Assembly (NCBI GenBank): GCA_003427395.1
Contig: BFEA01000008.1
Location: 5,570,925 to 5,634,924, forward strand
Direction of reading: 5' to 3'
Length of the DNA: 64,000 nt
DNA from: Chara braunii
Lineage: Eukaryota; Plantae; Charophyceae
Numbering within the stretch: position 1 is the first letter of the stretch; each line of letters begins with the position of its first letter. The position numbers and the translations under genes are program-made. A model generated the notes under the pieces. It searched no databases. It was given only the letters and a program-made list of their open reading frames with translations, and had not been told where the DNA came from. Positions 1 to 64,000 of this stretch are shown here, in pieces.

Positions 1-546
1 GTTGTCAAACTGAACCCAGAAGTGGTTCTTCAGCATTGATTGCCTGTGTCTCGATGCTTCGGCTTGGGGCGGTCTAGGTGGCTTCCAGGGTTGGATTGTG
101 ACTACTGCCCCCTTGCATTTCAATNAGCCTATCGACANCAGGTACTGGNCATAGGTAGGATCCACACAGACGATCATCACGACAAACCTACCCCTCCTGT
201 GGAATGACACCTCTGGTNCCTTCCCGGGCACGTCCTCCATAGCTAGTAGTCTGTCCCNCACCCACCTTCTNTTCTCATTTAAAGAAAGNTCCCTGCTTCT
301 TCNGGAGNAGTTGAAAAGGACTGCNTGCTTCTCGTACAGCTCATTCAGAGATTGGATGTCCTCTTCAGGATATTCCCAAACGTCTACTTCCTCTTCCTTC
401 CCACCCTCTCNCTTGACTACTTCTTTTGTGATCTTAATCTCCGCCTTGACCTGCGTTTTCTCCATGAGGAAGTCCATTGCCTTTTGCCCCAGAGATCGCG
501 ATTTGGTTTCGCTTGCTGTTGGTGTTGTGCCTGAGTGTGATGCCAT
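1..546 (-). pseudogene. LINE ORF1-like N-terminal fragment (degenerate, runs off window)
   Basis: Hand translation gives MASHSGTTPTASETKSRSLGQKAMDFLMEK... and, after frameshifts/Ns, IQPWKPPRPPQAEASRHRQSMLKNHFWVQFDN. This resembles the PW...WVQ pattern of plant L1 ORF1. Confidence 0.45.
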
Positions 547-1149
547 CTGCTCCGTTTGAGAGATTGTCCTTCCCCCTTATCCACGAGCGAAGTCCAGTTT
601 CTCCCTCGCGCTCATTGCCTTTTGGGCTGCCATNGAGTACGTGGTCGCCATCTTGAGAACGGCTTACCNTGAATGGAACAGAAACACGGACTGGGCTACG
701 AAGGAGAAGGCAGGTGTTCTCTTTCGATCGCTTGTGGTCGCTTGCCAGAGAAACGATGGAAGATCTAAGAACATCGAAGATCGGGGGATAGAACTATGTA
801 TCCGAAAGTGACAGGAATCTCTTACAGATCGTGGGATTAAAGCGTAAAGAGAGTAGGCAGGGCTACGTGGGAGAGAAAAGCAATAAAGGAAAGTAGGGCT
901 TCTCCTGTGACTCGTAGGGACAGTATGGGGGGGGAAACCGATAGAGCTTCGCCACCCCACCTGGGGGTCGTAGGGGCGAAAAGGGGTAGAAGAAAGGNGG
1001 GGCTTTTCTTTNGGAATGTGAGGACCGTGCATACAAAAATGTTGGAACTTCGCCTCCCCACCTGGGGATCGCGTGATCGGCGCCTCGATGGAGAATACTA
1101 TAGGCAAACCGATGGATTGAATTTGCCTTGAAAAAAGCAATTAACTGAA

Positions 1150-2830
1150 AAGGNGACGTGTACGATGAAGATCCGGCTTACTAAGTAAGAGCGGAGAGTG
1201 ATGTGCGATGAGGGGAGGTGAGTGCTAATCGGGGATGATTTGGTGGCGAGGAAGAAAGACGTGATGTCGGGATGGGTTGGGTAGCGAACGAGGTGTGAGC
1301 AGGCGGTACTGGTTTGGGAGGTGCTATGGGTGTTTCCCGTGGTGGGGAGGGCCTCAGGGTGGAGGCGGGGAGCAAAGGAGATGATAGCGTGGTGAGTGCG
1401 TAAGGAGTGTACGGGGGGTGTCGAGGGTGTTTGGAATCTGGGGTTGAGAGTGAGAACCGACCGGGATCGCGTTGTAGTGAGATTGGAGACAGAGTGGGAT
1501 TCGGATGAAGATGAGTTACGATCGGGGCGGGACCGTAGTAAGTTCAGGATGAGATCAGGAGGGGAACTGAGATGGAGTGGATTTAGGATTGGATGGGATG
1601 AGGTAGAGACACGATGTGGAGAGGATTGGGATCGGGGAAGGACCAGGTTGCGCACTTGTTGTTAGCGGGGTGGGTTCACATTAGTTCAAGTCGCGAGCGA
1701 GGTAGAAGTGCTACAGGGCGGGGGGGGGGGGGGGGGAGTTAGACTTGCAAGTGAGTAAGGAGGGATGTGGGGAGAGATACGTGTAAGCTTGGGAGCATGG
1801 GGGCGAGCCGAACCTAGGGTGTGAAAGGGATGGACTCGGGTTGGGATCGGGATGGCGGGGCCGAATTGGAATCGGGGTGGGGACTGTATGTGATGGGGTA
1901 GATGTGATTCGGAAGTGGGATGGGATTGGACTTGAGATCGGGTTAGGAGGGGAGTGATGACGGGCCGTAGTTGGGAACAATTCTAGGGTGGGAGGGAAAT
2001 TGGGTTGGGAAAGGGGGGAGATGAGGTTGGGAGCCGGGAAGAGATCTGGATCGGGGGCGGGAGGAAAGAAGGTTGGGATTTTGGTTGGACTCGGGGTCGA
2101 GATCGTGGTTAAAGTCGAGGTAAGGAAGGAGGACGGGGGAGAAACAGAGAGGTGAGTGAACGAGTTCGATTTGGAACAAGGGTGGGAACGGGGCGGATCG
2201 AGGTGGGGTCGAGATTGGGTCGTGAGTGAGCCAGGTCACGATTGGTTGGAGTCGAGGTGGGGCAATGGGTAGAATCGGAGCGGAGATGAGGCTGGGAGCA
2301 AGAGTGAGGTCGATATGGAGAACGAGTGAGGGAACGAAAGGAGTCAGATTCACGCTCACGAACGAACACGAAGGATGATAGTATGTAGGTAGTCCGAATT
2401 GAGAGTGCGCGTCGTGGCAAGGTAACGATTCTGGAATGTGCGAGGGCGGTCCTGGAACTGGGGATGAGGGGCGAGCAAGAGATGGGTACAATTCGAGCTG
2501 AGACGGGACAGGTGGCGGACTGGGGGAGGTCGGGGTGAGGTTGGGGTCAGGTGAGAGATTAGGTAGGAAGATGTTGGGGAGAGACTCGATAGGTATGGTT
2601 GAGTCTATCAAAGAGTAATAGGAAGGAGGTTGGGAAAGAGAGGTTGGGATAGAGAAGCGATCAGGGAGTAGGTGAATAGGAGTCAGTCAGAGGGAAGTGG
2701 AGGTGGGGTCGGATTAAAAGAGAATCTTTGGTGTGGGGTCGCGATTCGTGGGGGTTGGGCCGGAAGCGGGATAGAGGTGGGACTGAGAAGAGATGAAGGT
2801 GGAGGAAGGGAGTAGGAATGCGGGGGTTGA
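1150..2830. repeat. Purine-rich (G/A) low-complexity region, probably TE-internal
   Basis: Strong G/A skew on +; the Pro/Ser-rich minus ORFs have no recognisable domain. Confidence 0.5.
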
Positions 2831-3479
2831 TGAACTGCTCTCACTCGGACTAGTCGGTCTTCATCTTTGCTGAGCTCCAGAATAAGCGGCAGTAGATCGT
2901 AGTCTTTTCTTCCGATGTGTAAGGATGTACCAAGCGTCCTTCTCGGAGGCTAGGCCGCGTGCTCGCTTCCACAAGACGTCTCAGAATCCCTGGAAAGTTT
3001 TCCCTAATCGGTGATCATGAAGAAGTGCGCGCATACAAGGCGCGCGCCCGTGGGTTTGGCGAAAGGGCGAGCTCCCATGGCGGTTCAAATCATCGCTTTC
3101 CCAGTCCTTCGTCACGGTGGCTCGGATGTAAGCGCGCCACCTCTATTTGACTCCGGTTCCTTCACCAATCGTCTTGCGCCGTGGACTTGGGGGATGCGCG
3201 TGCGCACAGGGGGCGCGCGCATGGTGCTCGGCGTGGTACGGGCGATGGCGAGAGTGCTAACTCTAGCGATGGTTCCCGACGACTCCCGCGTGGGGTCGAG
3301 CGGCAACGCGACATGGGCGCGGTGAAGCGCTACCCGAACGGCGCTCACGCGTCAGCATTCGCCGCGTCAGTCTGGTTCCTCAGCATCAGTCCGGTCGCGT
3401 CAGTCCGGTTCCTATTCCACCGGCAAGTCGGAATTATACACAACAATTAAGACATACTCTTTCCGTCTGGCCGAAGGAC

Positions 3480-4063
3480 CCCTGAGCAGCATTGATTACT
3501 CCGTCTTGACGGAGGATTGACTGTCAGCTTGCCATGACACCCTCTCTCCTCTCAGACCTGGTGGATAGGTCCGTCAGATAGTTCTAAAGTCCTAGAAGGA
3601 GTTTGCCTGGTTGTCTTGTCTGTCCCTTGTACTTCCTTTTATCCATCCTTGCCCTAGAGCCACCCTGTCCCCTCCCCGAAATTTCTCTACCCTCTCGGAA
3701 AATCCCTTAAACCCTTAATCCCTAAACCCTCGACTACTATCCTGCTCTATGACACCCTTACTTCCGTCTTATCCACCCCTCGTGATGTCTGATCATGGAA
3801 TGTCTTGTCCACCCGCAGTTGTCTGTTGCTGGTGAGTCCTTCCTGGGGTTGGGTTATGCCACTCTTTCCAGCCAATACGGTCTTCTCGTAACTCCACAAT
3901 CTTGCCGTTTATCCACCAGTTCTTGCTGAAGGTCCATCTCTCCTTCTTTCGTTGCTTCGGCTTGTATCATCATATCTGTCTCCACCCAAACTTTCTTGCG
4001 TGGGTTGGACAGTCCTTCAATCGTTCTGCTGCATCTTTCCATCCATATGACCCATAATGTTAC
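3480..4063 (-). mobile_element. LINE 3' fragment (ORF2 C-terminus and 3' UTR), paralog of the 4064-6780 copy
   Basis: ORF 3854..4042 (ERCSRTIEGLSNPRKKVWVET) is homologous to 4565..4948 (ERCSRTIERQSNPREKVWVET); truncated at the poly(T) at 4064. Confidence 0.7.
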
Positions 4064-6780
4064 CTTTTTTTTTTCTTTTTTTTTCTTCTTCTCAGATCCG
4101 GTAACCCGGTCTGCCAGATAAGTCTATGATGCCTAGAAAGAGAACAATCGCTGACCCCGCTGGTCTTTATATCCCATGTTGCCAAGACTACCCGAGAGGT
4201 CCACAATCCTCTGCCCCACCTTAACCTCCCTTATAGAAATCATCTTTTGCCCTTAAGCCCTAAATCCTCATCAGTGGTACTTCGAACCCCGCTCGCCCTT
4301 CAGATCCGGTAACCCGGTCGTGTTTTAATTCCGCCACTATTCCGCTGTTTCCCGTCTTCGTGGAGCGTCTGCCTTTAATTTTGCCGCTTGCATAGCATTT
4401 CTCCTAGAGTGGGTATGTTCACTTTTTCCAGCTGTCTTAAGAGCTTAGCCAGCCTGCTCGTGACCAATCCTGTCTCCTGTCCCCCGCATACCCTTTCTCC
4501 TTTTGGATACCGCTTCATCCCTGAGTCCTCAACCTTCGATGCATTGTCATTCTTCAGTTGGTTCTCAAGAAGTCATTAGCCTACCAGTAGTTGTCCGCTG
4601 TTGGAAGCCTCTTTCTGCCACTGAGTTATGCCACTCTCTCCAGCAGATACGATCTTCACATATCTCTGCAATCTTGCCGTCTATCAGCCAGTTCTTGTTA
4701 AACCTCAATCTCTCCTTCTTTCGCTGTTCCTCATCTTCTGTCCATGATTGCTTGGTCTTCCGCCATCTGCACAGGATCTCGGCTTGTATCATCGTTCTGG
4801 TTTCCACCCAAACCTTCTCCCGTGGGTTGGACTGTCTTTCAATTGTTCTGCTGCATCTCTCTTTCCATATGACCGATAGCGTCACCTTCCTGATGAGACC
4901 AAACCATATCTTTTCTGCCTTTCTGATCTGATCAGGGATGTTAGTCAAGAGGAGAAGTTGGATAGGTTGCTTAGGGAAGGGGGTTGGGAAGAGTGAGTCC
5001 CAGAGTGTCGAGGCTCTCGCCTAGTATTCTGTCGCCTCTCTGCAGTGCACTAGGCAGTGGACTATATGTTCAACTTCATCTTCCGAGCAAACTGTGCATA
5101 TTTCCGAACTGTTAGGATCTGAGACCTTTCGTCTAGTGTGTAGCCATTGATTCACTGGTAGTGCTTCATAGGCGATTAGCCATTGCAGACTTCTGATCTT
5201 AATTGGCCTGATCAGCTTGAATTTTTTCCATTGGATTTGTGTGAGTTTGTCTGCTTCTTGCCCTAATAGGTTCCGCCATCTGTTTTTGATGATAGGGTCT
5301 GGGTTCTTGGTTTTCAGAGACAGTCTATACCCCAGTTTGACTCTGTAGTCGTAGATTGGTTCTAATGTCTTTGGCCTTGTCCGGCGTCCACGCCCACTCA
5401 GCTGGATCAAATTCCAAGTTACGGACCGCTGTGTCAGGTCTGAAGATTGACTTTGGCCATGAGCCAAGGACCCGTACCTTCCTGAGTAAGAAGGATTCCA
5501 GAACTGTCGATTCCACCTTGCTATTCCGGATGGTTGGCATACCGGTAGTGGTCATGGATATCGGGAAAGAGAGAAAGGAGGCCCTGATGCAGCCTTGTTG
5601 CATGTGGGAGAACTGGAAGGCTCTGGAGGGAATCGTTTCTTGTATCATAATCCCCCATTCTCCAGGTTTCCATGGTGCGTCTTCTGTCAGGATATCTTTC
5701 CATTCTTGTGGGATGCGGCCAATGATGTATAGGAGGTTGGATCCTCGTTTGTGGCATCCTTTCAGTTGAGCGCTAACTTCCTGTTCAGTCTTCCATTCCT
5801 TTCTGTCCTCATTCCATAAGTGATCTATTTTCCAGATTCCATTTTTGACCCAGGAGAGCCATCTGTGCTCTAGGAAGAGTGGGTTATCACCCTCATTTGT
5901 TATCCATTGGTTTCCGAAGAGTGGTTGCCTTAATACTTCATCCTTGGATCTAGGTCTATTGGTCTTACTAGGAATTATTTTTCTCCAGATTTGAAGCAGC
6001 GCCGACCAGTATGGAGTAGACAGCCTATAGCCCTCTTGTCTGGTGTCCCTCGTTCGATTCCTTCACCCTGTGGTTATGACCCAGTATTTGTTCAGTACCC
6101 AAAACAGTTCTGGCGCCCGTTTTCAAATTCCTTCTTTTTGGACTTTCGGATTTCGTGCACTTGGTGCTGTCCGGCATTCTGGCGCCCACTCTCAGACTTT
6201 CGGTTTTCAGTTCTGGCCCTGAGGCATTTTCACTTTGGCCCTGAGGACCGTACTTGAGTCCGGTACTGAAGTACTGACTCAAGCACAGTACGGACATAAG
6301 TTTTCAGCCTCAGTGCGACTTTGCTTCGACATTGTGTTCGGGAATTTAAGACTGCGGCTTTGCGACTTTTGCCATTTTGTGTCTGCGTCCGTCGAGTCTG
6401 CGTCGAGTTGAGTGAGCATGTGTGTGTGCTCTCACTCCCCCTCTCTCTCCCAGCCTCACTGCTCTGCCTCTGCCTCGTCACACACACCCTCAATGTTTCC
6501 CCCTTCTCAGGTAAGAATAACATTCAAGCACCATAGGGAGAAGTACTTGGCTAATCCATCCCTTGTCAGAAAATTTGTTCAATTGTTTTTTTGTGGAGCT
6601 CATCTAACTCCGCTAAAGACATCCTATAGATCCTACCCCTAGTCACCTTACTTCCAGGGATAATCCCTATGGCATGGCTGACCTCTCTTTCAATAACTTC
6701 TTCTGGAGGTCTGGATATCTAGCGACGACTCTTTCTCTCCAGGGTTCTTTACGGCCTGCCCCTTTTGAGACACAAAGACT
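4064..6780 (-). mobile_element. L1/Tx1-type LINE, 3' part of ORF2 with zf-RVT and poly(A) tail; interrupted at about 6040-6530
   Basis: 5021..5467 has KIRSLQWLIAYEALPVN...CTVCSEDEVEHIVHCLVHC (zf-RVT CCHC); T-rich tail at 4064-4090; frameshifted. Confidence 0.8.
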
Positions 6781-7936
6781 ACGGGTAGGTACATGTCCTC
6801 ATCCCGATTCTGCTTGTTATAGTTGTAAGACCCGCTCGCGCACAAACAACCATAAGAGTCTGCCAACTTCTAGAGACTGTACTTCTTGAGAAGGATTGTC
6901 CTCCCTCAGGCAGTTTGTACTTCATGGTCTTACTCTCCCAGTCAAATTGGGACTTAGCAACCACAAGATCGAACATGGCTAGGATCGTGTCAAATGAGAG
7001 TTCGTTGCTTACCAAGAAAGAAAAGTTATGCCTCATTTTTCCTTCCCCACAGGGGAAGGTATGTACTACATCCTTTATGTAGTCCACCACTATCCTGTGC
7101 TTGTTAGCTAACGTATATACTACACGTCTACTTAGCCGCTGCACCTGGTCCCCTAAGCACAGCCTATCCATACAAGTGCGGCCAATGTAATTGTGTGTAG
7201 ATCCGATGTCTGCCAAGGTCCCTGATTCACGGCCACCTACATCGACTTCTACAACTATCAATTCTCCCTTTGGACCTTCTGCTGTGGCCACCTAGGAAGC
7301 TAGTAGGTCCTTCTTAGACCATTGCTCTTCTAGCTCCTCTAAGGACTCACTCACATCCCTTGAACAGAGCATCTCACCTGGTCCGTCTGTGACTGCGGGG
7401 TGACAGTGGGGTCAGTAACGTGAATTACCCTCCTCTGAGAGGTTGAGGGGCATCCTACCTGCTCAGACCTTGTACAAGCAGTTACAACTTCCACTGGCTC
7501 GCTTGGTTTCCCTCCGTGCTGCTGTTGCGGTTTCTGCTGGTACTTCGCTTCGTTCAGGTCGGAGCACCTACTCTTGCTGCAACCCAATTTGCCACACCTC
7601 ATGCAAGCAGCCCCATAATATCTATCCTTCCAGTCGCTTTCCTCTAGGCCCTCTCTGATCCAACCGTGTTCACGTGGCCTATCACTTTGACACCGGGACC
7701 GGCCTCCCTTAGCTTGTGCTGCGGGCACTACGACTCCCTCTTGGCTGGCCCCACTCGGACCGTCCGTCCAGGACCGGGGTTAATCCTGTACCTCCTCTGC
7801 ATTCGCTTCTGCATCAGCAAAGAGAAGGTGCCCTTTCTTCATCCCGTCCTGGGGCTGTTCCTTCTTCTGCCCTGCTAATGGGCCCCTGTGCACCAGTGTT
7901 GCTTAGCTTAGCCTCTAAGTCAAACACCCACCATCT
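6779..7936 (-). mobile_element. Ty3/gypsy gag C-terminus (zinc knuckle) and aspartic protease remnant
   Basis: CMRCGKLGCSKSRC knuckle (7351..7728); LADIGSTHNYI and DTILAM protease-like motifs (6779..7291). Confidence 0.8.
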
Positions 7937-8413
7937 TGTTACATGCCCAGTTGGGCGAGGTACATATAAACCAAGGATCCGCAATGTGATGAAAAGGACT
8001 GAATGGACAATGCAGTGCACGTGAAATCTCAACAAGCAGTGTACATTCTGATACATACAAAATGGTGCTTTACAGCGCAGCGGAAGACTTAGATACAAGT
8101 CCTCACCTGACCGGGACTGACCTCTTTCACGTAGTACAAGATAGCGCAGCAGAATACTAGAATACTAATGACTAACCCAATCAATGTTACAACACAGACC
8201 AAACATACATCATTCTCACCACACGGTGTGAAGGGAGCCTGGCGCTATACACAGGAAGAGGCGCCAGGTCTATCTCATGCACAGACGAAGAGGAGAGGAT
8301 CAGATGGAGAAGAGGAGGGGAGAGATGGGAAAGTCGTCAACACCAAGTCTCGTTACAAGTCCCCAATAATCCCTCGTCAAAATGTCTGAAGTCCAATGTC
8401 GAGTCTGGNNNNN

Positions 8414-8461
<48 letters not shown>

Positions 8462-9163
8462 TCTGCTGATGCAGTGAAGTCAGATAACGAGAGGGTGAGA
8501 GGGAGATGGTGGACTGAGAAGAGGGAGAAGAAGAACTCTCTCTCTCTCATATGCCAGGTACTAACCTGTACCTTGAAGACGAAGCTGGAGCGATGGCGCT
8601 GCAGGTAAGTTCCCCTGGCCTCCGCCCAATCTCTCCCTCGATAGTACTACTCTAGCTGTTATGGCGCCCAGCGCTGACGACTACAGCTAACGCTACTAGT
8701 ACTCCTGCAGCGCTTCTTCAGAGTGCTGCTGCCAAATCCTGAAGACTACCTCCTGCCTCCTGAACTGCACGTGAAGTGCCTGGGAAGTACCTAGGAACTA
8801 CCTACCGGCCTGCAGGGCGGGCCAGTCCTATGTAGTGCTGGCCCGTCCAGGAGGCTTCTCTTGCCAATGCCGAAACGTGCCGGACCCTGATTTGAAGCTC
8901 AACCAGGGGTTGTCTTGAAAACAGGCCTGAAATGGCCTGTGCTAAAACCCTGATTTGTTGCCTGAGTTTCAGGGCGGGTCGGACTGATGAGGGCCTGAAA
9001 ATGGCCCTCAGTTTCAGGATGAAAATACTCAGGGCTGGAAAGGCCCTAATTTAGCCTGAAACGACACAGGGCCTGTAGGCCCTTGTTTTCAGGCTTTTGG
9101 CCTGAAAACGTCACAGGCCTGAAATGGGGCCTGTGCAGCCTGTTGCAGTCGCAGCATGTAACA
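7937..9163. mobile_element. LTR inserted into a gag remnant; contains a (CT)n tract and small gap
   Basis: Perfect 10-bp terminal inverted repeats TGTTACATGC...GCATGTAACA. Left part is similar to about 33850-34200. No matching 5-bp TSD (CATCT vs TTAGT). Confidence 0.7.
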
Positions 9164-9720
9164 TTAGTGAGGCAATGTTATTCCTACTGGAAGTGGACTC
9201 GTTGACGAGCCAACCGTTGATACGTGGTCAAACATATGTCCTGATCATACCTAATGCCAGGGAACCATGATCAGTTTCTCCGCCCTGTCAGTGGCCTCCC
9301 ACACAGACCTGTACCTTGTCAGGTCCGAGTTCTTCAACTCATCTGTCACTCGCTGTGCCCGTTGGTGGCCATGGCATTTGGCTTCAACGAGCGTCATAAA
9401 CCGATCCAGGTTGACATGAGCTGCCCATGCATCCATGTCCTTGCCAAACCCCCTGCCTCTGCGATCATGCCATCTAGCCCCCTTGAACCCTACTCTCCAA
9501 GTCTGATGTTCTTTGACTACAGTAACTTTATTGAAGTCTTTTGAACTTTTATTCCACTTCTCCGTCCTCTGTTCCCATTCTTAGATTTCCACTCTGTCCT
9601 AAACATCTGGACCCCCATTCGTCCAAGATCCCCTGTCTCTGAAACCTCTCCCTGTATCTTGTTCTGATCAGCAATCTGCATCCTTACCCTGACTTTCACT
9701 CCTATGATCCCCACCTATCC
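9164..9720 (-). mobile_element. Ty3/gypsy gag fragment
   Basis: ORF 9251..9436 MDAWAAHVNLDRFMTLVEAKCH...; same strand as the gag/protease on the other side of the LTR. Confidence 0.55.
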
Positions 9721-10513
9721 GTTTTCCCTGTCACCTTGCTTGCCTCTGGTGACTGTGCAGTGTTGGCGATAATGGATCTGATGGCAAACATGTATGCAGG
9801 ATGGGCGGCTGCATCACAATTCAGATTTATTTATAGCTGGTTGGTCACCAGGCTGTTTTCATTGGCCGGCACATATAACTGCAGACTTCCGTCTGTAGCA
9901 TCGTAATCTCTAGTGTTAACAGTCCCTGCTTCAGCCTGCGGCACAGTTCACTGGCTGCCCGTATCAGAACCTTCCACACCTCTGGTGAGAGATGGTTAAC
10001 GGAGGGCCGAAAATTCACCGCGTTAAACTATGGCAGAGAACCTTCCGTTTTCACCTCATCACCACAAGCAGCTTAGTGGAAAATTCACCAAAAATAACAC
10101 CCCCTGTTACCCACGTGGACACCTGGCAGCAAACTATGGCATGAATTTGGTCGACTTATTGAACTTTATTCCTATTGATGGATGCTTCTCCGACTTCTGA
10201 CTTATGGAGTTCTCTACGGTTTCCAAGATTATCAACTGCGGCTTCTACATTATTACTCAGACTTGATTTGCCTTTTACGCAGCTCAAGCCATGATCTATA
10301 TCGGTTGGGGCAACTGCAGAGCAGCAGACAGATGAAGTGGCTACTACTCGATCAATGCTGTACATTTCACTTGAGTAATCTTGATTCTTGACTGCCATTT
10401 CAATGGTCGTCTGTCGCAATTCTTCCTTGGAAGATGCATTTCATCGTCCGAAGATTTTGCCGTTCTAGAGTACAGTTTGCACCTTTGCAGGTCTCTGACA
10501 TTATGGTTTCTAT

Positions 10514-11213
10514 CATACTTGCAACCGCACGAGCCGCACATTCGTGCGGAGTTCCGTGCGGGGGGTGCCTGTGCGGAATCGTGCAGGGTTTTTTTTTTTT
10601 TTTTTTTTTTTTTTTGGGAGGGGGAACACGGGGGTGTATGACAGGAAGATGGGGATATGGCGAGGAGAGGGGGATACGGAGAGGAGGAGGAGGATGTGGA
10701 CGAGGAGGACGACGAGGATAGCGAGGATGGCTAGGAGGAGTCGAGATGGGGGGAGGAGAAGAGATGGGCGGAGGGAAAAGAGGAAGGGCAGGAGGAGGAG
10801 GAAACATGGACGGCGAGGAAGGGGAGGACACGAGGGAAGGGGAGGACATGAGGAAGGGAAGGAACCGAGGAGGCATGGAAGATGAAGAAGTACGAGGAGG
10901 AGGAGGAGACAAGGAGAATGAGGAAGAGCAGGAGGAGGACGAACAGGAGGAGGACGAACAGGAGGAGATGAAAAGGAGAAGGGAGGAGGAGACATGGAGG
11001 ATGAGGAAGGGGAGGAGGAACAAGGTGAGGCAGTACTCCTGTAAATTTTTTTTTCATCTCGGTTGTAATTTTGGCGGGGGGCCTCAAACGCACCATTTCG
11101 AACCCGGCCTTTTTTTTTTCTGAGGGGGGTGACGGGTCATTTCCCGCACACGTCGTGCGCCGCACGGGATCGGTTGGGCGTGTGCGCCGCACGACGTGCG
11201 CTTGCAAAGTATG
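10514..11213. mobile_element. hAT-type MITE, 700 bp
   Basis: TIRs CATACTTGCAA / TTGCAAAGTATG; exact 8-bp TSD GTTTCTAT at 10506-10513 and 11214-11221; subterminal CGCAC motifs; GAG-rich interior. Confidence 0.9.
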
Positions 11214-12574
11214 GTTTCTATTCATTGACCTGAGATTACATGATTCGTCATTATTTCAGACGCGTTATAGATGTAAGAATCACTTTTCTTTTCCTTGTGT
11301 TCAGGAGTAGTAGGATATTTCAGTGCGTTCTTGATAAGATACTTATTTTTCAGAGGTTCTTCTACAGCAGGCTTCAGGTTGGACCGACCCCTTTCCGGCT
11401 TCCCGCCCCCCTTTTTTCAAGAGATTGTTCAGACATTTAGCAGCCGGGACATTTTCCCTTCAGTGAGGGGGATAGTGTTACGGGTGTGCCCAGGGGTCAA
11501 TCCATGGGCCTTGTGCAGGGTACTGGACCACCTTTTTTTTGCTTGGCGCGCCTGCGGTACGAGCACATTTTACATTTCTGTGCCTTGACGTTTTCGGCGG
11601 TACCCTTGTGGTACCGACTTATTCTGGTCCCACATACTGCGGGTACATCTTGTGCTGTACTGTATTTCAGACAATTGGAGTGTGAGTTCGACATTGAGTT
11701 GCTGCTGGTACTCTTCTCTGAGCGTCCGTTCATCCTTACCGATCGATGTTTTCTGCATTGGAGTCTGGTTGTGGCTATGTGTGCGTCCACTCCCCCTCAC
11801 ACCTCCTCCTCCTCCTCCTCCTTGAACCCAGCGCTAATCGCATGGTGCCTTAAGTTGCAAGCTATGATAGAGTGGGCTGCTGCCCAAGTTGCCAGCTATA
11901 CTATCTAAGCTGTTGACTTACAGCAACTTACATGCCAGTCTTTGGTGAATGGCATGGGCAGATTACTGCTCTCTAGCATGGCAATTGTGTGTGAAAGACC
12001 GGCAATCTGCTAATCCGTCATAACAACTAACATGCCAATCTTGGGTGAATGCCATGGGTACATTACTGTTCTCTATCATTGCGAGTGTGTGTGTGAGAGA
12101 GAGTCATAGAGGTTCAAACTCCCTACCCGTTTACTGGTACCTGCCTGTAGCCCTTCCCTCCACCTCCTTTTCCTTCTCATGCTGGTGGAGAAAAAACACA
12201 GTGATGGCATTCGAGTTTTCATCACGAGGTACAGTGATGGTGCTTGAAGCTTTGGACGGATTTTGACGGTCTTCGTCATTGGGCATGGTTATCATTTTTT
12301 TTTATTTTTTTTTTTACTGCAGACGGAGGCAAATTTTACGGTGAGCCTGGTTGTTGGATCTCTCTTGGGGCTTTGCACGGCCATTTGCTTGCATCGTGTA
12401 ATGAAGGTACTGCGTGTGTACTATGTGGACGACGGTACCTTTGAACGAACCGACAACCACTCATGGCGAATGACAGGCAGGCTGTCACCATTTGGATCCT
12501 TCAGCAACCGAAGACAATCCTTGTCTCCGTACGCAGGTGAGTTGACTCCCCCTCGCAGATATTTTTCCTTCTTC

Positions 12575-12790
12575 GTGTGTTGCATTCTCCTCGTCCGTTC
12601 ATCATTGGTGAGCATTCCTTCATTCTTGCTTCAATAGTTTTTTGCATTGTGGCACTATAAGGGCTCCTCTTGGTGTCTCTATCTACCGCCTGTGTTGCAT
12701 TCTCCTCATCCGTTCATCATCGGTGAGGATTCCTTCATTCTTGCTTCAACAGGTTTTTTCAATGTGGCAATATAATGGCTCCTCTTGGTT
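12575..12790. repeat. Tandem duplication, about 115 bp x2
   Basis: tgtgttgcattctcctc...ggctcctcttgg at about 12576 and about 12691. Confidence 0.85.
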
Positions 12791-13221
12791 GTGGCATTCT
12801 ATTCTCTAATGGATCAAGGGAGCCAAGTTCAGCCAACAGTTTTGTTTAAATGTAGTGGTTGGGTTCAGGATGAATGGTGGTAGCAGGCTTTGAGGTACAA
12901 GTGAGAGATGGGGCTGGCCTCCAAGTTGAACCATATGCGCTTCTCACAATGTTTTTACCTGTTTTCACTGTTTTTCAGTTCTAACTTCTAATGCAATGAA
13001 CTGGGTGTACTTCTGTTCCATCAGCCCGGAAAGGCAGCTATCGGAGTACTAAACCAGTTTATGATTAAAAAAAAAAAAAAAAAACCGGTTTATGGATTTG
13101 GTTAGTCAGTGACATCTAGGATATGGTGAGACAAAGCTCAGCATCAATAGTAGCAGCATGCTTGGAGGGTCAGGTGAGAGATGGGACAGGTCCTCTTTTT
13201 TTTTTCCTTTTTACTTCGAAG

Positions 13222-13317
13222 ATGGACCCTTTCTCAGTTTATGTGTGTCATCCTTGTGTAGGGGCCATGCTAATTGTGCCTGTCTCGTTCAATTTTTCAC
13301 GGATGTCCCACAAGACA
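13222..13317 (-). pseudogene. U6: U6 snRNA retropseudogene
   Basis: Reverse complement GGGACATCCG..AAAATTG.AACGA.ACAG...ATTAGCATGGCCCCT.C.CAAGGATGACAC.CATAAA..GAGAAA.GGTCCA aligns with plant U6. The ACAGAGA box is mutated to ACAGGCA. A-rich tail at 13196-13212; diverged about 16-bp direct repeats at about 13181 and 13317. Confidence 0.92.
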
Positions 13318-13521
13318 TGGGACCAGCCCTCTTAACCGGGCCTGATTCCACTGTTGTACTCAAAAACTTCACAGTGTAAGAATTTGATTGCAGAGAACTG
13401 GTACCAAACCATACACATGCTCATGAATATTACGATGAATGATGATCCTGCAATAGACTTGGATAGTCTTAAGAGGGATTTTTTGGTCTATTTAGAAGTT
13501 ACAACCGTCCTTCTTTTTGAG

Positions 13522-13648
13522 AAAAAGGGTCGGCAAAGCGTGCCAACCCTATTGGAGGGTTCAGAAATTCTGCCAGCCATATGTCTTGATGTCCATACAG
13601 TGCACGGCCTAAACCATGCATGGCATATATAGCCAACTGGCCCTTTTT
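13522..13648 (-). pseudogene. U11: U11 (minor spliceosome) snRNA retrocopy, near full length
   Basis: Starts AAAAAGGGC; has hairpin GCATGGTTTAGGCCGTGC, the conserved GACATCAAGA, Sm-like AATTTCTG and 3' stem GGGTTGGCA..TGCCGACCC; short A tail; exact 16-bp TSD TTACAACCGTCCTTCT at 13499-13514 and 13655-13670. Confidence 0.85.
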
Positions 13649-14305
13649 AATCTATTACAACCGTCCTTCTAAGCTGAAGGGAATCCACTTTTTCAGTTGC
13701 AGTGCAGTGACCTCCTAAGTGCAAGGAATTCCCTATTCAGTTGTAAAATTACTTGTAAGTTGTGAGTCTTGTGATACAACGAACTGATACGTTTTCGTAA
13801 CAGAGTATGACGCACACGCTCATCAAATCCGTAGATGTTGCACGTTATTCTGTACCACTGTGGTTGCGATAATCGGCACGATAGAATTTTAGAAGACTAA
13901 TCCAGGCCAGGAGATGATCAGGAGATCATATTCTGCCGGTACTCGAGTATTGTGCATATATGCCATACAACATAGGAGGATGATAGGACACTTGAAGGCC
14001 TGACAAAGGGCCTGTTGCGTTTAGTGAAGCCGTTATGCCGTTCTCAACACAGCAGCAGTCCCCTAGACATAACGCATGTGTTGTATCCAGTTTCCCTTAA
14101 AAAATATCCTTCTTTCTTCAAACTTGCACATTTCGTTCGGGCTGTACGTCACTTCAAATCGAATGCATATGCGTTGTATTCAAATGTATGCTTCGTAGCT
14201 GAGTTCATCGCACTTCCTTCTGATAAAAATCCGCTAATATTCAATAGAACACGAAAACGTTCTTTTCATCACGCAATTGCATTGTATTGGGGTAAGGCAT
14301 AACGT

Positions 14306-14307
<2 letters not shown>

Positions 14308-14393
<86 letters not shown>

Positions 14394-14437
14394 NNNNNNN
14401 NNNNNNNNNNNNNNNNNNNNNNNNNNNNNNNNNNNNN

Positions 14438-14488
<51 letters not shown>

Positions 14489-14530
14489 GCGCGCGCACAC
14501 GCACGCACACACACACACACACACACACAC
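14308..14530. repeat. (CT)n / gap / (CA)n microsatellite
   Basis: Direct inspection. Confidence 0.95.
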
Positions 14531-16194
14531 AAAACATGAAAGAGTGTTTTTTTGTGCACATGGAAGTGTGTTGATGGCCGTGCACGCTCTATTGACGCAG
14601 TGTTATCATGGGCTCTAGGATGTGGCCAAGAAAGCATGAATCTCATGTGTCCTCATCAGAAAAGGAAAAGAAAGGTGGAATACTAGGATCAAGCAAAAAA
14701 CTCTTTATCATCCGGACTCCACTGGACTAATCAAAGGTGAGAAAGAAAGTCAGAAAGAAAGTCAGAAAACCATGGAAAAAAGGGGCCTTCAAAACTGAGC
14801 CTAGATCCGACCAACTAGTTTTTCAGTCTTCACGAAACTTGGCTCCCTAATCTTCAACTTCTTTTCTTTTTCTTTTGTTTTCCCCAAACACAATGCCCCA
14901 TCCATTCTGTGGGGCTGCAGTCCGGTTGCTTATCACTGGCAAGCATGGAACAATAGTCGAGGTAGAAGAACAGCGGCAAGCACCGCCCCATTCCCCTGTC
15001 ACCCTAGATGCTATGCAGGGGGAGCTGGGGGTGCAGTACAGCGGCTCATGCCTGCATTACCCCACCCGGAGCTAGCATAGTGGCCAGGTATCCTCTCGCT
15101 ACCCAGACACACGCCATGCGTGCCCCGGAGAGCCAGGATAGGGCCGCCGGACTGAGCTTCCAGTCTCATGGTCTCTCGTCATTTCACACCCATGTTATGA
15201 TCTTGGTTGTCTGACGATTTTTACCGCCACTCACACACAGACAATCTCATACACGCCCATACATGCATAAGAGAAGGGGGAGAGGAGACAGAGTCCACAC
15301 TGCACACAGATCAAAGTAGGCAGCGAAATACAGCTATGCACAGATGGGAAGAAGACACACCGTGTTTCTCTCTCTCTGACAAACTCCCAACAACCAATCA
15401 CAACTAGAACCTGCGAGGATAACAATTGAAATTNCACTGATGATGAGCCAACTCAAACAATTGTCGTACCAGAGTTTGTTCCAGTATCTCGCCACTCTCA
15501 AAACTCACACCCCACTCTCTATCCTACACCCAGTTAGTAGCGCCACATCACAATGGCCTCCCAGAGGCCAGCGCCAACCACCCTAATGAAGAACAGGTCC
15601 TGCGATGAAGTCTTCAGTGCCGATGGACAACTCTGACGAAGGAACAGGCAGCTATGGCTGCCCCCACCCACGAGTACACAGTGTAGAGCCTCGATGTAGC
15701 CCGACCAGACGCAGATACCCTCAGGGGTAGATGCGCTGAGGATGCCCCAGCTATGGCAGACTCAGACTGGGCCGACTATGGCTGCTGTCAACGGCGAGGT
15801 CTCAGGATGCCGCCTGCAGACAGTCACCGCCACCAACTTGCTTGGCTTCTCCAACGCTGCTTCACGAGAAATGAACTGCCAAAAGTCTTGAACCAATGGG
15901 CCTAACCTATCTATCGACTACACTAGACCTAGACCGGACTGACTGACCAACCGGTACCGTTTCTGTTTTGGCCTTTCGGCCTCTACCGGACCCGGCTATA
16001 GGCTATAGGACCGTCTATCAGCATAGGCCACTTAGGGCCTATCTGTCCTAGGGGTAGCCCGGGCCTGCTATACGCAGTTAGGGTAGCTGTAGGAATTCGA
16101 GTTAGTACAGGGCCGATATTTTTCCCAGATTTGCAGATATGTCCCTCACGAATTTCCTTACAGGTAGGTCTCTCAGTTAGCCGTCAGTCAAACG

Positions 16195-19139
16195 AAATTA
16201 CGAATCTAACCTAAACTAGGACCCAACCGAGGCGCCCACGCGTCACCCTCGGCCTACTGTATAGTCCACTAAGAATCTGCAGGTTTCATTACATACTTAC
16301 CCCCCCGGGGAGAGCGGACCTCCACGCCCATACTTCACTTTCTGGTAATGATCCAGCAGATGAAGGGGGTTATGGAGATAACACTCCTGCCCGAAGAGGA
16401 AAACCTGAGATACTCACGGGGTAACCTATGCCCCTGATCTATGCTGTAACAGCAAGGTCAGGAGGAGGCAATCTCAAAGTGTCAGTTGGTCTCGATTGCA
16501 TCAAGAACCACGGATAACCTGGTTTTGACTATTACGCAATCGACCACTTCTGAAAAGTTGAGATCCGCGAACGACACCCTATTGCTGCAATACAGTTCCT
16601 ATGCTCATGACCTCCACAGTAAACTGTGATGCCAGTAGAAGGGAAACTCGAAATTGCTGGTTATAGTCGTCGGACCGGGTGTGTACCCCTTAGTAGACAT
16701 AAACCAGATGCAAGTCGGTCAGTAGAACTGAAGGACTGCAATAAGAGATTACGAGTAGAACAAGCAATCTCACCACGTGACATATGACTAATTATCATCC
16801 AGGTTGGCAACAATAGATGTGTTGGTGCTCAACTTATCGAACAGATAAGGAGCCCGGGCAGGATGTTGAAGGCCTGGGACAATAACACTCGCCACACAAT
16901 GTCGGGAAAAGGGAAAGATTGATAACTAGCAGCTAACCCTGATTAGGACATTGAGTGACGCCAGAATTTGCACCTGCAAATACTGACAACTAAAACTCCC
17001 ACAAGAATGAAAGATAGTGAAGATTCAGGATGTGAATCAGCACAGGAGGAAGGAATTGTGGTTTCCACCTCTCTCATGGATCAGGGATAGGGTAGGGTGA
17101 GTTCATATTTGGTTTCCCTCTTGTCCCTTCAGCTGAAGGAAAGGGAGAAATCATCTGAGCCTCATGCTCCTCTAGTCCCTGATCCGGGTCAGGATCCTCA
17201 TAAAAGGATGCTGCCCGCGCAGCCCCCAAACAAACATTGTCACATACAGCCTCAACTGAAACAGCTGCAGATTCACCTACCTGAGTAGCTGAAGGTGCAG
17301 CATTGGGGGGAACTGCAGTCCCCAGGGTCTGTTTCAGTTTTTTGACTGACCTGGGTCTGGCATGTAAGGGCAGCCCCTTAGGAAATGTTGTCCCTCACAT
17401 CTCAGGCAGACCCCTCGCTCCTTCCTTCCTCTCCAGATTCCCTCCTGGATCTTGAGGTCACGCCAGGGGAGTGTGGAGGGATTGAGAGGGTCAGCTGGCA
17501 TGCGGACGTCTTTGGGCAGGTTAGGGCGCTGGGAAGAGGAAGGCCGACGTCCCTTATCCTTCCCCTTGGCACTGGCTGAGGCTGTGGTGGGGGAAAACTT
17601 CGTCAGACAACCAAGATCATAACAGTTGGTATCAGTGCAAGATTGGAATTGGAACACTGAGGGTTGAGCGCACTGGGGCATCTTCTTCAACTGGCGACAT
17701 ACTGATGAGACCTTCATGGCGATTCATCTTCCCCAGTACTGAGGCAGCAGGGAAGAAGACTTTCAGCGGTGGATTCAGGTGTTCAGTGTGTGTACTGAGC
17801 AAGTGCACTGAGCCTGTCAGGGCGCTTGTCAAGAAGTGGGAGTACAGGGCTATTTCGCCATAGCCAACCCTGGGAGTAGTATTGCGAAGTACCCCAGAGT
17901 GGCGAATTAACCCTGAGGACATCAGGGAACCCTGAGCGGCATCATCCCTGCGTAGCGCTGGAGGAGATTGACTGTATATATCAATCTCCAGAAGAAATAA
18001 CCCCATCTGGGGCTATTTTTAGCATCAGCGGCTACCAGCCACTGTGGCGAGATATTTTGGTGTTGGCATACTGGGCGCCACAGGACCTGATCCAGTGTAT
18101 CTGGGTTAAGGGAGTGCAGCGCTACAGGATCCTGAGGAGGATCAACAAGTTGGAGCAGTTCTGTGCGTGGGATTGTTAGGAGGAATATCTGGAAGAATTG
18201 GCGAGATAAGGATCATCATCTGCCATAGCCAGATCTTCATCAACACCTGCGAGATTCTTTGAAAGTGAGTCTGTTCCATGCACCTACCTGCATAGCGATC
18301 CAGATAGAGTTAGATTAGTCAATTATAATGGTCTATCTGTCTGTCAGTGACTGGATGTGAAAATCGCAGACTGCATGACAGCCATAGCCATCTCTCCCCT
18401 ACCTCTCTCTGCTCATTTCTAACCCTCTGTTGACTCTTTCTTATCCAAAATTGTTCTGTGACTGCTGTACTGCATTGCGATTGATCTGGGATGTTCAAAT
18501 TGTGAATTCTGCACTGGAAAGGTAGTGATACTGTGAATTCCAGTTTTGCGTTGTCTATTTATAGCCTGTGCTAATTAGGGTCAGTCATAACTTCAATTCT
18601 GTCCGTCCCCAGTGAATCGCAAATTGAAAATAGACAGTGCTGCATAATCGCATGATTGGATTTACAGTATTTCACTGGATACAGTGAATACTGTACTTCG
18701 CCATACCCTAGGGTATGGCCGCCAGAGTCATCAGGGTCTAAATTGGAGTCTGAGCTAGGTTACAGGGTGTCTGTCTGAATTGCTTGATTGGGTTGACCTC
18801 TTGTCTGTACTAACAGTGAATACTATACTTCGCCATACCCTAGGGTATGGCCGCCAGAGTCACCAGGGTCTAAATTGGAGTCTGAGCTAGGTTACAGGGT
18901 GTCTGTCTGAATCGCTTAATTGGGTTGACCTCTCTTGTCTGTACTAACCACGTTCTATGATTCTCACTGATTACTCTTGTCTTCTAGTGGGCTTTGGAAA
19001 TCTAGTGTCTCTGGAAGAGTAGTGGACAGTCTCTACTAACTTTACGAATCTGACCTAAACTAGGCCCCACCGAGGCGAGGCCCACGCTTCACCCTCGGCC
19101 TACTGTACAGTCCACTGAGAATCTGCAGGTTTCATTACA
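16195..19139 (-). mobile_element. Degenerate LTR retrotransposon: two LTR termini around a gag remnant
   Basis: About 95-bp direct repeats ending ...GAATCTGCAGGTTTCATTACA at 16293 and 19139 (TGTAATG on minus). G-rich PPT-like tract next to 16293. ORF 17334..17717 has a CLRCEGQHFLRGC knuckle. Confidence 0.7.
18681..18947. repeat. 132-bp tandem duplication, each unit with a 20-bp perfect palindrome
   Basis: Units start at 18681 and 18813; GCCATACCCTAGGGTATGGC in each. Confidence 0.9.
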
Positions 19140-22100
19140 CCCATATCTCCAACCTGCTATCAGTTCCAGCCCATTATATGTTACTACCAAGCTTCATTGC
19201 CGTCTTATATCTTCTACCAACCTCCCCTACCTCACTCGTCAATGGTCATTCAATGAAAAGACACACAAAGCACAAAATTCCCCCCCTGCCCATGGACTCC
19301 ACTACCCTCGTATACACCTTCCACCTTTGCACCATCCGCTTATTCTGACCGCTGGTTTCCATCTCCCAGCTTTTCCTTAGTTATCTCATTTCCTACTTAT
19401 CCCTCACCTATCCCTTCCTCAACTACTTGGGTGGCCCTCCTCCTCACCTCCCCCCCCACTTCATCTTACACGGGCCCCTACTGTAATTCTACCACTAGCT
19501 TATAATACAAGGTGACCTGGACCCTATTAGACCCCTACTCATCCACATCAACCACGTACTTTTGCAGGATTGGTCCAAAAGTCAGATTGCCAGTCGCCGG
19601 ATCCTTCTTAACCAGGCTTAAATAGGCCCCAATACCCTCCAGAACTTGCTATCATCATTTCATTCTTTCCGTCTTAAATAGGCCCCAATACCCTCCAGAA
19701 CTGGCTATCATCATTTCATTCTTTCAGTCTACACCTCCGCGAAAAAAAGGGCCACTCTCAGGTTCTCTCCAGCACCCTATTCCTCATTCCCTGCATAGTA
19801 AACTCCTTGCCCTGTCGAATCCTTTCATTCCGGAGTGTCCAGGTTGCCCAAAGGACCGCCCCCCATTGATCCCAGTAGATTTGCCACATCATCTTCCTCG
19901 GTAGCCATCCACGGAGAGGGCTCCTTCATCTCTTTAGCCCACCACTTCCAAAAATTCGATACCACTGGGCAATGCACGAAAACATGCGGGATGGTCTCCA
20001 CCTGTCCACACCCCAGGGCGGAGCAACGCTCTTCGGTGTGCTGGAACTTGGTGGACAACCATTGTGCCGTTTGTACTGCAGGATAGTAGATCAGCCATAG
20101 CAGCCCTGCCTGCTTTTGATCCTGCAAGGACTTCAGTAGTACACACTGATCTTGCCATCTGCGGTCTGACCATCTAGCCATCCATGCCTGGGGAATCCAG
20201 TCCCTTTTGGCCCATCGATCTCGCAGTTCCATAGCAATATCCACATTCATGAGCAGCGTGTGATAGATGGCTTTCGGGGTAAGCTGCTGCAATGGGATGA
20301 TCTTCTTGTTATAGTTCTGGGGGGGGAGATACCACTCCTGTGTGTCAATTACCAATCTGTGCCTTGTTTTACTGAGACAGAAGAGGAGTACTCTTTGTCG
20401 CTTAGTCTGCCCCCCTTGCACACTGACAGTCCCTACCATCGCCGGGTCGAGGCGGCACAGGCGGGTCAGTCCCACCTGGCCGGCTCATCGTACCCCGAGC
20501 TCACCACCCATTCCATAGCTTCCAACAGATCCCCTTGTCACCCTTTTCCTATCCTGTACACGACCCGCGGGTGGAGCTACTTTTTCCTCCTTACCCAGTC
20601 CCCCTCCCGCTGGCCGCTCTCCTTCAACAAGTCCAGCCATTGAGTCGAGATTGCATCTCTCAGCTCCCGCAGCTGTTGGGGCCATTTAGTCTGCCAGGGG
20701 AGTCTGTCATCATCTCCTCATCTGTTCTCCAATCACCCCATCCCACAGGTGTCCCACCTTGTACACCCCCCGTTCTCCCCATACCTTGCCACGGAAATGC
20801 CCCCCCCCCCCCCCCGTCGCAGATGAACCTATTATCGAATAGAAGCTGATTAAGGACCACGTCCGCTGATTCCGGCAATCTGCATTGGATCGGCATCCTG
20901 TCTCTCCATAGTGTCAGCAAAGTGGGCCATACTGCCCTCCGCTGAATGTGGCCCATGAAGCTTGCACTGGTAGAGCACAGGCGCAACACCTCCGGCGGTT
21001 TTCTCAGTGCATAGGCTACATGCTGCTCTGTTACTGCCCTCCATGGCTCCCCTGCCACCCTCAGGAGTAGCCAAACGACAGTGCTCAATTGGAGGGTGAT
21101 CATCTGCAACCTTGAATCCAAATCCTAAGCCCCCCACTCACCTCGGTTGGACCAACTGCGGCCAAAGCCACACTACATATGCAGTACTCCGCCCCAGCGT
21201 CCAGATCTGTCTTTCCTTTCCACAGGTATGTGTGGATCGCCCTCAACTGCACGAATGTGCGTCTACTGGCCAGATGAATGGCTCCTGCATACCATAGGGT
21301 GGAAAGTACCAAATTGTTGATCACCAGAGCCTTACCAAACACGCCCAGGCTGACCCATGAGCTTCGCCACCGGAGCTGTCATCTGGACTGTGTCCCCATC
21401 CACCGGGGAGACCGTTACCCCCCAAAACCCACTGCCTCTTTGTTCCCGAAGGTGGGAATATCCCAGCCCAGCGGCAGGTGCATACCCTGCAGCAGAATAG
21501 CACAAGACTTACGCAGATAACCCTGGCGCCTGAGTACTTACAAAACGTCTCCAGGTCGGCCTTCAAGTAGCCCAGCTGCTGCTCCGTTGGGGGGATGACT
21601 TCAGCCATTGGTCTGGGCCCCTGCGCAGGCCTTGCAATCTATCATCATGCCTCAACATGGCGTGCAGGGCCTCTATATAGATCACGTACAGTGCGGGGGA
21701 CAGCGGGCAGCCATGCCTCACCGATCTGGTAATCTCAATACCCTTGGACCTTACTCCATTAACCTGCATGTAGGCATGGGTGGGTGACAGCAGGGTTCTG
21801 ACCCATCCTCTAAAGATTCCACCTATGCCTCGCCATTCCACAGGAACTTCCAGCGAGCCCTGTCATATGCTTTCTCCAAGTTGATCAGCACAAACGCGAG
21901 CTGCTGACCCCCACTAGCCGGTTCCTCCAAAATCAGGCGCACCAAAAAGATATTCCAAAATCAGGCGCACCAAAAAGATATTCGTGACTATCTGCCATCC
22001 CGTCACAAACCCAGTTTCCGTTGGGTGGATCAGCATCAGAAGCATTGCCCCTAATCTATTCACCAGGCTCTTGGCCAGGACCTTATACATGGCATTTAAT

Positions 22101-22500
22101 ACCGAGATGGGACGCCAATTGCGCACATCGTCCTTGACCCCCTTTTTATAGATCAGGACCACGTATGCATCGGCGAAGCCCGGTGGAAGCGTGCCATGTC
22201 AAAGAGCCTCATTGAAGGCTTCCGTAAGGAGCAGTGTGAACGTCTTGCGATACTCTTTGTAACACTCCACTGGGACTCCATCAAGCCCTGCCCCCTTCAA
22301 CCTCAGTACCCCTGCAATCGCCCTTTCCACCTCCTCTGGCCTGAGGTCTGCGTCCGGCTTAGTACTTCCCTCCAGGTTGCGCCGAGCTCCTGTTGCCAAC
22401 CATACTGCCTCCTCCAGTGCTGCAGCCATGTCCCCCCAAGCCCAATCCTCCTACAAAGATGCTGCAGAACTCTCAAAGGCCTCTCCACTCCAAGAGAGAG
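19140..22500 (-). mobile_element. L1/Tx1-type LINE ORF2 pseudogene (RT, zf-RVT, 3' UTR)
   Basis: LIYKKG..NWRPISVLNAMYKVLAK (21914..22162); RSVRHGCPLSPALY (21563..21841); CSALGCGQVETIPHVFVHC (19825..20475); many frameshifts and small tandem duplications (19617-19725, 21926-21982). Confidence 0.9.
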
Positions 22501-24609
22501 CGTTTGGGCGCCTACAAGGTTGCTGATTCAGCCTGAGATCCTTTGCAAGTGGCAGAAAACAAAGCATTCCATGCCGGACGATCTGGACAAGCAGCAGGAA
22601 ATCGAAGCTAAATTTGCAAGAGTATGGCTACTGGGAGGCATGGTAGCAGACAGAAATGGCTTCTGTATACGGTGGAAAGATTGGCAGAATTCAGAAGGGG
22701 GGCTTGGAAGGCAGAGGTCTCAACCAGCAGACCGGCAGGACCCAATACGGACCACATAAGCTGGATGACATGGGAGAGAGGTGGGCACCAGCGAGAAGCA
22801 GTCAACAACCTATAAAGCCAGAGTTCCAGCAGGAAATCCCCGGCATTTTCAGGGCTGTTGGCTTCCAAAATTATTAATCCTTTCTTGTTGTTCATGTAAA
22901 ATCTGACAGGTTTGGATAAACAAACCTGAGAGGAGAGGTAGAGGAAAGGCAAGCTGACAGTCAATCCTCCAGGCATCTGGAGTAATCAAGGGGCCCTTAG
23001 GCCAAACGGAAGGAAGCATGAGGGTGTTCTTGTTGTAATTCTGACTTGCCGATGGTATAGGAACTGGACTGATGTACCAACGAGCCCATCTCAGTTGGTA
23101 CACCCATGAACTGTTGAAATACAGACTCAAATTCGAATCCGGATACAATCAGATGCCCAGAAGAACTCAATTACCTGGGCCCGGTCAGCTTCAATGGTGA
23201 TATCAAAAGGCCGTCACCCTCTTTTTTAAAAAAGGAAAAAACCAGAACGGGACTGATGCTCCCCAGAATGGATATGGAGCCAGGGCCATGAGGACCTGTT
23301 TTATTTAATATATGTGACAATATATATGATTATATATATATATTGAATTTTGAAAGGGTTTCACCCAGTTCGCGCGACAATCACAGATGCGAGGACTCTA
23401 TCCCTGGACCTGCCCTAACCCCTTGTACAGACGCCCGTTGACCCTGTGTGCTTTGAACCCTCGACCTGCCCCTCGAAACATGTACAAATGTTTTGTGTAT
23501 GTAGCTTGGGTCGTGTGGAGTTGAACCGACTACCTGTCTATTAGCAGTCTTAGGGTCAGTCCGTAGGTCTAGCTCTACGACCTTCGAAAGGTCAGTCTGT
23601 CGTAGTCTAGACAGTCCTTGAAGAGTCAACTTGACCTTTCGAAGTGCCAGGAGGCAGCCCATCGGCCTCCGAAAGGTCAAGAGTCCTAAGTCAAACACCG
23701 AAGGGGCAAACAAAAGGGCAATCCCAGTCCAGTCCGTTTTCGCAGCAAGTACCAGAGCGGGACTGCACATCTTGAGGGCCTGGGACATCGGCAGGCCCAG
23801 ACCACCAAACGAAACAGTATAAATAAAGAGGCAGCGATCAGTCATTCACTTATTATCTGGGGAACTACGTGGAAGCGCTGCCCGAGTGCCTTGTGTGTTA
23901 AGTTCACTGGTGGTCAGCAAGAAGCCCAAAGGTGGAAGAGGGCGAGCGGCCATAGCTGCTTGTGAGGAGGAAGATGACGGCGGCCATAGCCGCCAGTGTG
24001 GTGAAGTCAGTAGTTAGTTAGTGTGTGTGTATGTGCGTGGACATTCAGCGTAGATCCTAGTGCGTGTGTACGTGTGTCTGATGGTGAATACAGTGTTCGG
24101 GTGGGATCCTCAGACTGGCGCTCAGACGCCATACCCACAAGATGTGACAAGTGTTTTGAAAGCCATATCTCTGAGTTTTCTGTGTGGACGCACTGCGCCA
24201 TCTCACTCTTTGTTGCTGATCCTACTTTGAGGAAGCTGCTTTGTCATCGGCCACCTGCATGTATGCTTGTTGTAAGCGAAGTCGAATACAAGTCTGATTT
24301 CATTGGTAGCAGAGCTGGTTCCTGTTGTCTGCGCAAGCATCGTGGAAGTGAGAGGGGGACACACGCGAGCAAGGAAGACCGCCATAACAGACGGCAGCCA
24401 TAGCTGCCAGCTTGGAGAAGAGGAAGAAAATTGACGAAAGAGAAAGTGACAGGAGAGAAAGAGAGGTGACACAGACGAAGGTGGTAGCAGCAATAGCTGA
24501 CTGAGAAAAAGGAGGAGTCAGCCATAGCCTAGCTTGAGGACGAGGAAGAAGAGGGCGAAATTGCTGAAGTTGACAAAGGGAGAGGAAGCCACTATAGCAG
24601 GGTGGTCTG

Positions 24610-24815
24610 ACGGTTGACCAGTGAGCATTGACTGGCGAGAGTTGACCGACGAGCATTGACCGGCAAGTGTTGACCAGCGAACGTTGACTAGCAAGAGTTG
24701 ACCGGCTAGAGTTGACCGACGAGCATTGTCCGGCAAGTGTTGACCAGCGAGCGTTGACCAGCAAGAGTTGACCGGCGAGAGTTGACCGGTGCAGTTGACT
24801 GGGTTGACCCTTGAC
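24610..24815. repeat. Degenerate minisatellite, about 14-bp unit (GAGTTGACCGGCAA-like)
   Basis: TTGACC recurs about every 14 bp. Confidence 0.8.
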
Positions 24816-25361
24816 CAAGCTTGGAGTGTGGAGCGAGGAGCAGTTCAACCTCTTCAAGCCCTGACCCTTGTCCTTTTATGCTCTCTGGATGTTGCACACT
24901 CACCTCGGTACTTGCTGCAGTGAAGTCTATCTTGTAGAGTTTGTCATCTCTTTCTGCTTTGAGACACTCCTGTCCAGCTTGTTGTAGGTTCCATGCATGT
25001 GGTCTGATAGAGGCTGAGGGGCCAATATCTGCACGAGACTTAGTAGGGGTGAGGTGTATCTGACGCTAGACGACCTGGGAGAAAAACCCAAGGACCGGTA
25101 CAGACCGGCAGGTTGCTCTGGGTGGTACACTATACCTGAACTCCGAGCTGCAGATTGCGCGTACAGTCTGTCTAAGTCTTGAGAGAACTCTTGTTGTGAT
25201 CGTCGTCCTGACTGCAACGTTAAATAATTCCTGAGGAGTTAACTCACTCTTTATGTGGTTGTTTGAATCAATTAACTTAGATTCATTGACTCCAGTCAAT
25301 GAATAACTGTCTTGACGCCAACTTTGGCTGGATTTAGGCTCGCCAAAGTTCAGATGCAAGA

Positions 25362-25421
25362 GGCGAATAACGGGAGTTGAACCCGTGTTTTCAAATTCAC
25401 AATCTGACACTTAGACCTATT
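25362..25421 (-). tRNA. trnH: Mitochondrial-type tRNA-His(GUG), 5'-truncated fragment
   Basis: Reverse complement: anticodon arm TCAGA-TTGTGAA-TTTGA, T arm ACGGG-TTCAACT-CCCGT, 3' acceptor TATTCGCC; 5' acceptor strand missing. Confidence 0.85.
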
Positions 25422-25536
25422 TTTCCCATCCTTACTTCTGTAGGTTTGCTGGTAATAGGAATATCTGAAAAAACTCTCACCCATGTTTTACCATTTCTCC
25501 GAAATTTCCTGGTGATGGCACGACGCGCCGCTTCAA
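25420..25536 (-). pseudogene. rpl16: Organellar ribosomal protein L16 fragment
   Basis: Hand translation [38 protein letters not shown], the uL16 signature. Confidence 0.92.
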
Positions 25537-25539
25537 GCC

Positions 25540-25574
25540 TAGCGGTGGAACTCTTGACTCTATTCGTGTTTTGA
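25540..25574 (+). pseudogene. atp9: Group II intron 3' end and 11-nt terminal exon of mitochondrial atp9
   Basis: ...CTTGACTCTAT|TCGTGTTTTGA reads (F)VF*, the atp9 C-terminus. Eleven nt is what remains of a 225-nt CDS after position 214. A stem-loop GTACCCGTAA..TTACGGGTAC follows. Confidence 0.65.
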
Positions 25575-25679
25575 TGAAATTATGTACCCGTAAAAAATGG
25601 TCGGGAAATCCTGGCCTTACGGGTACCACCCTTGAGTTAGTTTTGTTGTTTCTGAAGCAAGTTCCTGGGCTTATAGTTT

Positions 25680-25902
25680 AATCAAAAAGAGTTGCAAACA
25701 CGAAGTGGTCCGTTCCACCAAGAGTTCATTCGATGGTGACCTAATTTACTGGAGTCTTAGGTTACAGAAACATTTGAATTAAATTCATACCATAAGAAAG
25801 AGCAAATATCAATATAGATTCCGAGAAGAGCCATATGAGGCGAAAGTCTCACGTATGGTTCGGAAGCCGAGCCATATCAGCAATGAGATGGTTTAGGTTA
25901 AC
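25680..25902 (+). ncRNA. Group II intron 3' part: maturase C-terminal remnant, domain V and domain VI
   Basis: KHEVVRSTKSSFDGDLIYWSLR remnant; DV GAGCCATATGAGGCGAAAGTCTCACGTATGGTTC at about 25828-25861; DVI ends ...TTAGGTTAAC. Confidence 0.88.
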
Positions 25903-26079
25903 AATCGCTTTTTTAGTCTTCATAACGCTAAATTGTCTATACCATGTTGTGTTTCCTATATTTGTTTCCAACTATGTGGCGAGCCTCCAGAGGCTCGCTA
26001 GAGGCCTTCGTCGGCTCTCGCAAGAGTCGAGCCTCTTGGGATAAGGTAAGGTATTGTTTTAGACATGTTCTGAACAATG

Positions 26080-26347
26080 TCGGTCCATTCACACCGAGAA
26101 TCCAATCTTTCTCATATCGAACATAATAGACTCGGACTTGTTCAATTATGAAATCACTATAAAAGTATGATAATTCTGTTTTACGCGCTTGAATCAAAGT
26201 CTGTATTTTGTTTTGAGAAGCTTTGCATACCTCATTCAATTGAATGTTTAATTCAAGCAGAATAATTTGACTGAACATTTTGGGATCTCGTTTGATGAAA
26301 AATGCTATTAAGTCCAAAAACTTTTGATCTTGAATTCGTGATAACAA
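26080..26347 (-). pseudogene. Degenerate group II intron RT/maturase fragment (copy 1)
   Basis: RIQDQKFLDLI...YVRYEKDWILGVNGP; the YADD position reads YEKD. Confidence 0.8.
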
Positions 26348-26499
26348 GGCGCCGCTTATACACCGAGCTTCGCCGTATATCTTTAGTTAGAATGGTTTCT
26401 TACAAACAGTTCCAATGGGCGCTTTATTAAGAAATTAAATTCATTTATTGAATATAGGGTAGCCTGCTATTCATTCATTCNGCCGATTAGGCGAGGCTA

Positions 26500-26736
26500 C
26501 GGTGCTTCCATTGTAATATTGGTTTTTCCAAGACTGGTAAGTGTAGACAAGAATTTCACTTTATCGCCAAGCTCTATCTTCGAGGATATTCTCAAATTAA
26601 TACAAATATCATGTACCAAGTTACAAATCTGTTTGGCCAAACAATAAGGTCCATTCACACCGAGAATCCAATCTTTCTCATATCGAACGTAATAGACTCG
26701 GACTTGTTCAATTATGAAATCACTACAAAAGTACAA
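26500..26736 (-). pseudogene. Degenerate group II intron RT/maturase fragment (copy 2, overlaps copy 1 in sequence)
   Basis: YVRYEKDWILGVNGP...VKFL; about 85 bp nearly identical to 26082-26167. Confidence 0.8.
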
Positions 26737-26989
26737 TAATCCAAGGCACCTAAAATGAAATATTTAATCCAGCCTCTGTAGAGAATTCAGAATTTCATTT
26801 TGATGCTGCAATAACATAAAACATAAACTTTGAAGTTCGATGGCTAAGTACATGGCAATCAAATCATAAGATGAGATCATGAAAAGCATACTACAAGTAG
26901 AGAGTAGAATTAACACCATAGATTCAAAAGCATTCAAAGTTTCACAGCGATGGGGGATCTCCTTAAATGCCTCCTGATCAGCCAGTAGT

Positions 26990-27520
26990 TCTGTAGTGAC
27001 AGACTAGTAAGTAGATTAGTATCAGGTAGTTGACAGAGGACCAATTTGAAGCCAAAGCCAAGCAAGATTGGACTGTGGGTGCACGGGCTAATAGTTACTT
27101 TATGGAAAATGTTGATCCCATCATCCAAGTCTAATTGCTCTAGGGTGATATAATGACGTAGTACATGTCGTGCCTGTTTGTTGCTATATTTAGCTTCTCT
27201 GTTCATTTTAGGGTGATTTCCTGAAGTCATTTTCAGTCCAGAAACTTCAATGTTTCTTCACTGAGGCTGCCACTGCTCAGTTGTGAACTGTCTGTCACCG
27301 TCACTTCTGATCACTTTGGGAATTCCAAAGTCTGAGACCCATTCGTTAGCAAAAGTTGTTGTCATCATATCGTTGGTCTTTGTTGCTTCAGGTAGGGTCT
27401 CAAACTGGCAAACTTTGAGCAACTGTGTATTACAAAGATATGCTGGTCCATTCCTACAGGTGATGAGTGTCCATGAACCCGACAAAAACGCTGGGAACTT
27501 TTGAGAAGGGCTTACCACTC
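26990..27520 (-). mobile_element. Retroviral-type integrase core fragment
   Basis: FANEWVSDFGIPKVIRSDGDRQFT. Confidence 0.75.
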
Positions 27521-28163
27521 TGCAATTTACCACTCAACAGTTACGAAAAATACGGACTTTAGTGATATTGTCTCATCGTCCGTGTATGTGGGGATGTCCC
27601 ATCCCTCTGGCGGAGCCATGCCTAGCGGCAAGACAGACTTGGACTTCTCCCAATTGACCTTCGCCCTGGAGAATCTGCAGAACTTCTGAAGATCGGACTT
27701 CAAGATGTTCAGCTGCTGCCCAGTGGGGGAAATAATAGCCCCGGTGTCATCAGCGAAAGCAGAGGACTTCAGCCACTGCTCGGTGCCCAGACACAGGCCT
27801 TGCAATCTTCCATCATATCTCAGAATCTCATGCAGGGCTTCAATGTAAATTACGTACAGGGCCGGAGATAGCAAACAGCCCTGTCTCACAGACCTCGTGA
27901 TTTCAATGCCCTTAGTACACCGTACCCCATTCACCTCCTGCATGAACACGTGGGCGTGCGTTAACAGATTTCTGATCCTCTGGCACGTCAGGAGGCATTG
28001 GAGGAGTCGGCGAGCGGGGGACAGCAGCTAGCGGTTGTGGTCATCGACCTTGAGAAGGCCTAGGACCAGGTCACGTGCGAGTTCCGGCTTCAGAGCATGG
28101 CGCACAGAGGCATAGGCGGTATCTTTAGAGGGTGGGTTAACGCACGCCCACGCATTCATAGGT
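27521..28163 (-). mobile_element. LINE RT fragment with inverted 5' segment
   Basis: Minus 27527..27978: RSVRQGCLLSPALY...SAFADD. Plus 27980-28163: VIDLEKA*D...HRGIGGIFRGWV. Confidence 0.85.
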
Positions 28164-28612
28164 GGTATCTTCTGAGCTTATATCCCTGAGTCGTTGTGTA
28201 CTGGACCAGGTTCATCACGCCTGTCACGTTCAAGGACCTCATCCCACGATGGCTTCCATGCCCATTCTATTGGGCCCACTTCTAGGTCTTAAATCCGAAT
28301 TGTCGAGCATCAGATATTGTAGCCCTCATCCTCTATCACCCAAAGTTTGTGGAGCAAGTGTTGCTGGACAGACACTGGGCCCTGCTGTCTCGTCTACCCC
28401 ACTTGTATTCACACCCAGATCGACTATGTTCACGAGTGTCCATTAGAAACCTGCTGCCATTCGGACCTTCTGCATTTCTGCAGGACAGCGCAGTCGAAGA
28501 TGGCTGTCTTGATTTCATGTAGCCAAATCCCCACTCTGCCACTTACCTTCTGGCCGGATTATTCAGTTCTCTGGAATATAATTAAGGTTCTCCACTAACT
28601 TATGGCATCTTC

Positions 28613-30102
28613 TTAGGTTGCATTCGTTTCTTCGCTTGCCACACGCATCCTCGACACCCCATTCGTTATGTTCTCTGCGTTCGCTTGACGCATCTGTCGC
28701 CGATATGACTCCCACACCTGCCTGCCACCTTCCTCCGATCCGGTGGCGCTTGTGTTCGCCGTCGGTGCGGCCACCCTCTGCCGCGGTGCAGCCGAAGGGG
28801 GGGGCAACGCCATCCTCACCATGTCACCAGATGATCTCACACCTCGAGAAAAGGAAGGCGACGGACGACACCCATCTGCGCTGCCACCCTGTAGAGAGGA
28901 CCATCCACCAGGCCCCACACCTCCAACCCCATGCACTATTGTTTGCCCCACGCTCACACCAGGCACTGGGTTGAATGTACGAGTGTGTGTAGCTTCTGCA
29001 GCACTCCCAACTGATAAGCCGGAATCCAAGTCCACAATCTCTGTATCGCCTCCACCGATACCGTCCTCCAGCACTGCAAAGAACGACTGACCAGTTGTCA
29101 CCACCTCCCGTTGTTTAGAATGGCTCCCCATTTAGTCCTGCGTCGATCCGCTCCCCAGAGGCAGAATGCGGGACAGATCATCCACCCATTCCTCTTTGGG
29201 ATCCGGCGGTTACAGCTGCTCGTGAGGTGGGAGATGACTGTACAAAGTCGGGTCATACGCGCCTGCACGAGGCGCCCCGCCCGACAGTTGTGAAGTGGAG
29301 TAGTCAATGGCGCGCGCCGGCTGTCTGCTGGAGGTTTCCCACCTGTCCATCGTCGTCTTCCTCACCGTTGCTCGTTTCCGTCTGCTGCGAGAACCCCACA
29401 CAACGATGCACACATGGAGCAACACGACAACTAGCAGGAGAAGAGTGGCCAGCAGGAAGAGCGGGAACCGTCGGAGGACGTCTGCCATGAATCGCAGCAC
29501 TTGAGGCGTGTACCAAATAAAGATTGCATCAATGCGCCCGACAATAGCCGACAGAACACGCTAGACAGATGACTGCAATCGGCCGACAGTGTTTCAACAT
29601 TGCCTGTAGAAAAATTCGACCGTTGGACACCACGGCCCGCGACGCGTGCACGGAAAATTCCGCTTCGTGAAGCGGCTTGCAGCTGAAGAGCTGCCCCCAC
29701 GCAGTTCCTCGCCAACGGTAACGGTGGAAGGCCATCGGGGGGCCGTCGGGTACTGGAGGACGGCAATGTCCGCCCAATGGACCACGGACGATCTGTGCAC
29801 CAACATCGACTCCAAATTCTTCTGTTGGCACTCGCTCCGGAACACTCCGTCAATCACGGCTCCTTAACCCAAGAACACTCCGTCAATCGCGGCTCCTCAA
29901 ACCCAAGAGACCTCGCGAGGACCCCTTGTATCCAAGGACGTTTTGGCTGGGGATTCTGAGGAACCCAAGGAAATCTCTCGGGAGCATTTTCACATTCATT
30001 CGAGGAATTCGGTGTCATTCAAGGAATTTGGTGAATTAGGACGCGGTGTAACGATGCCGATTTCCTAAAAATCGGATTTCCAAGGAGGGTCTAACGAGGC
30101 CC
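28613..30102 (-). mobile_element. PIF/Harbinger end fragment (Myb-ORF side)
   Basis: TIR TCTAACGAGGCCC ending at 30102 followed by TTA; YDPTLYSHLPPHEQL is homologous to HDPTLYAHLPSHEIP at about 37290; other end missing. Confidence 0.75.
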
Positions 30103-30754
30103 TTAGGGTGATTGGCTCACTGAAGCATTTTTGCAAAGTTTTTTTTTTTAATCCCTCCTTCATGGTACTTCTTCGATATCAGTCGCTGACATGAATTTAT
30201 GTGGATTGAACTCCTGGGCAGCAGACATTGGAAATCCAAAAAACGCGCATCATTTGTTGGAAACAACCCACGAAAACTGGGCGGCATCTGTTGAAAACTC
30301 AGGACAGGAAATTTTGACCAGCCTGTGTCGCACCCAGAATGCCAGAACCTTCTCTCGAGGACGCGCCATTTCAGCTGGCCTGGCGTAGCTTTTGCACTAT
30401 TCCATGAGTTCGGACAAAGCGGATGCCATGGACGATCGCAATCCAGCTGCCATAGTGGAAGCTGATTGACCAAGAGCTCCCCAACTGGTCGGGACAATGA
30501 CTGCCCCATCGAGATCCGGATACACACTTGACTTGTTTTTTTCTTTTTTTTGTCGAACTACTGGGGAAACAGCTGTCACCTACAATGACCAGGAGCTGCA
30601 AATGTTCATTCCGGGCGCTGTGCAAGCCCATTGATCTTGCCCAGGGTTGGAGCAAGGCAAAGCAAGATCATGACAGCACTGCTGCACATGTTGTCGGAGA
30701 GTCCCAACGAGTAGAGAAAAAGTAAGGGAAACATGAGTACGGACTAACTTACTA

Positions 30755-30859
30755 CCGTCTTCCCCCGAATAAAACGTACGGTCATTATAGCTGTACTTGA
30801 GGCATCTTTCAGTCTAGACACAGCTATAATGACCGTACGTTGTATTCGGGGGAAGAAGG
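30755..30859. mobile_element. 105-bp foldback MITE, TA TSD (Tc1/mariner/pogo-like)
   Basis: About 41-bp TIRs CCGTCTTCCCCCGAATA...TATAGCTGT; TA on both sides. Confidence 0.9.
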
Positions 30860-31650
30860 TAGGAAGTAGTGAGAGTGAAAGAAACAAAAAAGGATGACAA
30901 TGCAGGGCCGTGGAGGATCGAATGGACGATCTGCAGCACAAATGCAGATTGCCGCCTGAAATGGTTCTTGTCCAGTCGATGGATAGGACGTAGTGGGAGG
31001 CTAAATTGAACTGAGAGAAGAAAATCGTGTAGAAAAAATATACAACTGTCCCACATATATGAGGAGAAGACAGCTGTATCATCAAAGAAAAAAAAAAAGA
31101 AAAAAAAAAAAGGATGACACGGCAGTAACAACAGCAGCAACCATCAGGTTGCGATTCGGAGAACAAAATGGGAAGAAGAAGATAGCAAGAACAAAAAGAA
31201 AAAAGGAGCGGGAGTGTCATAAAACAACGGACAAGATTCTCAAAATCCAGCATCTCCTGGGGTGAGGTCCCACTACCAAGGACGATGGGATTGAATGCCT
31301 GAACCTGGACGTTCTTTTGTGGAGAAAATCCGAGATTGAACTGCATTTCTGCATCTCTGCTTCGAACCCATCCAGATTCCGGCGCTTAATCCAATCCTCT
31401 TTGCTGGTGGGACCTCGCCCCTGACTAGAAAAGGAACTCTGGAAAGAAAACACAAATGAAACACTCCCTAAAGCAGCAATCCATGAACTTTCAGCTCCGC
31501 TACAACGTGACCACATGGAGTTATTAACAACAAAAAAGCAAAAGGGGTGGCCGAAGAAACTGCACACACAGCAAGGTAGCCGTGTTTAACTTACAAGAAA
31601 AAAAGAGGAATGTCTGTAAATGAGACAATATTTCTCCAATTTTCTCAGAT

Positions 31651-31777
31651 ACACCTTTCTTGGCCTTTGGGCTAAGATCAAGTGTAGTGAACCTGCGGAA
31701 GGATTAAAANAAAAAAAAAAAAAAGAAAAAAAAAAAAGGACCAAGTGTAGTAACTGTTCTGAATGTTCGGATCAGTT
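31651..31777 (+). pseudogene. U2: 3'-truncated U2 snRNA retrocopy interrupted by an 18S rRNA 3'-end retrocopy
   Basis: ACACCTTTCTTGGCCTTTGGGCTAAGATCAAGTGTAGT matches U2 nt 1-38; resumes as ...AAGTGTAGTAACTGTTCT..ATCAGTT; A-rich tail; 14-bp direct repeat AGACAATATTTCTC at 31623-31636 and 31799-31812. Confidence 0.88.
31687..31737 (+). rRNA. 18S rRNA 3'-terminal fragment (18 nt) with poly(A)
   Basis: GTGAACCTGCGGAAGGAT matches the conserved SSU 3' end; about 30 A follow; flanked by a duplication of CAAGTGTAGT. Confidence 0.75.
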
Positions 31778-32410
31778 AAAAAAAGAAAATAGAGTAATAG
31801 ACAATATTTCTCTGCGTATCAAAGTTCGTCCTATTGGACGAAAGGTCGAAAGTTCACGCGGAAATATGAAGAAAAGGCCGATATAAGTAAAGACGACAAT
31901 AAACAGTGTTTCTCATTATGGATATCAAATCGGATGTGCTTTCTGAAAGATACACACGGAAAGAGAGGTAGTACTTTGTACACGACAAGCAACCATACGT
32001 GTGGATCATGTTATTTCAAATGTTTAACACGTCAATTGGAGGACTTGTATGTGACTCCCACACGTAGATGAAGATCACTACAAGAAAAGTGACAGATAAC
32101 AACACTACCGGTCCTAAATGATCAAGACTGACCTCTATAAGTGGGCAGGCATCGAAACTGCTTCCTCAAGCTTGAGTGGCGTGGAAACGGAAGTTACTTG
32201 TATTTCTGTGCATGTATTACAAAAAGTAGACAAACAATCACATCACTCCAGGGACACACCTTCATATTCCATTTTTTTCAGCACAAAACCAAGAATATAT
32301 TTGAAAGAAGAAGAAACAATAACAATGAAGACAAGCTTGCACATAGTCCCTCTGCTAATGGAGTCCAGAGTCCAGACTACTGTACTGATATCTGGGATAG
32401 GGAAAGTTTA

Positions 32411-32412
<2 letters not shown>

Positions 32413-32471
<59 letters not shown>

Positions 32472-32701
32472 NNNNNNNNNNNNNNNNNNNNNNNNNNNNN
32501 NNNNNNNNNNNNNNNNNNNNNNNNNNNNNNNNNNNNNNNNNNNNNNNNNNNNNNNNNNNNNNNNNNNNNNNNNNNNNNNNNNNNNNNNNNNNNNNNNNNN
32601 NNNNNNNNNNNNNNNNNNNNNNNNNNNNNNNNNNNNNNNNNNNNNNNNNNNNNNNNNNNNNNNNNNNNNNNNNNNNNNNNNNNNNNNNNNNNNNNNNNNN
32701 N

Positions 32702-32794
<93 letters not shown>

Positions 32795-32878
32795 TACACC
32801 TTCACAGTCACGTCCATCCCTCAGTCAATTTTCCCAACTCCGTTCTTCACCACTGTTTTATTTTCTGGGGGGACTCTC

Positions 32879-32935
<57 letters not shown>
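32413..32935. repeat. (CT)n / gap / (CT)n(CA)n microsatellites
   Basis: Direct inspection. Confidence 0.95.
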
Positions 32936-32939
<4 letters not shown>

Positions 32940-33826
32940 CGCGCACGCGAGCGCGTGCAGACACTCACTCACATACGTGCAAACTCGAAGAATATGTGCA
33001 GGAACCCCGGCCTGGAGTCCAATTGGACTTGTGCAAACTATTCATCGTCTGAAATTTCAGAACCCATGGTAAATAACTGGGAAGAACCTGACTGGTGATC
33101 GGATTATGCACACCCCTCTGGAGACGTCAACCCACTCGCCTGGGGTTTAAATCTCCTCTGATTCAATGATATCCACCAGAGACCTTAATTTCACAACCCC
33201 GAAGAAACCACGGCCAAGTACCTCCCTGGTGGCTGAAATGATACACCCCTTTTAAGCTGTTGGTGGTCCAAAAGGGTGAGAGTCCCTGTCCTGTCTGGCC
33301 TGACCTACATTTCTACTTTTCTCTTTTTGGCGGGTGGAGAAGGGCAGTTTTCAATGTGGAACAAGAGTTGGCAACAGACACAGGGTGACAGGGGTATGAG
33401 CGAGGTGGTGAAAACCGTCTGTCGCCATTCCATCTGCCTGGTGGCAGAGTGGTACACCTCTAACACTTCTGATCAACAGGTTGAGAATGACTCTGCATGA
33501 GAACTTAGAATCTTTAATCCTTCCCCCACCTTAGGGGCCTGCCCCCCTCAGAGCATCAGAAGCTGCCTGATTGATTCACAGAGGAACACTTCAAATTTTA
33601 AGCCACCACTACCTGAGTCTACCTCGTAAAATATAGGTCCAACCTCTACAGTCAGGAGGAAGGAACCATCTGTTGGATTGACCGACCGAAAAAGGCTGCG
33701 CTTCATGTCAACCAGGGCGTTCGTGGGCGGTAATCGTGATGCCGCATTCCTCCATGCTAGGATCTACCACAACTTACCAACTGGCCTAGCTCAGTTGGTA
33801 CACCTACGAACTGTTGAAATGCAGAC

Positions 33827-34227
33827 TGAAGCATGCTCATCTGAAGATGAGCGGTGTACATGTCCAAGGAGCGCCAGTGTGATGAACAGCACTCAAAACA
33901 AACGATATAATGCAATGTAGCGCAGCGGAAGACTCAAAGATATGACCTGACACTCGACTCACACAATCATCATCACACATGTCACACAGCAAGGAGGGGG
34001 GATCATACACGGAAGAAAGGCCCCTCCTTGCACACACAGATGGGGAAGAAACCACGGAGGATGAAGCGGGGGGAGGAGAGACAAAGATGGAGCGGGGAGA
34101 GAAAACAAGAGTAGAACTTGTAGTAGTCCACGAAACAGTCTCCCCGTCAAATGTCCAACCAACGTCTGTCCTCAAAAATGTCGAATCAGATCCTGGGCAC
34201 ACACACATAGCCCCAAAATAGTTGCTG

Positions 34228-34284
<57 letters not shown>

Positions 34285-35374
34285 NNNNNNNNNNNNNNNN
34301 NNNNNNNNNNNNNNNNNNNNNNNNNNNNNNNNNNNNNNNNNNNNNNNNNNNNNNNNNNNNNNNNNNNNNNNNNNNNNNNNNNNNNNNNNNNNNNNNNNNN
34401 NNNNNNNNNNNNNNNNNNNNNNNNNNNNNNNNNNNNNNNNNNNNNNNNNNNNNNNNNNNNNNNNTGAAGAAGAAGAAAAAGAGGGAGGAGGAGAAGAAGA
34501 AGAAGAATTGTGGATATGGAGGCACGGAGACGAATGATCAAGAGACGAAGGAGAAGAAGAAGAAGAACTCTCCTCTCCCGCGCGCTCCTGTTGATGATGC
34601 CACAAATACTGACCAGCGAAGGTGACAACTCCCGATGCAGGTCGCTGCTGAAGCCCGGTCCCATGACCGGTATGAAGTCTCAGCTATGGCGCCCAGGTAA
34701 GTCTCTCTCTCCCTCATGGACATGGCCTCCGCCAAACCTCTCCACTCCATCCTACTCCTCTACTCCTCTAACGCTGCTCTATCTCAGCTCTCCCCAACTG
34801 GCGCTGCTCCAGCAGCGTGATGCCCAACTGAGGCTCCAGCCCGAATGTGTCCTCAAAGTGGAGGACTGGCCCAGCTTTATACCTCTGGGCCTGGCTGAGC
34901 AGTCCTCGGCTTGCAATCACGACTCTCGGATCCGATGTCGGATCGATGGTACTCATCGCAGGCCCAAGTCCTGGTCCTACGATCCTGGCGAAAAACGGCC
35001 TGCCTGGGTCCCTACCGGACGTCCAGGCAACCCTGCTGATGCAGCAGGGCCCTGAGGACTGGGCCAGGCACAAACAGACAAATGCCTGGTCCAGTCCCAC
35101 ATACGAACAAATCTAAACCTGGCCTACAATGGCCGAAACTGAATCACCCAGCAAAAGTAATGAATGGTGAATAAAGGAGAGCACATGTCGAACCAAATGT
35201 GCGCCTAGCCTAGTAAAATGGCCGTGGGCCTCCAGGTCGCTCACCGAAAATGGGTGTGCGGCCTCAGCATGCTCCACCTGAGTTCGAAGTCCAATGGAAT
35301 CTGATGAGTGAAAATAACTCTGAATTTACCATTGGAGGGCTCGTCAGTTCAAAGATGATATCTCAAGGTCATCA
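33827..35374 (-). mobile_element. LTR related to 7937-9163, with adjacent PPT; contains (CT)n and a gap
   Basis: TG...CA ends; shared AGCGCAGCGGAAGACT block; CCCCCTTTTTTTT (PPT on minus) at 35375. A similar terminal motif occurs at 23130-23228 and 54290-54385. Confidence 0.6.
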
Positions 35375-35467
35375 CCCCCTTTTTTTTCGAAAAAAGGATC
35401 TACCATAACTTAGAGAAACAGAACCTTCTTCTTGGGCAAGTTCCATTGCCAGCCCTAGCTGTTAGGG

Positions 35468-35565
35468 CTAGGAAACAAGACGGGAGAATGCTTGGTATCC
35501 TAGGAAACAAGACGGGAGAATGCTTGGTATCCTAAGAAACAAGACGGGGGAATGCTAGGTATCCT
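35468..35565. repeat. 32-bp tandem repeat x3
   Basis: CTAGGAAACAAGACGGGAGAATGCTTGGTATC. Confidence 0.92.
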
Positions 35566-35579
35566 GGTTGCTTCACAAG

Positions 35580-38500
35580 TATTGGGGCACAGTCAATTTC
35601 TGATGAGACCTGGTGGGCAGCAGAACAGTAAGAGCTAACTTAGATATGGTTAACCATGAAAATCAAGGACAGGATCAGGCAGGCCGTACGTGTGGATTGC
35701 AATGGGCGGAGCGCAGGATATATAAGGTTGGGCACTTATGGGATGCTCAGCGGGGGGATAGGAAATCCAATAATGAAAAGATGGAGAGGTTACCCTGGCA
35801 GGCTAAATGACTCCACGGTTGCGGGAGTTGAGAGCCACAATCCCACACACCTCAATGGGTGAAAATGTTGAAGAAGGGTGGCTTGCAGGAGGGGGATTGT
35901 GTAAGGAGGAAAGGGGAGACTCTACCACGGCATGTTTATAGAAAAATAGTAAGCCACAGAATGGGTGGTGAGACCGGGGTATGAAAGGCTGCGGCTCCTG
36001 CTGGTGGGTGCCGGGCAGGATGGGCTGCCTCGCACGTGTCAGATTGAACCAGCGACTGTGGAGACAGTGTCAGTCTGTAATGGGGGCAAAAAGGGTGATG
36101 AGGACTATCTTCCTTTCAGTGTCAGCAAAGTTAGAAGAGACTTGGTACTAGACCCACAGGATTAGTACCTCCCCCCCAAGAGCTACAACAAGAAATGCAT
36201 CCCGCTGCAGCACATTACCACAACGGTGATTTACCGCTTCGTACTCCCAAAGGTGGACATCGCTGAAGAACTTCGAGATAGATGGGTTACAAGGGACTGG
36301 GTCCATCCTTCATTGGTACCCAGGTGTACGTACCACAAGTGGAGGAAGGAATGTGTGATTTTGAAGGCCCTACCTGACCAGAAGCAGGCGGGATTATTAT
36401 GGTTGATTTACCACTTAGCTGTCCCTACTGTGCAGTGGCTGGCTACTAAGGGCCTCGTTAGACACTCCTTGTCGACCCGAAATCCACAAGGAAGTGCTCG
36501 TTCCACCTGTCCTCGGGGACGATTCGCAAAAAAAAATGTGAAAACAGCACAAGGAAATTCCCTTGTGGCGTCCTTGTGGCTACAGCCAATTTTTCCTAAT
36601 CCCCAAGGGACCTCCCGAGGTCCCTCGGAGCACAAGGAAGCCCGGAATTCGGAGCGGCGAAGGCATGCGTCGACGCACAATTTCGGTTTGAGGGTGGTCC
36701 AGACGTGGTCCACAGAGCGGGAGCATGGACATCCCTGCCCTCCACCGTCTAGGCAGCACCCCAACGGCTCCAAACGGTCACCGTCCGCGTGAGGCCCCCG
36801 TCCGACGAATCAGCCGTTGCCGGCCGGTGTCATGCGGTCTGCCCCGGTGGGAGATCGTCGACAACGGTCGGAAATTCGAATGCTTTTCGTTGATGACAGG
36901 CGGATTTTGGAAGATCGTTGTTTTCGTCGGTTGTCGTCATGCCTTGCACGTCGGAGCACAGATCTTCCCTCGCTTTTTCTTCTATCGGCAGAGCTCTTCG
37001 TTGGACAGTTGACCACTGACGTGGAGCTGCTTCCCTTTCCACGGCCCTTACATGGCCGACCTGCTGCACAGGCTGCCTCTGCTACTCCTCGTCCTCGTGC
37101 TGCTTCTCATCGTTGTCTTCTTCCACGTGTGTTTGGTCGGCCTGCTCCCTGTCGCGGCTCGCAAAAGGAGATCTTCCAAGAACGGCGACAGGATGGATCG
37201 ACGACTGACCAACGGCAGACCGGCAGGCACGACAGCAGGAGCGAGCAATCGCCAACGCACTGCGGGGTCTATGGGCAAGCAAGCGCACGACCCGACGTTG
37301 TATGCTCACCTGCCTTCGCATGAGATTCCTCTGCGTCGCTTGAGGAATCACTCTGCAACCCAACATGTAGCACAGCTGAACAACAGCCTCCAAGGTCGCC
37401 ACGTAGTCGGGGCCATTGTCTGGAGCTTGCATCAATGTCCTCCATCTACGCGCGAGCAACTGCTCCTTCAGTCGTCTCAGCGCCCTCTCCTGCCGACATC
37501 GAAGAACAACGGTAGACACGGCCGCCGCCACGGCCTGCAGCTCAAGAGGCGTCAACACCGCATAACCACCCTCTCCGCCGCCCTCCATAGCCGCGGCCTG
37601 GACACGGACCCGTCGCTCCACTGCTGTGTGTGTCGTCCTTCCACACCCAACGAAGAAGCCAAAGACGCCTGTCGAAAGCTGGCCCCTTTTCTCTGGATGC
37701 AGTCCCGCAGATGGAATTGTGTTTCAATGCGTCGTCGACGTGTGCGAAGGTCGACGGCGATGGACGCACCCGACGATGCCTGCGCACTCGCAACGGCCAG
37801 GGGACGGAAGTGACACCGCCGCTGAGCCCGCTTCAGCAGTATGCCATCTTCGCACCGCCAGCCGCACGTCGTCGTCGTCGTCGCAGCCGTCATTCGGAAT
37901 TCGAATTTCAAACGTCGACGCCCCCCGGGTTAATTTTTTTTCCCGTCGCCGGCCTCATGCCGTTTCCCGCCACATGTCAGTGGACCACGACGCCTCCACA
38001 CGGACAAAAGACGGTGGACCAAGGGCGACCGACCCCACGACCACTAATTTCCGTATGAAAACGGTCGCGGGCACGCCACAAGGAAACATCCTCGGGGGAG
38101 GTCCCCCAGGATGAGTGGAACGACGCCGGATGTGGCTCAAGGAACTCGTAAGGAGCTTCTAACGACGCCCTAAGTCAGAGTCGACATAAAGAGGTGCACT
38201 GCTCAGCCCCCCGATGCAGCCAGCTGGACTTTGTTTCTCATGTCTTCGTGCACTGCCCAGCGGCGGTACTGAATTTTAGGAAATGGTGGTCATTGGAGAT
38301 GAGGGAGCCCTCTCCGTGGGTGGAAGGCCCTACCTGACCAGAAGCAGGCGGGATTATTATAGTTGATTTACCACTTAGCTGTCCCTACTGCGCAGTGGCT
38401 GGCTACTAACGGTCGACATAAAGAGGTGCACTGCTCAGCCCCGGGATGAGGCCAGGTGGACTCTATTCCTCAGGTCTTCGTGCACTGCCCAGCGGTACTC

Positions 38501-39450
38501 AACTTCTGGAAATGGTGGTCATTGGAGATGAGGGAGCCCTCTCCGTGGGTGGTAAGTTGGTAACAGAGGAGGACGATGCAGCAATCCTATTATAGGAGCA
38601 TTAATGACATGAGTTGGGAGGATAAAGATCGGCTTTTTGCTGCAGAAGTGGTCAGGGCGCTGGCGCCCTGGGCCATATCGACACTCAGAAATGAAAGGAT
38701 TTGAGACGGTAAGGAAGTGGAAAAAAAAAAAAAAAGGAAAAAAGTAATTAACCATGCCGGTTGTGAGAAATAGAGTGTGAGTGGGCATTTTGGTGGATCT
38801 TTTTTCGGGGGGGGGGGGCATTTTGGTGGATCTGCAGAGGTGTAAACGGAAATCGGAGAATGATGACAGCAATTTTTGGAAGGTTAGGGGGGACTATCCC
38901 AGGCTGGTCAAGAAGGATCCTGCGACAGGCAGATTGTTTTTTGCTTCTACATTACAAAAGTATGCAGTAGATGAGGAAGACTAGGCTCCAGGTCACTTTG
39001 TAGAATAGTTAGTGAAAGTTTAAAATGAGGGTAGTCGAGGCCCATGTATTTCGATGTAGTATTGAGGGGGGGGGGGTAAGGAGGGCGGCCCCATTAGGCT
39101 AGGCTAGTATAGGATTGTGTACGAGATTGATATATGAAGTGAATGCTGGGAGATTCAGTGTGGTATTGCAGAAAGGGTGTAAGGGATTGACATATAAGGG
39201 GAATGCTGGGAGATTTGATGTGGCATCGCAGACAGGGTGATGAGTCTGGCAACTGCATGAATACTATTAGGAAACGGATGGGAGGATTAGGACCTCGATA
39301 TTGGGGAGGGGAGACATTCGGGCTACAGAAGGGCTAGGTATGTGTGGATAAATGAATGGGTTTTGAGGTATAGGACGAGAATAGAGGAGTCATGGCGTAA
39401 GGTGGTTCGTCCGGAGTAGAGGTGGGTCATGGGAGCCAAGATTTGGGACC
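35580..39450 (+). mobile_element. LINE ORF2 3' part and UTR, same family as 19140-22500; interrupted by a Harbinger derivative
   Basis: ELRDRW..RDW..., LKALPDQKQAGLLWLIYHLAV matches LKSLQDQKQAGLLWLIYYPAV. Confidence 0.85.
36450..38170. mobile_element. Non-autonomous PIF/Harbinger deletion derivative
   Basis: TIRs GGGCCTCGTTAGA / TCTAACGACGCCC; TAA TSD at 36447-36449 and 38171-38173; keeps the 5' ends of the Myb-side ORF (+) and the transposase (-, VVQLCYMLGCRVIPQAT). Confidence 0.92.
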
Positions 39451-39799
39451 TAGAGACTGGAGGTGCAGTTCGGTGAACCGACACTGCCCCCCCCCCCCCA
39501 GGACACTCAAAGTGTGCGTCTGGGTACTGCATGGATGTTTCCGGGCCACTATGCCAGCCCTGGTTGGGGAGGACAGATATGTCCCACAGAACTGCCCCCC
39601 CTACAGTCGCCCCCCTGCAAAGTGTCTAGTGCGGTAGGGGTAGTAGGCTGGACCTCTTTTCCATCCGTGAGTGCCCTTCTTCCTCTATAGTGAACATTGC
39701 TCTATGTTTGCTGGTGATAAACAACCGGACTGCTGCCCCCCAGAATAGATGGGGCGTTTTTTTTTTGTTTTTTTTTTTTTTTCCCCAGCAACATTTCAT

Positions 39800-40430
39800 T
39801 ATAAAAATGGCCTGGAAGTATGTAATCTTGAGAAAAAAAGGGGATTAGGTATACCTGACCCTGGACACCAAAATAAGCCCCTTCAGAAAAATGGATCTTC
39901 AAGCTTCTGACATAACCTGACATGGACTGCATGAGGTCTGGCTAGAACTACCGTCTTCACCCGAATAGAACGCCCGGTTATTATAGCTGTATCTGGACTG
40001 AAAAGTGCACTGACTACAGCTATAATGACCGGGCGTTCTATTCGGGTGAAGACGGTAGACAGTTGGCAAAATGTATAACACTGGGTAATATGCAGGGTCA
40101 GTTTTGGATTGTGGCCAAGTCCTGGGCAATACAGGGTACCGGACGTAGTAATAACCGACGAACAAGAGTATCCCCAAGACAATAATGATTCACACTGGAA
40201 CCTTCTCATTAGAACTTGGAGGGAAGCTTTCCCACCTAAAATAAGAATACCCCATCCAAAAGAGGAGGCTCTAACACAACCCTTATTTCTGCAACCAGTG
40301 AATAACAGACCTTCAAGGAAAACCTTTTTGCTTGGATGCCAACTAGAAAAGATGCTAGATTGGGATCCTAGGTAGAGCCTGGGGTCTGGCAGATAAAGCA
40401 TCGCTGGCAAGGGGGCCCGAGGACATGGTA
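39800..40430 (+). mobile_element. LINE ORF2 fragment downstream of RT
   Basis: IKMAWKYV..KGGLGIPD-like and EALTQPLFL motifs; interrupted by a MITE. Confidence 0.6.
39951..40055. mobile_element. 105-bp foldback MITE, TA TSD (second copy, opposite orientation)
   Basis: TIRs CCGTCTTCACCCGAATAGAACGCCCGG; same length as 30755-30859; its loop is a reverse-complement homolog. Confidence 0.9.
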
Positions 40431-40599
40431 TGGAGACATATCAATCTCTCGCAGCGGGCGGATGATTACGAATCTCCAGATGTTCTTTGCGAAGAGGAAG
40501 CGAAAGATGCGGAGGACATGGAGATTCGACTTGTGCCTGTATGTGGTAGAGGAAGGGGTGGAGGCATGCATCAAGAGAAGGCCATTTCCCGTGGTGGTC

Positions 40600-41370
40600 G
40601 TCGAGTGAAGGGTGCGGGGTGGAAAACATCTCCCGTGGAGTGTTGAGGAAATGTTGAAGCTCGCTCGAGCGATGAGGGATCAGCAAGCTCATTTCGTGGA
40701 CATGCCACACAGCTACGGTCGGAGGCGTAACAAAGAATGGAAGTTGCAAGACCTGTGAAAGCGTTTGGTGGAGGTGGGGGTGAACAGGACAACTGACGAC
40801 ATCGGTAAGAAATGTGACAATCTCTTCCAGTAGTATAAGAAAGTGCAACGGTATCAGAACGCGTTTGGGGGAAGAACTTCTTCAACTTGACACCTGCGTT
40901 GAGAACCGAAGAAGGCTTCAACTTCACAATGAGCGAGCGCGTGTATGATGAGATCAACGACATTGCGAAGGGTAACAAGACCATCTACCCAGACAACGTT
41001 GCCGACACGAACGCCCTCGGAGGAGTGCAGATGCCACGCTCCTCTTCCGTTGCTGGAGAATCCGCCGTTGGGGGTGATGGGGGTGATGGGAACGACGGTG
41101 ACGGAGGCTCGGCGTGGGAGTCCGGCTTCAGTGCAAGCAGCACGGGAGGGAACTGCAAGAGGAAGAACATCCGCCAGCACACATTCGACAGCATCGCCGA
41201 AGTTACGGAGAAACACGACACAATGACGGCTAACACCATGGAGGGGGCGCAAGTAAGCGACAATGTTCCATTCTAGAGCGGCAGTGCGACATACTTGAGC
41301 GTGAGGTTGATGGCTACCAGGCGTGCGACGAGGCGAACAGGATGATGTGCACTGCATTGCTGGAGATAGC
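40600..41370 (+). pseudogene. Harbinger Myb/SANT (trihelix)-like ORF remnant
   Basis: KKCDNLFQ*YKKVQRYQN..GKNFFNLTPALRTEEGFNFTMSERVYDEI resembles the trihelix KKWDNL..YK pattern; opposite the transposase as expected. Confidence 0.65.
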
Positions 41371-42071
41371 CAAAGCCATCAGGGACAGGTACTGATGCCA
41401 CCTTTGCTCCTGCGTCTGCCGATATTCTCCCACGGTCGATCGTCCCATCGATGCATCTAGCGGCATTGCCTCCGTTACTTGTTTTGCATTTGTACCGCAA
41501 TGATGGCCGTCATTCGGCACAATTTAGTTGATCGCTCGTGGCATGTTGCGTTGGTGGGGACTAGATGGTTTCTTTTCCAGGACGTGTTCGTCTATATATT
41601 GTCAAACAGAGCTTCCCGGTAAACCGTAGGCAGAGAGGGAGAAGAGGACAACGAACGAGGGGCTGTGACAAACTGTGTCGTCGGAGTTTCACCGACTCAT
41701 CAGGAGGTTGAACCCTTATTTGTGTGAACAATGCATATATATGTATATTTTTTGAAGGAGGCAGTTGTTTTGATTTTGTTGTCGATCCGTCTCGACAACG
41801 TGCTTGTGTTTTTAGTTTGGGTTGCTGGGGCGGGATCCGTAGACTGCGTGCTGCGAGCTGCGGCGCCGCCGTCACGGTATTATGGTACGGATCGGTTTTC
41901 ATCCACATGTATGTTTATATTTTACAAGCAATTGTGATGGCCGATTTTGTAAATGCATTGCCCAACCCTCTCTCTCNNNNNNNNNNNNNNNNNNNNNNNN
42001 NNNNNNNNNNNNNNNNNNNNNNNNNNNNNNNNNNNNNNNNNNNNNNNNNNNNNNNNNNNNNNNNNNNNNNN

Positions 42072-42136
<65 letters not shown>

Positions 42137-42410
42137 CAGACACTCAAGTGTGTGTCTGTGTGTGATATTGAAATGGTGTTTTCAAAGAACGAAGACGTGC
42201 ATTGATTGGAATAGGAAAGAATAGGAAAAAAACATTAGGGAAATACCTGTCTTTGAGCCCGTAATGAAAGAAATTGCAAGGTGATGACCAGGTCAATGCT
42301 TGGAGCTCGGAACTTGTGGACCGCACGATGTGAATGACAGGGATCGCCGTTGTAAGCATGACATGCTTTTAGACACTTTGCATCCTCACTTTTCATATAC
42401 ACACACCTTC

Positions 42411-42475
<65 letters not shown>

Positions 42476-42639
42476 AAAAAAAAAAAAAAAAAAAAAAAAA
42501 AAACAAGCACACATGCAAGGACTTGACGGACTGATCGTCAGGCAGGGCCAAAGGCGGGGGAGGGGCACTGTAGGGAGGGCGTAGTGACCTTTAAATCAGT
42601 GTCTTCAATGAATGGTGGAAGGACTTCAATCGCCTGCAC

Positions 42640-44490
42640 AAGTCCATGAAATGAACGCCATCTCGCAGGGAGCGCGTCGGGGTACGGAATGGTCACGTAA
42701 GGCAGTATAAAGGACCGAGGCAGGTGTGCTTCACCGCATCTGCAGGGCGCCGCATTGCCTATGCCTTCTCTCGCTTGAGGGTTGGCCTTCGCCGCGCGAC
42801 AATCTCATCGTACTCGCCATCGCTGCACAGGTGCGATCTAATGACAGGTGCGTCCATCGCTGCTATCGTGGGCGAGCGATCATGAATCTTTCTGCGTCAT
42901 CCTCGACGCCACGTAGCACTCTCTTCCGCGGGGGTGGGCAGATCGGAAGGGGACATGTCCCTAAGTCCAAATGCCGCGTGGTGAGGCGTCAGAGGGTGCG
43001 ATGGGGGCTGATAGAGGAGAAGACGTGTCGCCCATGGAAGTCGATTCGATGGAATCGCTGACACTTAGGTTTGGGAGAGACAGCATAACAAGGGAGCAAT
43101 TCATCGGACTGACTGGGCTTGGTGTGCCAGGAATGCCACATGTCGATGGTAGTGGAAGCTTGAGCTTCGAAGGGATTGTCACCGGTGAGTCGGGAGCTCA
43201 AAGACTTGTCACGCTAGCGGCGACATTACTCTCCACAGTTTCACACGTCGACAAAGGACCTCTCCAACCTGCACATGCACATCATGTTGAACCGTCAAAC
43301 ACCATCGTTGGCTCATTAGGCAGGGTCAGTCCATTGTCAAATGTGGGAAGCATGGCTGTCCACGGCGCCACCAGCACTGGGGGGGAGAGGCGAGAAGAAG
43401 GAAGGCGCGAGGAGGCGGGAAGAAAGGACGAGACGAGGGATCATACTCGGCGGGCATACGACGAAGACGACGAGGCTCTCATCAACAAGAAGAAAAAATC
43501 GCGGTAGGAGGAGGAGTTGGACGCGGTCCAAGCTCTGGACAGACGGGAAGACATTTTGGGGAAGCGGACCTGGTCGCCTCATCGCGCGCTGCACACTCTT
43601 GGGCAGACTACAATTGTGCAGTCGTCAATGGTGATGCGGCGCCAACGCTCCCCTAGGCCTAATCATGCCCACCGCCGACGTCCCCCACTTCGGAATCGAC
43701 GATCCAGCGCAGCGTGAGCCAGCTCTTCACAGGGCGAGGGAGATGGAGAACGTCGCCATGCTCGTGATCCACGAGTGGATCTTTAGGTCCCCTTCCAGAC
43801 CCGATGGTTTCGCCCGCGCGGAATCGTATGTCACCATTGATTACCCAATGGGTATGGCGAGAGCAGTGTGGCAGTGAGTGGAGTGGTCGAGGGTGGTCTG
43901 TCCTAGCATGGTTTATCATACGGTCGCCCTCAAGATGGACATTCCGTTGTGGTATGCTGGGGCATACATCGAGGACAGGCAGGAGGATGATGACATGGCT
44001 GCCCATCAGGAGTCTGCGGTCTTGCGTTTGGCCTCGTGCTTTGACGATGCGAGTCGTCGCCGCCACGGCAGCTTGTTGAAGATGTCCCAGTCAAGGTTGA
44101 GCAGAATCGGGAATGCTTTCTGCCTCCCTTTCGCCGCATGCATGTGGATCATGCGTATGGGAGGTGACGACGTCCGCTCCCACGAGGAGGCGTCCTACTA
44201 CTCGCAGCTCGTTGCAAAGCCCACACTGTTGGTGGGAGGGTCACATGCGTTCAACTGGCGCAGGCATATTGTTAACTTCAGGAATGCTGTTTTGTCTCGC
44301 CTTGGGAAGCCGCCCTTGACGTTGGGTGTGTTTCCCAACTACATCCCGGAGTGGGCAGCATGTCGAGTGCGCTTCAACTACAACGCCAGTTTGGCGGACC
44401 CTGATGTTGTGGCGAGGATGGACTGGATGGGGATGGGACCTGTTGATGGCGAAAGGAAGGACGATGGAGACGATGGCGATGGAGCGTCGT
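42640..44490 (+). pseudogene. Additional Harbinger-borne ORF of unknown function
   Basis: Contiguous reading 43665..43877 (stop) then 43878..about 44490: HFGIDDPAQREPAL..EWSRVV..LKMDIPLWYAG..FPNYIPEWA; globular composition. Confidence 0.6.
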
Positions 44491-45689
44491 TAAAGTCGTC
44501 GGAGTGGCAGTCCTGCACCTCGTTCTTGCCTTGTCCGCGTACGGAGCGGAAGCGCCCCTGGTTGATGGCACCACGTCCCCAGGGGGGGGGGGGGGAGGAA
44601 GATGGGGGGGTGCTGTTTGGCGGGGCTTTGTTTGTAGACGGGCTGTGTGCTGGTCTGGCTGGTTGCCAGTGTAGTTGGTTCGACAGAGCGCCTTGTGTAC
44701 CACGTGCACTACGTAATGGAAGCCATTATGATAATGGCACCTTTAAAAATAAAAAAACAAAAGCAAAAAAAAAAACGGCGTTCGTGTGTGCGATTGCATG
44801 TTTGTCATGTCCGCTGTCTTTTCATGTTCGTCTCACCCATATCCTTGCTTATCTTGTGCGTATGATGTGCGAGAGTCTGTTGTCTACTCATTGCATGTGT
44901 TCTGAATGTTGTTATGGAGAAATCGTGAATGTCTTGTTTGATATTCGGTGCAACCTTCGCCTGCATCGATTGTTGTTTTGTATAGACGAAGACATGCGTG
45001 CTCAATTGTCGAACTTTTTGTTTGTTTATTTGTTTTTCCGTTCACGCTCAGAACACAAAAGATTGCATACGAATGAACAGAGTACGGAAGCCAAAAAAAA
45101 AAAAAAAAAGACAAGTACATAACTGAAAATCGGAACCACGCCAGACGTTTGTTTGAATGCAGGAACTAAACGATCGCGTTTTTGTTCTCAATTCGACGCA
45201 CGAATGACCACAAAAAGTTTTTGCATGCACAGGAACGAAAAAAAGCGCCAGAAATGAGGTTGGCACAATGCGCTGGAAATGTACAAAAAAACACAATAAA
45301 GGCAAGCGTTGTCTTCATGAAATCCACGATGGAACACCTGTCCATCACACTTCAAATGTTCCGCGTAGAAAACAAACAACCAAAAAAGACAAAAAAAAAA
45401 AAAAAAAAAGGAGACGGAGTTGTCCAGCAACAAAACTACAGGACACTGCCGCCCGACAACGTCGACACCCCTTCCATCCCCAGCAACACGACGTTTGTTG
45501 CCCACAAGCAAACCTTGCACACGCCCGCCCGTCGAGTTCCACGTAGAGACCGACGCCTGAGGAACCGCCGCAGAGACACTACGCACGTTCACTCGTGTGT
45601 CATGGGCTCCGCAAGTTCTTCGAGCAAGGCCAGCGCCCGAGGCCGATTGAAGTTCTCCGCAATGCGGTAGGGAGGGTGATCCAACCCCA

Positions 45690-46900
45690 AGTCCAGTTGC
45701 CGACGCACACCATTCGCGCGTCCACCTCCCACAAAAAGTTCTCGTCAAAGTCTATGTCGGCGTCCAGGAGGATGTTGTGCAGAATGCACACGACGACGAA
45801 CTGTTGTGGGAGAGTAGCCATATTCGTTTTGTGTGTGCGGAGGAAATGCCTCCACATCCCCTTCCGCTTTCCGAAAGCTCTCTCCACCGCTCCTCTGGCA
45901 ACCTTCTGCTTGTTGTCAAACCTCTCCTCGTCGGCGCACTGATCGGCCCCTCCATAAGGTACGACGATCCACTCCATGGGAGGATAGCCTTTATCGCTGA
46001 GGATGTACCCATGTCACCTCGTGTGTTCTCACCCCGAATGGCAGCAGCACAGCAGGACCACGGAAAAGATCCCCCTCCTCAGCGAGCGTCCAAAGATTGG
46101 AAAGCTGAAGCACAAGTTTATCGTGGCAGATCCCAGGATAGCCAATGTGAACGTCCATCACACATAAGTCCAGGTGGACGACCACTTGCGCAGCCACCGA
46201 AAGGCGATGCTTCTGGTCGAAGTAGTTCTCCAATTGTGCGTGCGCAGGTTTGTCCACATAGTTGTGTGTGCAGTCTATGTAGCCGTAGCAGTTGGGGAAA
46301 CCTTTCGCCTAGTAGGCGCGCAAGACGACCAGCCACTGCAACCCAGAAGGCCAGCTGATCTTCTTCCGGAACACCTTTGGAAGCGCCCTCATGATGTCCA
46401 CTGCAATCAATCCTGATGCGCGTCCAATGTTGAACGACGACGTGCTGCTCTCATATGTCTGCCAACTTGCCCAACGATAAAGCGCGTACGCGACGATGCG
46501 ATCCGACATCAAAGGCACTCTATAGAATGTCACCCTCCGCTGCAGATGAGGGGACAGCGCCTCGACGATCTCTCGGAACACTCTAGGCGACATCCGCAAC
46601 TTCTCCTTGTAGTAGCCCTTTGTCGTGTCGTCAACCCGTCGAAGATCCTCCCTTGTCCCTCCCGTCCTCCTCGTCCACCCACTCGGCGTCGCCTGCGGGA
46701 TCACACCCGATGCCATGGCGTAACAGAATTGGACAATGGATTCCGATAACGACACACAATCGGGTGCATCTATCACCTGTTGCATCAGCTGCCTCTGCTT
46801 GCGAACGTACAATCTCATCCTCAGGCTAGTTGTCGTTCTCTCAATGCGATAACGAATGGCGATCGTTGATACAACTGCGACCACCTCGCTTCTCTTCGAT
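45690..46900 (-). pseudogene. Harbinger (DDE_Tnp_4/HARBI1-like) transposase, frameshifted
   Basis: KLRMSPRVF..; VAYALYRWAS; DVHIGYPGICHD; LSDKGYPPMEWIVVPY; ARGAVERAFG.RKGMWR; CILHNIL. Confidence 0.93.
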
Positions 46901-48229
46901 GTCGTTAATACCTTCGCACCACCCAGGAGCTCTCCCTTCATCGTTAGGACTTGCAATGCGCAAGCGCCCACCACTCGTTCGCTTGCTGGCGCCCTCGCTG
47001 CACCTTTTGCACGTCGATGGGGCCCGCGGGCGCACTCTCCACGTTCCATGGAAGCGTTACGTTCGCGCTCAGCTGTGACGGCCCAAAGAGCACAGTAGAG
47101 AACCGTTACACATACACGCTACGTCGCCCAGCGTTCCAATGCCCACATTTTAAGCCATGGCCGCCATCACTCCTCCGCACAAACGTTTCGCCTTAGTCTC
47201 CAATCCAGCCGCCAGAACGCCTCAGGCGTAGATGCATCACAATGGAGAGTTTGAAATTCGAAATTCGAACCAGGATGTTGGCGCCCTTTTTTTTTTCGTC
47301 AGCCTGGTAGGCCTCCTCGCCGCCGCCACTGGACCACGCCCGAGGACACACGAACATCCCAGAACGATGACGAACATCCACCCCCGCAACCGCATGTATG
47401 CGTATGAAATTGGTCGTCGGAGACCTGGGACCCATCGAATTAGGACGCGGTGTAACAACGACCCCGAAAACCGAAAGTTTTTCCAAGGACTTCATCTTAA
47501 TTCCTGAGGACTTTCCAGGGAGGTTCTAACGAGGCCTTAAGCGTCTTGTCTGGTGTTTCTTACCTTTTTAGAAACTTGGTATTCCCACTTAGTATGGGCA
47601 TGCTTTCCCCACCAATCCTTTTTTTTGTTTGTTTTTTTTCCCAAATTAACACCCAGCGGTGATGTTACCCACCAATCCTTGGCTGTCGTTTTGTAGGATG
47701 GGAGATAAGGACGGCCAGAACTTGTGAATCCATTCGTTTTTTTTTGGGGACCATTTCTCAATTCATGTGTGATATCCTTGTGCAGGGGCTGGGTTCCACT
47801 TATGCCGCTTAGGTGGGCTAGGTCTTCCTTGGGCCCAATCCCTCACAAGACCCCACCCTTCTCTCGATATGCGCTGGTGCACCCCAACTCCCCTCTATCC
47901 TACCTCACTTGAGGATCGTCACTCTCTGATGGAGTGACCTGACCAGACAGCGGTCGCTGGCAGCAATGCTAAGTGGGAGCCCCCTTTCACCCTGAGTTGC
48001 GGCATTGTCGCATGACCGTCATCGTATGGGTACCTCGGGAGGTAAGTGTGAATCAATTACTACTAGCCCCATGAGTAGACCCAAGAGTGCCCCCCTCATC
48101 CAGGGTCTTTGCTTAGAGTTCCCTGCTTTGGACTAGCCCAAGCAGTGTCCAATGGCCATATGGCCAAGTTCTAACCTATGAGAGACACAAGCGGTTAAAG
48201 GGTAGCTGAAAATTCAGGAATGAAAATTA

Positions 48230-48470
48230 TGAAGTGAGAGTTTTTGGCAGTCTGAAAATCCTGAATGGTCCTGAAGTGGTGAAAGGTCTGAAGACCCTGA
48301 GAACCACCTGTTTAGGCAGGCTGCATCCTGAAGTGGTGAAGTGAGAGTTTTGGGCAGTCTGAAAATCCTGAATGGTCATAAAGCGGTGAAAGGTCCGAAG
48401 ACCCTGAAAACCACTGTTTAGGCAAACTGCATCATGAAGTGGTGAAGGGTGTCCTGAAGTGGTGATGAAA
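48230..48470. repeat. About 108-bp tandem duplication built from TCCTGAAGTGGTGAA subunits
   Basis: TGAAGTGAGAGTTTT..GCAGTCTGAAAATCCTGAATGGTC at about 48230 and 48337. Confidence 0.8.
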
Positions 48471-48887
48471 AATACGACTGTTGTTAACCTTCTTTCGTCC
48501 ACTTGATTCTATGTCTGGAGTCTTCTGTATATGTGATTGATCTATATCTCCGCACTTGGGGTCAACCCCCGGTTGTTGTATATCATTTATTTCAAAGTTG
48601 TATTAATATGACTTCCTTTTCGAATCCCTAGCCTCATGATATATGAGTCTGCATATGTCGACGGTAAATCTGCGTATGTCTGTTGTAAGCCTGCACATGT
48701 CTACTATACAACATGATCTATTATACTGGATCACACGACCAAACCTTTACATAACCCAGTAGAACCACCCTACAACCTGCCCGGCAAGGGCCCCTAGGTC
48801 AACTGTGTGACATGAAAAACGACCGTAAAAAACAAGAGAAACGAATGTAAAATGAGTTATAAAAATCGAAATTGTTCCTGCCTTTGT

Positions 48888-50105
48888 TATTGCAGCAGCT
48901 AAACACCTTGGCTTTGGATCAGTCCCCATCGTCGTCTGCCCATAGAGAAGGAATAAATACCTGGGAAACCTGCTCAATGTCGCTCTGTGATGACCTACCT
49001 GAGATTCGGCTAGCGTGTGGTTCACATGCCTTGTACCGTGAGGATTATAAAGGGATAGCCCATGCGAGTTTTTGTTTTCGTACATATGACAGTCAATACA
49101 CTTCATGTACAACACCCTGACATGTCGTTCCCAATCGGTAGACGGGCTGGAACGGCAACACCTCTACAATTGTGGTCGGCATGTCTCTGTCCTAGCATGT
49201 TGGAGCCACATGGCCTGCCTATGTTGTGCCATTCAATGCAGCAACTGTGACTGCGAGAATTTGATGCACTGCTTCCACAGTCCACACCCGAACCGGCCCT
49301 GTCCGGTTTGTAGGGGTCGGCACTTATTATAGGCAATGGCTTCTCCTCAACTCAAAATCTTATCCAACCCAAACATCGACTGTCCTCCCGTGCCATTCTA
49401 GAGTAGTTTGCTCCAGTGGTGAGTATTTAGAACCCTGTGAGAACTCCACCTCCTATTTCCTTCTTCCCCCCTCTTTTGTACTTCTCGTAAAAGCATATGG
49501 ATAAGCATCATTAAACCACCAGTACTTGGCCCAGCTATCGGCCGCGGCGCTTCCCCGTTAACGCGCCGCGGCATTTGGGCTTCGGCCTACTGGACCGCAT
49601 TGGCTGGAGGCCACTGCCAAAATGAAAACGAAAAAGACCGACGGCAGTTCTGCAGGACTTGGCACGCAGGGGGCTGCGAGGCTCGACTTCGATAGTTGGG
49701 CCAAGTACTAGTGGTTGAATATAAGTTGAAGATCTTGGGCAAAATGAACAGGAATATACCTCCACCTTTACTTTGCCTCCTTTCATGATGTGCAAGTGAG
49801 CAATTATTGCACACAGGGATGTGGGCAATTCATGCTCAACCACAATAAACGTGGCAAGCCTTTACATGAGAGGCACAGTAAACGGGGAAATGCAAGGACA
49901 AATGAAAGGGGTACCCAAAAAAGCCAGAGTCAACACAATTAAGAAAGGGATTTAAACGCTTCTATTTTGCTCAGTGTTGCTTGCTATAAAGGTAACTGCT
50001 TCATTGTTGGTCGGTTTCAAACTCAAGTGTTTTCGTTTTCTGCAATAGGACTAAAGCTGCTTTGATTTCGGATCTACTCATTTGGGTGGAATAGGGGCAA
50101 AACAC
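48888..50105 (+). mobile_element. Penelope-like element copy A (5'-truncated: RING-like units 3-4 and 3' UTR)
   Basis: Homologous to 59920-60920; ends GGATCTACTCATTTGGGTGGAATAGGGGC before CA/CAA repeats. Confidence 0.8.
49515..49715. mobile_element. MITE at a TTAA site
   Basis: TTAA|ACCACCAGTACTTGGCCCAGCTATCG ... CGATAGTTGGGCCAAGTACTAGTGGT|TGAA. Confidence 0.8.
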
Positions 50106-50109
50106 ATGC

Positions 50110-50900
50110 AACAACAACAACAACAACAACACTGATTTCAAAGCAGCGGTGACCTCCTTGACATGGCGTATGCTTGCTAGGAGCCATCCGCCCAGTGTCC
50201 TGGTCGGAGGCTGGACTGCATATGTGCGTGGCCAGCAGCGTCCGCTACCCACTCAAGTCACACGGCTCTCCAACTGGTTTTGTCGCATGGCGCGTTGATC
50301 AATTGCTCACCCGTTGCCGAATGCTCATTCTGCAGACAGGCAACATCCGCCCTCAACACAACCACTCGCAATGCGCACCTGCCCACTCCCGAACACCGAT
50401 TCCGAACACAGGCAGCATCAACCCTCCACACAGCCAAACGCAGAAGGCCCGCCATCTCTTGCCGTTACTACCGAAAGGGCGGATGCTTATGTGGATATGG
50501 CAACTCAGCTGAACACCAGACCAACCGCAAAAGACAATGGAAATGGTGTCGAAGTGCCTGTAGCAGGTGATGGCCTGCATCCTACCAATGTCGCAACTGC
50601 TGCTGAAAGCGTGCCGCCTCCTGCACCGCTACCACTGCTACCGCCACCACTGCTACCGCCACCATCTTTTCCTCCACCACCACTTCCACCACCACCACAC
50701 CACCACCACCTCCACTACCACCACCACGTGGCAGGACAATTGACAGAATGGAGTGCTGGAGCAAGTGGTGTACCACACGGTTCATCTGCTCCGCCTGGTC
50801 GTTGGCTTCATGATGATTACCTGAAGTCACCTACAGTTGGGGCCCCATCTGCTCGGCCACCTTCTTCCACAATTCACTCATAAAGCGGACATCTTTGTCA
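50110..50900 (+). mobile_element. Penelope-like element copy A2 (RT thumb and Pro-rich linker)
   Basis: NNTDFKAAVTSLTWRMLARSHPPSVLVGGWTAYVRGQQ matches 57545-57665. Confidence 0.8.
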
Positions 50901-51488
50901 CTCACTATGGGCCTCGACAACCACACACTTAGTTTTCCATGAAAAGTTTGAGCACTTGGTAAGTCTTAGCGCTCTCTAACATTGCGACTAACCTAGCGTA
51001 CTTCGAAAATCGATTCACTATGACGATGATATGCCTCTTGCCACATTTCCTGGTCAGGAGGTCATGAGGGTGTCCATGAAATCCATGGACAAGCATCCGA
51101 GTCCAGCAGGGATAGGCAATGGCTTAATAAGGCCTAGAGGTGCTTGCAATGGGTCTTTGGTTTGTCACGCTGACAAACTTGGCATGTTTCTACATAGCAC
51201 TTAGCATCCTCTACCATAGTGGGCCACAAACATCTCTGAACAAGGTTTGCTGAAGTCTTTTTATAGCCAGAGTGTTCGGTTGCATCATGACATTCGCCTA
51301 GTAACTAACTACGCAAAGACTCTCTATTTGGGACACACAGTCTTTTATTCCCAGTGTTTTCAAGGAACAGCAAACCGTCCACCACCACAAGCTCGTCAGA
51401 AGTGGCCTTGTTTTTGGCCTCGAGCTTGCGCATGATGTCTGTCACTAATGTGTCTTCCAATTAGGCATCCACCATCGGTTGAGTTAGA

Positions 51489-53210
51489 TCATGAGAAAGC
51501 CCAAACTTGGTTGTACTCACCCAAGTAATCTGCCCTACACGATAGAGGATACACAACCTTGTTGTACTCACCCTTTAGGTGCTCGAGGCAGAAGTCATAT
51601 TGATCAATGACTTTGATCCACCTCTTGAGTGCATATGAAAGAGTTGGCTGCATATTGATCCATTGCAGGGTTTCGTGGTCAGATCTCATTGTGATAAATC
51701 TACCCAAGAGATAGTGCCTCCAGTGTGTCAAGGCCTTGTAGAGGGCGTGAGGTCGCGATCATACGTAGACTTTACTAATTTTTGGGAGGGCATCTTCTTA
51801 CTCATATACTCAATCGGCCTCAACTTTTTCCCCACTTGCTGGTGGAGAACCACGCCAATGCCATATTGGCTTGCGTTAGTGGTAACAATGAAAGACTTTT
51901 TTGAATTAGGAAGTTTAAGGACTTTGTGATGCATCAGAGCATACTTCAACCGCTTGAAGGCTCTTTTGCAATCGTCTGTCCACTCCCAAGGGGTGTTAAG
52001 GCGTGTGAGATCTGCCAAGGGGGCTGCAATAGTGCTATAGTTCTTTACGAACGGGGGGTAATAACTAGTCACCCCCAAAAAGGGTCTCACCTCAGTCAGA
52101 GATTGAGGTCATGGCTAGTCCCTAATATTAGCCACCTTTGCATCTTCAGGCCTAAGGTCATCTGCGTAGATTTCATGACCCAAGTAATACGATATTGGTG
52201 CAACCAAACTCACATTTTTCCAAGTTAATCTTATTTTGGTGTTGTCGAAGGAGACCAAGCGCAATAGAAGGAGTCGTCGCCGAGTATCCAGACCTTTTCC
52301 AAGAGCTTATAGGGAGGTTGTCCATGCGATACAGATCATTTCTGGAAGCAAAGTGCCAAAGGGAAGGATCTATAGGATGACCCCTGCAGAGTTGGATGAG
52401 TTTCGTCGAGAACTAAAAGAGTTGATGGAGAATGGATGGATTCGGCCTAGCACATCTCCCTCGGTGCACCAGTTTTTTTCATTCCGAAGAAAGGGGGATC
52501 CTTGAGGATGCGCATTGATTATACAAGACTCAATGCCATCACAGTTAAGAACGTCGAGCCTCTACCCCACATTGACGACCTATTGGATACAGTGCATGAA
52601 TGAGGGTACTTCACCAATACGGCTGAGGATCAACACAAAACTGCATTTTAGGCCCGGTACAATCTGTACAAGTTTGTCGTGATGCCTTTTGGTTTGTGCA
52701 ATGCGCCGAGTACATTCCAACACGCCATAAATCGAATTTTCCATGATTACTTACAAAAGTTTATCGTTGTGTTCCTTGACGACATGCTTACCTTTAGTAA
52801 GACTGTTGAGGAGTGTTTTAACGACCTTCCCTTTTTCAGAGACAAAGACTAGATACATACCCTCCTCTTGGTTTCGCTTATAATAATTGTAGAACGACTG
52901 AGCGCACATACAACCATACGAGTCCACTAGCCTATGAGCATTGTACTTCCTAAGGCTAACAGTGGGTAACGCGGTAGCCGAGCGAGGGAGGGCCGCCGTT
53001 GATAAATCGAATTGGTGGCCCCTTTTTCGTTTGGGGTGTCCGACACTACCCGCGACCGACATATGGGAAAGGCAATTGTGGTTTAAGATTGTGAACTGAC
53101 TTACAAGATCAGAGATCAATGTCTGTTGAGCTTGCTTACTCACTCTTGTTCTCTTCCGCTTCTCTTCCACTTCTTCCTTTTTTTTTTCCTCCCTCATATT
53201 CACCTTTCCC
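51489..53210 (-). mobile_element. Ty3/gypsy pol remnant (RT-RNase H) with internal inversion
   Basis: Minus: TNASQYGIG, HWRHYLLG..SDH. Plus 52262-52812: GWIRPSTSP, MPFGLCNAPSTFQ, VFLDD. Confidence 0.9.
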
Positions 53211-54456
53211 ACTTACCCCACAGCTCTGGACTTCACCCTGTCTCTAAGGTCCCCAACCTATTCTCCCCTCAACGCCAGCCAGTGACGATTTGTTGCGGTA
53301 CGATGGAAAACCCGCCCACAATCCCATCTCTGTCTCCCATCTCTGATGTTCCCGAAGCAATGGTGATGCCTGACTCACCGCTCCCGAAATATCTCATACA
53401 AAACTATCACCCCGCAAGCGATAATCTATGCCTGACTCACTTCTCCGAAATCTCTCTTACAGAAACTTGTGCCCTCCAAACAATAATCGATGCCTATGTT
53501 GGTTGAGTACGGACACTATCTTCAATCCGCTAGTTGGTTGAATGTAGTCATGAAGCTCTATTTGAAAGTCAGCTTCAGGCTACAATTGCTGCGTGTCGGG
53601 CGGTGCCCCCATTCTTACCAACTCTTCGTGCGCGAAACAGCGCAATAACCCCCTGAGGAATACACTCATCTACAATGTTGCTCTGTTCTTCCATGCCAAA
53701 CTCGACGATGCCATGTCAATTTTACGCCCCACTCAAGATGCAGACTCTACCCTTGCATTCACAACCATGCGAGCGATGTCACCCTGATTGACAATCATAG
53801 TTGTTCAGCCAGTCAATGAACGTATCCCCACACAAAATGCACCTGTCAATGACTATGCAGGCAATGTTGCATTGTTCCTTTGGTCTGCCCGACTCAACGA
53901 TGACTTCGCTCTTCCCTCACTCTTCCTTGCTCTATGTGTGCGCTCCCCCCTTGCGTGTCCAGCCCAATTAGTGGTTTCTCCTTGATTGACAAACGATGCT
54001 GCCCTATGAAGTCGACCAAGAGTAGCTGACACAGTGCACCCTCCCATTAACCAAGAAGCAAACACCTGGCAATGGCAGGAGAGAAAACGCAATGGTCACA
54101 ACTCTGCCTGCAGTCCACGATGATGGAGGCGACGACCACTTGTGAGGATGACTATGGGTCGGTGACCCCGCCGAGGCATGGCTCGGTTCGAATGCGCTGG
54201 CAATGCCAGGCGCAACCGGAAAGGAGTTGGCCCGGACGCTGCCGGCAGCAGCTCTACCCAGCGGCGCTTGCGCAAGGTCCCAACCCTAAGTTCGAATCCT
54301 GATGTACTCCAATGAGTAAAATTATAATGCAGAATTACCTGGGCCCGGTCAGTTCCATCGTGATTTCTCAACGCTGTCCCCTTGAAAAAGAGTCACAAAG
54401 GAGAAAGAAGGAAAAGAGAATTAATTCCAACAAGAAACATTTCTACTATTTATCCG

Positions 54457-54487
54457 GCGGCCGATAGCTGGGCCAAGTACTGGTGGT
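54457..54487. mobile_element. Orphan right TIR of the TTAA MITE family
   Basis: Perfect 31-bp reverse complement of 49515-49545, followed by TTAA. Confidence 0.75.
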
Positions 54488-55122
54488 TTAAGGAGACTTT
54501 TGTCATAGGGGAGGGGTTCCGCCAACTAGATGTGGCTGGAGACTTAGCGGGCCCTTAATCTTTGGTCTTTTGTCTAGTGTTGTATTTCGCCTTGGGCACT
54601 GGGCCCTTACATTCAGAAAGGGAAAAAAAAAAAAAAAAAAGCAACGGAAAAGAGAATTAAAAAGGGAGGAGATATGGGTGCTAGAGCCTTTTCAGACAGC
54701 ATAGAGCTAAGGGCGACCATCTGTTTACTGTAGCTATTGTTCTGGTGTCAGTCTGCTCCGAACACAGTCACTTATTCTTGAGTTTGTTAAGGTTTGTTTG
54801 GTGGTTGGCTGAGTGTCACTTAGCAGTTCCTATATCATGCCTCTCCTTTTCATACTCTTGTTAAATTTACTCTTCCATAGAAGGTGTCTTTGCAGACCAT
54901 GGAGGAGTTGGGCCTCGGCGAGTTGTTCCATAGAAGATGTTGATTGTGAGCCAGAACATTCTGCTGAAGATGCCGTTCAGGGAATACTTTGCATGTAGTT
55001 GCTGCTTTCTGCAACTGTGTTCCCCTTACATTATATTTAAAACTCTCTCATCATGGCATTCCTCTTCTGTACACACACACACACACACATCATGCTTTTT
55101 TTGAGTGTATAGTGAATATGAC

Positions 55123-55192
<70 letters not shown>

Positions 55193-55499
55193 AAAGACTT
55201 CGGCCAGTCTTGAACAACAGCAACTTTTCGTTCCTTCAGGAGCCAACCTCTCTGGCACTTTGTGACTGTTTGTGAGGATTCTATTGAGTGAATTGCACTT
55301 TCAGTGTACTCTGTCATATCGCATGGTTAAGTCTTTCATTGTGTTTCTCCCTCTCTGTGCGGTGTGATACTCCCATCCTCTCCCCTTCCTTTTGTGTATG
55401 TATGGGCATACCTGGAAGTCTATGTGAGCGAGTGTTGGTCTTTTGACAACAAGCAACCAGGTTCATAACACACACACACACACACACACGTAGAGTAGT

Positions 55500-56742
55500 G
55501 ATAGTTTACCACCACCATGGCGAGCTGTTGTGGACCAAATCCTGCAGCAGCTCAACACCCTTGCTTTGGACCAATCCTCCCTGCCGTTGTCTGCCCATAT
55601 AGAGGAGTAGTAAATACTGGAGAAACCCAAGAAAGATGCTCCATGCCGCTCTGTGATGACCCGGTTGAGATTCCACTAGCATGTGGTTCGCATGCATTGT
55701 GCCATGAGGATTATGAAGGGATAGTCCATGCAAGTTTTTGCTTTCAAACGTACGGCGACAGTCAGTACTATACTCATGTACGACACCCTGACATGACATG
55801 GCCAATTTGTAGACAAGGGCTGGAACGACAATGCCGCTATAATAGGTCGACGTGCCTCAGTGCTCCTAGCATGTAGGAGCCACATAGCCTTTGACATTCG
55901 TCTGCGCCGCACAATTCGATGTCGTAACCGTGACTGCGAAAATTGGATGTAGTGCTTCCACAGTCCACACCCAAAACGGTCCTGTCCGGTCTGTAGGGGT
56001 GGCCACTTACCATAGGCAATAGCTGCTCCTCAACTCAAAATTTTAGGCAACCCAAACACTAACTGACCTCATGTGCCATTCTAGAGTTGTCTGTTCCAAT
56101 GATGAATATTTAGAATTTTGTGAACTTCGTCACATACCTCTCCCCAACCTTTTGCCATACTCTATCCTGCCCTTCACATATTTCTCTCTTGCCCTTTGCA
56201 CTCCACCTTCCCTACCCCACACTCCTATAGAACTCCACCTTCTATCCCTTTCCCTCCGCCCTCCCCTTTTGTCCTATAACACATACATACTAATGAGCAT
56301 CGTTAAGATAACAGACAATATGAAGATCTGAAGTGAAATGAACAGGAGTATGAAGACGGAGGACAAACACCAAGACTAAGTATAAGCTCAAGATCTAAAG
56401 TGAAATGAACAGGAGTATGAAGATTCGAAGTGAAATGCACAAGAGCATACCTTCCACTTTACTCCCTCCTATTATAACGTGCAAGTGGGTCGTTAAGGCA
56501 CACGGGGATATGGGCCACTGCCGCTTAACCACAATCAACGTGGGCAGCCTTACACGTGCGAGGCATTGTAAAAGAGGAGCTGTTGCCTCAAAGAAACCTC
56601 AACTAAACACAGTACTAAATTGTTCTATAATCTATTATGATTCATGTTGCTTGCTAAAGAGGTGAAATTCCGTAATTGTTGGGCTGGCTCATCTCGAATC
56701 TACTCGTCCGGGTGGATAGGGGCTGTTGTGGTGGAAGTTTAA
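55500..56742 (+). mobile_element. Penelope-like element copy B (RING-like units 3-4 and 3' UTR)
   Basis: Homologous to 59880-60900; (CA)n on both sides; same 3' terminal motif. Confidence 0.82.
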
Positions 56743-56801
56743 AACACACACACAAACAGTCTGGCACAGTCATGCTTTTTTTAGCGCATAGCGAATATGA
56801 C

Positions 56802-56869
<68 letters not shown>

Positions 56870-56870
<1 letters not shown>

Positions 56871-57750
56871 CTATGTACACGAAGCTGCCACACGACAAGA
56901 TTCTTAACAATGTTTTGAATGTTGTTCGTGAAGCACATGATTATACTGGGCGGATCACACAACGCAAAAGGCCAATACAAGATGTACATGACCATAGGAG
57001 GTCCTCGTCGTGGGGAGTGGGTTACTTCACATGGGTCAGACAACCTCTCGGTGTCAGAAATAGAGCAGCATCTGCGGTTCGTAGTCTCTAATACTTATCT
57101 TTATACGAGGGATGGCACTCTGGGCCATCAGGTGGTCGGTATCCCTATGGGCACTAACGTCGGACCATAAATTGCCAACCTCACGCTTTATTGGGACGAA
57201 GCACAATTCATCGATGATCTTCGTCAGCCAGATCTGCGTGCTGCGCAAGCATATGCATTCACATACCGATACATTGATGACATTCTATGTTGGAAGACAT
57301 CACCGCCATCTCCTGCTCGGTATGGTCTTGAATGGAAAGACACTCTTGAGCAAGATGGGTCATGTCTTTTCCTTGGGGCAAGAATCCTGGTTCGAACTGA
57401 TGGCTCACTTCGCATTGGCGTATTTGATAAGGCCGAGGCTCGGACGTTCCCTGTCATACGTTATCCCAGTGTTTCCTCCAATCCCCCGGATCATCAGCCT
57501 ACAGGCTGCTCACGGGACAACTAACGAGATTTGAACATATACATAACAATACCACCGACTTCAAAGCGGCAGTGACTTCCCTGACACGACGTATGCTTGC
57601 CAGGGGCCATCATCCCAGTGTCCTGGCTAGAGGTTGGACTGCATATGTGCGTGGCTGGCAGCGCCAACTCCCAACTCATTTCACACAACTTTCAAACTGG
57701 TTTCGCCGCAGGTTCGCTAAGCAATTGCTCACCCACTCCCAAAAGCTGAT
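56870..57750 (+). pseudogene. PLE reverse transcriptase (end of motif A to thumb)
   Basis: TMYTKLPHDKI; about 80-aa spacer; QVVGIPMGTNVGP*IANL; YRYIDD at 57264-57281; LFLGARI; VFDKAEARTFPVIRYPSVSSNPP; GQLTRF. Two frameshifts and one stop. Confidence 0.9.
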
Positions 57751-58935
57751 TCTGTGCACAGGTCCTCCACCCGATCGCACACAAGAGACCACCACTCACC
57801 GCCTGACGCCAATGTTGACTGCAGCCAGCAACAGCCCTCCGCACAATCAAACGCAGCCGGCCCCCTCCCCTGTTATCCCTGTTGAAATGGCAGACGCTAA
57901 TGTCGATACGCCAACTCAGCCAGAGACCATGCCAATTGCAATAAACAATGTAAACGTTACCGAAGTGGCTGTAAGGGATTAAAGCCAGCATCCTACAAAT
58001 ACGGCGACGGTTCTTGCTGCTGCTGAAGGTATACCTCTTCCACTGTCACTGCTGCCACCACCGCCTCCACCACCACCCCCACCACCTCCATCACTGCCAT
58101 TATCATCAACACCACCACCACGATCATCACCGCCACCGCCACCGCCACCAACGTCCTCTATTGCAGCATCCTCTCAGTCATCTGCCTCTAAGACTTCTTC
58201 TTCTTCTTCTCCCTCTTCCCCTACTTCTTCTTCCTCTTCTCCCTCTTCCTCCCCTCCCTCCGATACTTCCTCATCATCGACCTCATCATCAACGCACTCA
58301 TGGTCAGATCGGTCGTCGCAAAGGCCTTGTCGGCCGAGGCATCCGGTGTTAGATCGATCGTTACAGATGCCTCTTCGGCGGAGACGTTCCCCATTTCCAC
58401 TCCAACCTCCAAGACAGCGGCCTCATTTGTCGTTGAATGGCATGATCACCGCGCCCCCTAACGGGGTTAGAGATCTGCTCCGACGACATGCTTGCAACCA
58501 TACGGAACGACATCGTCGCTTTTAATATACACTTGCAAGGAATAGTGTACATTGAGTCCGATGCCCGCAATGTGGCGATGATTTCTCCAGTGCTACAGGC
58601 TTACAAGTGCCCCAGACACGAGGTGCAGCTACTTATGCAGCGTTCTCATGGCTAGCAGGTGCCCTGAGCACAAGTGAGGTTGATCAACTTCCAATTCTCA
58701 CATAGGGTCCACCCAGTTCTCACCCACCTGACCCGCCGCTCTCTCATCCGCCTAGCCCCGCTCGCTTCCCTGCCCCAAATGACAATGACCCGTCTCCTGA
58801 TTACCTGATGGAGCCCCCATTGAAGATCATCTCTCTAAGGAGGACATACTGGAGCCGAGTGGTCAATACCACAATGAGTCTCCCCCACCTGTGCAACCTG
58901 CAAAATCGAACGAGTCTCCGCCTGCCGTGAACTGA

Positions 58936-59385
58936 TCCCCCACGCAACCTGCGGAATCCGACAATGTCATAGCGCTACAGCAAGGGCGCTGTGCATACTA
59001 TGCCATTAATGTATGTCTCCTTGCTTGCAATTGTAATCCTTATACTGTTTCTGATTTCACAGACGTTGCTCGCTGGATAGAAGAAGAGCACCATGTCGTC
59101 TGCCCAAAGGACGACAGCGCTGCACCTGGTGTGAACAAAGAATTCCTGGCTATGGGATTTATGGGTAGGCGACTGCAATTTCAGCCTGCTCCGCAAAACC
59201 ACGTGTCAGGCAGGGATCCGAATATTCGGGCATATATCTTATATCGTCCAGGTCATTTCAGTGCTCTTACCTTTGCAGATAATTCATGGACCCTATGGGA
59301 CAATGGCGGTAGGGTGGACACAGTGGTGAATATTAACTCTGTCTATCACCAAATGCTAGAGGATCACTCAGTCTGGCTCGTCCAA
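58936..59385 (+). CDS. Josephin-like (MJD/ataxin-3-type) cysteine protease domain
   Basis: Open frame: LQQGRCAYYAIN..YTVSDFTDVARWIEEE..DPNIRAYILYRPGHFSALTFADNSWTLWDN. C at 58990, H at 59254, D at 59299; H-D spacing 15 aa as in ataxin-3 H119-N134. Confidence 0.72.
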
Positions 59386-59387
59386 AT

Positions 59388-60395
59388 GGTGGTTGTGCCC
59401 TCCCGTTGTGTCGTTGCAAAGGTGCAGTTCGGTTGGCATGTACATGGCATAGCCTCTGCTCCGAACACTATGAAGGGATGGTCGCTGCTAGCCTCTCACA
59501 CGAAAACTGTGATCCCCTGTCCTGTGCTCATCTCCCCCACCCCCTGATTACTTGCCCAGCATGCCATTGGGGCCTTGATCTGCCATGCTTAAATAACTGT
59601 GCACGTCAGCCGTCCATACCAATGACATGTCAGCAACATGCCATGTGTCGTCAATGCTTCCAGGAAGCTGTCATAGAAAGTATGTGTCTTTACCGCGTGG
59701 ACTATACCCGGTGCCATCACCCTCCACATCCTCTCCTAACATGTCCCACATGCGGTGTTGGTCATACACCTGTGGCAACTGCTGGTGGATCTCCCTCTTT
59801 CTTGCCAGATGAACGACAGACACAGCAGTCCGAGGAGGAAAATAGACTTCTATATGAATCACCGGCAGAGCAATGTGCTCATAGTTTATCACCACCAGGG
59901 CGAGCTGTTGCGGACCAAATCCTGCAGCAGCTGAACGCCCTTGCTTTGGACCGATCCTCCCTGTCGTCGTCTCCCGATAGAGAAGGAATAAATACTGAGG
60001 AAGCCCAAGAAAGATGCTCCATGCCGCTTTGTGATGACCCGCCGTCGATTCAACTAGCATGTGGTTCACATGCCTTGTGCTGTGAGGATTATGAAGGGAT
60101 AGTCCTTGCCAATTTTTGCTTCCACACGTACAACGACAGTCAGTACTGTACTCATGTACGGCACCCTGACATATCATGTCCAATTTGTAGACAAGGGCTG
60201 GAACGGCAATGCCTCTATAATTGTGGTCGACGTTACTCTGTGTTTCTAGCATGTAGAAGCCACGTAGCCTGTGACATCTGTCTGCGCCGCACCATTCGAT
60301 GCAGCAACTGTGACTGCGAAAATTGGATGCGGTGCTTCCATAGTCCACACCCGAACCAGTCCTGTCCGGTCTGTAGGGGTGGCCACTTGCCATAG
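59388..60395 (+). CDS. Four tandem RING-like Cys/His fingers (open frame over 329 aa)
   Basis: Units C-x3/4-C-x8/9-C-x2-H-x2-C-x2-[CHD]-x27/29-CPxC ending CPAC, CPTC, CPIC and CPVC. Confidence 0.75.
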   Translation, partial: GGCALPLCRCKGAVRLACTWHSLCSEHYEGMVAASLSHENCDPLSCAHLPHPLITCPACHWGLDLPCLNNCARQPSIPMTCQQHAMCRQCFQEAVIESMCLYRVDYTRCHHPPHPLLTCPTCGVGHTPVATAGGSPSFLPDERQTQQSEEENRLLYESPAEQCAHSLSPPGRAVADQILQQLNALALDRSSLSSSPDREGINTEEAQERCSMPLCDDPPSIQLACGSHALCCEDYEGIVLANFCFHTYNDSQYCTHVRHPDISCPICRQGLERQCLYNCGRRYSVFLACRSHVACDICLRRTIRCSNCDCENWMRCFHSPHPNQSCPVCRGGHLP

Positions 60396-60927
60396 GCATT
60401 AACTGGTCCTCAACCCGACATTTTTTTTTTTGCAACCGTGTGCCATTCTAGAGTAGTCTGTTCCAGCGTTGAATGTTTAGAACTATCCCTTTCCCTCCAC
60501 CCTTCCCGCCACTCCCTTTGTGCTACTAATAAATACATACGAATGAGCATCGTTAGGAGAACAGACAATATGAAGATCAGAAATGAAATGAATGGAAATA
60601 TGAAGATGAAGGACAGACACTAAGACTGTATAAGCTGAAGATCTGAAGTGACATGAACAGGAGTATGAAGGTCTGAAGAGAAATGCACAGGAGCATACCT
60701 TCCGTTCTACTCTGCCTCCTGAAATAACGTGCAAGTGGGCCGTGAAGGCACACGGGGATGTGGGCAGCTGCCGCTCAACCACAATCAACGTGGGCAACCT
60801 TGCACGTAAGAGGCACAGTAAAAGGGGAGTGGCACAAGCAATGGAAGGGGTACCCCAAGGACAACCAAAAAAACTGTCTAATTGTAAAATTGCTTTAATA
60901 TGTTGGACTGTGACTGTCTCATCTTAA

Positions 60928-61018
60928 ACCACCAGTACCTCCCCGTTGTTTTTTTGAAGTCGCGGCCGTTAACGCACCGCGACTTTCGGGGGTCGGGCAA
61001 GCCAACGCCCCGTCGCTT

Positions 61019-61071
<53 letters not shown>

Positions 61072-61610
61072 NNNNNNNNNNNNNNNNNNNNNNNNNNNNN
61101 NNNNNNNNNNNNNNNNNNNNNNNNNNNNNNNNNNNNNNNNNNNNNNNNNNNNNNNNNNNNNNNNNNNNNNNNNNNNNNNNNNNNNNNNNNNNNNNNNNNN
61201 NNNNNNNNNNNNNNNNNNNNNNNNNNNNNNNNNNNNNNNNNNNNNNNNNNNNNNNNNNNNNNNNNNNNNNNNNNNNNNNNNNNNNNNNNNNNNNNNNNNN
61301 NNNNNNNNNNNNNNNNNNNNNNNNNNNNNNNNNNNNNNNNNNNNNNNNNNNNNNNNNNNNNNNNNNNNNNNNNNNNNNNNNNNNNNNNNNNNNNNNNNNN
61401 NNNNNNNNNNNNNNNNNNNNNNNNNNNNNNNNNNNNNNNNNNNNNNNNNNNNNNNNNNNNNNNNNNNNNNNNNNNNNNNNNNNNNNNNNNNNNNNNNNNN
61501 NNNNNNNNNNNNNNNNNNNNNNNNNNNNNNNNNNNNNNNNNNNNNNNNNNNNNNNNNNNNNNNNNNNNNNNNNNNNNNNNNNNNNNNNNNNNNNNNNNNN
61601 NNNNNNNNNN

Positions 61611-61670
<60 letters not shown>

Positions 61671-62632
61671 GGCGCGATGCAGTCCGTTTTTCTCAATTTC
61701 GTTTTCCTTCTTCCTTTTTTTTTTGGGGGGCAAGTACGTTTATATCACCTTTTGGTTTCGAAAGGGCAAAAAAAACACGAATGGGCAACGAAAAAATGGC
61801 TGTAGTTTGAAAAGGCGGTAACATCAGGCCCCGAGTTCGAAAAGGCAGAAATACCGCATTTTTCGGTCGGTCGGTCGCCCGCCCGCCGTGCCGCGCCGCG
61901 GCTAAAAAAAAAAAAAAAAAAAAAAAAACATGGTCGGGCCACGGCCATGGGGTGTGGCCGAGAGATCTCGGCTGTGGCCAATCTGGGGTGTGGCCGAGAG
62001 ATCTCGGCTGTGGCCAATCTGGGGTGTGGCCGAGACATCTCGGCCGTGGCCAATCTGGGGTGTGGCCGAGACATCTCGGCCGTGGCCAATCTGGGGTGTG
62101 GCCGAGACATCTCGACCGTGGCCAATCTGGGGTGTGGCCGAGACATCTCGGCCATGGCCAATGTGGGGTGTGTGGGCCGAGACATCTCGGCCGTGGCCCA
62201 ACCTTGGGGCTGGTTTTGTTCTTTCCAGCCGCGGCACGGCGCGCGTCGGATCGACAAAAAAAAAAAAAAAAAGAAAAAAAAAAAGGCCTACAAAATGCGG
62301 TATTTCTGCCTTCTCGAACTCGGGGCCTGATGTTACCGCCTTTTGCTGTTATTTCTGCCTTTTCGAACTACGGCCATTTTTTCATTGCCCATTTATGTTT
62401 TTTTTGCCTTTACAGTTCGAAAGTGTGGTACTACCGCACTTGTTTCTTTTTCTTTTTTTGAAAGTTTTCTTTGTTTTTTCGTTTGTTTTTTATTTTACTT
62501 TGTTCACATTTATTGTAAAGAAATTTTGATGTCCTCGAAGTACCGGTACTTCGAGGCTCGTCACCGTAGCTGTAGGTTACGCCTACCGGTAGCTTTAGGG
62601 TCGGGCCTTGACAACCGGTAGGTACTGGTGGT
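60928..62632. mobile_element. TTAA-flanked non-autonomous DNA transposon with internal foldback and minisatellite; spans a gap
   Basis: TTAA|ACCACCAGTACCT ... AGGTACTGGTGGT|TTAA; the PLE 3' UTR resumes after it. Confidence 0.8.
61945..62200. repeat. 36-bp palindromic minisatellite, about 7 copies
   Basis: TGGGGTGTGGCCGAGACATCTCGGCCGTGGCCAATC; no spacers. Confidence 0.93.
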
Positions 62633-62725
62633 TTAAATGCTCTCGTTGTCTGCAATAGGACAAAGACTGCTTTGATTCTGAATCTATTCATCTGGGTGGA
62701 ATTGGGGCTGTTGTGGGGAAAATCT

Positions 62726-62728
<3 letters not shown>

Positions 62729-62810
<82 letters not shown>
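62729..62810. repeat. (CA)n(GA)n microsatellite
   Basis: Direct inspection. Confidence 0.95.
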
Positions 62811-62812
<2 letters not shown>

Positions 62813-64000
62813 GGCAGTTGGCAGACTGCGGCTAAACAGTCTGTGCAGCCCTAGCAATGTTACACACACGAAATCGAGTCCATCAAAACCGCATGTGAAC
62901 ATGCATGTAAAAAGCTGCGAAGAGAGCAACCAGTGGATTCCCTCTACCAGTTTCACCCGCCCACACGGGATCCTCAGGAGGGTGGCTCTGGCACAGAGCC
63001 TTCATGCTCGAAAAAGGGAGACTGAAGCCATGCCTCTCGCAATATATAGTGTCCTTTTCCGGGTCATATTCCTCCTCGCCCCCTATCCGGAATCAAGAAG
63101 GCCGCTCCCCTTGGTCCAAGAACTAAAATCAGTAAAACACGAGACCTGCCGAATTAGGCTCCTACTGACGTTCGGCGAGCTCCGACGACTGTTCACTCCG
63201 CAATGTATCTACCCTAAGAGGGTGCCCATCTCCATTCTTAACATCCCAGATTTCGTCATACTGCAAGAACCCTCTACCTACCACTACCGCCAAAAAGGGC
63301 CCTACTGGCCGGTCATGTACCCCCAGTCCTACACCTACTCTGTTCCCTACCTCCTTTCCGATAATATCCGTTCCGCAGCCCTCCGAAAATACGAATCGAG
63401 ACAAAATTCAAAACGCAAAATCACAGGCCCTGGAAAATAAAATACAGTCACAGGAGCATACGTGTGATCTTCCCCATTGGACTGTCCGCCAGGGAGTCAG
63501 TCTACTGACGGGAGTTTCCCAAAAAAGTGATCTGCTGTAGCCTCCTGGCGATGTGCACAATACGAAAGGCAGTGAGCAAAGTGCGTAGTGCTCGCTTGGA
63601 CACAGCCTTGACCAAATTGGCCAGGGCTCCGAGAGAGACATCCGAGGGGTAACTCCGGACGTCTGCTTCACAAACGGCGAAAGCGATGGCCCCCAGTACA
63701 AGTTCCTTACTCGTTGCCTAGTCCCACAGCCTCCTAATCGTTGTCGTCAACACGACCTTCTTGACACACTTTGCGGAGTAGGACTTGTAATCCTGCATTG
63801 TTTGAAAAAGAAGTTGCCCGTTCACATTAAGACTTTCTGAGTTCTTAGTACTCAGTATGGAGTGGAGTCGAAGAGGGGATCTGCAGATCATCATCTCCCC
63901 TCCCACGAACTGCCATGTCGTACCACATTCATCCTTCCGTACAATCTCCAGATTCTTATCATAGATCCCCTTGGAGGCTTCAAACAGGTCCTCGTGCAAT

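Follow-up and report, generated by a model that had tools for sequence, protein, structure and literature searches.

The question raised by this locus is whether a Penelope-like element (PLE) of Chara braunii joins a reverse transcriptase (RT) to a Josephin-like protease and a series of RING-like fingers, and whether such a combination is new. In the window, by which we mean the whole 64,000-nucleotide stretch of DNA analyzed here, the original prediction had placed these parts on one strand, and translations together with a motif scan recovered every motif it named on the forward strand, at or close to the expected positions. First comes a Penelope-like RT that is truncated at its 5' end; a Pro/Ser-rich linker and a C2H2-like motif separate it from a Josephin-like domain, and four Cys/His-rich units close the series (Table 1). 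Very probably this is a 5'-truncated and dead member of a high-copy PLE family in the Chlamys group, namely Chlamys-1_cBra as published or a subfamily close to it; the match is by description.

The main copy is cut off inside RT motif A at 56869, and the (CA)33 tract at this junction serves the main copy as insertion target and copy C upstream as tail tract. The reading frame has decayed through at least four frameshifts (frame 0 to 1 near 57010, 1 to 0 near 57510, 0 to 2 near 58800–58930 and 2 to 1 near 59385) and six in-frame stops on the reading path (57168, 57980, 58523, 58553, 58703 and 58933), and the copy is dead and does nothing at this locus. The last ORF ends after unit B2 with the TAG at 60393–60395 and is followed by a 3' UTR common to other copies; no C-terminal GIY-YIG was found after unit B2, as had been noted. 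The element reaches beyond the predicted interval, since its 3' UTR continues to 60908 and resumes at 62633. Among the pieces of the window searched against Pfam, none gave a match except the C2H2-like motif, which remained below threshold, and neither a hammerhead nor any other Rfam family was found at E ≤ 1 between 48 and 64 kb (48000–64000).

Table 1. Features of the main copy and of its sister copies in the window.
Feature	Positions	Strand	Evidence or remark
Copy A, 5'-truncated: A2-B2, 3' UTR, then (CAA)7	48891–50100	+	tblastn, 3' end alignment
Copy B, 5'-truncated: RT thumb into Pro-rich linker	50122–50760	+	blastn, tblastn, translation
Copy C, 5'-truncated: linker, A2-B2, 3' UTR	55501–56760	+	tblastn, repeat finder
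(CA)33 microsatellite, 5' junction of main copy	56804–56869	.	regex scan, repeat finder
Penelope-like RT, 5'-truncated, motif A tail to thumb	56873–57979	+	translations, motif positions
Pro/Ser-rich low-complexity linker	57983–58522	+	translation
Degenerate C2H2-like motif CPQCGDDFSSATGLQVP	58562–58612	+	direct reading
Josephin-like papain-fold cysteine protease domain	58936–59385	+	homologue profile, alignment, AF2 model
Units A1 and B1, ~60 aa each	59394–59765	+	ORF 59337–60392, unit alignment
Linker of ~82 aa between AB pairs	59766–60014	+	translation
Units A2 and B2, stop TAG	60015–60395	+	ORF, unit alignment
3' UTR, first part	60396–60908	+	common to copies A and C at 75–85%
3' terminus of main copy	62633–62743	+	82–83% identity to termini of copies A and C

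The RT is broken by two frameshifts and by the stops at 57168 and 57980, and a PLE-type core comprising motifs B, C, D and E plus the thumb is present in order at the level of motifs and features. The motif A tail MYTKLPHDK lies at 56873, GIPMGTN at 57138, YRYIDD at 57264 and FLGARI at 57369, followed by GVFDK...FPVIRYP...SNPP at 57417–57488. The distance from the motif A tail to GIPMGTN is approximately 87 aa across one frameshift, a long spacing that may reflect an insertion-in-fingers domain between RT3(A) and RT4(B). No Pfam match was obtained for the RT pieces of the window; an intact 183-aa relative, P0003, which is 58% identical to the RT and reads through the frameshift near 57510, has a weak precomputed match to PF26215. 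By Atlas features, the piece at 57171–57521 grouped with animal PLE-type RT fragments bearing PF26215/RVT_1 (score 0.92–0.96). Assignment to the PLEs of Naiad/Chlamys type, with no C-terminal endonuclease, is supported.

Between the RT and the protease domain, the low-complexity linker has a counterpart in the natural contig L001, in which a Ser/Pro-rich stretch likewise lies upstream of the Josephin domain. The degenerate C2H2 foretold at 58562 is there: its C-x2-C-x3-F-x5-L part is retained and Pro and Gly occupy both His positions in CPQCGDDFSSATGLQVPQTRG, so that with both histidines absent the pattern C-x2-C-x12-H-x3-H is not matched at 58562–58612. Its match to Pfam zf-C2H2_4 (E 0.051, 14.7 bits) fell short of the cut-off of 27.

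Searches with tblastn and blastn identified truncated copies and no full-length copy in the window; the four copies are cut at different points, and each is bordered by (CA)n or (CAA)n. Copy C is 83–89% identical to 59881–60829 and is flanked by (CA)n tracts, and copy A is approximately 75% identical to 59923–60858. Copy B, which begins directly after the (CAA)7, is 69% identical to 57545–58150 in DNA and 45% in protein, and is interrupted by a minus-strand LTR-retrotransposon fragment (RT_RNaseH_2, E 2e-21 on 51731–52090 of that strand). The 3' terminus of the main copy, compared in Table 1 with those of copy A (50025–50098) and copy C (56696–56758), is displaced by a foreign insertion of approximately 1.7 kb plus an assembly gap (60909–62632); RNA reads running off at 60908 carry on with the sequence of 62633, and a (CA)15(GA)25 tract at 62730–62809 follows the terminus. 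Insertion into a (CA)n microsatellite would have proceeded by target-primed reverse transcription, and the main copy lies within an array of copies truncated in like manner and arranged head to tail. For DNA contigs at least 95% alike, depth was about 2,000 across the RT through the Josephin domain, climbing to 8,000–30,000 towards the 3' end, against a baseline of about 11–16 for unique contigs; a very abundant family subject to 5' truncation would be expected to give such a climb.

The RT and the Josephin/zinc tail belong to a single element. An alternative is that the RT fragment and the Josephin/zinc segment are of separate origin, two unrelated repeats or a host gene, and have come to lie side by side by chance; within the window, the junction of linker and Josephin domain is covered by one copy only, and depth is uneven between neighboring bins (320 at 58801–58938 versus 8,640 at 58939–59076). 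Against such nesting, the parts all lie on one strand with no terminal structures in between, and the depth of about 2,000 holds without a break from RT to Josephin domain. In each of the two natural contigs L001 and L002, the low-complexity linker and the Josephin domain occur in a single frame with units A-B and the same 3' block; copy B has the main copy's junction of RT thumb and Pro-rich linker. The tail-only copies share UTR and microsatellite ends, as 5'-truncated retrocopies should, and a single ORF with its parts in the same order has already been published (PMC8557442, in its account of the Chara element). We consider chance nesting very improbable, and the proposal that the RT was ancestrally in one ORF with the Josephin-like domain and the Cys/His units is upheld by copies, contigs, depth and the published ORF alike.

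It had also been supposed that the architecture was undescribed for PLEs. The paper that defined Chlamys and Naiad (Craig, Yushenova, Rodriguez and Arkhipova 2021, Mol Biol Evol 38:5005, PMC8557442) reports, in its description of Chlamys-1_cBra from Chara braunii, exactly such a design: an ORF of approximately 1,800 aa with a weak C-terminal Josephin motif and a C/H-rich motif given as unknown. The same description lists (CA)n targeting, no canonical hammerhead and a very high copy number, and compares the element with Dualen; intact copies with an uninterrupted ORF from RT to the last unit are already in the literature. The RT-Josephin-C/H architecture has been known since 2021, and the claim of novelty therefore fails, on the ground of prior annotation in a known family that the original prediction had itself named.

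The window element and Chlamys-1_cBra, matched by its published description, share an RT whose C-terminal side carries a weak Josephin motif plus another motif of conserved C and H, the lack of a C-terminal GIY-YIG and of a canonical hammerhead, a (CA)n bias, 5' truncation, tandem arrays and a very high copy number. From motif A to the stop, the main copy spans approximately 1,175 aa which, together with the missing N-terminal part, is by estimate in line with the published length. The intact element would encode one long protein with an N-terminal GIY-YIG and CxC, the RT, a low-complexity linker, a Josephin-type protease and zinc modules in the order A-B-linker-A-B, and downstream its 3' UTR holds a non-coding block under strong conservation; the GIY-YIG nuclease and CxC motif would be missing from the main copy because of the 5' truncation. 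Chlamys elements are defined by this nuclease and motif; the endonuclease lacks a CCHH motif, the CxC lies between it and the RT, and a DK(G) motif occurs in the N-terminal RT, a region that neither the main copy nor the relatives compared contain. In the window element the C/H motif resolves into four homologous units of ~60 aa arranged A-B-linker-A-B, whereas the related contig L002 has A-B only before the stop. The Dualen/RandI elements also carry a Josephin-like cysteine protease as an accessory domain of a retrotransposon protein, proposed to interfere with the breakdown of proteins (Kojima and Fujiwara 2005, as cited in PMC8557442). Unlike PLEs, they are LINEs with two endonucleases, and by description no Cys/His-rich units are reported for them.

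The Josephin-like domain itself, with a stop just upstream at 58933 and a frameshift at its end, gave no match to Pfam Josephin (PF02099). An intact homologue that is 31% identical, P0002, matches the family over residues 40–195 (E 4e-6, 27.1 bits, cut-off 26) and scores 25.2 bits at full length. The candidate catalytic residues are Cys at 58990–58992, His at 59254–59256 and Asp at 59299–59301; in the alignment of the window, P0002 and L002, three lineages approximately 30% identical, all sequences retain this Cys together with the His in PGH[FY] and the Asp in W-x-L-W-D. An AF2 model of the window's own domain was of moderate confidence (pLDDT 61, pTM 0.59). With this model, ranks 1–4 in Foldseek were ataxin-3 Josephin (prob 0.99–1.0, E 3e-3 to 1e-2), and VIA-align returned Josephin-2 6pgv at Z 10.4 (129 aligned, rmsd 3.5) ahead of ataxin-3 1yzb at Z 9.3 and the Josephin 3o65 at Z 8.5, with the next family at 7.7. 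Atlas features of the domain were papain-like. A structural search of 58936–59385, proposed as a check on the prediction, thus brought out Josephin folds best, and together with the homologue and the retained residues the model supports the assignment of a Josephin-like domain with intact C/H/D.

Compared with the Josephin deubiquitinases (ataxin-3, Josephin-1/2; PF02099), the domain of the window has the same papain-like fold and its best structural matches are Josephins; in both, the first long helix opens with the Cys, and the His is followed by W-x-x-W-D, whose acid lies 15 residues past it. Identity to solved Josephins is only 13–16%, the third residue is Asp in place of the Asn that is the third catalytic residue of ataxin-3, and the domain sits, unlike those enzymes, within a retrotransposon polyprotein. 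The published 'weak homology' to Josephin is hereby firmed up by Pfam cut-off, fold and catalytic residues. Since the cut-off is reached in an intact relative, the fold is that of a Josephin and the residues are conserved across lineages, active elements probably depend on a functional hydrolase of ubiquitin type. In active copies the domain would be a deubiquitinase-like hydrolase, which may guard against ubiquitin-dependent loss of the element's protein or RNP or, alternatively, may edit ubiquitin at the insertion site.

Downstream, the units start at 59394 (A1), 59580 (B1), 60015 (A2) and 60204 (B2), and show RING-like spacing with an inserted C...C-x-H-x2-H. Alignment of nine units revealed ten near-invariant C/H columns and an eleventh that is partly retained; ligands 2–8 match the consensus spacing of RINGs, whereas the first Cys floats 2–4 residues ahead of the second instead of a fixed 2. 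Compared with the RING-HC fingers of E3 ligases, the order and most spacings of the eight candidate ligands agree and a helix is likewise predicted after the fifth ligand; the units differ in the first pair and in an extra C...C-x-H-x2-H-P block that places four additional conserved C/H after ligand 6 and before ligand 7 and might build a third zinc site. Profile searches gave no Pfam zinc-finger or RING family at E ≤ 1 with the 352-aa ORF or at E ≤ 5 with P0001:60–197, and a single deaminase match at chance level among PDB sequences. The AF2 model built from the nine alignment rows was unusable (pLDDT 44, pTM 0.29), and the structural check proposed for this region thus yielded no usable or confident fold. 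The claim of four RING-like units stands as to four Cys/His-rich units with RING-like spacing and not as to a RING profile; it is the Cys/His spacing that suggests a RING.

The prediction further held that the Josephin acts as a deubiquitinase and the four units as RING E3 ligases, the pair acting jointly on the RNP or on chromatin. The Josephin fold with its conserved triad is in accord with this, as is the pattern C-x(2-4)-C-x9-C-x2-H-x2-C-x2-[C/H/D]-x(~30)-C-x2-C, which fits the RING-HC consensus except for the first pair. The low-confidence unit model has a beta-beta-alpha element after the third ligand, and its seven best Foldseek matches were RING domains, e.g., RNF4, Pirh2 and TRIM32; these matches weigh little because E was 0.3–1.5 and prob ≤ 0.2 from a model of such low pLDDT. 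Against the pair, in addition to the empty profile searches, 11–12 conserved ligand positions per unit permit other zinc topologies, and the C/H motif was given no name by the family's curators in their description of the element (PMC8557442). We regard such a pair as unlikely, and if the units are RING ligases, this would be a rare retrotransposon with both halves of a ubiquitin-editing system.

The units might instead bind nucleic acid or assemble the RNP, serving microsatellite choice or contacts with the element RNA, and the Josephin would then act alone, either removing ubiquitin or processing the polyprotein by cleavage. Three potential zinc sites per unit and the missing RING profile would suit such modules, zinc motifs of PLEs were proposed as guides of microsatellite targeting in the description of these families (PMC8557442), and low-complexity linkers between modules resemble those of a polyprotein. 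The spacing is nevertheless nearer to RING than to known DNA-binding fingers, the best structural neighbors of the protease domain are all ubiquitin-directed enzymes rather than polyprotein proteases, and neither cleavage sites nor separate products are known. Taken jointly, we hold these proposals as a tentative possibility, on the doubtful side. In the reading that we prefer, that of a Chlamys-group element, the zinc units may be RING-like protein-interaction modules.

The second AB pair is 41% identical to the first, indicating an old AB-AB duplication, and the ~82-aa linker recurs upstream of unit A2 in copy C (55494–55607) and copy A (from 48929) and is thus a family feature. In the 3' UTR, a conserved non-coding block of 134 nt (60697–60830) is 78% identical to L002:914–1045, whereas the adjoining coding parts share only ~38% protein identity; its variable columns (16/16/18) lack codon periodicity. 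This block may be an RNA signal recognized by the RT. It is quite unlikely that the C/H motif represents true RINGs with a third zinc site which, with the Josephin, form a ubiquitin-editing pair required for retrotransposition, and that the A-B-linker-A-B form and the 3' block (78% identity, with proteins below 40%) are undescribed functional features; if true, the pair would be a useful handle on how PLEs cope with host protein turnover. As a discovery the locus matters little, because the architecture was published in 2021 and the copy is dead. The old duplication of the zinc units and the strongly conserved non-coding 3' UTR block are small additions to the published family.

Three-frame translation of 56600-60500 together with a motif search located every part named in the original prediction on the plus strand of the main copy, a Penelope-like element at 56869-60908 and 62633-62743: the reverse transcriptase (RT) motifs, the Pro-rich linker, the C2H2-like motif, the Josephin-like domain and four Cys/His-rich units of ~60 aa (A1, B1, A2 and B2, see table). 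To read through this copy the frame must change four times and six stop codons must be passed, and the main copy is therefore dead. When nine pieces of the window were compared with Pfam the only match was a sub-threshold C2H2, and megablast with the whole main copy as query gave no match in a phage collection, which has no relevance for a eukaryotic repeat; natural sequence pieces were used throughout the searches.

Features of the main copy and of the further copies of the element in the window
Feature	Position	Strand	Details
(CA)33 tract	56804-56869		immediately 5' of element
MYTKLPHDK, tail of RT motif A	directly after (CA)33	+	translation
RT motif GIPMGTN	57138	+	motif search
RT motif YRYIDD	57264	+	motif search
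RT motif FLGARI	57369	+	motif search
RT motif GVFDK...FPVIRYP...SNPP	57417-57488	+	motif search
RT thumb region	ends 57979	+	translation
Pro/Ser-rich low-complexity stretch	57983-58522	+	translation
C2H2-like motif	58562-58612	+	both histidines replaced; translation
150-aa protease-like domain	58936-59385	+	Cys 58990, His 59254, Asp 59299
352-codon open frame (A1, B1, 82-aa linker, A2, B2)	59337-60392	+	four homologous Cys/His-rich units
Stop TAG closing 352-codon frame	60393-60395	+	
Conserved non-coding 3' UTR block, ~134 nt	60697-60830	+	copies 56448-56579, 49742-49888; L002:914-1045
Copy A	48891-50100	+	units A2-B2 and 3' UTR
Copy B	50122-50760	+	begins in RT thumb right after (CAA)7, reaches Pro-rich linker
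Copy C	55501-56760	+	linker, A2-B2, 3' UTR; 83-89% identity

The combination of RT, Josephin-like domain and Cys/His-rich units in one element had been proposed as a new architecture. The structural interpretation was judged right, and its novelty was refuted by a 2021 paper on Chlamys-1_cBra of Chara braunii. Craig et al. 2021 (PMC8557442), who define the Naiad/Chlamys clade, describe for this element long ORFs (~1,800 aa) extended at the C-terminus by a weak Josephin motif and an unnamed motif rich in C and H, and draw a comparison with Dualen. They report that Chlamys elements frequently insert at (CA)n, have no hammerhead in most cases and reach very high abundance in C. braunii. The window family shares with these elements the (CA)n junctions, the lack of a C-terminal nuclease and a high copy number, and no hammerhead was found in the window element with Rfam, as in most Chlamys elements. 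The spacing between motifs A and B is long in the main copy, which is compatible with an insertion-in-fingers domain, and motif A lies ~1,175 aa before the stop, a length that becomes consistent with the ~1,800 aa of Chlamys-1_cBra once the absent N-terminal part is added. No N-terminal nuclease or CxC motif is visible in the window, whose copies are truncated. On every feature tested the window element fits Chlamys-1_cBra, the match being to the published description and not to its sequence.

Self-comparison of the window revealed three further copies (A, B and C) on the same strand as the main copy. The four copies have different 5' truncation points, a common 3' UTR and adjoining (CA)n or (CAA)n tracts. 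Copy B is interrupted after the Pro-rich linker by a fragment of an LTR retrotransposon (50900-52100, minus strand) with an RT_RNaseH_2 match at E 2e-21 (51731-52090, minus strand). The 3' UTR of the main copy is broken at 60908 by an assembly gap and foreign repeats, together ~1.7 kb, resumes at 62633-62743 and terminates in (CA)15(GA)25; RNA reads which leave the alignment at 60908 carry on with the sequence of 62633. When DNA contigs of the source organism at least 95% alike were mapped, the summed depth was ~2,000 over the stretch that runs from the RT through the Josephin domain and climbed to 8,000-30,000 over the units and UTR (unique contigs, ~11-16). Such a sum is not an exact copy number; the profile is what would be expected if the family were very abundant and its copies often truncated at the 5' end. 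Following the published biology of the family, an intact element would be transcribed and its single protein would nick a microsatellite by means of the N-terminal GIY-YIG nuclease, the element RNA then being copied by target-primed reverse transcription; reverse transcription that often stopped early would give rise to the 5'-truncated head-to-tail array at 48.9-62.8 kb.

The insert at 60909-62632 is made up of an N gap and repeats with poly(A) tails (A-runs at 61020, 61904 and 62256). Within it are at least six units of a 36-bp tandem repeat (61912-62199) and an inverted repeat of 53 nt which is 98% complementary (61810-61862 / 62292-62344). A piece of ~45 nt (CATGCTTTTTTT..ATAG.GAATATGACAA) recurs with 81% identity at two different copy junctions (55071-55131 and 56744-56810), each time flanked by (CA)n runs; it may represent an additional tail segment of the element or result from local tandem duplication.

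Exhaustive HMMER comparison of the 352-aa ORF with 1.84 billion representative proteins returned only two matches, the short metagenomic fragments P0001 and P0002, located on L002 and L001 respectively, both ~1.1-kb contigs of one ENA assembly. In L001 a single frame runs through a Ser/Pro-rich stretch and the protease-like domain into unit A and, past one stop codon, the beginning of unit B. On L002 the protease-like domain is followed by units A and B and a stop, with the conserved block 9 nt further on. The order of linker, protease, units and 3' block thus recurs in lineages only 30-40% identical in protein to the window. A third fragment, P0003, was 58% identical to the window RT piece and had no break where the window has a frameshift. 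Word-indexed protein searches gave no match with the Josephin piece as query and only P0002 itself with P0002 as query; metagenome scans gave no match either with P0002 or with a pattern derived from the conserved 3' block. An Arg-rich motif, RRRRS..L..PRQ.RP, was observed upstream of the Josephin Cys, at a distance of ~15 aa in L001 and of ~190 aa in the window (58380-58440); the window family may have gained an insert of ~175 aa including the C2H2-like motif, the Arg-rich similarity being of low complexity and perhaps due to chance.

The proposed Josephin-like domain with intact Cys, His and Asp was strengthened by several lines of evidence. Residues 40-195 of P0002, which is 31% identical to the window domain, matched Pfam Josephin with 27.1 bits (cut-off 26, E 4e-6), and alignment showed the Cys, the PGH[FY] His and the W-x-L-W-D Asp to be kept in all three lineages. 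Modelled with AlphaFold2 from a four-row alignment, the window's own domain had, at moderate confidence (pLDDT 61, pTM 0.59), two helices followed by a six-stranded sheet. The first four Foldseek rows in PDB were ataxin-3 Josephin domains (probability 0.99-1.0), and the top VIA-align match was Josephin-2 (Z 10.4, 129 residues, rmsd 3.5 A), followed by ataxin-3 (Z 9.3 and 8.5) and by Herpesvirus-tegument-like and USP deubiquitinases at Z 7.7 and lower. Language-model features of the domain pointed to papain-like peptidases, including Josephin. PDB sequence searches with the Josephin alignment profile and with P0002 gave nothing meaningful. Since the triad is conserved across diverged lineages, the alignment argues that active elements would need the catalytic activity of the predicted protease.

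The four units had been described as RING-like, and this held for their Cys/His spacing. Alignment of nine units from three lineages gave 10 near-invariant C/H columns, an eleventh partly kept and a floating first Cys, with the pattern C-x(2-4)-C-x9-C-x2-H-x2-C-x2-[C/H/D]-x(9-13)-C-x(9-11)-C-x-H-x2-H-P-x4-C-x2-C. Eight positions agree with the RING-HC consensus, save the variable first pair, and the four further C/H positions per unit could form a third zinc site. No Pfam zinc-finger family matched the units of the window or of P0001, the unit profile found nothing meaningful among PDB sequences, and the AlphaFold2 model of A1-B1 was unusable (pLDDT 44); RING domains in the first seven Foldseek rows for this model (E 0.3-1.5, probability at most 0.2) are a weak hint. 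The resemblance of the units to RING is one of pattern only. Our best guess, tentatively held, is that the Josephin domain would remove ubiquitin or a ubiquitin-like modifier from the element's own protein/RNP or at the insertion site, with the zinc units as interaction modules. That the units instead bind nucleic acid seems rather unlikely, and slightly less likely still is that they are true E3 RINGs forming an editing pair with the Josephin domain, a reading which the RING-HC spacing favors and the lack of profile matches does not. The RING assignment and a ubiquitin-editing function stay hypothetical.

The L002 lineage has two units, whereas the window family has four. The AB1 and AB2 pairs are 41% identical, about equal to the distance of either from the metagenomic AB pair, and the linker preceding A2 is also found in copies A and C, which points to the four-unit form being an old, fixed duplication in the window family.

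Between the window family and the L002 lineage, whose adjacent proteins are only ~38% identical, the 3' block shows 78% identity, and identity among the copies within the window (74-85%) is similar. A coding role of the block was rejected, as variable columns were without codon periodicity. The alifold consensus of four sequences contained only two compensatory pairs, with a mostly invariant outer stem, and single-sequence RNA-structure z-scores were -3.4, -0.7 and +1.1. We regard the block as a probable cis-acting RNA signal for the RT.

Coverage of the main copy was thin in three oligo-dT RNA runs from the same species. Most of the reads were 95-99% alike; they lay on both strands with a bias to the 3' end, and 37-49% continued into unlike sequence. 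Family fragments therefore occur in transcripts. These runs gave no evidence of the main copy being transcribed on its own, nor of an intact element being expressed. Reads on unit B1 (59491-59766) were strongly one-sided in two of the three runs, with the first mate on the plus strand, which means antisense RNA in most stranded libraries. Variants in B1 RNA (59597 C>A, 59650 G>C, 59653 A>G and 59748 A>G) were absent or nearly so in the DNA contigs, and the one-sided reads probably derive from one diverged copy inside another transcript.

Elsewhere in the window, U6 and U11 snRNA were found at the Rfam gathering level on the minus strand (13216-13323 and 13522-13648, 200 nt apart), and a group II intron domain was matched by Rfam on the plus strand (25826-25902), possibly an insert of organelle DNA.
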